NCBI GenBank assembly: GCA_036785375.1
Contig: JAWMAR010000083.1
Location: 930,001 to 994,000, forward strand
From: Leucoraja ocellata
Taxonomy: Eukaryota
DNA: 64,000 nucleotides
Direction: 5' to 3'
Position 1 is the first letter of the stretch; each line of letters opens with the position of its first letter. The notes under the pieces were generated by a model, which saw only the letters and a program-made list of their open reading frames with translations, was not told the DNA's origin and made no database searches. Positions 1-64,000 of the stretch are shown here, piece after piece. The translations under genes were made by a program, and so were the position numbers.

Positions 1-214
1 TTGAAAAGTTGCTTGGAAGATTTTTAATGCTATAAGCTATCAAAAAGAATGCCAAGACATTGGGGGCACGGTCTTAGAATCCACCACCTGATGATTAATC
101 ATCTCTCATGGTCTGCACCACCTTGAGAGACTGCTCTGAACAACAGGAAGATTATACCAAACAAGGCTGCAAAAGTAAGTGCAGTTAATGGAAATGTGTG
201 GAAGTAGGTTTGGG

Positions 215-600
215 CAAATATCTTAGAGCAAGCAAGATAGACCACTCCTTCTAAATGCCATAGGCTGACGTGGCGTAGGCAACGGAGCTGAATGTGAGCC
301 TTTTTTTCATCCATTTCAGTAACCCGACCTGACTCGCAGTGTAATCAGCATTGAGGGGGAACAGTTTGTGTTAATAAATTATAATTCTGAAAATGAGAAG
401 ATTTTCCCAAAATAACTTTTATTTTTACGAGGATGTTTCCGTAACCGGCTTCCGTCTCCGCACTAGTATCCTATGGGATCTTTGGTGCGGAGACGGAAGC
501 CGGTTACGGAAATGGGGCCAGAAATTACCCATGAATCTCCCCATGGCCGTACTACGTCTTTTTCGTCGAGTAATCTATCTTGCTTGCTATAGGATCTTTG
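215..600. mobile_element. Non-autonomous DNA transposon (MITE), 26-bp TIRs, 8-bp TSD; P or hAT superfamily
   Basis: Left end CAAATATCTTAGAGCAAGCAAGATAG (215-240); right end reverse-complements to CAAAGATCCTATAGCAAGCAAGATAG (575-600); perfect TSD GGTTTGGG at 207-214 and 601-608; no ORF. Confidence 0.9.
436..512. repeat. Perfect 28-bp inverted repeat with 21-nt loop inside the MITE
   Basis: TTTCCGTAACCGGCTTCCGTCTCCGCAC (436-463) and its reverse complement (485-512); loop ends in GGATCTTTG, like the element terminus. Confidence 0.9.
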
Positions 601-1271
601 GGTTTGGGTGGGTGAGAGGTGCAGGGGGCATGGAGATGTGTGGAGTAGCAATCAGGCCCAACTTCTGTTACCATTCTCCATGTGTGGGCAAGGCTGTCAA
701 GACCATTCATATCACAAAAACATCTAAAAGTCCAGTTATAAGGAATTGCAACAGATACAAATGAAATTGAACTATTCACTTTTATTGATTAAAATATTGA
801 CATACATTACGTTAGAAATTGTCCACATTCAGAGCCCATGGCTCATTGGCCAGATATTGAAAACAATTGGAGCAGCAGTACATGTGGTAATTGTGTAAAA
901 TATAATTGCTTATTGTAGACGTTTTGTCAAAATCAACAAAATTATCTGTGGTAAGTTTACATACTTCAGTATTCACGAAAATTGATATTTCCATGCTATC
1001 AGAGTTCATCTCTCCAGGATTAGAAAAAAATATAAAGTAAGTTCTAAAATTCTCAATGTTCATCTTCTGTTGAATAAACTAAAGCTGCAGACATTTCTCA
1101 ATGGTCAGTATGTGCAGTGCAAAAGATATAGCAAGGATTAAAATAAGTGCTTGAATTTGACATTGACTCATATATTTTAATATGTATTGCAGCCTTATTC
1201 AAATGTTGTTACTCGCCTATGCCTCCACTTTGTGGCCATGTCATCCCATGTTATTTATCATCAGTAACTGC

Positions 1272-2703
1272 AACTTGTGGTTAAAGTGTACTGTCAGATT
1301 TTAATAAAGGCCATTTTTACACATTCTGGTTTCACCATGTAGAAATTACAACGGTGTTTATACATAATCCCCCCATTTCAGGGCACCATAAAGTTTGGAA
1401 CACATGGCTACACGGGTATTTGTAATTGCTCAGGTGTGTTTAATTGCCTCCTTAATGCAGGTATAAGAGAGCACTCAGCACCTAGTCTTTCCTCCAGTCT
1501 TTCCATCACCATTGGAAACTTTTATTGCTGTTTATCAACATAAGGACCAAAGTTGTGCCAATGAAAGTCAAATAATCCATTATAAGACTGAGAAACAAGA
1601 ATAGAACTGTTAGAGACATCAGCCAAACCTTAGGCTTACCCAAATCAACTGGAAATATTTAGAAGAAAGACAGCACTGGGTAGTTTACATGTCCGACAGA
1701 TCAGAAACATTCTTCAGGAGTTAGGTGTGGATTTGTCAATGATCACTGTCCGCAGAAGACTTCATGAACAGAAATACAGAGGCTACACTGCAAGATGCAA
1801 ATCAATGGTTAGCCGGAAAAATAGGATGGCCAGGTTACAGTTTGCCAAGAACTACTTAAAAGAGCAACCGCAGTTCTGGAAAAAGTTCTTGTGGACAAAT
1901 GAGACGAAGATTAACATATCAGAGTGATGGCAAGAGCAAAGTATGGAGGAGCGAAGGAACTGCCCAAGATCCAATGCGTACGACCTCATCAGTGAAACAC
2001 GGTGGTGGGGGTGTTATGGCCTGGGCATGTATGGCTGCCGAAGGTACTGGTTCACTTATTTTCATTGATGATACAACTGCTGATGGTAGTAGCATAATGA
2101 ATTCTGAAGTATATAGTCACATCCTATCTGCTCGTTCAAACAAATGCTTCAAAACTCATTGGCCGGCGTTTCATTCTACAGCAAGACAATGATCCCAAAC
2201 ATACTACTAAAGCAACAAAGGAGTTTTTCAAAGCAAAAAAAAGGTAAATTCTTGAGACGCCAAGTCAATCACCTGATCAGAACCCAATTGAGCATGCCTT
2301 TTGTATGCTGAAGAGAAAACTGAAGGGGATTATCCCCGAAACAAGCATAAACTAAAGATGGCTGCAATATAGGGCTGGCAGAGCATCACCAGAGAAGACA
2401 CCCAGCAACTGATGTCCATGAATCACAGACTTCAAGTAGTCATTGCATGCAAAGCATATGCAACAAAATACTAAACATGATTACTTTCATTTACATGACA
2501 TTGCTGTGTCCCAAACAGTATGGTGTCTTGGAATAGAGGGACTGTTTCAACACTGCTGTGATTTCTACATGGTGAAACCAAAATGTAAAAAAATGGCCGT
2601 TATTAAAATCTGACAATGTGCACTTTAACCACGTGATTTTTTCCGATTACAAATCTCAAACTTTGGAGTACAGAGGCAAATAAATAAATGATAGAGGGCA
2701 CTG
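1272..2703 (+). mobile_element. Tc1-like transposon, degenerate, left end truncated, internal deletion
   Basis: Transposase fragments VRRRLHEQKYRG...WTNETK and VKHGGGGVMAWACM, plus QDNDPKH and SPDQNPIE motifs; same family as 22904-24539; right end ...GAGGGCACTG. Confidence 0.92.
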
Positions 2704-3099
2704 TGACAATCAGAGTGTGATAGCAATGTGATGTTAAAGCTGTTTGTAACTGCAAAACCTATTCCACCATTGCATACTGCTTGGAGAGCAGTGGTAAAAA
2801 GGTGGCAAAGAGATAATCCATGAATGGTAAGTGGGCAACAAACATATTCATGCAGAAGAGATATTATGTAAAAAGACTATTAGAGAAAGCTTAGAATTGG
2901 AGATTAAATGTTACCATCCATCCATGGGTTAGAATTATATCCCATATTTTTGTGGTAGTCCAGTTAGTGGGATTCATAGCTCCGATGGTTCACATTTTGT
3001 TGCTATACATACAATTGTATAGGTATTAATAGATTAGAATCATTTGCTATTAATAGGGAAATAACAAAAAAAGTTGTAATTGATATAAACTTGAGGATT

Positions 3100-3400
3100 G
3101 AAACAACAAAGGGGAACATGTACAAGCCATATACTATGCTCTGGTGGATCTCTAAATTAGGGTGAATTGGACATATATAGAGACTCTCCCAAAAGCCTGA
3201 TCAGCCCAAAGAAATGGTATAAATTGATATTGATCATGACGATTGGCCAAGTTGAAGTCAAGAGGGAAAAAGTAAATGGACAGTGGGTTAAAGCACATGA
3301 GCCCAAGGTGCAAGATGATACCCAAGCCTGGGTGAGGGGCATCACTGAAACCTGGTTGAAACTGGATGATACCAGTCTCAGTGATCAGCTGTAACGTGAC
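3100..3400 (+). mobile_element. Highly degraded LINE (CR1-like) endonuclease fragment
   Basis: GITETWL motif typical of LINE APE domains in ORF 3167-3394; boundaries approximate. Confidence 0.4.
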
Positions 3401-4084
3401 CTTAATTGAACCCATTAACTGGATACGGTCTAGCAACCATTCCACAGACTCTGGGGAATGTTTAGCATAGTACATATATGATAAAAAGGAACTATTCCCA
3501 TATTTTATAGCAAACCACAGTACAGAGCGGTAGACATGAATTCCTTTGTCTTATGTATTCACTGGGCATGTGAGGTAGATGTAGGGGAACAAAATGTAGA
3601 TAAGGGATAGTGTAAAAAGTGATAGATGTTTTGTATCAGGCAGCATTTGTGAAAAACAATTATTAATAGTACCACAGCCAACAGCAAAGATTTTGAAAAT
3701 AAGCTATGATGCTCAAGATACAATTACTCTCCATTCATCAAATGGTAAATCATACAATTAATAATCAATGGTGCTCTTTCAATCATTTTGTTTAACTTAG
3801 ACATACTAATCAGTTATTCATAGTTTTCATCAAGTCAATATTTGCCTATGGGAGATAAAAATAAAAACATTCAGTTCTGATGAAGGTTTCCGGATCTGAA
3901 ATATTGATAGTTTCTCTTTTGCAGATAGAGCCTGGGTTGCCAAGAATTTTCAACATTAGTTTGATTTCAGATTTCCAAAATCTGCAATTTAAATATTTTT
4001 TTTCTTTAAATGCCTGTTTTTGCAGCATTGAGATGTGTCAAATAACTTTACATTGGCATGCCCATCACATCTAACAAATAAAAA

Positions 4085-4372
4085 GGCCGTACAGTGGCGC
4101 AACGCTAGAGTTGCTGCCTTACAGCACCAGAGACCCGGGTTTGATCTGTATGGAGTTTGTAGGTTCTCCCTGTGACCGCGTGCGTCTTCTCTGGGTGCTC
4201 TGGTTTCTTCCCATACTCCAAAGACGAGCACGTTTGTAGGCCAATTGGCTTTGGAACTATAGTAAATTGCCCCTATTGTGTAGGATAGTGCTTGTGTACG
4301 GGGTGATCACAGGTTGGTGCGGACTCAGTGAGCTGAGGGGCCTGTTTCTTCGCTGTATCTCTAAAGTCTAAA
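4085..4372 (+). mobile_element. tRNA-derived V-SINE (HE1-like)
   Basis: tRNA-like head (GTGGCGCA...GGGTTTGATC), core TGGAGTTTGTAGGTTCTCCCTGTG, tail GGGCCTGTTTC...GTATCTCTAAA; many copies in window. Confidence 0.85.
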
Positions 4373-4854
4373 TCATAGATGTGCTTTCATAACATTAAAT
4401 GCAAATTCAGATTAAGGTCACGAGGCAGCCAAAAATATTGCAATTACAATGCAGCTGCTCATCACCAATACTTGGTTTTAGTGTCAGTTTCAGGGAGAGC
4501 TGCTCTCCTTCAGTAGCCAGGTTGTATTCCAATTCCTCTACTCAAGAAAACTCAATACATTTGTATAACTAACTTTACACGGCTTTTCTCCATTAGCAGT
4601 TAAAATGTCAGAGTGTGAACGACCAGCTCTACATTGTCACCAAACGGTACAGGAAGAACAACAAATTAGAAAAACTGAAAGGTTCTATCATTTAAACATC
4701 ATCTAAATCCAAACTCAGTTATTCTTCCTAATGGAACACAAGTAGCAGCCCATTGGTCATTCAACAGAAACAGAAAAGCAAATTTTTACTTTACTGTGTC
4801 CGATGGTGATGAATGGTATAGGTTACCTTAAAATTGATACCACCATGACAACAA

Positions 4855-5154
4855 GGGCAGCACAGTGGCACAGCGGTAGTGTTGCTGCCTCACAGCGCCA
4901 CAGACCCATGTTCAAACCTGACTATGAGTGCTATCTGTATGGTGTTTGTACATTCTCCATGTGACAGCATGGGTTTCCCTCGGGTGTTCCAGTTTCCTCC
5001 CACACTCCAAAGACGTACAGGTTTGTAGGTTAATTTGCTTCGGTAAAGATTATAAATTATCCCTAGTGTAGGATAGTGTAGTTAATGGGAAATGCTGCTT
5101 CTTGTGGACTTGGTTGCCAAAGGGCCCATTTCCATGCCGTGTCTCTAAACTAAA
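4855..5154 (+). mobile_element. V-SINE (HE1-like)
   Basis: Same head/core/tail as 4085-4372. Confidence 0.85.
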
Positions 5155-5453
5155 CAATGTATAGCACAGCAGTTAAGTAATAAGAAAATCCATCAACTAT
5201 TATGGCAATGACATTATATTACTTGCCAAAATAATTTGAAACAAAGGAAATGTTTTGACACTGGTTGTGCCCCAACGACATAACTAAAATGGAGAGTTGA
5301 AGGCATTTGGTCTCCTCCAAAATGATCTATTGCATTTGACAACTCCCCATGTGGTCTCCCCTAAAAACAGAGTGACCATGTGTAGACTAAGCGATTGCTT
5401 CACCAAGCACTTGCATTGTGTCTGCCAGGGCCCAGTTGCCAACCATCTCCTTA

Positions 5454-5676
5454 TGCCCCTGTCTCACGTAAACCTGAACGGAAACCTCTGGAGACTTTGC
5501 GCCCCACCCAAGGTTTCCGTGCGGTTCCCGGAGGTTGCAGGTGGTTGCCGGAGGTTGCAGGTAGCGGAAGCAGGTAGGGAGACTGACAAACACCTCCGGG
5601 AACCGCACGGAAACCTTGGGTGGGGCGCAAAGTCTCCAGAGGTTTCCGTTCAGGTTTTCTAAGTTGGACAGGGGCA
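5454..5676. mobile_element. PIF/Harbinger-like palindromic MITE
   Basis: ~90-bp near-perfect inverted arms with ends TGCCCCTGTC / GACAGGGGCA; flanked by TTA and TAA (TWA-type target). Confidence 0.8.
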
Positions 5677-5719
5677 TAAAACACACAACCTGAAAGTTCC
5701 CCAGCCCCGCACTCCCCGC

Positions 5720-5870
5720 TTCTCCTGAAAGAGTCGGAAAGGATCCCGACCTAAAATGAGACACGGTGAATGAAACTGCCAGAGATCACGTGCAAACTAG
5801 AGAACAGCACCTCATATTGTAGCCTGCAACTGAACAGCACGTACATTGAATTATCTAATTTCAGGTAAAA
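5720..5870 (+). mobile_element. Degraded Penelope-like element fragment
   Basis: AAACTAGAGAACAGCACCTCATATT resembles the KLEEQHLIF region at ~47000; degenerate hammerhead-like motif near 5725. Confidence 0.5.
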
Positions 5871-7202
5871 CCCTTCTCATCCACCCAGTTTCACTGCACC
5901 CCCACCCCCATGCACACTGTTAATTCCATTCCCCTAGTCTATTCACACTTCCTTTTCCCTTCTCTACCCGATCATTATCCACTGTTCACTACTCCAGGTC
6001 GCCCATTTTTCTTCTCCCTCCATCGCTTGTACCCACCCTCACTCTTTCTGATTTTGCATTGCAATTCCCACCTTCCTTTCATATCCGATTCCACCAATTT
6101 CTTCTCCGATTCCATCCCTTCTCTCCACATCACCTCCAGCCTTGGTTACCATTTCCATGCTTCTCTATCCCACCAAACGCATCTGCCAGTAAATTCCTCC
6201 TTTCCTGGACCCAGTTGTAAGTTCTTGCCCCATCATTTTCCCCACCTCTTTCTACTTCATCAGGGGCACAAAACGGCACAAAGAATGTGAAGTGGTCTTG
6301 CATCAACTGAGAATCTGTAGGATGTACCCATCTGCATGCAATATCAAATTGCTTGATACAATCTAGGGCAAAATAGATCATTTGATTGATACTTTATATG
6401 ATAGGTTCAACATTCTCTTTCATGTACACTTGAACGACAGGATGTGCTGCAGGTGCTCCCCCCCCCCTCAAGTTGGATTCAAAGGCAACCATGTGGCATC
6501 ATTGCTAATTATATTATATTATGAATCCGATTAATATTTGCAGTCTCATTTGTGCAAGTACAAGATGTGCAATTTTGAAGACCTATTAAAGTTAAGGGCT
6601 ATTAGAGTTAAAGACATCTCTAAAAAAGTTACACATTTACACTACATCATGTAATTGTAATTTATAGATTGTCTTGGGATTACGATCCACTGCAGACCAA
6701 GAGTATGACAACATGATTTCAAAATCTGTAAACAGCCTTGGTGCTTTTAAACCATACCTCCCACATTTTATGGGAAAAATAAACTAGTCTAATAAGATAT
6801 GTTTTCCCTCCATTATAAATGCAGAGACATGAAGCAAGTTCGTCCAAACTTTTAAAATTAAATTAAAGTATGTTTCAAAAGACATTTGATGCTTTAAGTA
6901 ACTTTAGTCAAATAATTTGAACTTCATGGAAGGTAGCGACAAGGAATTATGTAATAAGGTACTTAATGCATTTTTAAAAATAGCCTGCAGAAGCAATCAG
7001 TAGTCTGAAGTTACAAGCATTATTAAGCTTTGTCTCCCTCCCGCTATTCTTATTGATCACCACTTTAATAATTTTTTGTCATTTGGTTTACCAGAATAAT
7101 TGTGCCCACGGTAAATTAGATTCTGGAACTGAATATTTGTGGTACAAGTGTATACTAGCTTGCAAAGCACACAGTTGCAAAAGCAGAACAAAAACTAATA
7201 TC

Positions 7203-8321
7203 TCATCCATCCCTACAGTCAACATAATTTCCTTTAATCCAGTAACAAATGTGTGCGTATTTCAGAGGAGTAATCCGAACAGCTACATTGTAATCTTGTT
7301 GAATACCATTCTTATCCACCCACTGGTGACCCGAAAATATTCCAACCACTTTTCGCTCCCATTTCCGAATTTGCCTATTCCACATTCGGATGTAAACACC
7401 TGAACCACTGGCACCTGGCTGAGCATCACATTGCTGATACAGAAGGTCATACGTTTCATCTTTGACCAAGCAGAAACGATAAACAAGATCTCCAGGACGA
7501 TCATTGTCAAAACCAGAAAAGTGAATCCGGCTTCCTGGCAACCTCTCCCGATGAGGAGTCACTCCAATTTTCATGAAGGGTTTCTTATGAGGCCTTTTCA
7601 ATTCCAGAATTGCATAGTCATAATCCATGCCAATATCGTTTGCTGCACCTTTGATCCATCCCTTTGGAATGCGTGACCGCTTCACTCTTATCCAATGGAA
7701 TATAGCTTTTTCTGGAAGAATAGAGTTGATTTGATTTACAGCTCTCCCCATCTCTCTCTGTTCCGGTTTAAAAAATCCAACTTTCATCCTGCGTGCACCC
7801 TTCACGTAATTCTTGCCATCGTGAATACAATGGGCCGCAGTTAGAACGTGCTTCTCAGATACTAAAGTCCCAGAGCAACCCGTGGAGATTTTCACCGAAG
7901 TTGAAAAAGGATAAAGGAACAGGAATTTTCTCGCCATAATGCTAAATCGACTATCCAAACCAAAGATCTGTCTTTTCGTTCTTGCACCATTTCTGCGGTT
8001 TCGTTCATTTCCCAAATCAGCATCAATGAAACCATAGATGTCCACATCCGTGAGAGTTCTGCTTCCATTTAAGAACAAAGTTTCATAAGACAAATATTCT
8101 TTCAGTTTTTCATAGGTTGGCAGAGGTGCTCTTTTGTGACAGTCTAATCCACATGGTGAGGTGACTTTCAGGTTGGTTTTGCCCTCAAAATGTGCATTGT
8201 GCAGTTGGAAAGTTGCCTTCGGATAAACCACAGGTACATAGGTCTTCTGCCATTCATTCTTGTGCATTATCACATACTTAACGCAACAAAGCAAAATGAA
8301 AAGAGTTGGCAAAGCCACCAT
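7203..8321 (-). CDS. PRSS23: Serine protease 23 precursor (372 aa), CDS contained in one exon
   Basis: Signal-like MVALPTLFILLCC; furin site RTKR/QIFG; FSTSVKISTGCSGTLVSEKHVLTAAHC (His), DYDYAILEL (Asp), CDAQPGASGSG (Ser intact, unlike PRSS35); C-terminus YWIKGNYVDCRDG resembles PRSS23; ATG lies 16 nt after a splice acceptor. Confidence 0.95.
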   Translation of the reverse strand: MVALPTLFILLCCVKYVIMHKNEWQKTYVPVVYPKATFQLHNAHFEGKTNLKVTSPCGLDCHKRAPLPTYEKLKEYLSYETLFLNGSRTLTDVDIYGFIDADLGNERNRRNGARTKRQIFGLDSRFSIMARKFLFLYPFSTSVKISTGCSGTLVSEKHVLTAAHCIHDGKNYVKGARRMKVGFFKPEQREMGRAVNQINSILPEKAIFHWIRVKRSRIPKGWIKGAANDIGMDYDYAILELKRPHKKPFMKIGVTPHRERLPGSRIHFSGFDNDRPGDLVYRFCLVKDETYDLLYQQCDAQPGASGSGVYIRMWNRQIRKWERKVVGIFSGHQWVDKNGIQQDYNVAVRITPLKYAHICYWIKGNYVDCRDG

Positions 8322-8337
8322 GCTGATTTGTGATGAA

Positions 8338-8365
8338 CTGTTGAAAAAACAGACTTTTGTTAGTG
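8338..8365 (-). promoter_or_regulatory. Branch point, pyrimidine tract and 3' splice acceptor of the PRSS23 coding exon
   Basis: Minus strand CACTAAC...CTGTTTTTTCAACAG|TTCATC; exon starts at 8337. Confidence 0.85.
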
Positions 8366-9318
8366 ACATTCTTGAACTCCATACTCGCACAGTTTAACAT
8401 AACAGCACTCAAGAAATATTAAATAGGTAGCTCCAGCATTCTACTGACCGACTCCAAATGTTACGTCAATTTCTTTCACTGAGAAATTGCCCATCAGTAA
8501 CCTTAACATTAACAAACCTCAGCTGGGAAAAATATACTTGAATGGCTCATGTTTAAAGTTCTTATGTCAAGTTGTCGCCATAATGGGTCGAAAAACAAGG
8601 TCATCAAATTGAGCTGTTAAGTGCCAAACATTTTATGAACATATTAAAAATAAATGGAATGCAGAAACAATTCTGGAACAGTTCCATGATACAATTTTAT
8701 TTAATTTACACCAACTGTCCAGTCCCATAAGTGCCTACAAAATCAGCAAGGCAGAAAACCAACAGCAATTACTCTTAATTTAACCCGATCTGATTTTAAA
8801 TTAAATTCCACATGCAAGTTCCTTGCAATGTATTTTTCCCTAAGGTAAATGGCCATTCAACTCATATTGCTTCCCTCATGTGGAGCGAGAAATTGAAAGG
8901 GAAACAATTCACAGCAAAATAGTAGATTAAACTGCTGTCATTGGTCACATCTTGCACAATCCATTAAGCAACCTTTGTTTTCCAGTTTTATGACGCACAG
9001 ATTCTGAGCATTTAGTTTTAGCCAAATTTGAGATGGGTGTTTCAGACATTTGATACTTTAATAAAATGTAAACAAAAGGGATGCTGTCTCTCTCACCATC
9101 TGGAAAGAACTAATGTTCCCTTGTCAGTTTTTAGAATGTAGAAATCAATTTATATGAACATTGAAAATAGTCTACAAATCCAAAAGGGTTAAAAATCTGT
9201 ATTGGAAAGAATTTAATGGCCAGTTGGCATTGGAAGAAAAACTTAATTATAAGTAAACAAATATTGTAAATGCTAAAAATCTTAAAGACAAAGTACTAAA
9301 AATAGAGTGCCCTCCATA

Positions 9319-10032
9319 ATAGAATAGAATGCTATTTATTGTCATTCAAACCTAGGTTTGAACAACATTTCATTTCTACAGTTTTTTACATTACAAAACA
9401 ATCCAAGACCCACACTTAACACAGTTTACATAAACATCCATCACAGTGAGTCTCCAACATCTCCTCACTGTGATGGAAGGCAAAGTCTTTATCTCTTCCC
9501 TTTGTTCCTTCTCCCGTGGTCCAGCAGTCCAACTGCAGTGTCGAGGCGAACTGGGGCTCCGATGTTAAAGCCCCCGGCGGGCGATGGTAAGTCCTGAGGC
9601 CGTTTAAGCCACGTCGGGCGATGTTAGGCCCCGGCTCCATGTCCTTAAACCCGCGATTCCAGCGGGAGAAGTCGCCGTTGCGGAGCTCGGAAAAGCGGTC
9701 TCCCACCAGGGACCTGCGAGCTCCCGATGTTCCTGTCCACTGGGTCTGCGGCCGGTGCCTCCGAACTCCAAAGGTCGGGTAGCAGCCACACGCCACCACA
9801 GCCGCGGTCTGCAGAGCACCAGCTGGCACGGCGTCCGCAGCCTGGGATCCCTCGTGGAGGAGGACTGGCCAAATATTGTGCCTTCCACCACAGTGATGAA
9901 TGCTGTGGTGGATGTTTGTGTTAAATCTTTTGTGTGTTTTTGTGTGTTCTTTATCATTGTACCGCTGCTGGCAAATTCATTTCACTTGCACTTTATGTGC
10001 AATGTGATGAATAAAGCTTATTGTATTGTATT
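9319..10032. mobile_element. GC-rich non-autonomous retroposon-like element with LINE-type 3' tails at both ends
   Basis: Minus-strand tail TGACAATAAA..(ATTCT)n at left; plus-strand tail GAATAAAGC(TATTG)n at right; body related to 27650-28510 and 59580-60495. Confidence 0.6.
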
Positions 10033-10039
10033 AAAACAT

Positions 10040-10178
10040 GAATAAAACTGTTAGAGACATCAGCCAAACCTTAGGCTTACCAAAATCAACTGTTTGGAAT
10101 ATCATTAAGAAGAAAGAGAGCACTGGTGATCTTACTAATCGCAAAGGGACTGGCAGGCCAAGGAAGACCTCCACAGCT
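10040..10178 (+). mobile_element. Tc1 transposase 5' fragment
   Basis: Matches the NKTVRDISQTLGLPKSTVWNII region of the other two Tc1 copies. Confidence 0.85.
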
Positions 10179-10740
10179 TCATGATACAGGGCTCGAAATT
10201 AGCGGTTGCCCGGGTGCCACTGACCACCCAAAGTGCCGCCGGGCAACCTAAACGGCGAGTCATTTTGCCCGGCTTGGCAACTTGGTTTATACCGAAGAGA
10301 CACAAAAAACTGGAGTAACTCCGCGGGTCAGGCAGTATCTCTGCAGAAAAGGAACGCGACGTTTCGTGTCGGCGATGGCTGTCGTGCAGGGCAAAGATAC
10401 TAGGTGCGGGATGACGAACGGTCGGAGCGAATGACGGGCTCCGAACAGCGGCAGCAGCAGCCGCGACAGCGGCTCCACCTCCTCCTCCTCCCGCTACCCA
10501 CCCTGTTAAGGGCCGTTGCTTGCAAACCCGTTAACGACGCATTCAAAACAAACCCTCCCGCACGCCGAGGCCTCCCCTCCCTCCATCCTTCCTGCCTCGG
10601 TGTGCAGGAGGGTTTGTTTTGAAAGCGCCGTTAGCGGATTTGCAAGCAGCGTCCTCTATCAAGGAGGAGGAGATGGAGTCGCTGTAGCTGCCGCTGTGCG
10701 GGACCTGTCATTCGCTCTGACCGTTCTGAAGCAGCTGCAC

Positions 10741-10768
10741 CATAGATCCTATAGCTATAGGATCTTTG
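10741..10768. mobile_element. 28-bp palindromic TIR-only remnant with 8-bp TSD
   Basis: CATAGATCCTATAGCTATAGGATCTTTG flanked by AGCTGCAC at 10733-10740 and 10769-10776. Confidence 0.88.
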
Positions 10769-10899
10769 AGCTGCACCACTCGGCCCCGCAACTTGCTGTT
10801 GGCTGGCGGAGGAGGGAGGCGGTGGCGAGGAAATCCCAACTGCCAAAGCAGCGGGGCGATGTTGTCCGAGGAGCGCTGACCTTCCTTCCTCCCCACCTC

Positions 10900-10902
<3 letters not shown>

Positions 10903-10938
<36 letters not shown>
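10903..10938. repeat. (CT)18 microsatellite
   Basis: Direct read. Confidence 0.95.
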
Positions 10939-10941
<3 letters not shown>

Positions 10942-10959
10942 ACGTCCCCTCCACCTCCC

Positions 10960-11740
10960 CCCCCTTATCCTGGGACCCCTCCGCTCCATCCTGCACTGAT
11001 CCCCATTCCCGCCTCTATTCAGTCCTCACTGACATCCCCTGTGCTCCCCTCCCCATCTACCCCCCCTATCTATTCATCCTGCGCTGATCACTCTATCCAC
11101 CTCGCATTGATTCTCCTGCCACCCCCCATCCATCCTACACTGACTCCCCAATTCATCCTGTACTTACCCCCTTTCCCATCCATCCTGCACTTCTCCTCCA
11201 TCCATCCTGCACTGATCCCCCATCCATCCTGTACTAATCCACACATTCATCCCGTACTGACCCACCCGCCATTTAACCTGCACCTTCCCCTCATTCATCC
11301 TGCAGCGATCCCCCATTCATCCTGCACAGACCTTCCGATCCACACTGTACTGACCCACCTCCTCCCATTCATCCTGTGCTGATCCCCCCCCCCCCCCCCC
11401 CATCCATCCTGCACTGATTCTCCCATTCAAGAAGAATGGGGGGAACAGTCTGAAGACGGGTCTCGACCCGAAACGTTGCCTATTTCCTTCGCTCCATAGA
11501 TGCTGCCTCACCCGCTGAGTTTCTCCAGCACTTTTGTCTACCCCCATCCATCCCCTACTGAACCCCCCCCCCCCCCCATTCAACACCACTGACATCCCCC
11601 ATGCTCTCCCCTCACAATTTTACCTAGGCCAACCAACACGTACTGATTCACCTGCCTCAATTCATCCATTCTGCACCGGCTGCCTTCTAACCCCCCACCC
11701 CCGCCATCTATGCACCCCGCATTGATTCACACACACACCC
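10960..11740. repeat. Degenerate C-rich minisatellite (unit ~CATCCATCCTGCACTGATCCCC), interrupted by a Penelope-type repeat at ~11445-11540
   Basis: Recurrent CATCCTG(C/T)ACTGA motif roughly every 20-25 bp. Confidence 0.8.
11450..11477 (+). ncRNA. Minimal hammerhead ribozyme core in a Penelope-derived repeat
   Basis: CTGAAGA-C-GGGTC-TC-GACCC-GAAA-CGTT fits CUGANGA/stem II/GAAA. Confidence 0.6.
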
Positions 11741-13574
11741 CTCCCTGACCCTATTGTGCTGGAAATGTTTGTTTTCGTCCATAAAGATGGATTCATTATA
11801 TTGTGGACACGTGAAACATTAAAACCGCAGTGTTCGATTGTCACTGCTGCCATTGACAGGTTATTACGGAATTCATTTTAACGGCAAATCAATGCTCTTA
11901 ATATGGAGTATCAGTACTGTAGTTATTTAATGAGCAATATTCACAATTATACGTTGGATTTATCCAGGTTTTACTTCCACAGTCAGTCATATACATCATA
12001 AATTTGGTCAGGAGATATTTCAGTTGAAATTTTAACGTTAATTCTGAAGTGGGAATGATGGAAAAAGCGTTTATCAATAATTTTATTTAAATCTGGTGCT
12101 TACAAACTGGGCAACTTCATTGCTGTTCACAACACGTACATCTAATCTGAATATCTGGTAATGTGGCATTTTAAAACCTTCAAATATATTACCAAAAGAA
12201 CATTTGCTGCAGTTATGTCCTTTGGCCATCTCTCGTCAGTTAGTGTAATGTTTAACCTGTCAGATGGGTATAGTCGGTTTTAACAGCTATTATCATAAAA
12301 TGCCTATAGAAATTTCCTTTCAATCTGTATATTTTGTTGTGGATAAATTATGTGGGAAGCGAGAGTGTTTCTGTACCAATAGCAATAACGACCCATGCTA
12401 TGGCCATGTCATGGTAATTTTCAATCCTTCACAGAAAACATGCTTGCATCAATCTGTAGTGTGCATGGTTAAGCATATATTTTACCATGGTCCAGGATTT
12501 ATTGACACAGGTTGATCATACGCTGAATAATCCAAACACATTTTAGTTTGGAAATGGAAAGAACTAATATAAATTGCATTAATTGCAATGTGTAAAAAGA
12601 GTTGAGATATTGTATTATAATTTTGCTGCATTGTGGTATATATCATGTCTTGATTGGTGAATATGTTTAGTTTGTGACTTTATTTGAAGCAGAAATAATA
12701 TGTGAATGCTTCATTGAGCATAATTCCGACTGGTAACTCCGCACTTCGTCCGAGCACATTATCGCACGCGTCATGCAAACCATCTTAAATGACCACCTAA
12801 GCTGTCATTTGGCAACCTAACAAGCTGCCAAGGTTGCCCGGCTGGCAACAGGGAAAAAAAGTTAAGCGAGAGCCCTGATTACTCTGTATGGTACTTGATG
12901 GCTTAGACTTGGTGGGTTGAATGGCCTGTTTCCTACTCTGTATGCCTCTACAACTCGCCACTTGAGACATTTGAGAGATTGGGAAAGAAATGCACTGAAG
13001 CAGATTAGTTGGATTGAGTAATTCAAATTGAATTAAATCTTTAAAAAAATCAATATTGTAATTGCAATAAAATCAAATTACTTCTCATTTTGTTAGCAAA
13101 ATAACCCAAACCAATGCAAAAATGATAAAAGTACACTTCGTAACCTAACAACTGAAGATAACAAAATATGGAGATGATGAATTCCACCTACCTAGCATCC
13201 ATTTTGAAGAGATGACAATATTTTAAAACCTGGCACCATTCTGCTGCACTCATGTTTTCTCCACACAACCCATATAGATAGATAGTAGTAGTACTTCCCA
13301 TAGATAGTAGTACTGTATAATGCAACAAATCTATTTTGGGTTAGCATGAAGTTCTTTCATAAACTCCCTGTTTTGATCCCAGAAAATGTAAAACTGGGAA
13401 GAAGTGCTCTATACCAAAAAGGATTCCTCAGAGAACACTTCAGTAGCACGAAAATCAACTTTCTTCATTTAGAGTGACAATCACCCGCAGGAGCAAGGTT
13501 CTAATCGCTCTCAGTTTCCACGAGCAGGTTACATAGTCCAAGTGACTGTCACTTGTTAAATCAAGCACTCTACC

Positions 13575-13720
13575 CCGAGATAGACAAAATGCTGGAGTAA
13601 CTCAGCGGGTCAGGGAGTATCTCAGGAGAAAATGAATAGGTGACGCTTTGAGTCGAGACCCTCCTTCTGACCCTCCTCCTGACCCGAAACATCACCCATT
13701 CCTCTCCAGAGATGCTGCAT
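13575..13720. mobile_element. Penelope-derived short repeat (inverted arrangement)
   Basis: GCTGGAGTAACTCAGCGGG...GACCCGAAACATCACCCATTCCTCTCCAGAGATGCTGC; similar copies near 10290, 21265, 22260, 26935, 33610, 35330, 39265, 49040, 50425, 51460, 61030, 63660 and 63900. Confidence 0.7.
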
Positions 13721-13813
13721 CCCATTACATTGAAGCTCCGACCCAAATATTCAATTTAACATTGATAACTGGTTGGTCTTGCGATAGGTAAACATAAGGA
13801 AAGCTTAAGAATA

Positions 13814-16800
13814 TCTATATATTACTAAAACTATCATCTTGTTTGTTTGGATGTCTGCGTGTGAGTGAGACCCTGAAATTACGCCAAAACGGTACACAAT
13901 AGCGCTACACTTTTTGCACCACCTTACTCACAATGTCTTGTGGTGTGTTTTCATCATGTATCATTCAGACTGATGTTATATTTTGTTATTCGCATTTTTT
14001 ATTTATTTATTTATTATTAGAAGTACGGTAAATTACAATAATACACAACACATATGTCTTAATAAATTTTTTGTACCGCTTCATTTTTTGAGCTTTAAGA
14101 AAAAGATAGAAGTAAAGGAAGTAAGGAAAGTGCGCAAGAGTCGTGAAGGTGCAAAAGAGTGTTGGGAAAAGAAAGCCCCTTAGAAAAGAAGTTAGAGAAG
14201 GAAGTAAAGAAAGAAAGTAGACCCTAGATTAATTTTGTAAAGATATCAAATATTTCATACCAGAATCTTTGGATTTTTGTACAAAAAACAAAAGAATGCA
14301 CTATGGTAGCTTCTTGACACAGACATTTATCACAGATGAGTGAGACATTATGGAAGAGTTTATTTATTTTAGTTTTTGAATAATATAGTCTATGTAATGT
14401 TTTGAATTGGATGAGAGTATGTCGTACGTTGATCGAACATTTATGCACCTGTAGTAAGTGATTATCCCAGCTCTCTTTTGAAATTTTTATAGCTAATTCT
14501 TGTTCCCAGTCTCTTCTAATTCCATCAGTTGTGGGTATTTCTATGTTTAAGATGATGTTATATAGGTACGATATTAGATTAGCTGATTCCGCCTTTGTCT
14601 TCATTGCTTCATCCAGTAAGTCGGTAGGCATATTATGATAGTCTTTTGTATATTTTTTCAGATAATCACGAATTTGAAGATATTTAAAATATTGATTATT
14701 TTTCAAATTATATTTCAGTTGTAGTTGTTGAAATGATAGTAATTTTCCCAATTCATACAGATCTTCGAGCGTTTTGATTCCCATTCTTTCCCATTGTATA
14801 AATTATTTGTCTATAATTGATGGTTTAAATGATGGATTATTAACTATTGGTATTAAGAGATAGGTTTCTTAATTTTAGATTCTGTTTTATTTGTTTCCAT
14901 GTTCTAATTGTGCTATGTATAATTGGATTTTTATTATAATTTTTGTTATTCAAATATATTGGTGAGAGCAGTCCCCTCTTTCCATTACAATCCAGTCCAC
15001 CTGCTGGGCAGAGTTGTCCAGCAGGTGAATCAGATTTTTAATATTTACGGCCCAATTATAATACATAAAATTAGGGAGCGCTAGACCCCCCCAACTCTTT
15101 TTGTTTATTAAGGTGTGCTCTTTGTATTCTATGGGATTTATAATCCCATATAAAATTTGTAATGTCTGAGTCCAATTTTTTGAAAAACTTTTTTGGAAGA
15201 TATATAGGTATTGATTGAAATAGGTATAGGATTTGTGGTAAGAAGATCATTTTTATAGCGTTTATTCTGCCTATTAGGGACATCGGAAGTGTTTTCCAGA
15301 ATGTAATCAAATTATTTAGTTTCTTAAGTAAGGGATTATAATTGGCTTTAAACATATCATGGTAGTTTCTAGTAATTTACATTCCCAGATATTTGAATTT
15401 TTCTGTGGCTATTTTAAAGGGGAATTTCCGGAGGTGTGTTGAGTCTTTTGGTTTTATCGATATAATTTCACTTTTGTTCCAATTTATTCTATATCCTGAG
15501 AAGGATCCAAAGTCCTCAATTAAATTTAATATGTTTGGTATACTAATTTGTGGTTTTGAGATGTACAGTAGTACATCATCGGCGTATAAGGATATTTTGT
15601 TATTTGAATATTTTGTATTATAACCATAAATATCCAGGTGTGTTCTTATTTTTTCAGCGAGGGGTTCAATTACCAGAGCAAATAACAGTGGTGATAGTGA
15701 ACATCCTTGTCTATTGCCCCTTGATAATTCAAATTTCGAGGATAGTATATTATTAGTTAGTATTCTAGCCGTAGGTTTTTTATATAATAGTTTTATCCAT
15801 GCGATGAAGTTCTCTCCCAATTGGAATTTTTGCAATACTTTAATCATATAATCCCATTCTACTTGATCAAACGCTTTTTCTGCGTCCAGTGAGATGATAG
15901 ATAACTCTTGGTCATGAGATTTATGTGAGTGCATTATGTTAAGCAAGCGTCTCAAATTATTGAATGAGTGTCTCTTAGGTATACATCCTGTTTGATCCTC
16001 ATTTATTAGTCTACTAACATACCTGCTTAGTCTTCTGGCTAGTGTTTTCGCTATTATTTTTTGATCCATATTTAACAAAGCAATAGCTCTATATGATCCT
16101 GGTTCTTCTATATTTTTATCTTTTTTAAGTATTAATGTGACCGTTGATTCTGCTAATGTTTCAGGTAAGCTTTGCTCTTTAAAAGCATATGTATACATTT
16201 TATGTAATCGTGGGGTAACTATGTCGTAAAAAGCTTTATAAAATTCATTACTGAATCCGTCTGGTCCTAATGGTTTTCCGTTCTTTAGTATGTTTATTGT
16301 GTCTTCTATCTCCTTCGAAGTAATTTGTGCTCCCAGTTCCTCTTGTTCCCTCAATTCTAACTGTGGGAGGTTACAATTATCCAGAAATTCTGAAACTTTA
16401 TTATTGTCTATTGTCGTTTTAGATGTATATAGATTCTGGTAAAATTGAGCAAATCTTTTATTGATATCCTTGGGTAGTGTTAACAATTCCCCTCTATCTG
16501 ATTTAATCTTTAGTATTGCATTCTCTTTTTCCCGTTTTTTCAATTGGCGTGCTAGAAGTTTGTGGGGTCTGTCCCCGAATTTGAAGTGTTCTTGTTTTGT
16601 AATTTGAAATAGTGTTATAACTTTCTCGGACAATAATTTATTTAGCTTGAATTTCAATAGTAGAATTTTATTATGTTTATCCATAGTTGGATCTTTAGCA
16701 TTATCTGTATCTAATTGTTTTATTTGTTCTTCTAAATGTCTTTGTTCATTCTTATTCTTTTTATTTTGAAAAGCTTGAAATGAAATAATGACTCCTCTAA

Positions 16801-17454
16801 TAAATGCTTTGAAGGATTCCCATAATAGCGTGGGGGATATATCTGGTGTATCATTTATCTCAAAAAATAGGTCCATCTGTTTTTTTAGATACTCCCTTGT
16901 GGGTCTTTTAAAATTTGCGAGTTAATTTTGATAACCCACAATTTTTCAATAAAATTCTGAATATAATTGCAGAATTTAATTATCCAAATAATTTTTAAAG
17001 ATTGGTGTTATTTCACTTTTCTTCTAATATTCTCGTTGGGGGAATAAGCAAATGAATTTGTTCATAACTTCTTGGTGGCGTGTTATTCATATTTTTAACT
17101 TTACAAAATCCAGTTTGAGAAGAATGACTTGCACACAGATGTGTTGCAATCACAGAACGCTGAGTCCTGACAGAGGGAGACCGAACAGGAGAAGGAGGAA
17201 GTGCTGGGCAGGGGAAGTGGAATTGGATTTTTTTTTAAAGTCCTGGCAACAAGTGCTTGCATTTTTTTAAATTTTAAAAAGAGGGAGGATGAAGAGGAGG
17301 GGGAGGGAGTGCCGGGGGATAAGGGGAAATTAGTTGCTCCTATGCAGTTGGGAGCTATGGGTGAGTGGTGGAATATTGGGTTGGGGGAACGGGGATTGCA
17401 TTGGGGGACCAAACCTCCCATGTGACAGGGACCCAACGGGTCCCACTAGTCTAG
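13814..17454 (+). mobile_element. Non-autonomous Helitron interrupted by an L1
   Basis: 5' A|TCTATATATTACTAAAA; 3' hairpin GGGACCC-AAC-GGGTCCC (17428-17444) then CTAG|T at 17451-17455; A/T insertion site with no TSD. Confidence 0.75.
14000..16923 (-). mobile_element. L1-clade LINE, 5'-truncated ORF2 (RT plus C-terminal Cys domain), frameshifted
   Basis: ORFs 15377-16876 (GPDGF, SLDAEKAFD, RQGCSLSPLLF, LYADD, YLG), 15071-15355 and 14224-14784 (CDKC..H..C); A-rich (TAAA)n tail near 14000. Confidence 0.95.
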
Positions 17455-18653
17455 TAACATATAAAATCGGAAAGTGAAACGATGGTCTGTGCCGTATTCA
17501 CTGTTGTCAATGTACAATTCAACTGGACAATGTAAAAATGTCAAAAAGGCAAAGTTTGAATTGGTTAGTACATCTAGTTTAATACAAAATCTCTGCAAAA
17601 GGTGTTGTGTTCATACAGTCCTTTGCTACTTGTGGAAGGGCTGTTGTTTACACTGAATTCCATTTGCTATTGTTCAAGCATTTGCAGATTTCACTCAACT
17701 CCTTCGGGTGTCTTGACATTTCCTCCGACTCAACTGCTGCCCACCTCTGGTTTAGTGTTTTGTGAATGCAGCACATTTCCATGACTTCTCTGTTTTTAAA
17801 ATGTTCCAGACAAAGATTCAGCCAATGCGTAGGCAAAAGGCAAGCTACTTCCAAAATCCTGTGCCATATCCCATCCCACCACCATTACACTTCACATCTG
17901 ATAACAAATGAAAACAGTCTCAGACAAACTCAGGGGCTGGGTTTGCTCGGACAGCAGCTGGTCATTTGATCAAATATATTCCACCTACTACAATAACGAT
18001 CAATCTACATTTATTTCACATTCCGTTTAAATCCATATAATCGCTCAATGGATGAAGCATTCAAAAACCTGTCCATTTCTAGCTCATCTGTACTCAATGC
18101 CTTAGCATCCATAACCCCAGGATCACTCCAGCTGCTGAGTGTTGCTACTTACAATTGGTGATCAGTCCATAGGGAAGTCTCTGACTTCTCCACAACACCT
18201 TCTCCATCACCTTCTGGGGCAGGCCAACTAGCCACTTCTATCAATTGGCATTGTAGGCTTACAAAGAGAAAAAAAAAAATCAGGTGTCCAAACTCTGTTA
18301 ACCAATCTTCTCTAATAAATTCCTACCAGGAGAACTTGACTGTCGACCTGAAAATTGAGACTATGGACATGTAGTAGGTATTTCTTACACAAACACGTAA
18401 ATTGGTACACAAGAAACAGCCCTGTGACAAGTATGTGCCACACCAACATATACTCCGTTTTTCCAGTCCTCCCCATCATGCTGGACTTGGTTATGTTGTT
18501 GATTGGTGGTCTTTTATCCCTTGCTCACATTGTGGCCACTCTCTTCATCCAACCTTGGTCTCCTCTTTCATTTCAGCTTCATCTGCTCAGATCATTCTGA
18601 TGTATTTCCAGTTTCTGTATGTATGTATTGATGATGTTACATTGGGGTGTGGC

Positions 18654-19485
18654 CATGGGCGGAAACCCCAGGGGGGATGGGGAGGACACACATCTCTCCC
18701 ATGTTTTGAGAGGTGGGGGACAATCCCACCCCCCCCCCCTCCATGTTTTGAAATCCAGATTTTGAAATGCCACTGTTAAGTGCTTCTTAATTGTTTCTAT
18801 TAACATCGTATTAACACGATGTGTCACCAATTGTGTTTAGACGTTCAAGTGTTACTGAAGATATTCACGGAGAATTTCTTAGCTGTCTGATGCAAGTACA
18901 ATTACCATTTGAACTAATTGGATGTATTGGTAGATGGGAAAGATTTAAACGGGTATTGGATTTAAATGGGTCAGGTCATTAAGGGCTCCAGTCGAACAGG
19001 TTTTCTGGCTGGCTTGCAGGTAAGTCACTCATTCAGGTCACTCGCGTTATTTAGTATGTTTTTTCCAATCTTTCTTCCCCCTCCAAGGTTGGTTCTTTTG
19101 TTTGCCTTTATTTGCTTCAATTTTATTTGTTTAAGCGTTATTTTGAAAGATTCAAGCGGGTATCAGACGCTTTCTAAGAGCTGAATCGGCCCGTTTGCGG
19201 GGCCTTTCATTGCCTTGTATCGAGACGATCGAGGCTGGCCGATTTTAAGCCGTGCCGGGCGATGAAAGGCCCCACAAAGGGGCCGATTCCAGCCCCACAA
19301 TTCGGGACAGATGAAGCTGCAGTTGCTGGAGTTCGGAGTCGGTCATCAACCAGGTTAGCTCCCGATGTTACCGTCCACAGGGCCACAGCCGAAGCCTCAT
19401 GTGCTTGTGCATGTGTGTGTGCACATATGCGCGCCCACCAAGAAATTGTGGTCCCCCCATGTTTTGATAGCGATTTCCGCCCCTG
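18654..19485. mobile_element. hAT-like MITE, 8-bp TSD
   Basis: TIRs CATGGGCGGAAA / TTTCCGCCCCTG; TSD GGTGTGGC at 18646-18653 and 19486-19493. Confidence 0.88.
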
Positions 19486-20114
19486 GGTGTGGCTATCTTT
19501 CCTTCAACATTATTGCTGTGGGTTCTTTAACATTCAAAGTGGGGGAAAATAAGAAATACTTCCAATTTCAAAAATGTCCATGAATATTAATAATCAACTA
19601 TTCATTTCACATCAAAAAGCTTTTACCGTACAAAGTTAAAAAGAAAATGTTACACTGCATTTTCTCTTGTGTATTGCTTTAAGTAGAGAATGCGGACACA
19701 ATAAACAGAATATAATTGTATAGATCATAGATTGTATCAATAGTAAATTTAATTTTCTCAAAATTAAAACATTAGGTAACAACTGCAAAATAAGAGGCCA
19801 TGAATATGCAAATTTCAGTACTTTAGAGCTGCACACAGACAAACTTGGAGAATAATGGAATTATTTCATTTCAAATTTGCCCTTTCGGCAATCCTTCAGG
19901 GCAACTGAATCATGCATTTACCAAAGAGATGACAAATCACATATTTGAGTTCTGTGAAAAGGTTAATAATCCCACGCAATTCACAAAAGTGCAGTTCTGT
20001 TTCTTAGCAGTGTGTTTATGAATGCTGCAGATGTTGAAAAGTCCAGCTGAGCTTCTCCGACTCCTAGTCTCACTATTTCTATATCCAAGGATGAGAGTGC
20101 TGTAATGGTCCCGT

Positions 20115-21220
20115 ACTCTGCCGTCAAGTCAAGATTACTGCTATAGCACAAATACAGTGCAGCAAAGGTACAATTAAGATCTAGATTGCAATAGCATGAC
20201 AGGCATACAGGCAATACACAAAAACAAATTCTACACAAATAAATTACACATAAATTCTGCCAGACAGCAAAAGACTGCAAAAAAATTATCGTGCAAAACA
20301 CAATTAGAAAAACAAGTCCTTGATGGCACAAGAGGTTGTCCCTAGTGTACCGTTGCCAATAGAGGATTAGGATTGTGCAGGTCAGTTCAAGAACCTGACG
20401 GTCGTAGAAAAGTATCTGTTCCTAAACCTGGTGCTGCACAACATCAGGCTTATGCACCTCCTGCCAGTGGTAGGAGCAAGAAGAGAGCATATCCCTGATG
20501 GTGGGGTTCCTTGATAATAGATGCTGCCTTCTCAAGATAGAGCCTCAGGCAGATGCTTTTGATGGTGGGGGAGGGATGCACCAGTGATGGACTGGGCTGA
20601 GTGCACCACAATCTGCAACCTCTTGTGTTCCTGTGCATTTGAATTGCCAGGACATGGTCAGTGCCGGATTTAGATGAAGAGAGCCCTAAGCTGTTCCACT
20701 TGTGAGGCCCCCAACGACCGGACAGCATGGCGGCCAAATCTCCCACAATTCAAAGCGAGGGAGAAAGTGCCCAGCGCCGACCAGTTGCCGTTGCAGTGCG
20801 CATGCGCAGGGTGGCCGATGATGTGCTGGCCGTGGTTGTGCGCATGTGCAAGGCGGCCTGCATGCCGGTGGATGAGGAGCGAGCGGAGCCCTGCGGCCCG
20901 GACACGGATAGCGTGAGATGGAGATGGAGATCATGGAGATGGAGAGAGAGAGATAGAGAGGGGGGCAGCCCAGAGTTGAACGGTAGGTGTTCTGCCTTGG
21001 CCGGAGGCCCCCCTAGACCTCGAGGCCCATCAATTATTTCGGGGGGGGCCCCCTAGAAAGTGGGGGCCCTAAGCTATAGCTTGTTTAGCTTATACGTAAA
21101 TCCGGCACTGGACATGGTGCAAACAGTCAGGATACATTCTACAGGTCATCTGTTGAAGTTTGTTGGAGTATTCAGTGACATGCTGAATCAGTACACGCTT
21201 AGAGACAGGGGCACACCTTT
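20115..21220 (-). mobile_element. Rex1/Babar-like LINE 3' fragment, interrupted by a MITE
   Basis: KAASIIKEPHHQGYALFLLLP C-terminal motif; boundaries approximate. Confidence 0.65.
20659..21110. mobile_element. hAT-like MITE, 14-bp TIR, 8-bp TSD
   Basis: CAGTGCCGGATTTA / TAAATCCGGCACTG; TSD GACATGGT at 20651-20658 and 21111-21118. Confidence 0.92.
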
Positions 21221-21640
21221 CTTTTGATTATATCTGCACACTGGGTTACTTCAATCTCACCAATGGTCAAAGACCCAAAGTGCTGGCATAACTCAGCAGG
21301 TCAGGCAGCATCTCTGGGGAACAAGGATAGGTGACGATTCAGGTCAGGACTTTACTCCAGCACTGTCTCTTATTTGGCAAACCAGTATCTGCATTTCCTC
21401 ATTTCTCCATTTCAGCTGTCAGCTGTTTTGACACTAAATTAATGTTAGGATCTCAAGAGCACACGTGTTCACATGTAAAATTGAAGTTCCTTTTTTGGTT
21501 GCTGCATCCCACATTAAAGTGTTTTTTTCTGTCCCATCACTTACGATGAACAATGAATATGAATGTGCAATAAAATTTACAGAATTTAAACCAATTGCAC
21601 TCAGACTGGTACTGCACTCCCCAGAGATGCAGAAGAATAC

Positions 21641-21944
21641 TGCCACAGTGGCGCAGGAGTAGAGTTGCTGCCTTACAGTGCTTGCAGCGCCAGAGACCCG
21701 GGTTTGATCCCGACTACAGGTGCTGTCTGGACAATTTGTACGTTCTCTCTGTGGCCGCGTGGATTTTCTCCAAGATCTTCGGTTTCCTCCCACATTCCAA
21801 AGACGTGCATGTTAATTGGTTAATAGGTTAATTGGTGTATGTGTAAATTGTCCCTAGTGTGTAGGATAATGTTAATTTGTGGGGCTCGCTAGTTGGTGTG
21901 GAGTTGGTTGTTTTCGCGCTGTATCTCTAAAACTAAAACTAAAA
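21641..21944 (+). mobile_element. V-SINE (HE1-like)
   Basis: tRNA head with GGGTTTGATCCC box; tail GTATCTCTAAAACTAAAACT. Confidence 0.85.
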
Positions 21945-22903
21945 AGAATAGTGGGGAGAAAATTAAATCATGGCAATGGAAAGAGCAAGATAAGACTGGT
22001 AAAAATGGTTTAGTGTCAATGGAATTGAAAAGGACAGTCAGGATCTAGAAATTACTGTTTGAAGTAAAATAGTGATGATTATTGGCTTTTGGCTTGGGGG
22101 AAGGAGTGGCTGTAAGAAAGAATAAGAAATAAAATGAACTAGAGAGTATGCTTCACAGTACAGCTGGTTAAAATTTACCTGGTTCAACTGATGGGGAAAG
22201 AGGAATTTCAGTAAACTGGAAGAAATCTCAGACAACCAGAGAAATTGTTCAAGGTGAAGATAGTCACAAAATGTTGGTGTAATTCAGCGGGACAGGCATC
22301 AGTTACTCCAGCATTTTGTGTCTATCTTCAGTTAAAACCATCATCTGCAGTTCCTTCCGACACAAATTGTTCAAGGTGCTGTGTCATGGAACTTGGTGAG
22401 GAGTTGATACAAATGAGGATAAAAAGCACTTGAAGAATCAAAAAACAATAGTATAATTTAAATATTCCAAAAACCCATTCAGTTCATCACACTTGTGCTA
22501 ACTCCCATTGGAGGAGGGGTGAATGCATAAGAAACATTCCATTCTTCTTCTCCTTACTTGAATTTTGCAATTATTTCTTTTTAAAGCACCCAGCCAATTT
22601 ATTTGTGAAAGTTGCCAATTAATCAATTACCATCATTTTTGTACCCAATCAATTCCAGATCATGTCAAAAAGAATTATCTGCATATTTTTTCAATTATTT
22701 GACATCTGTGCCTCCCAGTCACTTGATCTTCCAGTTGGCTAAAACAGTTTTCCCAAAACTATTCACAAGTTTGAACATCACTATGAAAATCTAATATTAC
22801 GAGAACAATACTTCTGGCCACTTGCGTTAATACAATGGGAATGATGATGGCAGCTTATGGGACTTAACTCGCTCTTGGCTAAACTCAGATCCTGATCATG
22901 GTA

Positions 22904-24539
22904 CAGTGCTCTCCATAATGTTTGGGACAAAGACCCATCATTTATTTATTTGCCTCTGTACTCCACAATTTGAGATTTGTAATAGAAATCACATGTGGTT
23001 AAAGTGCACATTGTCAGATTTTAATAAAGGCCATATTTATACATTTTGGTTTCACCATGTAGAATTTACAGCAGAGTCTATACATAGTCCCCCCATTTCA
23101 GGGCACCATAATGTTTGGGTCACAGCAATGTCATATAAATGAAAGTAGTCATGTTTAGTATTTTGTTGCATATCCTTTGCATGCAATGACTATTTGAAGT
23201 CTGCGATTCATGTTGCAGGGTGCTTCTCTGGTGATGCTCTGCCAGGTTTCAATTGCAGCCATCTTTAGTTTATGCTTGTTTTGGGGACTAGTCCCCGTCA
23301 GTTTTCTCTTCAGCACATAAAAGGCATACTCATTGGGTTCAGATCTGGTGATTGACTTGGCCATTCAAGAATTTACCATTTTTTAGCTTTGAAAAACTCC
23401 TTTGTTGCTTTAGCAGTATATTTCGGATCATTGTCTTGCTGTAGAATGAACCGCCGGCCAATGAGTTTTGAGACATTTGTTTGAACTTGAGCAGATAGGA
23501 TATGTCTATACAATTCAAAATTGATTATGCTACTACCGTGTGGTTGTATCATCAATGTATCATCAGTTGTATCATCAATGTAGATAAGTGAGCCAGTACC
23601 TTCAGCAGCCATACAAGCCCAGGCCATAACAACTCCACCACCATGGTTCACAGATGAGGTGGTATGCTTTGGATCTTGGGCAGTTCCTTCTCTGCTCCAA
23701 ACTTTGCTCTTGCCATCAACCTGATATGTTAATCTTCATCTCATCTATCTACAAGTCCTTTTTCCAGAACTGTGGTCGGTCTTTTATGTACTTCCTGGCA
23801 AACTATAACCTGGCCATCCTATTTTTCCAGCTAACCAGTGGTTTGCATCCTGCAGTGTAGCCTCTGTATTTCTGTTCATGAAGTCTTCTGCAGACAGTGG
23901 TCATTGACAAATCCATCCCTGACTCCTGAAGAGTGTTTCTGATAGGTCGGACAGGTGTTTGGGGATTTTTCTTTAGTATAGAGAGAATTCTTCTGTCATC
24001 AGCTGTGGATATCTTCCTTGGCCTGCCAATTCCTTTGCGATTAGTAAGCTCACCAGTGCTCTCTTTCTTCTGAATGATATTCCAAACAGTTGATTTTTGT
24101 AAGCCTAAGATTTGACTGATGTCTCTAACAGTTTTATTCTTGTTTCTCAATCTCATAATGGCTTATTTGACTTTTGTTGGCACAACTTTGGTCTTCATGT
24201 TGATAACAGCAATAAAAGTTTCCAATGGTGATGGAAAGACTGGAAGAAAGACTAGGTGCTGAGAGCTCTCTTATACCTGCATTCAGGAGGCAATTAAACA
24301 CACCTGAACAATTACAAACACCTGTGAAGTCATGTGTCCCTAACATTATGGTGCCCTGAAATGGGGGGGGGGGGGGCATGTATAAACACAGCTGTAATTT
24401 CTACATGGTGAAACCAAAATCTGACAATGTGCATGTTAACCACATGTGATTTTTTTTCTATTACAAATCTCAAATTGAGGATTACAGAGGCAAATAAATA
24501 AATAATGGGTCTTTGTCCCAAACATTATGGAGGACGCTG
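22904..24539 (-). mobile_element. Full-length Tc1-like (IR/DR type) transposon, transposase inactivated
   Basis: TA on both sides; ~215-bp TIRs starting CAGTGCTCTCCATAATGTTTGGGAC with an inner direct repeat; fragmented ORFs with paired-like HTH, GRPRK, QQDNDPKY and SPDLNPMS. Confidence 0.95.
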
Positions 24540-24616
24540 TATGTTTCAATCCTGGGAAAATAGCGTAACCACAACAAAACTCTGAATCATTGTTATCTCT
24601 CAGGATTTGAAAATGG

Positions 24617-24655
24617 ACTAGCCAGGGGTCCGAGCGACAGCCGAACCCCTACTGC
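24617..24655 (-). mobile_element. Possible Helitron/Helentron-type terminus
   Basis: Minus strand hairpin AGGGGTTCGG...CTCGGACCCCT followed by GGCTAGT; extent of the element not defined. Confidence 0.35.
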
Positions 24656-25671
24656 GTTTAATACTTTAAACCCTGAGGGGAATACAAAACAATACAAAGA
24701 AAACTATGCAATATAAAGAAAGCCAATCTGAACTTGCAATAATCACTGTGGAATGTAAAATAAATGCGGGGGTATTTCCCAGTGACATTGCATTGAATGT
24801 GCGCCCTGCTCTTGCCCGGGGAGGGACGGCACCAGGCAAACCTCGCCGTCTCAATCCACCCCAACCTCCTCAGTGGGATAAGGGAGCGCCCAATAGTCTT
24901 CAATGTGGAGAGGATAAGTGTGTTTGGGGGAGGACAGGGAGGTCATGGACCAACTATTTGATAGCAACTATTTACGAGCCTTTGTAGAAGGAATAAGTAC
25001 GCGCCTTCCCTTTAGTTTAAGCCGCCGCACAACCTGCACTCACACTGACACAAAATATTGAGCGCCCGCCATGCGGCGCCACACCCAGCGCACGGAGACG
25101 GCGAGGCCGCTTTCAGCACAACGCGAAGCTCGGCTCAGTGGACCCTTCTGGGGGCAATTGTGGGCAAGGCCCGTCGCCAGTGAGATTATGAAAGATTTAC
25201 GATCAGTTACAGAACGCAGCTCAGAGCACCTCCTCGGCCTTTCCTTCAATGCAGTAAGTAGAAATACATTGGTATTGGATCGCGTCAGTGAAAATAGTTA
25301 TTTACAGATCTGTCACCTCAGATTCATAAATAAATGGAAAGCAACAACCTGCAGGTAGTGGAAATCAGAGGGGAAAACAGAAAAACATGCTGTTAAGACT
25401 TGTTCAGTCGGGCAGCATCTGTGGACAGGTGGAAGGAAGCAGAACATATTCACCAGAGTCTGCTGAAGGGAATAAATATCAATGAGAACGAGAGCTGCTC
25501 AAAATCTAAAACGTATTTAGACTGATAGTTGAAATCCGTGCTTCACCAGGGTCCGCCGGTTCACTTCCAGTCACCTCACTGCGTGCACTGCCTGCCACTC
25601 GGAACTCAAAACACCCACATTATCAACGCTCAAAATCACAAACTCCGACAAAGTCGGCGAAGATTTCTTAC

Positions 25672-25780
25672 CACGCTATTTTAAAAGGCTTTTCGCACGT
25701 TGCTTTTGTTTCTCGGCGACGTCGCTTACACCCTTACAGGTGCACAGTCTTTCATTCTGCGCTCAGATCCCGTAGATATG
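25672..25780 (-). other. PRSS23: Putative non-coding exon 1 of PRSS23
   Basis: Donor GTG|GTAAGA at 25672/25671; TATAAA about 30 nt upstream of the inferred start; vertebrate PRSS23 has a non-coding first exon; TSS estimated. Confidence 0.6.
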
Positions 25781-25806
25781 AAGTTCTCTGGCAGGATGCT
25801 CAACAC

Positions 25807-25812
25807 TTTATA
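25807..25812 (-). promoter_or_regulatory. TATA box
   Basis: Minus strand CCTATAAAGT. Confidence 0.6.
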
Positions 25813-26200
25813 GGCAGGGAGGTGATTCTTGTTGGATTATTTTCCTATGTACACGAGTTGAAATGTTTCCTGCTCGGTTGTTTATTTTCATGAAGCTGTG
25901 AGAACCGCCCCGGACAACTGCTGGTGCCTGTCCCCACTAAACCTTCAACACAAGTTCCAGGGGAAGTTTATTCCCTGGACTTTCTCCTGGGTCTCGCTGT
26001 GTTGTGTGTGTTCGGCATCACGTGGGTCCAGGCAACGCCCGGCGCTTGAAGCGGACCCTCCCCTCTTGCTCACCACCGCAGCAGCAAAGAATGATCTATC
26101 AGCCTATTGTATAACATCCTGTACTGAACCTGAATTCCACCAGATTGACTGTGTGGTCATTAAATAATCTAATCTAATTTAATCTTTGAGCAGCAGTGTG

Positions 26201-26234
26201 CAAAGATCTTAGAGCAGAGCTTCTAAGATCTTTG
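26201..26234. mobile_element. 34-bp TIR-only remnant with 8-bp TSD
   Basis: CAAAGATCTTAGAGCAGAGCTTCTAAGATCTTTG flanked by GCAGTGTG at 26193-26200 and 26235-26242. Confidence 0.9.
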
Positions 26235-27649
26235 GCAGTGTGCAAGTATAACCTACAAAGAAACCGCTTTGATAAGATCGCCACGTGTAATTTCCATGGA
26301 AATGCAAGCTAGAAAGGTTCTCATGACACATTAATCAATAGCTTTTTGATCGCCACTACTTAATTGAACAATAAATAATACAGTGCATTTAAAATATTGC
26401 ACTCGGGGCACAAAAGCACGCACCGTGCACGAGTCCTCGTCTGAGATTATTTATATTCCACTATTGTTTCGTACCTAAAATGTGCATAGCAACAAGTAGA
26501 GATTCAAAGCGATGCACGGTCAACCGTGGCAGTAGATGATCTCACATGGGGACAAAATAACCGAAGGTCACACATTGCTCCTGCAAGGCAGCCTTTAACT
26601 CACGGGCGACTGATCAAAATGGACGGTTCTGATTCTGGAGCTGGAACTGCCGAACTCAATGCTCGTCAAGTTAGAGGACAGTATTGTCTGCTTGACTGGT
26701 GTTATGCTCATTATTTTTTTAGAAAAGGATGTTAGAACGAACATCAATCAGCAGCTAAGGATGCAGAAATAACCAAGACTATTCAGTTCGTTCATTATCC
26801 AGACCAGGTTTCAGATTGCACTTGGTCAGGTTTCACCATACATTGGTAAGTAGAATCAGGGCAAGACAATTTAGCCCCTGACGCCAGTTGCACCATCTAC
26901 GATCAATAGCTACAGGTGCCACTTCACCTTAACATGTAGGAAAGAACTGCAGATGCTGGTTTAAATCGTAGACACAAAATGCTGGAGTAACTCAGCGGGG
27001 TTAACTCGGTGGAGTAACTTCACCTTATCTCTTCATACTTTCAAATTTAAAAAATGTATCGGTCTCAGAAGTGAAATTTGTGAGAGATTGTTGCAAATTC
27101 TATCACCTTCGACATTTAGAGATATTTTCATATTTCACTCCTGAAAATGTTCCTGATTTTTAAATCAAACTCACCCAAATTGCAAACTAATGGAAAAGGT
27201 TTCTATATGATCACTATTTCAGTTTCTTAAAATATATTCAATAAATCACCCGTTAGCTTTGTAAAATCTGGGAATTAAACATTGGTTTCAGGGCTGCCAA
27301 CATTGGGTGAGAGTTGGGAGCGAGAGACCAAGCCCGAGGGAGCGTAGCAACAGAAAGGGGGGGGGGGGGTGCTTTTGCATTTTACAGCTTGAAATTGTGC
27401 AATCTGGTGCATACTGTAGCGAGTCTTTTAACTTACACTTGAATGCAATATTTATGCTTTAAATTGGATTAGCTATAAATAAGGTTAGGCTAAATGACAT
27501 TCCTAATTTCATTCCACAGTAGAGTCAGGCTCTGATCAACAGATGCAGCACATGAATGATCATAGTGTATTCATGTATGGAAATCAGATTATAATCAAGC
27601 ACTTGGCCCATGTTGACCAACCTGGGTCTCACTGCAAACCTGGTACTAC

Positions 27650-28510
27650 TCAAGAGTCAAGAGTCAAGAGTCAATTTAATTGTCATTTGGACCCCTAGAG
27701 GTCCAAACGAAATGCCGTTTCTGCAGCCATACATTACACACAAATAGACCCAGACACAACATAATTACATTTTACATAAACATCCATCACATAGCTGTGA
27801 TGGAAGGCCAAAAAAAACTTATCTCTCCACTGCACTCTCTCCCCCCCCCCGATGTCAGAGTCAAAGTCAAAGCCCCCGGCTGGCGATGGCGATTGTCCCG
27901 CGGCCATTAAAGCCACGCCGGGTGGTGCGAGGTCGCACACCGGGTCTTGGTGTTGGAGCCTCCGGTGTGCGCTCGTAAAGTCCCGCGGCCGTTCCAGCCG
28001 CGCGGGGCAATGGTGTTAGGCCCCGCTCAAGGAGCTCTTCGACCCCGCAACTCGGGTGGGAGAATTCGCCGTTGCAGGAGCCCCGAAAAGTGGTCTCTCT
28101 CTAGGGATCCGCGGGCTCCCGGCGCCGCTGTCCGCAGACCCGCAGCAGCAGCCTCCGACTCAGCAGCAGCCTCCGACTCAGCAGAAGCAGCAGCAGCAGC
28201 GGCAGCAGCAGCAGCAGCGCTCCTCCACCCGCTCCAACCGCTCCGGACTCGGCCAGCCCCGCGACGGCGACGGTGAGTAGCACCTGAGTCCCCGGCTTCC
28301 CCCTGTTGGAGGCCGCTCCTCGTTGCGGCCTCAACGACAAGGGAAACCCGACGAGAGAAGGTCGGGTCTCCAGTGCAGGGAGAGATTTAAAAAGTTTCCC
28401 CCCCCCTCCCACCCCCCCACACACACACCCCAACAAAAAATAACAAAAACTACATTAAAACACAGACAGAAAATAATAAAAACGCGGACAGACTGCAGAG
28501 GCCGCTGCTG
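27650..28510 (-). mobile_element. GC-rich non-autonomous retroposon with (CTCTTGA)n tail
   Basis: Tandem TCAAGAG tail, TGACAATTAAA motif, CCATCACA..TGTGATGG hairpin shared with 9319-10032; internal CAG-rich repeat 28140-28220. Confidence 0.65.
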
Positions 28511-29569
28511 GCCAGAGCCTGACCCTGACCCTGACTGCAGTTGCGTACCTTCTCTCATTCTTGACCCTGAGTCCAGCCTTACAACTGCCCCCCTATTCTA
28601 CTCTGATCATAGCTGCTTACCTGCTTAGGTTCCCAGTGTTGAACACTCCCATTGTCCCAGCTTTGACTGCACACCTGGTACTATTCCAGACCTTGACTCT
28701 GGATGCGCACTTGGCCTTGCTCCTAGCCCCTTTGCACTGACAATATGTCTGGCCCACACATAAAAGCCCCATATCTGACCCCCTGGATTTAATCTATTAC
28801 GTTCAAGTCCACTAGTGCTTATCTAATGCAGTAATCTTTTATGGGGCACTTCACGGACCAAATTTTGTATAACAACATTTGCTACATCCATTGGCTTCCT
28901 TGTTATCTAACATGCTAGTTATTTTGTCAAATAAGTCATCAATTGGTTGAACACAATTTCTCATCCATAAAATTATACTCACAAAGGTGTATGTATTCTG
29001 TTACCATTTCCTTCATTTTGTTATCAAACTATCCTGAAGTCATTTTCACCCCCCAATATTTTCAGTATTTTGCTGTATTCCTCTCAGCTAGGACTTTTCC
29101 GAAATGCAGAGTCCAATAACAATATATATTTAAGCAATAATAATCTATTTAATGTGACCTTGAGAGTACATAATATTTTCTGTGGTAATCATAACACAAC
29201 AATGATAAAAAGATCTTTGTTTTGATTGCACCTACCAACATGCATACATTAATATACTAGTTAATATGTATCAAGGGCAAATATTTGTTCCATTGCTCCA
29301 CATTCCCAATTACTTTTACATTGAAGTGATTGAAATCCAAGTGAAGTTTAAATGGCATCAGAAAAGTAAAACCTCCAGAATGGATGATAGTCATTATGTG
29401 GTTGGTTGGAGTCAGTAGCAGCACAATTACTATATTAAACTTTGAATCTTCAGATGTCCTGGTTCAAGCTAAAACTAGAGACAAATAATAACCTCATCAC
29501 ACATTCCCCTGCAAGTATCTCTGTTACTCCTTTAAAATATGCCCCTTCTTTGAACAAGCTCTTAAACAT

Positions 29570-30055
29570 AGAATAGAATAGTTTCTTTATTGTCATTGTA
29601 ACATGAGCCATGTACAACGAAATTTAAAAATGTCAGCCAGTCAGTGCACCATTCAAACATTTCTAAAAGCTAACGATACATACAAGATAAAATATTAAAA
29701 GATAAACAACTAAAATAAATATCACGAAAATAGCACGCATAAACACCCAACCCTCCATCCTTCTGTCGATTTCACAGTGTACCACAGTCCCTTAGTATGT
29801 CTCGCCCCTGCGTTCCTTGGCGGCTACATTTAGTGCTTTTATAGCAGTGGGGTAAAAACTGTTTTTTAGTCTGTTCGTCCTTGTCCTTGTAGATCTGTAC
29901 CGTCTGCCTGACGGCAACAGTTCAAACAGGGAGTGTCCGGGGTGGGAAATGTCCTTTATGATACTCTAGGATTTGTTGGTGCAGCGGGAACTGTGTAAGT
30001 CCTCCAAGGTAAGGAGAGGGCAGCCGACAATCCTCTGGGCGTTGTCAATGGCCCA
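29570..30055 (-). mobile_element. Rex1/Babar-like LINE 3' end
   Basis: Minus strand encodes SHPGHSLFELLPSGRRYRS; (ATTCT)n tail. Confidence 0.8.
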
Positions 30056-30743
30056 TCGCATCTGAATCAGTTCCCATCTGATTACACTCCTTGAGGATGT
30101 TCATCTACGTGTTCAATTAATAAAACAACGAGATTAGGGACATTTCTATTCAACCTGTCAAAGGAATTTGGGGGGAGTGGTTAGAAATAGTCAGTGAGGT
30201 AAACAAACATAATAGTTGAGTGGCAAATGACAATAGTGCTACCTTCTCAATATTTAACTGAAGGAAATAATGGGTTATCGGGGCTGTATGTTGTGACACA
30301 CAGCCTGACACCTTGCATGTCATTTTAATATGACACTTATCCCATCCCCCTGGATATTCCGGATTAATAAATTAAGGTTTTGTCAACTAATTACAAATCA
30401 GGCTAATTACAAATCAATAACATTAGCCAATTCCGAAACATGAAGCGCTGAGCATTGGGATCCAGACATCATGGACAACTGGCCTCGGTTCCCCGCTCAC
30501 ATCTGGCAGTGTTCTCCGTTTGAACCAGGGGCCATGGAGCATTTTTTAATGTGGGGAAGCTGAGCGATCACTGATCACTGATCACTGGCCTTGGGGGTAC
30601 CCAGCGATGCAGTGGAGTGACCGAGTGGGGGGGGGGGGGGGGGGGGGTGTGGGCGGGGGTTCTTTTTGAAATTTGATGTATTGAAATCATGTTTTAGTGC
30701 ATTGTAGAAGTATGATTTCAATGTTTTTCGTTTAAAGTATTTT

Positions 30744-30972
30744 TAAGGGGTAACTTTTTCCACACAAAGGATTGTGGGTGTATGGAGCAAGCTGCCAAAG
30801 GAGGTAGTTGAGGCAGGGACTATCCCAATATTTAAGAAAATGTTAGACTGATACATGGATAGGGCAGGTTTGGAGGTATGGACCAAAAGCAGGTAGCGTA
30901 GCTGGGACATGTTGGCGGGAGTGGGCAAGTTGCGCTGAAGGGCCTGTTTTCACACTGTATCACTCTATGACC
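30744..30972 (+). mobile_element. CR1 (HER1-like) LINE 3' fragment
   Basis: TTTTCCACACAAAGG..GTGGGTGTATGG..GCTGCCA and tail GAAGGGCCTGTTT..ACTCTATGAC. Confidence 0.75.
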
Positions 30973-31042
30973 ACATTATACCTCCACCATGCATGAATGC
31001 TTCAAAATCAAGTGGTCAAGTTTTATTGCCATATACTCAAGC

Positions 31043-31910
31043 ATAGAAACATAGAAAATAGGTGCAGGAATAGGCCATTCGGCCCTTCGAGCCAGCACTG
31101 CCATTCAATATGATAATGGCTGTTCATCTAAAATCAGTACCTCTTTCCTGTTTTTTTCCCCATATCCCTTGATTTAGCTAGCCTCAAGAGCAAAATGTAA
31201 CTCTCTCTTGAAAATATCCAGCAAATTGGCCTCCACTGCCTTCTGTGGCAGAGAATTCCACAGATTCACAACGCTCTGGGTTAAGAAAGTTTGTCCTCAC
31301 TTAAATTTTGGAAAAATACAACCACACCAACTGTTAAAATGTGGATTAGGAATATGATGGACATAGCACGCCTTGAAGAAATGAGACTCCGACTAATAGA
31401 TAAATATGACCAATTCTTAAGGAGTTGGTCTCCTTTCATCGACTTTTTGGAATCATGTGATGCAGCGGTACCGTAAGGATTGCTGATTTCAGTTCATGAC
31501 GCGGATAGATCTACATCTCCGAATACAGATTTGAAAAATTCTCTTTTAAGGGGCCTTCTCTTCTATTTCTACTTTCCACTTTCTCTCTTCCTTTTTTTTT
31601 ATTTTTTATACACACACCACGTTTTTCTACTCTCTACCATCTATTTTTCCACTTTTTCCCCTTTCTGTTGTTTTCTTTTTCTTGTCCTGCTTACTTCCTT
31701 CTTATAACATAAAACTAGAGGTTGTACATAGAATGGATTACGGTATTACATAGTTGGCACCTAAAATTAGGTGCCACTGTACTGTTTTGTGCTGTATTAA
31801 CTTCTAATAAAATAAACAAAAAAAAAAAAAAAAGAAAGTTTGTCCTCATCTCAGTCCTAACTGCCTACCCTTTATTCTTAAACTGTCACCCCTGGTTCTG
31901 GACACCCCCA
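31043..31910 (-). mobile_element. CR1 LINE 3' fragment interrupted by an L1
   Basis: CATAGAAACATAGAAAATAGGTGCAGG tail; sequence resumes after the L1 insertion at 31849. Confidence 0.8.
31300..31831 (+). mobile_element. 5'-truncated L1 (ORF2 C-terminus, 3' UTR, poly-A) with 17-bp TSD
   Basis: LKFWKNTTTPTVKMW...WSPFIDFL; AATAAA plus poly-A; TSD AAGAAAGTTTGTCCTCA at 31283-31299 and 31832-31848, preceded by TT. Confidence 0.92.
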
Positions 31911-32025
31911 TTTTTTTTACTGCAGTTACAGTAAGTGAAAATCTAGCAGGCAAGCAGGATGCTTTCTCCAACCACCCCTATTTGAAGGCTACTATCTTCC
32001 ATCGCTGCTACCCAGTGCTTGATAC

Positions 32026-32186
32026 CTTCTTCCAGCAGCCACTGGTTGTCCTCCAGGATGCACCGAGCTGCAGCCTGATCCATGCCAGTCACCAGAGTGA
32101 ATTTGGCACAGAGACTCTCACAGCAGCGGCACAATGCTTCCGACACCCCCCGACGGCTCGAGACTCTTGCACTGAGGCTGCTCCAT
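32026..32186 (-). pseudogene. TDP2 N-terminal (UBA-like) exon-like fragment, copy B, frameshifted
   Basis: Kozak GCCATGG; MEQPQCKSLEPS/SEALCRCCESLCAKFTLVTGMDQAAARCILEDNQWLLEE then GGTATC; pattern resembles TDP2 RRLLCVEFASVASCDAAVAQCFLAENDWEME (recalled, not searched). Confidence 0.6.
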
Positions 32187-32504
32187 GGCCGGAGCTGCAG
32201 CAAGCAATTCGCCAGCCCGGCAAACACTCGCCAGCCCCAGCTCCCTGTCCCATCCCTCCCTCCGACCCGGCTCTCCAACACCCATGACCAGGTTGCTCAG
32301 AGCACAGCTGCGCCTCGTCCAAAGCATATTGGAACATGTGGAGCCAAAAAAGTGGGCCCCCCCGGTTTTGCGGCCCATGTACCTCTCCTGCCGCTCGCCC
32401 GCCTCGCTCATGTCAGCCGCTTCCCGCAAATCCTTAAATTCCACCTGCCGCCGGGAGCAGGACATGGCTTTACTTACTGCACTGGGTGACACTCATTCAC
32501 TGCC

Positions 32505-32684
32505 TGGTCCTCCAGGATACACCGGGCCGCAGCCTGATCCATGCCGATCACCTGGGCGAATTCGGCCGACATCTTAACGGCAGCGACGCAACGCTTCCGA
32601 CGCCTCCGACGGCCCAGGACTCTTGCACTGTGGCTGCTCCAAAGATAATAGAGGAGCTCCTCTAGTATCTTTGGGCTGCTCCAT
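32505..32684 (-). pseudogene. TDP2 N-terminal (UBA-like) exon-like fragment, copy A, disrupted
   Basis: MEQP[42-bp insertion]QCKSPGPSEASEALRRCR*/SAEFAQVIGMDQAAARCILEDQ. Confidence 0.55.
32640..32673. mobile_element. 34-bp (17+17) palindromic TIR-only remnant with 8-bp TSD
   Basis: CAAAGATAATAGAGGAG|CTCCTCTAGTATCTTTG flanked by GGCTGCTC at 32632-32639 and 32674-32681; empty paralogous site at 32176-32183. Confidence 0.93.
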
Positions 32685-35600
32685 GGCCAGAGCTGCAGCG
32701 AGCGACTCACCAGCCCGGCAAACACTCGCCAGCCCCAGCTCCCCATCCGCATCTGCCCCCGACGCTGCTTACATCCCTCCGTCCGCCCTGCTCGCGAGCA
32801 CCCACGGCCCATGCAGCTGATATGAGTTTTGAATTCTCTTTGATCACAGAATTTCTCATGACAGAGTGTGAAAAATGTGTGATCAGCGTGAGAGCGTGAG
32901 AATTTGACCAAATGCGTGATTCTCACGCTCAATGCATGAGAGGTGGCAGCCCTGTTGGTTTATGCAGTTTTCTTAAATGCTTGTCCTTGTCCGGAGGTAT
33001 CCGGGGTGGCCCTGGGCTGGTGGGGTGGCCCCGGACTTGCAGCAAGCGCTGCAGCAGCTGGCTCCAGCTCGGCTCTGCCTGTCGTGCCGGGTTGGCCGGC
33101 AGCCCTGGACTGGTGGGGTCGTGCCCGGCTCTCCGTTGAGTTGCTGCTAGGCCGTCCCCGTCCCCTCCCCGGTGTCCCGTCCCTGTCCGGAGGTGTCCGG
33201 CAGTGCATGCGGCGCCGGGCCACGGGTTCGATCCTGGCTGTGGATGCGGCATGGACCTGTGCGCTGAGAATGTCTCTCCGCCGGTTTAGTCACTCTCCCT
33301 CTCCCACTAGCATCTGCCCCTGCTCTCCCGCTACCTTGCACCCCCGTTCCTCAGATTAAATATATTTTTACACATAAATCATGAATAAAGATAAGAATTA
33401 ACATACAGTTTATGTAGCCAGCGCTTCGTTCACTTTTTCTTTATAGCGAGTGACCTTTGACAAATCCCATGATTCCTTGCGTTTTTCGGAATACTGAACT
33501 CGCTTATTGCTCACAGTGCTCCAGATCTGGTGCTTTGCAGGGGTTGCAAACCTTCCACCTCCTCATATCCAGTCATCCAGATTTAAACCTGTTAATCTTT
33601 TTGATTAATTTTAGTTCAAAAAAGGGTCCTGACCTGAAATGTCACCTATCTTTCTCCTTTCAATTACAATCAGTCTGAAGAAGGATCTAAACCCGAAATT
33701 TCACCTAGTCCTTTTCTTCATCGATGCTGCCTCACCCGCTGAGTTTCTCCAGCATTTTTGTCTACCTTTGATTTCTCCAGCATCTTTCTTAAACGTCCTG
33801 TCTCGAAATGTCACCTCCACAGATGCTGCCTGACCTACTGATTTTCTCCAGTATTGTTGATTATTTTATATGCTCGTCTATGACATTGGTATAATTAGCA
33901 GATAAGAACTGCTAAATCTTTTAGAACCTCCAATTCATGATTTAGAGAGCATAATGTTCTATCTTTAATGGTTACAAATCTAACGATCCAAAATTTGGTT
34001 ATATTTAAACTCATTTGTCTCAATCCTTCTTATTTAATTATTATTCTTTGTCATTTATTGGTGCCATCTACATTACCTAAAATGGCACCTATAATTTGAT
34101 TTATGGATTTCCATTCCATTACCGAAATAATTTATAGATATGGTGAATGATTGTCATCTAAAGGTGATTCCTTGGGGAACACCAGGAGTCACATCATACT
34201 GATTTGCTCACTTGGCCACTATTTCAGCAATCTGTCTCCTATCATTCTGCTGATTTCAAACTTAAATCAAGAAATCATTTTCACTCCCATGAAACCAAAA
34301 ATCTCATAGTTTCATTCAACTGCAGAGCAATGCTGCATTAAATGACAGGAATGCCACCAGTCACTTAAGCTACATATAAACGTTCAAGGGTCAGCCCTTG
34401 TAAAGATGATCAACATCAATGTGAACATGAAAGATCCAAGAAGAACACCGTAAATACGGAGATTGATAAAAATCATTGTAGATCGGCAATTCAAAAATGA
34501 TCAGGCATGACTTACCCTTTACAACTCTAGGCTACCCGCTTATCACCTGCCAAAAATATTTAATTATCGGTAGTTGAACCACAAGGTTTGGATTCATAGC
34601 GGATATTGTGTCAGTGCTGCCTGTGTTATTCTGTATCTAAAAGTGTCCACTGTGAGAAGCATGCTGTTTAGTTCTGCTACTGCTATTCAACACAGCAGTT
34701 AATGCCATATTTAATCACACATAGCAGCGCACATGTTCAGCAGCAAAAAATAACTCCATCACCAATGGCATTTCGTTCCCCAACTACTCTTGCGTTAGTT
34801 GCTGATTGATTTTTGCTGACTGTTACAGTGATTGAATGTTTGTGCTCTCTAATTATTGAAATCTGTCAACATCTCTTGGGGAGTCTGTGTAAGGAATTGA
34901 AAGTCTAGGTTAGGTCCTAATTTCATAGGTTCTGCAGTTACTTTCTAACATAGGTCAGTTTCTTGGTGCTTCCGATAGCAAAAGAGGATAAACTATTAGA
35001 ATGAACTGCAGGAGGGAGGAGATTTTTCAGAGAGCAATTCCCCTACCTGTATCGCAACAACAAACAGTATGTGAGATGTCTACAGCTGCAGCATTCCTCG
35101 TTGGAATCTGCTACCTGCTCTACCTTTGCAGAGCAGAGATTGTATTGTCAGTGATTATGTACTTTTATTTGTCTGCCTGCTTTTATATTGGAGATGGAGA
35201 TACTCATAGGTTCTCCGCTCTTTTGTTAAAGAGTTCCGTCACTCTCCACTCAAAGCAGCTAACTGCACTGTATGGTCTCTCATCGGTGATCAGACATTGA
35301 GGAAAGCTAGTTTTTCCATTATGCATAGGAAGGAACCGCAGATGCTAGTTTAAACCGAAAATAGACACAAAAAGCCGGAGTAACTCAGCAGATCAGACAG
35401 CATCTCTGGAGAAAAGGAATACTGTAGGTGATGTTTAGGATCAAGACCCTTCTTCCCCTGACTCTCAGTCTGAAGAAACGTCTCCAGAGATGCTGCCTAG
35501 AAAAATAGAGAATTTTAATGGTTCACTATCTGCTGAATGAAGGCATTTTTTCATCATCTCCATCTTAAACAGTTTACCCCTTGTTGTCAAATTGTGCCTT

Positions 35601-35829
35601 CTGGTCCTGGGCTTCTCAGTCAGCAGAAATATCCTCCCAGCATGCAGAAGCCAAGCTTTTTGTATCTATTTTTAGCTTTTCCATTAGTTCAGCTTGTGAA
35701 TGCTGGGTGTTAACTCTCTTATGTACTACAAGCAAAAGGAATTCCAATCCCTCCACATCCAACTGGTGCCAGAAAATTATACACAAAAAAATGTCTAGGG
35801 TCACGGTTGCAGTACGAAGACTGAATTCA

Positions 35830-37020
35830 TGAACATTGGGAACAGGAGCAGGCGATAGCCATTCAGCCTTTGTGCCTACTCTGTCATTATCATGATTGTA
35901 GCATGATCCACCTCAGTGCTATTTTCTGACATTATTCCAACATACCTTAATTCCCTTAATGCCAGAAATCTATTGATCTCTGTTTTGGATATAATTACTT
36001 TGCTTTCACTGCCTAGAAAAATAGAACATTTTAATGGTTCACCGTCTGCTGAATGAAGGCATTTCTCATCATCTCCATCTTAAATAGTTTACCCCTTATT
36101 GTCAAATTGTGCCTTCTGGCCCTGGGCTCCTCAGTCAGCAGAAATATCCTCCCTGCATGCAGCAGCCAAGCCTTTAGGTATTGTGTAGGTTTCAATGAGA
36201 TCTCTGCTCATCCTTCTAAATACTATAGAATATTGTCCTAGATTACTCAATCTCTCTTCATGTAGTAAATCCTTGGAATCATTCTAGTGAATCTGCACTA
36301 GAGTGGTAAATGTATTTCCTCGTGACAAATACATCCTTTCCACATCAAGAAACCAAATCTATACGCAAAACTCCAGGTTTGGTCTCGCTAGGATCCTGTA
36401 CAATTTTGAAATGACTTGTTTATTCTTGCAATCAAACCCTGTCATGTGAAGGTAAATGTATCATTTCCCCTTCCCAATCACCTGCTGCACCTGCATGTTA
36501 GCCATCGGTGAACTGTACCACCATTTGGCAAATGCTTGACTTTAGATGTTATGGGCATCTAAATGGATGGTCCCCCATGATATTCTATCTGCCATTTTCT
36601 TACCCATTCACCCAGCTAATCCATACCCCCTTAATGTCTTCTTCTGTATTCTGTATTCACTATCCCAACTAGTTTAGAAATGTCAGCAAGCTTGGAAATT
36701 TGACATTTTGTTTCCCTTGGCAAGTAAATGCTATGAGTAGTGAATACCTGACAGACATCATTGTGGCATCCCACATCATGACCCCCCAGCCTGAGAAGAA
36801 TTTATTCCCACTCTTTGTTTCTGTCTAATAATCAACTATAGAACCATGTCAATACTCTATTTCCAATTTCATGTACCCTAATCCTATTTACCAGCCACCT
36901 GCGTCACACCTTTTCAAAAGCCTTCCAGAAATCCAAATACATCATATGCACTGATCCCCCCCTGATTTATTTTGCTGGAATATCCTCAAATATTTCCAAC
37001 AGATTAGTCATGCATTGTTT
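35830..37020 (-). mobile_element. Old, degraded CR1-like LINE
   Basis: CR1-type 3' tail near 35830-35900 and eroded RT motifs (TGTCAGCAAG ~36680; TCAAAAGCCTT ~36915 = KAF on minus). Confidence 0.55.
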
Positions 37021-37075
37021 TCCCCACAGTCATCCACCGAGAGCTACATTTGAGCCAAAGGATGACGAGATGTTG

Positions 37076-37380
37076 GTTTAGTTTAGTTTAGAGATACAGC
37101 GCAGAGATGGCCCACTGAGTTCACACCTACCAGTGATCCCCACACAAGCCTACACACGCTAGGGACAATTTACACATATACCAAGTATACAAACCCTAGC
37201 CAGTTAACCTGCAAACCTGTACATCTTTGGAATGTGGGAGGAAACCGAAGATCTCGGAAAAAACCCACGCGGACACGGGGAGAATGTGCAAACTCCATAC
37301 AGACAGCACCCGCTGTCAGAATCGAACCCGGGTCTCCAATGCTGCAAGTGCTGTAAGGCTGCAACTCTACCACTGCGTAA
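37076..37380 (-). mobile_element. V-SINE (HE1-like)
   Basis: (GTTTA)n tail and ATCGAACCCGGG B-box on the reverse strand. Confidence 0.85.
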
Positions 37381-38189
37381 CTGCTATTGGATTGCACAAC
37401 TCCAATGTGAAATCCAATAGATGTTGTTCTACCACACAGAACATAACAGAGTAGACTACTGGCATGTTCAAATAATACTTCGACTGCCTGAATTGCTCTG
37501 AAGATATCGTTCAGTACTCAGCTGAGCAGGTGGCAAGATTCAAAGTTGTCTGCTGTACAACCTCACTACCAGGAGGCCACCCCTCTTGCTAATCAGGTAC
37601 ACAGCAAGCAGCTGAAGAATAGGAAGAAGAGCAGCGAAGAAGGTGGACGACAAGCAAAAAGAGGATCTGGAAAGCAAGTGGTTGTCAAGCAATCACTATC
37701 AGGCCAGGCTATACATGGAAAAACTCATATTTTAATAATAATGGTATATCATTTGGACATGTACATGGACAGGACAGGTTTAGAGGGTTATACGCAAACC
37801 ACAGGCAGGTGGGGACTAGTATAGATGGGACATGATGGCTGGTCTGGTCAAAGGGCCTGTTTTCACACAGTGAAACACTATGACTCTAAATCCCCAGTCC
37901 TATAGCCAACAAAAATAAAGACCGAATACAAATTAATTATTCCAAACTAATAAAAAATATATTTTCTTACAATAATTTATGCACCTAGTTTTGCCATCTC
38001 GCTTAGAAACGTCAGCTGCTCACCCTTGTTCAATCCCTGGTTGCCTCTGTTCCAGGTATCTTTGCATGTCCTACTGCTTAACTACCTTCTTATTAGATGC
38101 ATTTTTGCTTCTCACTTTACTGATTCCCTATCATGACAAGTTCCACATTCAACCACCTTCTGAATTAACTGGAATTATCTTGGCTTGTA

Positions 38190-38545
38190 TTCACTGGAAT
38201 TTAGAAGGATGAGTGGGGATCTTATAGAAACATAAAATTCTTAAAAGATTGGACAGGCTAGATGCAGGAAAAATGTTCCCGATGTTGGAAGAGTCCAGAA
38301 CCAGGGGTCACAGTTTATGAATAAGGTATGGGCCATTTAGGACTGAGAAGAGGAAAAACTTCACCCAGAGAGTTCATCACAGAAGGCAGTGGAGGCCAAT
38401 TCACTGGATGTTTTCAAGAGAGAGTTAGATTTTGCTCCTAGGGCTAAAGGAATCAAGGGATATAGGGAAAAAGCAGGAACAGGGTACTGATTTTAGATGA
38501 TCAGCCATGTTTGTATTGAATGGCAGTGACGGTGACCGAATAGTA
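38190..38545 (+). mobile_element. CR1 LINE 3' fragment
   Basis: TTTAGAAGGATGAG..GGGGATCTTATAGAAAC; complementary to the CR1 at 31043; a smaller CR1 tail lies at 37750-37890. Confidence 0.8.
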
Positions 38546-39678
38546 CAATTGATAGAGCAAAGGGGATGATACAGAGTATAGAATTTAGCTCTCAGCACTG
38601 TAGCACCATAGTTCAGATCCTGTGCCAGGATGGGGCATATCTGGATGCCAATTTCCTCCATGCCTAAAATTCCCAGCAAGATTGGTAAATCCTGGATTTT
38701 GAAATAAATGTACAGAAAACTGGCAGTTGCATTAGAGTGGGAGGCGGAATGGGTGCTTTTCTCAAAGGGGTCTCCAGCCACAGTCAAAATGTTTTGGCCC
38801 AGATTCTCTCAATGTCTCCAATATTTAAAAATGTTCAGAAACGTTGAAAAACTGTTAAATTATAATCAAAACATTGAAACAACTTTAATAAAACAGGCTA
38901 GACATTTTAAAAATGAAACATTTTAAAAACACAGCTAAAACAATAAAGCAAATTCAAATAAATAAATAAATAGATTTCATAATTCCTCTCCATTGAAATT
39001 AGTGGTGAATGAAGCTGTGTCAGGTCCAACCTAGCAGTGGTTCAATGGGCAGCATCCATACTAGGTGTGAAAGTTGTTTCATATATTATTCTGAACATTT
39101 GGACTGGTGCATGCATATCCTTCCTGGTGAGTGATGTGGATGCACCCCTAATTTGTATCAGCACTGCAAGCCAACTAAATCACCCATTCTTGGTCAATCC
39201 TGGACTAACCACATTTTGATAGCACAAAGCCAGGCCAGCACCCCATCAAGGAAGATGTCATGTTTAAGAAGGAACTGCAGATGCTGGAAAATGGAAGGTA
39301 TACAAAAATGCTTGAGAAACTCAGAGGGCGATGCGGCATCTATGGAGCAAAGGAAATAGGCAACATTTCGGGTCGAAACCCTTCTTCAGATGTCATGTTT
39401 ACTATCTATTCCACAACCAATCTCAGCCAAGCTGATCAATAAGACCAACAATAGTCTTTTGTTCTTATCATCCTACTCCCCAATCTTCCCAAGGCCCCAT
39501 GGGAGGGTCAATGGAGTTGCTCAATCATTCCCTAATCCCTGGCCCCAGTCCACCACTGACCCACAATAATCACCTCCACCCCACTGCATCCACAATTTTT
39601 GACGGCCCGTCCCTCCAAATAAGCCTTGTTCCTCACTTGGCCAAGCACCATCCTTCCACCAATACTTTGTGGATCGAC

Positions 39679-40130
39679 TCAAGCCAGAAGCCGACAAAGG
39701 TTGAACACCTGTACGAGCTGGCAGGCATCGATGAACCATCTCGAAGACGTGATCGGGCAGCTGCAGTAGAACGCTTCAATGTGGACACAGACCCCTGCAC
39801 AATCACCAAAATGCCAAGAAACGCCGGAACAGCTTCATGGAACTAGAGCCAACCGTGCCAGGCACCAAAACCAAACAATAGATGGCACCAGGACACCACC
39901 TGCCTTATACCACCTGGATAACCCTAAACCGCCTCCACACTGGAGTGGGACGTTGCGGACTCAACCTGAAGAAGTGGGGCCTCTCGAACTCTGACAAGTG
40001 CAACTGTGGAGCAGTGCACACCTACTGACTTGCAGTGGAGAGGCATGCACTGTGGACAGTCTCCGCAGAGGCACCGATGTGGTTGTGGCAAAGCGATGGC
40101 AGAAAGTTGTCTGACACACGAGCGAAGCGA
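39679..40130 (+). mobile_element. RTE/RTE-X LINE 3' fragment
   Basis: LYELAGIDEPSRRR and LNRLHTGVGRCGLNLKKWGLSNSDKCNCG motifs; flanked by ~150-bp direct repeats. Confidence 0.75.
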
Positions 40131-40767
40131 ATCCTACTCCCCAATCTTCACAAGGCCCCATGGGAGGGTCTGACCCACACTAATCACCTCCACCCCACTG
40201 CATCCACAATTTTTGAAGGCCCGTCCCTCCAAATAAGCCTTGGCCAAGAGCCATCCTTCTACCAATCCTTTGTGAATCGACCCGCCATATACTACACCCC
40301 ACATGTTTCCGCTACCCGCACTCCAGCCCCAGTGTTGTATCTGACCAATGTCACTTAGCTTTTTCACAATATCTCACCACCACCACGTGAACCAACTTTG
40401 GTCCCAGACAGCACACTTTCTTCTGAATTCTCTGCAGTGGGCAAAGGGAAACCTGCACTGCTGGCTTCTTATTGACTGAGATACTGCAATTTCTAGGCTG
40501 TTGATTGCAGTCATTAATTTCCTATTCTTTTTTTTTAATCAACGTCTTTTTTAATTTAGTTTTCAGGACATAACAAAATGCAAAGTTGTCTATTTGTTAC
40601 AGACAGAGTGTACGAAAAGAATAAATAAAAAACAACATGCTAACATATAACAAGACAACAACAATAAAAGAAAAATTAGATACCAAAAATAACCCCTCCC
40701 CAGTCACTGCCAGTGAGCATATGCAAATATCAGCCCGTCACAACAATAATCCACGACAAATGAATGG

Positions 40768-42860
40768 GTAATAATAATAATCATAATACATTTTATTTAT
40801 GGGCGCCTTTCATGAGTCTCAAGGACCCTTACAAAAATTTAGCAGGTAGAGGAAAAACATGTAAGGGGAATGAAATAAATAGTAGAGACATGACTAGTAC
40901 ACAAAGTAAAGACAGAATTCAATTCAAAACACAATATGAGGCAATTAATGCACAGATGAAAAGGGAGGGGGACGTGGGGCTAAGGCTAGGCAGAGGTGAA
41001 GAGATGGGTCTTGAGGCGGGACTGGAAGATGGTGAGGGACACAGAATTGCGGATCAGTTGGGGAAGGGAGTTCCAGAGCCTGGGAGCTGCCCTGGAGAAG
41101 GCTCTGTCCCCAAAACTGCGGAGGTTGGACTTGTGGATGAAGAGGAGACCGGCTGATGTGGATCTGAGGGACCGTGAGGGTTGGTAGGGGGAGAGGAGGT
41201 CAGTGAGATTATGGGGGGGGGCAGATGGTGGAGGGCTTTGTAGGTGAGGATCAGGATTTTGTAGGTAATCCGGTGGGAGATGGGAAGCCAGTGAACTTGT
41301 TTGAGGACTAGAGTGATGTGATGGCAGGATTTGGTGTGGGTGATGAGTCGGGCGGCAGCGTTCTAGACCAATTGGAGTCGGTTGATGTAGGTGGAGCTGA
41401 TGCCAAGGAGAAGTGAGTTGCAGTAGTCCGGTCGGGAGGAGATGAAGGCATGGATGAGTCTTTCAGCAGCGGGAGGTGTGAGAGAGGGTCTGAATTTGGC
41501 GATGTTGCGGAGATGAAAGAAGGAGGTTTTAATGAAATGGCGGATGTGAGGCTCAAGGGAAAGGGTGGAATCAAAGATCACGCCAAGGTTGCGGGCCTGG
41601 GGAGATGGGGAGACAGTGGTGCCGTCGATGGTGAGAGTGGGGTTATTGATTTTGCTGAGTGTGGCTTTTGAGTCTGGGTGTCATCAGCGTAACAGTGGAA
41701 GTCCAAGTTGAAGTGGCGGAGTATCTGACCACGGGGGAGGATGTAGATGATGAAGAGGAGGGAGCCGAGTACGGAGCCTTGGGGAACGCCTTGAGTGACT
41801 GTGGCTGTAGCAGAGGTGTGGTTGTGGAGAGAGATGAAGTGGGATCTGTTGGAAAGGTAGGAACGGAGCCAGCTGAGTGCAGAGCCTCCTATGCCGAGGT
41901 ATTTGAGTCTGGTGAGCAGGATGTTATGGTTCGCTGTATCGAAGGCTGCGCTCAGGTCGAGGAGGATGAGGATGTTGAGGGAACCAGTGTCAGCAGAGGT
42001 GAGGAGGTCGTTGAGGACTTTGAGGAGAGCAGTTTCTGTGCTTTGGAGGGGGCGAAAGCCAGATTAGAGGGGTTCAAGTAGATTATACGCAAGGAGGTGG
42101 GAATGAAGTTGCGACGCAACGATACGCTCCAGGGTTTTTGAAAGAAAGGGGAGGTTTGAGATTGGGCGGTAGTTAATGATAGAGGAGGGATCAAGACCAG
42201 GTTTCTTTATGATTGGTGTAACAGCAGCAGTTTTGAAAGCGGAGGGGACAATGAGGAGTTGAAGAGATTAGTGAGGTTGGGGCAGAGAACGGGGAGTCAG
42301 GACTTCAGCAGGGGAGTGGGGAGAGGTTCGAGGGAGCAGGTAGTGGGTTTGGAAGAGCTGATGAGTTTGGAGATTTCAGTAGGGGTGACCAGGTCAAACT
42401 GGGAGAGGAAGCAGTGTGGAGGAGGGGTAAGGAGGTCAGTGGAGATGTTGAAAGGAGGGGCCTTGGTAGGTGATGGAGTAGATGCTGGGGAGTCGGGAAC
42501 AGGGGATAAAGATTGATAGATGGTGCTGATTTTATCAGCGAAAAAGTGGAGGAATGAGTTGCAGAGATCCGGAGTAGAGGTAGGGAGAGTGGTGGCTCGA
42601 GGCTTGAGGAGGTTGCCCAATGTGGAGAAGAGGGTTCTGTGGTTTAGGCAGGGATCGGTGAATATGGAGGGGAGGTAGGCAGATTTTGCAGCAATGAGGG
42701 CATCTTTGTAGTCAGTGAGGTGGAGGTTGTAAGCTTCAAGGTGGACTGTGAGAGATGATTTATTTGTGAGTCGTGCAAGTCGGCGACCAGTCTGTTTCAG
42801 TTTACGAAGTGCAGGTGTGTACCAGGGTGAAGATGTGTTGAAAGTTATGGTTCTTGTTTT
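40768..42860 (-). mobile_element. L2-clade LINE, 5'-truncated and internally deleted
   Basis: (TTA)n tail; NLGVIFDSTLSLEPHI...ERLIHAFISSRPDYCNSLL; NYRPISNLPFLSK; QSGFRP; GVPQGSVLGPLLFIIY. Confidence 0.9.
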
Positions 42861-42870
42861 GGGGTAGACT

Positions 42871-44045
42871 CAGGGCTCGAAATTAACGGTTGTCCGGGTG
42901 CCATTGACCACTCAAAGCGCAGCTGGGCAACTAAACACCGAGTCATTTTGCCCGGCTTGGCAACCAGATACTGCCCCGCACTGATTCACACACACTCCCT
43001 TCACTGACCCTATTGTCCTGGAAATGTCTTCAGAGCGAATATTGACTATGTTTGATAACAGAATACAATCAAATGTGTTTTAATTCCCAATGTTATTATT
43101 TGTTTTAATCCATAAAGATGGATTAATTAAATTGTGAACACATGGAACATTAATACTGCAGTGTTCGATTGTGACTGCTGCCGTTGACACGTTATTACAG
43201 AATTCATTTTAATGGCAAATCAATGCTCTTAATATGGAGTATCAGTACTGTAGTTATTTAATGAGCAACATTCACAACTATACGTACGCATATATGTTAC
43301 CATGGTCCAGGAATTATTGACACAGGTTGATCATACGCTGAATAATCCAACCACATTTTTGCTTGTAAGTGGAAAGAACTAATAGAAATTGCATTAACTG
43401 CAATGTGTAAAAAGAGTTGAGATACTGTCTTATAATTTTGCTGCATGTCATTGTGGGACAATTTTAATTCCCAATGTTGTTATTTGTTTTAATCCATGAA
43501 GATGGATTAATTAAATTGTGAACACATTAAACATTAAAACCGCAGTGTTCGATTGTCACTGCTACCGTTGACATGTTATTACAGAATTCATTTTAACGGC
43601 TCTTAATATGGAGTATCAGCACTGTAGTTATTTAATGAGCAACATTCACAACTATACGTACGCATATATGTTATCATGGTCCAGGATTTATTGACACAGG
43701 TTGATCATACACTGAATAATCCAACCATATTTTTGTTTGGAAGTGGAAAGAACTAATAGAAATTGCATTAATTGCAATATGTAAAAAGAGTTGAGATACT
43801 GTCTTATAATTTTGCTGCATGTCATTGTGGGATATATCATGTCTTGATTGGTGAATGTGTAGTTTGTGACTTTATTTGAAGCAGAAATAATATCCCACGG
43901 GTAATTACGCGCTTCGTCCGAGCACATTATCGAACGCGTCATGCAAGCCATCTTAAATGACCGCCTAAACTGTCATTTGGCAACCTAAAAAGCTGCCAAG
44001 GTTGCCCGGCTGGCAACAGGGGAAAAAAGTTAAGCAAGAGCCCTG
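42871..44045. mobile_element. Non-autonomous TIR transposon (same family as 10187-12877) with ~380-bp internal tandem duplication
   Basis: CAGGGCTCG...GAGCCCTG; GTAGACT duplicated at 42864-42870 and 44046-44052; repeat units ~43078-43460 and ~43461-43830. Confidence 0.88.
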
Positions 44046-44052
44046 GTAGACT

Positions 44053-45000
44053 GTTAAGCTGTTAAACTGTGCTTGATGATCAAGTATTTATAAAGTCTGG
44101 AATGCATTTAAGAAAGGTCCCCACGCTTTCTGAAACCTTCCATTTGAATGTTGAAGTGAGTAGCTGATTTTCTCGAACTTTAGGCAGGACATAATATCTG
44201 TCAGCCATTGTGTATGAGTGGGCGGGGTAGGTTCCGTCCAACTGAGCAGGATTGTTCGCCGAGCCAGAAGAGAAGCAAAAGATATAGTGCGGCGTTTATC
44301 TGCAGTTAATCTAACCTCCTCACCAGTGACCCCAAAAAGAGCGATTAGAGGCTTTGGTTACAATTTAATGTTTAACACCTGGGATAATGTATGAAAGACC
44401 TCTAGCCAGAACTTGTTAAGGCTGGGGCATGACCAATACATATGGATAAGAGAGGCTTCAGAAAATTTTACATTTAACACAGAATGGACTAACCTCAGGG
44501 TAAAAAGTAGATAATTTGGCTTTTGAGATATGAGCCCTATGTACCACTTTGAATGGAATCAGGCAGTGACGAGCACATATAGAGGTGGAATTAACCAGTT
44601 TAAGAATGGAACTCCTTGTATCTTCCGAGAGAGAGGAGCCCAAGTCTTCCTCCCATGCTGCCTTGAGCTTGTCCATGCCTTAGGTCCAACATCCTGCCAT
44701 ATAAAGCTGAGACAAGTCTATCTGAGATGGGTTTAAAGAAAGAACTGTATCAACAAGGGTTGTGTCTGTTAGTATAGAAGAGCTAGGCAGTTAATAGAAC
44801 ACATAATGTGTTGTTTGCAGGTATTGGAAAAAATCAGACTTTGGAAGATTGAATTGTTACTTAATTGTTCAAATGATGCTACAGTGTTACCCATAAGCAG
44901 GTCCTTGAAGCGCACAATATCCTTCCTAATCTCGATTAGTTGCATGAGAAAATGTTTGCGTCTGCTTGGTGTACGTTTTTGGAAGTTGTACATTTTTTTA
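44053..45000 (-). mobile_element. L1-clade ORF2 C-terminal fragment; its 3' UTR probably continues at ~40545-40765
   Basis: KLKAAWEEDLG...SICARHCLIPFKVVHR...CVKC, followed by HMYWSCP. Confidence 0.82.
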
Positions 45001-45264
45001 AATCAATTTAATGTTCTATGAATGCCAAGGAATTATCAGTTTCGGCAGGTGTGCCAAATTGCCTCCTAACAAAGGGGACATTGTTGATGCATTAAGTGTG
45101 GAATGAAATTAGGTTCACGGGGAAGTATTGAATCATCTTCTGCATAAGATATTGCTCTGTTTTTTTTTCAGATATGACAAATCATTTATCGGAACATGAC
45201 AAAAGGCAACTTACAGTCAAACAATCAACAGGTGCACTGAAGTCAACTTATTTATTCCAAGTAC

Positions 45265-45535
45265 CCCCTCCCCAATGCTAGTTGTCCCAGTTCCACTGTT
45301 TGCATCATTGTATCCCTTCATTATCACCTCTTCCCCAGCCAAAAAAAAGGCCATTATGTGCTCCACTCTTCCTTGGTCATCTGTTGTCAGCCCTGATTTG
45401 GTCTGGCCTTTTCTTACCTCCAGTTGCCCCCACCCCCCTACTTTCAGTCTGAAGAAGGGTTCCGACCCGAAACATCACCCATCCTTTCTCTCCAGAGATG
45501 CTGCCTAACCGGTGGTGTTACTCCAGCACTGTATC
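45265..45535 (+). mobile_element. Penelope-like 3' region with hammerhead core at 45449-45476
   Basis: CTGAAGAAGGGTTCCGACCCGAAACATC preceded by a pyrimidine-rich UTR. Confidence 0.7.
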
Positions 45536-46100
45536 TATAATCAATTCACCGGTTGTTCTCACTAGCAACATTCTTATTTAGTTTGTTCTCAAATTTTATT
45601 AGATAACATTCCATGAAGTACATTTAAAGTACACTGCATACTTTGTTCTGTTGTTGCACAAGATTCAGTATGTCAGCAATCCTTAATTTCTCCGCAGAAA
45701 TTGGTTTCAGTACCACCATTTATATAACCTCTTACCTCACTTATGTGAGACATAAATAGTATAGTTATTCAGAATCTTTTAGATAGGAAAATAAATGGCT
45801 GCAATGCAGGCTCCTGAACAACATCCAGATTTTACATTTTCACGTGTGCTTTCTGTGGTCAACAGGGTGGCTGCTCATCTGTGAGGTTGTGGGGTTGTGA
45901 AACCTACAGCCAAAGACGATAACTGACTGAGCCAATTAGGGTGGTGGGAAAGATTGTTGACTTGGTTGGAGACAACCATGCATGGAGAAAGAGAAGCTGA
46001 TAATGGTAGGTGAGGTATGAACATGCAGGTGGGGAGCCCGGATGGTGGTCAGGTTACAGTGAGGTGTTGGTTTCCTGTTCAGATCGTGGGTGGGCGAGTT

Positions 46101-46402
46101 GGTTAGTTTAGTTTAGAGATTCAGCGCGGAAACAGTTCCTTCGGCCCATGCCAACCAGTGATCACCCCCTACACTTGCACTATCCTACACACTAGGGACA
46201 ATTTAAAATGTCACTGAAGCCAATTGACCTACAAACTTGTACATCTTTGGAGTTTGCAAGGATACTGGAGCACCCAGAGAAAATCCACGCGATCATAGGG
46301 AGAACATACAAACTCCGTAAGGACAGCATCCGTAGTCAGGATCCAACCCAGGTCTCTGTCGCTGTAAAGCAGCAACTCTACCGCTGTACCATTATGCCGC
46401 CC
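46101..46402 (-). mobile_element. V-SINE (HE1-like)
   Basis: Reverse copy of the SINE family. Confidence 0.82.
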
Positions 46403-46859
46403 TTGCGTGTCCAATTACTGGTGGTGAACCAGCAGACAAATCACGTTGATTTATCTGGTTCCACCTATCACCCACATGCTCTTCTCAACCCTCCCTCTCA
46501 CCTCTTTAGTCTGGCTATCTTCACATCCAGGATTGGATGCGCAGTTACAACCCATAATGTTAACTAACTATTTGCCTCCACTGCCGCTGCTACACCTGCT
46601 GTTTCTGTTCCTCCTGTTTTTTACTCCAGATCATGTTGGGGTTAGAGATTGGTGTTGCCTATGAGCTAACTGATAGGCAGGAAAACATTTCTGTTAGTCA
46701 TTGTCCACTGGCCCACGAACAATACCGCACAGACGTTTACCACAAGAGAAATCTTTTATTGGCTCCAATCTCTTGCAGAGTTCCAAAGACCAGTTAACAC
46801 TTTCCAACCATGAATAAAAAGAGAAAGGCACAGCTTTGTTACAATGAAGCTGTCTGGGA

Positions 46860-47275
46860 ATCGCTGAACACCTCCGCTCAGTCCGCCTAAACCTAACTGA
46901 TCTCCCGGTTGCTCAACACTTTAACTCCCCGTCCCACTCCCACATTGACCTTTCTGTCCTGGGCCTCCTCCATTGTCAGTGTGAGGCCCAGCGCAAATTG
47001 GAGGAACAGTACCTCATATTTCGCTCGGGTAGCTTACACCCCAACGGTATGAACATAAACTTCTCTAACTTCAATTTGCCCTTGCTTTCCCTCTCCATCC
47101 CCTCCCCCTTCCCAGATCTCCAACCAGTCTTGCTGTCTCCAACTACATTTTATCTCTGTACTACTCACTCCCCTGACATCAGTCTGAAAAAGGGGCTCAA
47201 CCAGAAACGTCAACCATTCCTTCTCTTCAGAGATGCTGCCTGTCCTGCTGAGATTCCAGCATGTTGTGTCTGTCT
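46860..47275 (+). mobile_element. Penelope-like element 3' end (GIY-YIG endonuclease C-terminus plus degenerate hammerhead)
   Basis: AEHLRSVRLNLTDLPVAQHFNSPSHSH...RKLEEQYLIFRSGSLHPNGMN; CTGAAAAAGGGG...GAAACGTC at ~47184. Confidence 0.85.
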
Positions 47276-47460
47276 GGGACTTTTGTCTTTACTTCTGTTT
47301 CTTTATTGCCTAGGTTAGTAAGTTTTACATTGTGTGTACAGTAGTGTTTCAATGTGACAATAAGAACAAACATACACTACAACCATAACCTGTGATACAT
47401 TCAATTAATATGTGCCCATAGGTCAATCACAAGGGGAGAAGCAAATTCTCCAAACTATTT

Positions 47461-47722
47461 GGTGGCACAGTAGCTCAGCTGGAAGAGCTGTGCCTCACAG
47501 CACCAGGTACCTGAGTATGATTCTGAGTTAGGGATGTATTTGTGTGGAGTTTGCACATTCTCCATGTGACTATGTGGGTTTCCTCTGGGTGCTCCAGTTT
47601 TGTAGATTAATTGGCCCCATGCACAGGGAGTGTATGAGAAAGTAAGATGACATAGCATTAGTGATCAATGGTCACCATGAACTCAGTTGGCCAAAGGACC
47701 TGGTTTCCTGCTCTATCTTTCC
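47461..47722 (+). mobile_element. V-SINE, degraded
   Basis: GGTGGCACAGTAGCTCAG head; GTGGAGTTTGCACATTCTCC core. Confidence 0.75.
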
Positions 47723-48799
47723 ATCAATTAATTAATTAATTAATATATTTATGCTTTTTGAATTGTAACTTTGTGACAAAATGGTGGCTCTTCAGAGGCA
47801 CAAACAACAGATGTTACATATTACATTCAAGTGAAGTACAGCTGTCGATATATTTGGCTTAACTTCAAACAATTAGGATAATTCCAACATTTCGATAATG
47901 TTACTGCATTTGGGGCTGATAACAGAAATAAAAATAAGCTTAGGCTCTCAATCTTTGAATACGTTGAGTATGTGTGGTTAGATTTCAGACATAATGTACA
48001 AAATTCTGAATGTATTCTCCAAATTAAAAAAAAGAATCTGGAACAAAGCAATGTCACTAAATGCTCAGCCCTAATTTCAGAAATGGAAAATTAAATTGAA
48101 TTGTAATTATGTCCGAGAAGTTCAATGATTCTTTGTTACACCCTTCTTTGTTGTATGTGCCAGCTTTCTTACAATTCATCCATTTCCACAACATATGTAT
48201 AATTTAGCTTTTCCTGCCATGACTTAGAAGAAAAACTCTTCCGGAGTAAAGTGATTATTTCCAAAACATAGAGAATGTTACATATGGGACATGCCACTTG
48301 GGAACTAGGAAAATGCATATCATGCCATGAATCTTTGTACAATCAAAATGCACTTCCTTTCATTTGGCTGTCCACCTTTTTGTTTAACACTGTAGGATTG
48401 GTATCTGAGATCTCTTCCTTACCAGTTAAGAAATGTATTCACTCACTGTTACAGTTTCAAAAAACAAATCTCTCCCTGTTTTCAAAGATCATATGAATTC
48501 AGAATCTTGGAGATCACATCACATTTTTAAAGGAATTGGTCAGACTTTAATAGCTTTGGGTGTAATTTTTGGCACACCATACACCAGCCTCCACCCACCC
48601 TAGCTTTCTGCATTGCATAGTAGTTTTTGTTATTTCCATCAGTTTTGTTCTTGCTACCTATGTAAGACAAAGGACACTGCAACAAAGGAGACGATTTAGT
48701 TCATTAGTCCATGCCAGATTCCAGTAGAGCAATCTCCTTTTCTAATTTCAATCTATATTATCTCATAAGCTCATCAACTCCCCTTTACCCTTTTGCCAC

Positions 48800-48975
48800 T
48801 TTCCTGCACTAGAGGGTAATTTACAGTAGTCAGATGAGCCACCAGCAAGTCTTTGTGATGTGGGAGGAAACAGCACTCTGCAGTCACAGGACGAGCATGC
48901 AAACTTCACATAGCACCCAAGGTCAGGTTGAACGAAGGTTCCTGGAGCTGTGAGGTTGCAGCACTTACTATTATG
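48800..48975 (-). mobile_element. V-SINE fragment
   Basis: TGTGGGAGGAAAC...GCAAACTTCACA core on the reverse strand. Confidence 0.6.
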
Positions 48976-51900
48976 GCATTCTTGCAGTGAACTGTAGTAT
49001 GTTATAAAACAGGATATTACTGTTGAAACAGAGTAGAAACAAAGAACTGCAGATGCTGGTTAATACACAAAAGGACACAAAGTGCTGGAGTAACTCAGCA
49101 AGTGATGCAGCAACTCTGGAAAAGAAGGATAGGTGATGTTTCAGTTCGAGATCCTTAATGGCACTTATCCGTGTCCTCCAGAGGTGCTGCTTGACCAGCT
49201 GAGTTACTCCAGCGCCTTGTGTTCTTTGGCTTATTATTATTTATTGTCACATATATCGAGGTACAGTTTTTGTTGCGTGCTAACCAGTCAGTAGAAAGTC
49301 AATGCATGATTACAATCCCATCCACAGTGTACAGATACATGACAAAGGGAATAATGTGAATAACGTTCACTGCAAGATAAAGCCAATGAAGTCCAATTAA
49401 AAATAGTGCAGGGGTCTTCAATGAGGTATATAGGACTGCTCTCTAGTTGTACCAAGGATGGATCAGTGTAGGATAGTTTAGGATATTACTGTGCACCAGG
49501 GGCACAAGTCGTTAAAAGTTAAACATGTTAAAAATATAACAATGTATATGAACATCGTTTGCATATTGCAGAGTAAAATAAGTTTGTGATGGATTATTTG
49601 GAGCCTCAGAGATTAAACCAAATTGCATTGCCAATGAGGGTAAGAAAATTGCAGTATTAAATATCATTCGAGAAATGTGAAACTTAATTTTCAGAACAGC
49701 AATGAATCCAAGATCAGATGACAACAGTTTCTAAACTGCATTGTATTATTCCTCATATTTAGTGCACTTTTCCTTAAAGTATAACATTTGAGGACATTTA
49801 GCAGTGAGAGCCTTGCTAGTCATTTCAATATATTTACCACAGTTTATCTGTGTATTCCCCTTTCCTCTTAACATTTATGTCTTGAAAGTATCAACAGCCC
49901 AAACACATTACATAACAGTATATTTTCTTCGAGGAGTTCCAAAAAATGTTTTTCTCACAATGTGCAGTTAATGATGAGCTTATTGCTTTGACAAAAAATG
50001 ACCGCATAACTGAAACATCATTTTTAGGCGGAAAACTAATACACATATAAAGACAAAATGATCCTACTGTGTTTCAGCATTTGATGGCCAAAGGCCTCAG
50101 ATATTTAATTTGATCCACTGGAAAAAAATGCATTTACAATCTATTAAGCCGATTTACATTTTTTTAATATCTAGTGCTATTAAGAACAGTGGATTGACAT
50201 GTCCAGGTTTCTTGGCATGATCATGTAATGCAAGGCAGAGAGTAAAGACAGGGTTGTTTTCCATTGTACTTTATGCACTGACAATAAAGGGAAGGGATTG
50301 AAGAGTCCTATTGCTTCCGGCCATTGTCCTTGCTAATTGGATTACTTATTCTCAGTTAAAACAAGCAAAAGCACAAGCTCGAGGTGGAGAATAACTATTA
50401 CACTGATCAATAAAACTAGTGTATGTAGACACAAAATGCTGAAGTAACTCAGCAGGGCAGGCAGCATCTCTGAAGAGAAGGAATGGCTAAAGTTTCGGGT
50501 TGAGACCTGAAACATCATCCATTCCTTCTCCCAAGTGATGCTGATCTGAAGAAGGGTCTCAACCCAAAACTTTACTCATTCCTTCTCTACAGAGATGCTG
50601 CCTGTCCCGCTGAGTTACTCCAGAATTTTGTTTCTATTTTTGGTGTAAACCAGCATCTACAGCTCCTTCCTACACAGTACCAACTAGTGTATGTGGTTGG
50701 TCGCACATTTGCAAAGGCACACAACGACTAAGAAGCAACCCTGGCATTTAAAGCACACCAGTCCAAGCTGACATCATTGAAAGATGAAATGTTGTTGTGT
50801 AATTTAGCAACATCAAAAAATATATAAACAAATCAAATTAAATAAAAATAAATAAGGAGTGGATAGAGTTTTTGTTATTTTAACATGATAAAATGTTCTA
50901 TTTTATTTAATCTTTTCACAAAAACTAGCCCACCAATTTGATTCCACACCAGATGCCTGGTCTAAGCCTACATCTCTGTCATTGTGCAGAGCATACCATC
51001 ATAGATGATAGAATAAATTGGTCTTGCTTTCTCCTCACAAAGGGTGTATAAATAGCCCAGATGAAGCTGACCCAGCATCAACTCACGGGTCCTGTTGTAT
51101 TCCAAGTCTGACCATGGATCATTGTCCAACATGCTTACTGCAAATAAGATGTCTTCTCTTAATTTTGTTAGGAGAGATATTACATAAATCTGGTATGCAT
51201 TGATGATATATGATGGGTATTTTTTTTATGAACCAATGTCCTTTAAGGTGGCTTTTCTTAATATCATTGAATTTGTATGCCTGTAGACTACTTTGTTACC
51301 TGCATTACACTGGTGGCTACAGTTCATTTAAGTGTAAAGCTTTGTCAGATATTTTTAGATTTTGACGGCTTAACATTATAGGAATAATTTCTACATTCAG
51401 CTGCCTATCATAATCTTAAATATCTCCGCACCCCCTCATCCAATCTTACGATTAGCATAGAAAGACAAAGTACTGGAGTAGCTCAGCGGGTCAGGCAGCA
51501 TCTCTGGAGAACATGGATAGGTGATGTTTCGGGTCGGAACCCTTCCTCAAAAGTCACATCAGAACGTTGTGACTTTTTTTGTAAAGCAGCATCTACAGTT
51601 CCTTATGTCTCACTTTTAGCATGTCAGGCTTACAAATTAGTTTGACACTGAGATTGACACTATCTCTATTTATTGTAATTGATGGCCGAGCTACTGTGCT
51701 ACCAAATAGTTTGAAGAATTTGATTCTCCCCTTGTGACTTATGGACACATACGAATATTACTTCTTACAGAAGTCCTTTGCCCATATATTTCTAATTTAT
51801 CTTCCTTCTCCAAGCACATTTTAACAATTAGAATGCCTCCCTATCTCCTGGTGCAATTCATACTAAACTTCTGACCCGGAACAGCCCCCAAACTAATATC

Positions 51901-52254
51901 GCCTTTCCCTTTTTGATATTACCAATGATGATCTTCACCCCCTCTCTCCTTGAAACAAACACTCCTCCTTCAAATGTATTCCAATCTCATGCCCTTGAGA
52001 GTGTTGTCAGCAGCAAAGCCTATGTTCATCTCTCCCACTACACTCAGTCTGAATTTATGCTGTCCTGTTTACAGGCATCCCATGGTATTCTCACAGCATG
52101 AAACTGGCCTGACTAAAGGCAAGAATGACATTTTCTATATTTGCAAATGTGAAGCCATTTCCTCCTTGATCTATTTCAACTTCCCTGAAGATAGACACAA
52201 AATGCTGGAGCAACTCAGCAGGACAGGCAGCATCTCTAGAGAGAAAGAATTGGC

Positions 52255-52282
52255 GACGTTTCGGGTCGAGACCCTTCGTCAG
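52255..52282 (-). ncRNA. Minimal hammerhead ribozyme, intact core
   Basis: Minus strand CTGACGA-A-GGGTC-TC-GACCC-GAAA-CGTC; palindromic ACGT and a GUC cleavage triplet. Confidence 0.7.
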
Positions 52283-52599
52283 ACTTCCCTGAAGTCTTTG
52301 GCAGGGCTATTCAGAACATCTCAGATACGTCTCTTCCATAGTATAGTTTAGTGAGCTTCTTTGTTTCATGCTTCCAATTAAATGTTATAATTGAGTTCAA
52401 TTTCTGACAGCATCATTACTCCAAATATCTCCTGTGCTTCTTTGGCCACTGATCTACACTTGGTGCCTTTGCCTATAGACAATATTATCTTGCACATGTC
52501 CGTTCCTGCCACTAGCTCTGATAAACTAACCATCATTGCTCTATTGACCCTGTGTTGTTATACTGTTTATTTATTGTCACGTACACAGAGATACAGTGA

Positions 52600-52925
52600 A
52601 ATGCTTGTCCCCTCTCCCTCAGGCAAAAGGTATAGAAGTGTGAAAATGCATACCTCCAGGTTCAGGGACAGTTTCTTCCCAGCTGTTATCGGGCAAACGA
52701 AACATCCCACCACAACTAGAGAGCAGTCCTGAACTACTATTTACCTCGTTGGTGATCCTTGGACTATCTTGGATCGGACTTTACTGGCTTTACCTTGCAC
52801 TAAATATTATTCCCTTATCATGTATCTATATACTGTAAATGGCACGATTGTAATCATGTATTGTCTTTCCGCAGATTGGATAGCACACAACAAAAAGCTT
52901 TTCACTGTACCTGTACACTTGACTG
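52600..52925 (+). mobile_element. Rex1/Babar-like LINE 3' end
   Basis: PSGKRYRSVKMHTSRFRDSFFPAVI followed by a 3' UTR. Confidence 0.8.
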
Positions 52926-53809
52926 CATGCTATCCAGTCAAACCATACTAAGCACGAGTACATTAAATCCTCTTCTGGAGTCACTATCACGCCTCTAAAA
53001 CGTCCAAGCATTACAGAGATATGCAATTTCTTATTTACTCACTTTAAAGCCCGGTGTCCGACAGTATTGGACTGATGAAATAGGAGTCTGGCTAACTCCA
53101 AACCATTATATTTAGAAGAAGAATCATTAACCTGAAATAGTAGCTGTTTTCCCCACAAATGATTTTTTGAGCATTTGCAGCATTTCAGATTTCTATTAGC
53201 TGTAGATATTTCGTTTCCATCATATTCATCAATTACAATAAGTAGTATCCCCTTGCAGATGACTCAATTACTTCTACACAGTTCTGGTCAGCCACCAATC
53301 TGCTATCCTCAATAAACTTGAATCAATCCAAGGCTTTGTCACCCATTTAATAACACGCATCAGAAGTTTTGTTTAGCCACCTGTTCTCCCTGACCTCACG
53401 TTGACTAAGTAACACTTCAATTTTTGAAAAGAATTTTAATTTGTTTTCAAATCCCTCTGAGACCTTGCTCATCCTTATCTGTGAGATCTTCTCTAGGTGT
53501 ACAATACGTGCAATATCTGCACTCTAATTCTGGCAGCTTAACTATTTCCAAATGTAAGCACTTTATTATTGCTGACCAAGCTTTACCTGCTACAGCCCTA
53601 TTTCCTTAAAAGTCTTTGCCTCTCTATTTTCCCTTTAAAGATTAAACCCCAGCTGCAAGGTCATTCTGTTCTGATATCCTCTTTGTTAAATATTTGTTTG
53701 ATAGCGCCTCCGTGAAAGGCTTTGAGTGTTCTGCTACATTAAACACCCATTCTAATTGCCAGTTACTGTTTTATCAGATTGAAATCTGTAAAGATAAGCA
53801 TAGAAGTTC

Positions 53810-54600
53810 TGTCGGGTGGGGCTTATTTTTAAAGTAGCACTGTTACAAAATTTGGGGATTTTAAAAATCAAGCCTGTAATTTATCACATCAGATAAAGCA
53901 TAAAAAGAAGTTTAATTTGACACTCAATTCACTTTCATATCTTCAGTATTAAAAAAAGTTATGGCCATTTTCATACTCTGAAATTAGCATCTTGTTCCCT
54001 ATTGCTTTTCCATTGACTTAACTCAAAAGCTGTGATCAAGGACAGTCAAAAGCCCATAACTTTCTTAAAAATTAGGAGAACTGAATGAAATTTTCAGGTA
54101 TTACAGATTGAAGCATTCTGAAACAAATATGAAACAATCTTACTTGGATGACCTGAAATTAAAGCATATAATTAGTTAGTTACCCAATTGTAGCTAATTA
54201 CAAAATTCAATTACTAGATCTAAACATCTATCCATTTCTTAAGAAAAAGTTAAAATTTTTAAATAGCCTAAGTGTCCAAATAACATTCACACAATAATTC
54301 ACAATATAACATGATTTTTAAATCTCATGGTCATGAATTTATAGGCCAAATGGAAAGAATTTAGTGTTTAATTCCCGTAAATTAATGGCCATTTTAATCA
54401 TCTTGCGAGTGGGTTTTTGTTAAACGCGCTGGTTTGGAACATTGCATTTGCGGTGAATTTAAACCCCATATCGGCAGGAAAAATACTGCCGGTTCATATA
54501 TTTACATAATGACATTTTCGCAACGTGAAATTTTGATTAAAAGCATCTTAGAAGCAAGTTTATATATAAAATAAACGGCTTTCCTTTACCTGTCCCGTAC
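53810..54600. repeat. Probable interior of a non-autonomous DNA transposon
   Basis: AT-rich with GTTATGGCC/CCATAACTTT motifs; no termini identified. Confidence 0.3.
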
Positions 54601-54878
54601 ATTAAAGTTAAAGAGTTTTATTATGTTCCCTCTTGATCTGCAGCACAACCAGCAGCAATAGAAGTGAGTTCATTGGGAAGCCAGAAAGGCACTCGAGAAA
54701 GGAGGTGCTTGTTTGGGAAGTCTAACCTAAAAAGGAATATAGGAACAAGGCACTTGCCTCAAGCTCTCCAAACTTTTCTGAGGCTACCCCCATCATTTAT
54801 TGCAACAAGTGATGGCTCCCACTGATGTCGCCGGAAGCTTGCAACCTTTTCTGGATGGACGATGACAGCGATGTCAAC

Positions 54879-54904
54879 CAAAGATCTTTAGCAGAGGATC
54901 TTTG
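54879..54904. mobile_element. 26-bp TIR-only remnant with 8-bp TSD
   Basis: CAAAGATCTTTAGCAGAGGATCTTTG flanked by ATGTCAAC at 54871-54878 and 54905-54912. Confidence 0.88.
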
Positions 54905-56712
54905 ATGTCAACATTTGAAACATGGAAGATGGACACGAAAGAAGAAGATCCAGCATAACGATGGCAGGACTCCAAACCTGACTAGCAACTAACAGCTTTT
55001 ATGGCAGCAGTGCTTCAGTCTGTGCTTCAGTTCTGACCTGTGCCTGCGATTGATTTGTGTGTTCCCACATATATAATAAGAAGAAGCTGAGAGACGGGAG
55101 CAATTGAGATCGTTGCAACATATCTCATCTACGGGCCAACACTGGGAGGAAAATCAAGAAAAACTTAAGCAAAGTAAGTTGCCAGTAAAAAAACTTGTTT
55201 TATCCAGTTTGTAAATAATTTTTCTAAAGTAGACATATCATCATTAAAATGAGCATCAGAACTAGAAGGCCGGGCTGCAAAATATATATAAAATATAGTT
55301 TTTTTTTTAAGCGGCGGCTATATATTATGCCATAAAGGACCAATAGATTCAGCAGCTCCTAATAATTGGGACATGAACCCACTAATCTAAACTGGCAAAT
55401 CCTGGACATGCTGGACATGGAAAATAAAACCAAAATTTTGAAATAGGCAGCTCTCAGGCAGCATCCCTAGAGAGAGAAAAAGTTTGATCAGACTTTCAAT
55501 TCAGATCAGACTTCCAAATCCTAACATTTCAATTCTTGGCCAAACAGAGCGTTAATTTTTTTCTGAATAAATCGTGTGCAGGACATTCAAATATTTTGAG
55601 GAACTTCCAGTTGCTTTCAACGAAGGCTTCCATCTCTATCACTTTGCACTATTATTGTTTTGTTGCAACATTATTGTTTTTATATATGCACTGATGTTTT
55701 TTTGGTTATTATTGGTGGTTACAGAGTTCTATGTATGCATATCTGTTGTGCTGCTGCAGGTAAGAATTTATTTTTCCCGTTTCAGGACATATGACAGTAA
55801 AATCCTCTTGAGTCTAAACTTTCTCGCGTCTGTGTTGTATTTTAATGCTTTACTGAATTGGCAGAGGTGGAACAAGAGGATATCGTTCATCTGCTTGAGC
55901 TTGTTCTGTGTTCAGCAAGATGATGACAAATCATCCACTGCAACACCTATGCCTTATTCCCATACTCCCTTGAGTTCCCACATTTACAATATCTGTTTTG
56001 ACTGCTATCAATGACTTGACCTTCACCGCTGTATTCCGAATATTCACCACCCTCCAAGTGAAGATATTTCTCCTCATTTCAGTCCTAATGGATCAACCCA
56101 TTTGTTTTGAGATTCTCACTGTTAGTTCCAGAATCTTTAGCCAAGAGAAAGTGGTGGCTGAGAGATCTATTTGTGTGCTGTATATCTTTATGCTCCATGA
56201 GAAGCATCCTTCCTACATCTATACCTTAATGTGTTTCACTAAATGTGTTTCACATCCTCTAAATTCAAGAGAATTGAGGCCTCAGTAACCCTAATCTAAT
56301 CTCCTCAATCTCTTCTTGATAAACCTGCTGTTGCACAAATCCATAATTCTTTAAGTATATAAGGCAGAATTGTGCACAACGTTACAGTGGTAACGTTGTG
56401 CACAATTCAAGGCCCTGTATAATTTCAAATACGTAATCTCTACATCAAAGGCCAACATGCCATTTAGCTTTCCTAATTGCCTAGTGTACTTGCATGTTAG
56501 ATTTCAATGATTTATGTACAAGGATATCCAGGTCCCTTTTAATAGCCTCTAACCACTTTAAAATATTTGACATTTTTGTTTTTTCTACTAAAGTAAATAA
56601 ACTCATCTTTTCCCACATTGTAATCAATCTGCCATGTTGTTGTCCACTTTCTTAATGGTCTGCATGCCAATGAACTGTGTTTGCATTCTCAACACACATT
56701 CCATTACTTTTA

Positions 56713-57390
56713 AGGGCCTGTCCCGCTTACGTGTCCTTGGCACGCAAATTACGCAACCTCGTGGTCGCGATGAGGCGCACGGGCATCATATGGCTGCGTG
56801 GGGCCGGTCCCACTGAGAAGCGCGGATGGGTATGTAGTTGTGCGCGACATCGCGCAGGGCTCCGAAATTTTTGTAGCGAACGAAATCTTCGCGCGCCAAC
56901 GGCCTGTCAAGGAGCTGACGGCCAAAGTCCAAGACCCTGGCGCGACGCAACGTCTCACCTCCAACAGCAGCAGAACCAGGCAAACGATCGCCGAACTTGG
57001 CCTGGGGCTCACGGCCGTTGCGGTCCGGATCCGCTCCCACTTCTACTCCCAGAGCGGGGCCAAGAAAATTGAAGATGGACACAAAATGCAGGAGTAACTC
57101 AGCGGGACCGGCAGCATCTCTGGAGAGAAGCAATGGGTGATGTTTCGGGTCAAGACCATTCTTTTCAGACTGAAGAAGAGTCTCGACACGAAACATCACC
57201 CATTGCTTCTCTCCAGAGATGCTGCCGGTCCCGCTGAGTTACTCCAGCTTTGTGTCCATGTTCAAATGACGTCACGCACTCCAGACAGCTGTACTACACA
57301 TTAAATCGTGCGCGACCTTCGCGGGACCGTCGCGGGACCGTCGTGGTCGCGTAATTTACGTGCCAAGGACACATAAGTGGGACACGCCCT
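56713..57390. mobile_element. PIF/Harbinger-like MITE containing a palindromic Penelope-derived repeat
   Basis: ~45-bp TIRs AGGGCCTGTCCCGCTTACGTGTCCTTGGCACG / CGTGCCAAGGACACATAAGTGGGACACGCCCT; TAA/TTA flanks. Confidence 0.8.
57075..57259. repeat. Inverted pair of Penelope-derived units, each with a hammerhead-like core
   Basis: ~75-bp near-perfect arms; centre TTCAGACTGAAGAAG. Confidence 0.8.
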
Positions 57391-58817
57391 TAGATTCTCG
57401 GTAGTTATGGCCTGCCAATCCAAGAAAGATCTGTTAATTACTATTTTTGTTCGCTATTAGCCAACTCCCAATCCACGCAAGTTTATTCCCCTAAATTATA
57501 TGTGCTCTAACGTTATTCAGTAACTGCCGGGGTGGAACTTTTCTAAAGCTTTCAGAAAATCCAAAAATACCACATTCACTGGTCTCCCTCATCTATTCAT
57601 CCCTCATCAAGAATTAGTCAAATATGATTTCCAATTCATAATGAATGCGACTACCCAATCATGTCATTATTTTCAGCATATTGTGACATTGTGTTTCATT
57701 AATAAAGATTTCAACAGTTTCCAATCTACTGATGTCAAGTTGAGCCATTAGTTGATAGTTCCTTGTTTGGTCTCTCCCTTCTTAGAGGAGACAAATTTAC
57801 TCTTCTCCAAACTGCAGGAACTATTCATGAAATTGGGAGTGATCTGATCAGCTGTTTCAAAACAAATTGGAGTTCACTGTAGATCTTTATTTTGTAATTA
57901 CATGAGCAGATTTGGGTAAAACAGAATTGATATGCCTTCTGTAGTATTTTAAGAAGTATATATTTTGATTGGTTTAGTATCTGGAGGAACTTTAAAATCT
58001 CACTTTTCTTCAAAAAGACTTGGAAGATTTTCATTTATTGAAATTTGTTTTTCAGCTGGTAACCTTGGTGCTTTAATCTATTTCAAAGTTTCCTTTGTAA
58101 AGAGACAGATCTCATTTTGTTGTGTTGGTGAGTCACATGTTCTTCCTTTTAGCTTTTTAACCTGCGTCACTCTACTGCAGCTGTTTCCCACGCCTGGACC
58201 TAATGGCATTCATCGTAACTTCATCAGCAATTTCAGTGTCTAAACTGGTCAGTGCAATTTCTTATCTCCTTGCCGCATTGGAATTAATAAATCAGTTATC
58301 AACTCTAGATCTTTAGTTTGATGCCATTTAGCTGTTACACACATTTTAATGATGTAAAATTAACTTTCTAACTAAAATCTTGAGGGGGAAAAAAAGATTC
58401 TGACTATCACCCCTACTTGCTTAACTTAGACAAAAATAGGCTGAGTACAATTGGAAACTAGTGGTATGAAAATAAATTTCAGCTTCATTTCTACAGTTTG
58501 CTTCAGTGTATGACATGCTGTAATATAAAACAGGGAACCTCCAGTTGGAACAATTTTTAAAAAGTGCAACAATTACTAGCAACTAATAGATATAAAGGGG
58601 TAAAATGCAAAAATTTAGGTCAGCACCTAGTGAGGAGTCTATTGAAGGCTGTTATTATAGCTAATTACTCAATTTATCATTTGTAGGAACAAAACATTAT
58701 TATGATCATAGCATTGTAGCAAAAAAAAACCCTATTTTCCTGCACTAACCCCTTTGGTTTAGCTTATTAATGCAAATATGAGATACACTTTTCCGTGGAT
58801 TGTCATGACGCATGGTC

Positions 58818-58922
58818 AGGGGAGAACCTACAAACTCCGTACAGACAGCAACCATAGTCAGGATCAAACCTGTGTCCCTGGCACGGCAAGGCAACTCTAC
58901 CACTGCACCAGTGTGCTGCCCT
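58818..58922 (-). mobile_element. V-SINE 5' fragment
   Basis: CAAACTCCGTACAGACAGCA...CAACTCTACCACTGCACC. Confidence 0.7.
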
Positions 58923-59361
58923 TTCATTGGATAACAATCTTTAAAATTCCTTGAAATTATTTCCATTGATGGTGAACAAACAAACTTTTCATACTGTATA
59001 TGATCCACAACTGTACTGTAGAGGCTGTTCAAGACAGGTCCTTCACTGAGTTGGCATAGTCGCTGATGCTCTGGCATGATATCTTATTAGTGGTACCAAA
59101 GTAATGGTACCAGCACCACCATTCAATATGATCATAGCTGATTATCCAAAATCAGTACCCCGTTCCTGCTTTCTCCCCATATCCCTTGATTCCGTTAGCC
59201 CTAAGAGTGAAATCTAACTCTCTCTTGAGAGAGTGAATTGCAGAAAATGCCATGTTAAAACGATCCTGAGTTTGTTGTACTACTTTACAACACAGAACAT
59301 GTTTGGTTTGTTGTGGCATTGCAGGATTTGCCAACATATTGTACGTTTCTGAACTTTTGGT

Positions 59362-59570
59362 CAGCACGACTAGTAGATCAGCTGCCTCACGGCTCCAGTG
59401 AGCATAATTCAGTTCTAATCCCTAATGCTGTTTGTGTGGAGTTTACATATTCTCCCTGTGATTGCATGGGTTTCCTCTGGGTGCTCCAGTTTCCTCACGC
59501 ATCCCATGTGATTTGGTAGGTTAATTGGCCACTATAAATTGCCTCTAATGTGCAGGTAAGTGTTAACTTC
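59362..59570 (+). mobile_element. V-SINE, degraded
   Basis: GCTGCCTCACGGCTCCAG head; GTGTGGAGTTTACATATTCTCCCTGTG core. Confidence 0.65.
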
Positions 59571-59579
59571 TGGGGGGTA

Positions 59580-60495
59580 TTTATTCTTGTATTCATTCTT
59601 GTATTCAAATTTTATTGTCGTTGCCTCACTTTGAGACAACGAAATGAATTTCCCGTACAGCAGTATCGTTAAAAAAAATCACAAGAAAAATAATAAAAAT
59701 AAATAATAAATAAATAATAAAACATATTAAAAAAATAAAATTGAAATTGAATTAAAAATTTAACAAAAGCACAAACACAAAAAGTCCACAACACAACATA
59801 ACATAAATGGCACCCAGGTGAGGACGGCACCATAGTCCAGCCAGCCTCCCCTCCGTGTCCATCCGTAGTCGGGGCCTTCCGAGCACCTGCAGTCGCCGCC
59901 CCGGATGGCCCGATGTTCAGGCCCTCACGCCGGGCTGGTGGAACGCCGACGCCGAGCCCCGACGGTGAGCATCCTCCTCCTCAGCGGCCCGGACCTCCTG
60001 ATCAGCCGCCTCCCGCTGCCGGAGTCTGCAGCTCCTGAGTCCACAGGTCGAGCTGGGCAGAGTCACAGGACCCCGCGCTGTCCATCAGCGCCGCCCGCGT
60101 TGGGAGCTCCGCAAACCGCAGCTCCATGATGTTGGTGCAGCAGGTCCAGCACTCCGGGCTCCAAACGGCGACCCCCGGTAAGGCATCACCAGCCCCGCGA
60201 TGTTCCAGCGCTGTCCCGCCGCTGCTGGAGCTCCGGTCGATCCCGGCAGGAAAGGCCGCGCCAATCCAGGTAGGTAGGCCGCTGTGGGGGGGGGGGGGGG
60301 GAGGACGCGACTCGAATAATAGTCGCGTCCTCACCAGGAAGCGGCTGAAGGACGGTATCCCCCGCACCGTGCCCTCTTCCCCCACATAAAAACACAAAAA
60401 AACACAAAAAAACACACTTTTAACATAACAAAATAAACAAAAAAACAAAAAGATACCGGGCTGTAGGTGGAGGCTGCTGGCACCAGCGCCACCGG
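59580..60495 (-). mobile_element. GC-rich non-autonomous retroposon related to 27650-28510
   Basis: Tandem TTCTTGTATTC tail, TTTATTGTC motif, GC-rich body and A-rich tract; same architecture as 27650-28510. Confidence 0.6.
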
Positions 60496-63240
60496 AAGTA
60501 CAAGTTATGAGATTGTGGGGGGGAAAAAATAGTTCAGCAAGGACTCAATGGACTAAAGCACCTGTTTCCATGATGTATGACCACAACTCTTTGTTTCAGA
60601 GAGAATGTTTTTATATGTTCCTGCCAGCTTTGTTGTGTGCATGTGCCTTCTCACTATTGCCATCATTTTCCACTGTTATTCACTCTGACATTTTTTTTTT
60701 CAGATGTTCTTTTTATGAACTAAAAGGTTCACATCCCTGATTATAATATCAAATGGCCAATGTAATTTGGTTCAATCTATGTTTCCATTTCCCACATTCC
60801 ACCCTTGCCAAAATTATGTCAAACTGGAACACACAATGTTTCCTACGATTTCAGTTTCCATGTAGTTCATTTGCTACATCCTGTGACTTTTTAAATAATC
60901 ACGATGCCTTTCCCCAAATAATTCCTGCTCCCATTGTTCCTATTGGGAGATTTCTTATCCCAATGCACATATTTTTACCTGAGGTTACTTTGCCAGATGC
61001 ACTGGACCAATGTCAATCTTCTCTTCCTGTGTAGGAAGGAACAGCAGATGCTGGTCTACACCGAAGATAGACACAAAATGCTGGAGTAACTCAGTGGGAT
61101 AGGCAGCATCTCTGGAGAGAAGGAATGGGTGACATTTTGGGTCGAGACTCCTACACACTCAGAGTCACACGTGCAGTGCTGTGGTTCTTCCTCACACAGT
61201 TTATCAAGTATTTGGTCCCATACCCACACTTATCGGTACTGTGATAGTTACCACTGCTATACTCTGCAACATTGCTGAAGCCACTATCCGTGACTGTAGT
61301 TACTAAATCTTCTTCTTTCGTGTGGCATGCACAGCCTAAAGTTGTAGGACAACAGCAGGTTAGATGGGCCAGGTAATAGGAGAATGGCCAATCACTGCAA
61401 ATAAAGTTACTTGGCCAAAAAAGTTTCATTCAGGGTGAAGATCATGGCAACTTCAATTATAATGACATCATGTGATTACAGATATCCCAGTGAATTCTGT
61501 GTAATTTTTGTCAGGGGTACTTTTTGCAGTTTCCTCTGCTGAACTGGTTGGTCAGTCGATCAATTTATTTATTGTCCCTTTGCTACCATTTTCACAATTT
61601 CTGCCTGTTCTGCCAATAGAGGATATTCTTGACAACTTGGACAAAATACTAATGGGATGTGCGTGTATCTTCCTTCTCTGACAAGCTCTCTCTTCTATAT
61701 CGGCTGTTCCCTTAATCTACTATTCTAAACTCCGCAAGTGGCTATTAAAGGCACTCTAGGGAATATGCCTTTAAAGCTTTTATTTTTTTGCAGTCAATTT
61801 TTACTTCCAAGTTGTCTTGCTACACAAATACACCATTTAAACTACTCATCGACTTAGACTGGTCTGATTTCTGAGAAATGTGTTGCCATGTATCATGTTG
61901 TGCATTGGCATGATATACTGCAATTCAAATACAAATCTGTTCCTTGATTTACTTGCTAATGTTACTGGTTTGTGTGATCTGGTCATGACCCAGTAATACA
62001 TGTCAATGAAGTACTTGAAACAACTGGAAATAAATTACACTTTAATTGTTCAAAAATATCAGTTGAATCCTGTTAATCTACTTAATCGTTGGGAAGAAGA
62101 CATGCAATTATTTCACTAACTATAAGGTCATTGGGGACACCAATATGTTGGAAAAGAATTCAACAAGGTACAACAATATATTTTAAAGTGTTTGGCAACA
62201 ACTAAATACAATGGAAATAAGAATCCTGTTTGAGTTATTAAGGGTACTTTACAAACCAGAATTCAAAATTGATGTTAGTCAGGGTTAATTGTGTAGTTTG
62301 TGAGAAAAGCATGCAATTGTAGATGCTTTTCAAAACTTGAATGATTGATGGTTAACCTTTGACTGTTGCTATGAAGTAGTTATATTTGATTTGCTGCACT
62401 ATCATCATGGAGTGGCTAGATCAATAACAAGAGGCACCTCTAGTGCACAGTGTTAAAAGGTTATATGAATTTCCGCAATTGTGCAGGGAATGTCTGAAGA
62501 TATTTACGAGCCTGTGTGCATTGTCAAACAAAATACAACAATGTTTATGAGGAAGCACTGCAATGAGCGATGCCATTTATGGGAATAGTTAGAGTGCGCT
62601 CCAAGCTGCTTTTAAGTATGCATTTAGACTAAATTCCTGTACAGTGGCGCATAGCCATTAAAATTCAATCATAATTCAGAGATGATTCCACCTCGGTTAC
62701 TTGTTGCCATTCTCTTTTCATCAATTAATTAAACATGTAAATGTTAGAAATGGTTATATTTCTGGCCAATCTTAGCTGTAGTTACTATGTCAGTAAACAA
62801 ACTCCAGGCAGATAAAGTTTTCCCAGGAGTTGTTGACAGACACTCACGGCCCAGCAATAACTTTGGGACTTAACTGCATATGCTTCTGAACGCAGAAGTC
62901 TCAAATGTGCTGATGGATCTTTCCTAGTGGACATGTTACTGTTCTCTGCCGTAGCAGTAGCAGAACTACTTGGAGGAGGAGCACAAAGTTGCTGAAGTGA
63001 CAGTGCCATCTCTCAGTAGCTTCTCAGCCATTTTATGGTCAGGGCTTTTTCTGTCTTGCTCACCTGACCACAATGACAGACGTTTAAGCTACAAGAGAGT
63101 TAAGGAGAATGGGAGAAGTCTGCAAAATGGTGATGACACCATGATTAGTTTAACTTTTATCTCATTCAACAGCAGGGCTATCTCAAGGGGCCAGTTAGTC
63201 TACTCTAGCTCCTGTTTTTAACGTGGATTTTATTAAATTA

Positions 63241-63580
63241 CTAGACCAAGTGGTACCCGTTGGCCCCCGTCCCCCAACGCAGGGGAGGGGGGGGGGCAGT
63301 GTCACACGGGAGGGTGGTCCCCAAACGCGGCACCAGCGCTCACCCCGGAGCCAATCACCCCCATCACCCGTTCCCCCAACGTAACCCGTTCACCCAACGC
63401 AATATTCCACCACTCACCCATAAGCCCCAACTGTGCAGGCGTGGCCCATTTCCCCTCATCCCCCACACACTACCCCTCCTCTTCCCCTCCTCTTCACCCT
63501 CCCTCTTCTCTCCTCTCACCTCCTCCCCTCCTCCACCTCTCCCTCCCTTTCCTTTCCCCTCCCCTTCAGTCACTCCCTAG
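63241..63580 (-). mobile_element. Helitron 3' fragment related to 13814-17454
   Basis: Minus strand GGGCCAACGGGTACCACTTGGTCTAG|T resembles GGGACCCAACGGGTCCCACTAGTCTAG|T; shared TGCA(C)AGTTGGG...TATGGGTGAGTGGTGGAATATTG block. Confidence 0.7.
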
Positions 63581-64000
63581 CAATGCTCTGATGGGGAAAA
63601 CTTTGTTGTTGGAGTATACAAGCATTATAACAACATCAAAACGTACAAAAAGATGTTGAAGCAGGGAACTGCAGACGCTGGTTTACAAAAGAGAGCACAG
63701 TGCTGGAGTAGCTCAGTGGGTCAGTAAAAATCTCTGGAAAAAATGGTTAGGTGACGTCTCAGATCAGGATCTTTCTTCAGACATCTGAAAAGTTATCGAC
63801 CTATCTACAGTTATGGAAAATTGTTATCTACAATTTTAAGACGAAATCTGGGAGTATCCTGCTGGTACATTGTGGAAAGTTAAAGTGTGGATAAAGAAAT
63901 TAATTGCAGATGGTGGTTTACATAAAAAGACACAAAGTGCTGGAGTAACTCAGCATGTCAGGCAGCATTTCTTGAAAACAGAGGCAATGTTTCGGGTCAG

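Follow-up and report, generated by a model that had tools for sequence, protein, structure and literature searches.

What process placed a 34-bp palindrome between two copies of the same octamer, directly after the start codon of a degenerate gene fragment of the skate Leucoraja ocellata? We addressed this question in the whole 64,000-nucleotide stretch that surrounds it (hereafter the window; assembly GCA_036785375.1, contig JAWMAR010000083.1, positions 930,001 to 994,000). The palindrome is one of four insertions with an 8-bp target-site duplication (TSD) and a content derived from terminal inverted repeats (TIRs); an intact element of the parent type, a MITE, is present as well, and in all four insertions the truncation lies well inside the TIR. 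We consider it probable that a P-type cut-and-paste transposon with a long stagger left the 34-bp palindrome as a scar at its donor site, i.e., that a transposase excised the element and left long 3' tails, which were subsequently fused by end joining.

The focal insert and its TDP2-like host

The focal insert (32640-32673; Table 1) is a palindrome: 16 of the 17 positions in one half are complementary to the other half, and an exact duplication of GGCTGCTC brackets the whole. A previous sequence-only reading had described precisely this structure, a 34-bp palindrome with one mismatch inside a perfect 8-bp duplication; its coordinates were exact and the same complementarity was found again in our analysis. 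The surrounding DNA consists of two tandem degenerate TDP2-like first exons on the minus strand (31991-32769), and a possible splice donor ends the first of these, copy A. The TDP2 identity of the duplicated segment is based on a match to a TDP2 chain in PDB and on the similarity to the TDP2 of the little skate (E 4e-10), which matches the window significantly only with its residues 1-68, at both copies, and of which the first eight residues are those of the empty copy A. Copy A also shows a match to the UBA_4 domain of Pfam (E 0.0011), which is under the curated cut-off. No other TDP2 exon matched significantly elsewhere in the 64-kb window.

The two host copies share 82% identity in 205 columns free of gaps. 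When they are aligned across the insert site, a 42-nt gap is seen in copy A, which carries GGCTGCTC only once. Scar and TSD together (34 + 8 = 42 nt) correspond to 14 codons, placed in frame directly after the start codon of copy B. Because the empty state is encountered twice, in the paralogous copy and in the TDP2 of the little skate, it is taken as ancestral, and the 34-bp insert is derived. The alignment, hence, agrees with the earlier claim that the single octamer without an insert at this site reveals an insertion scar, and little-skate TDP2 provides a second witness of the empty state.

Table 1. Positions in the window of the focal insert, its host copies, the other short inserts and the parent-type element.
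Feature	Position	Strand	Remarks
Intact 386-bp non-autonomous element (MITE), parent type of the putative scars	215..600	.	Same ends, TIRs, 8-bp TSD
Candidate one-sided fifth scar	10392..10403	+	12-nt match, without mismatch, to the start of the focal right arm; flanks agree at 6/8
Putative sister scar, 28 bp, exact 8-bp TSD	10741..10768	.	TIR positions 1-15 from each end, central GC common to both
Putative asymmetric sister scar of 34 bp with exact 8-bp TSD	26201..26234	.	17 + 4-nt filler + 13, or about 20 + 13
Host copy A, insert-free degenerate TDP2-like first-exon fragment	31991..32272	-	UBA_4 and TDP2 matches
Empty paralogous target site, one copy of the octamer	32176..32183	+	Alignment; little-skate TDP2 likewise empty
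Host copy B, degenerate TDP2-like first-exon fragment carrying the putative scar	32507..32769	-	Start codon at 32684
Left TSD copy, GGCTGCTC	32632..32639	+	Identical to 32674-32681
Left transposon-end remnant	32640..32656	+	17 nt; 18 nt when both arms are taken to include the central GC
Right transposon-end remnant	32657..32673	-	17 nt, or 18 nt; 16/17 identical to the left arm
Right TSD copy, GGCTGCTC	32674..32681	+	Exact copy of 32632-32639
Putative sister scar, 26 bp, exact 8-bp TSD	54879..54904	.	About 17 + 10 (one 1-nt deletion), or 14 + 14 sharing GC

Sister inserts and a parent-type element

A scan of the 64-kb window that used no end motif, and required an insert of 16-60 bp, an exact 8-bp direct repeat and complementarity of at least 7 of the 8 terminal bases, returned five matches, four of which have a CAWAGAT end: the focal insert and those at 10741-10768, 26201-26234 and 54879-54904. 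Local second-order Markov resampling of the window (100 times) yielded a mean of 0.02 and a maximum of 1 match, and not once a match with a CANAG end. A chance origin of the four was rejected since their paired, TSD-bounded form is enriched, although the 7-mer end motif alone is not (35 matches vs 26.3 expected, with 35 reached in 10 of 100 shuffles). The four short inserts (26, 28, 34, and 34 bp) all differ from each other in length or sequence. In the sequence-only reading they were called genome-wide footprints, four in 64 kb; the number was confirmed by the motif-free scan, and "genome-wide" is an extrapolation from one window. Their density equals 62 per Mb (95% interval 17-160), which for a skate assembly of 2.2 Gb (PMC10115646) would amount to roughly 40,000-350,000 scars, a range that is biased upward as the window was chosen for its scars.

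The fifth match of the scan (56379-56396) was dropped since it is the centre of a plain hairpin and its "TSD" is itself palindromic. A short hairpin with perfect arms and a 4-nt loop occupies 56371-56404, in AT-rich surroundings and outside the CAWAGAT-end family. Located 12 bp upstream of the insert at 26201 is a 104-bp stretch with weakly family-like ends (26085-26188); this stretch, of which the flanks match at 7/8 in a CAG-rich tract, was discarded because its ends are family-like over 5-7 nt only. Positions 10392-10768 form a large imperfect hairpin (arms about 10416-10726) with the insert at 10741 at one end and the candidate one-sided scar at the mirror position; 12-mers like the latter are expected by chance 0.013 times, in a comparison made post hoc. 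As a single element, 10392-10768 was rejected, since its outer flanks mismatch whereas 10741-10768 has an exact TSD. Hairpin-like inverted repeats also occur at 5470-5657 (66 nt, perfect) and 57081-57255 (83 nt, 92%), and a tandem duplication of 374 bp (92% identical) is present at 43078-43832. A structured RNA gene was not found in the window by Rfam at gathering thresholds.

The intact MITE, which was absent from the sequence-only reading and is new in this analysis, has TIRs of 33 bp (215-247 and 568-600) that are 85% identical, an exact 8-bp TSD (207-214 and 601-608) and no Pfam match. Because this element possesses the same ends and an 8-bp TSD, the short inserts consist of two transposon ends. 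A loose end profile was built from the ten ends of the five elements. Exact 8-bp flanks were present in five (0.10 expected) of the 5,179 family-like end pairs 12-20,000 bp apart; these five are included by construction and the TSD test is independent of the profile. The sizes of the exact-TSD elements are 26, 28, 34, 34, and 386 bp, and the range from 35 to 385 bp is empty. Another five end pairs, separated by 2.7-7 kb and with one mismatch between their flanks, were dismissed as chance (5 seen, 2.3 expected), and an end pair of 399 bp was dropped because of two flank mismatches. Within the window, a 9-mer of TIR positions 18-26 occurs solely in the MITE; the distal TIR is kept by none of the four short inserts. 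Inside the MITE, a near-perfect hairpin (436-512) has a loop that resembles a degenerate join of two family ends, with flanks that are inverted and not direct; this could be a subterminal repeat or a join of same-side flanks from sister chromatids.

Because their left and right arms match the MITE TIRs at only 13 of 17 (with one or the other TIR matched) and 14 of 17 positions, respectively, the focal remnants derive from a subfamily related to the MITE, the exact parent being absent from the 64-kb window. Positions 8-17 of the right arm (32657-32666) are identical to a 10-nt word in the TIR of the medaka element Izanagi (PMC2820524), a similarity noticed by eye and post hoc.

Junction anatomy and the origin of the short inserts

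The P transposase of Drosophila cuts at the 3' tips and, on the other strand, 17 nt inside the element, and the donor site retains 17-nt 3' tails (PMC7776569). The repair of such sites is documented by 66 excision isolates, counted in Table 1 of a study of Rad51-mutant flies (PMC2895639). Symmetric joins of 30 or 32 bp, made close to the tips of the tails through a self-complementary microhomology of 2 nt, make up 19 of these, fillers are present in 18, and both templated fillers and asymmetric joins occur (PMC2895639). A full 17+17 blunt join is found in none of the 66, and once in Table 3 of the same study.

The short inserts of the skate resemble these footprints in having two short TIR remnants (from a TIR of about 31-33 bp), intact 8-bp TSDs and a total length of 26-34 bp, and also in their 2-nt self-complementary microhomology joins, asymmetric joins and short templated fillers. 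The insert at 10741 is the exact 28-bp product that is predicted when the tails are joined at the GC of TIR positions 14-15 (15+15, with a microhomology of 2 nt). All four inserts can be read within arms of 17 nt; the focal insert, that at 26201 and possibly that at 54879 can also be read with arms of 18-20 nt, and the left arm of 26201 aligns to about TIR position 19-20 with one gap. The focal junction fits both a 17+17 blunt join and an 18+18 join with a common GC because its centre is AGCT, so that both yield the same 34 bases, and because its own parent TIR is absent from the window. The rarity of blunt 17+17 joins in flies would somewhat favour a tail longer than 17 nt for the focal scar. 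The Drosophila footprints differ in that they stem from experiments in which the transposase is known and its 17-nt cut has been measured, whereas those of the skate would be fixed natural scars in a vertebrate with an inferred cut; furthermore, the end sequences are unrelated and the skate arms may run to 18-20 nt.

These comparisons bear on several claims of the sequence-only reading. Its view that the junction anatomy is like that of Drosophila P donor-site repair and unlike that of hAT elements is upheld by the TIR-derived content and the intact TSDs on both sides. It further held that the footprint is made of ends of about 17 nt and records a 17-nt cut: the truncation inside the TIR stands and all four inserts are compatible with a cap at 17 nt, but the value is not fixed by them, readings of 18-20 nt being equal for two or three of them, and a blunt 17+17 join has no counterpart among the 66 isolates of the fly table. 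Finally, it regarded many identical mini-copies as a sign against footprints. In this single 64-kb window the four inserts all differ, and the criterion itself is unsound: because microhomology joins recur (14 of the 66 fly isolates are identical; PMC2895639), many identical mini-copies would be compatible with an origin as footprints and would not speak for direct mobility of the mini-units.

As a donor scar, the focal insert would have arisen as follows. An element with CAAAGAT ends entered the TDP2-like pseudo-exon and produced the 8-bp duplication, a step that is directly visible in the sequence. By analogy with the chemistry of Drosophila P, transposase would then have cleaved the transferred strands at the ends of the element and their complements about 17-20 nt further in, within the TIRs; these staggered cuts would have left each flank with a long 3' tail of TIR sequence. 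Judging from the four junctions, the tails would be fused by end joining, either blunt, at the 2-nt self-complementary GC, or with a short templated filler. The scars would be inert dead ends, as 17-nt cuts from both sides of a unit of at most 34 bp leave no duplex to carry. Some observations argue against an origin as donor scars. The sample is four scars, and the ratio of scar to intact element, 4:1, is high for excision products. Within the window no locus occurs in both the full and the scar state, and neither the window ORFs nor the protein search revealed a transposase that ties the skate family to P. The full 17+17 blunt join is rare in flies, for which the data come from Rad51 mutants, and 3-4 of the 17 positions of each focal arm disagree with the MITE TIRs.

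Alternatively, the short inserts may represent extreme internal deletions of the MITE, formed either when homology-directed gap repair aborted after excision or when replication slipped over the folded element, and closed at GC microhomologies. The length of the arms would then be set by the location of AGC in the TIR and not by the cut of an enzyme, and the parent could be either P or hAT. This would account for the fact that each of the four junctions can be read as lying on a GC dinucleotide, which the MITE TIR carries at positions 14-15 and 18-19, and for arms longer than 17 nt such as the left arm of 26201; indeed, the reach past position 17 (26201, possibly 54879) fits aborted gap repair as well as it fits a longer stagger. 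Moreover, the MITE folds strongly (z -8.7) and gap repair has been proposed as the source of internal deletions in P-MITEs (PMC1562414). However, among elements with an exact TSD the size range of 35-385 bp is empty, and TIR positions 21-33 are lost in all four cases although a loop-out at the stem end should retain them. A random deletion in a 386-bp element would place both of its ends 12-20 nt from the tips with a probability of only ~0.001, a rough estimate as some arms are maybe 10 nt. We regard internal deletion, the main rival of the donor-scar reading, as unlikely.

It seems much less plausible still that the palindromes of 26-34 bp are mobile in their own right, as ultra-short elements whose direct insertion creates the 8-bp duplications. 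Every short insert does have an exact TSD, the short inserts outnumber the intact element 4:1, and the comparison of an empty with a filled site cannot by itself separate direct insertion from insertion followed by excision. The four units are, however, heterogeneous in length and sequence, and in units of 26, 28, and 34 bp the two 17-nt cuts of a P-type enzyme would leave no duplex at all (0 bp or less). For steric reasons, any transposase would be unlikely to pair two ends only 30 bp apart. In addition, P ends need internal transposase-binding sites (PMC7776569), Drosophila P requires end sequences of 138 and 216 bp, and P-MITEs of Anopheles are no smaller than 205 bp (PMC1562414).

Superfamily assignment, relatives and implications

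The donor-scar interpretation raises the question of the superfamily to which the parent element belongs. All five elements, i.e., the four putative scars and the MITE, have an exact 8-bp TSD, in line with the 7-8 bp of the P superfamily, and the CA...TG termini and 33-bp TIR fit that superfamily (about 27-33 bp) as well. Nine of the ten ends begin with CAAAG or CATAG, the latter at 10741, and the left end of the MITE begins with CAAAT. The terminal rule is CANRG for the P superfamily and YARNG for hAT elements. YARNG has also been given for P elements (PMC2820524). CATAG (10741) and CAAAT (215) do not fit YARNG; because CAAAG fits both CANRG and YARNG, the terminal rule appears to leave P and hAT undivided. 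The TIR and TSD lengths of the skate family match those of P elements and P-MITEs (27-31 bp TIRs, 8-bp TSD; PMC1562414, PMC3698922). A TSD of 8 bp is not exclusive to P, since hobo, a hAT element, makes one too (PMC3276498).

The target patterns of fly P and hobo elements have been published (PMC3276498). The five TSDs match the P consensus GTCCGGAC, which is that of the fly, at only 2-4 of 8 positions per site, with G1/C8 at 6 of 10. The hobo pattern NTNNNNAN, which may not hold for all hAT elements, is not evident in these five sites, as T2/A7 occurs at 3 of 10 positions vs 2.9 by chance. The TSDs are GC-rich (24 of 40 vs 42% in the window, P 0.016, five sites). The excision of hAT (Ac/Ds, hobo) and MULE (Muta1) elements proceeds through flank hairpins and leaves flank-derived palindromes or deletions as footprints (PMC5873905, PMC5499845). 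These share with the skate inserts the 8-bp TSD (hobo) and a potentially palindromic form, whereas the skate palindromes consist of TIR sequence, with both TSD copies intact. A hAT-like parent (8-bp TSD, YARNG end) whose enzyme or repair would leave long remnants of the TIRs in a way so far undescribed is, with such known footprints and with TSDs that lack the T2/A7 pattern, the least credible explanation of all, even if CAAAG fits YARNG, hobo makes 8-bp TSDs and the sole CATAG end, at 10741, may be a point mutation.

The sequence-only reading had attributed the footprints to a P-like family, which could not be established: CAAAG fits both rules, and Pfam detected no P, THAP, or hAT domain in 217 of the 218 window ORFs of at least 70 aa (the protease ORF was left out), a scan that is blind to shorter or frameshifted remains of a transposase. 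The matches obtained were limited to LINE reverse transcriptase, a Tc1-type HTH, UBA-like domains and a few sub-threshold cases. A protein search with the ORF spanning the MITE yielded one candidate and none at E 0.01, which is weak evidence. The protease ORF (7203-8393, minus strand) is an intact single-exon gene of the serine protease 23 type, 95% identical to a protein of Rhinoraja longicauda and, for the next cartilaginous fish, 74-83%. Other mobile elements in the window are a Tc1/mariner element with inverted arms of 87 nt and a broken transposase (22902-24541), a second Tc1-type fragment (1634-1927) and LINE reverse transcriptase remains (15377-16921 and 41578-42063). Taken together, the skate scars likely work like a P donor scar, and we consider their family a probable member of the P superfamily.

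Among vertebrates, P elements are known from zebrafish (PMC10983969) and medaka (PMC2820524, PMC7599744). Medaka Izanagi, a non-autonomous P element of 1.3 kb with a degenerate THAP domain (PMC2820524), shares CA...TG ends and an 8-bp TSD with the skate family and has a TIR of 27 bp; it differs from the MITE in its size and THAP remnant, and scars are not mentioned for it in the available text of PMC2820524. Zebrafish Pdre2 also has an 8-bp TSD, CA...TG ends and internally deleted copies. Its TIR, however, is 13 bp long and of other sequence, and excision by zfTHAP9, an active enzyme, resulted in larger flanking deletions in a cell assay (PMC10983969), which speaks against the donor-scar reading; no stagger length for zfTHAP9 is reported in the available text of that paper. 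The P-MITEs of Anopheles gambiae (205-2450 bp) resemble the skate family in their P-type TIRs, 8-bp TSDs and several subfamilies with diverged ends; they differ in that autonomous partners are known, and the word "footprint" is absent from the main text of the paper (PMC1562414).

The type of scar is, thus, already known from experiments with flies, and P MITEs are already known from teleosts. Among the matches listed for the open full-text literature, none described natural P-type scars in a vertebrate, nor this skate family; the 386-bp MITE may already be catalogued in Dfam or Repbase. Two skate genome papers treat, in their available text, Tc1/mariner elements and LINEs and not P (PMC12361510, PMC10115646), and none of six superfamily names was found in the readable supplements of the former.

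The P transposase is peculiar above all for its long staggered cut. The figure of 17 nt is attributed to the Drosophila enzyme and is not settled for the P/THAP9 relatives in vertebrates (PMC10983969, PMC7776569). If the short inserts are donor scars, the skate genome could yield thousands of natural excision junctions, which would measure the stagger and reveal how the vertebrate germline joins long non-complementary tails. They would also point to a P family in skates as a possible source of a new transposase, and add a class of insertions of 26-34 bp that is likely missed by repeat masking and able to enter reading frames. More speculatively, a P-type transposase of cartilaginous fish might cut with a stagger of 18-20 nt, longer than the 17 nt of Drosophila, and have left tens of thousands or more of fixed scars in skate genomes, an idea that we put forward as a doubtful one. 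If true, the arm-length cut-off of each subfamily would be a fossil record of cleavage geometry and of vertebrate germline end joining, and would provide such a measure for the first time for a P enzyme other than that of Drosophila.
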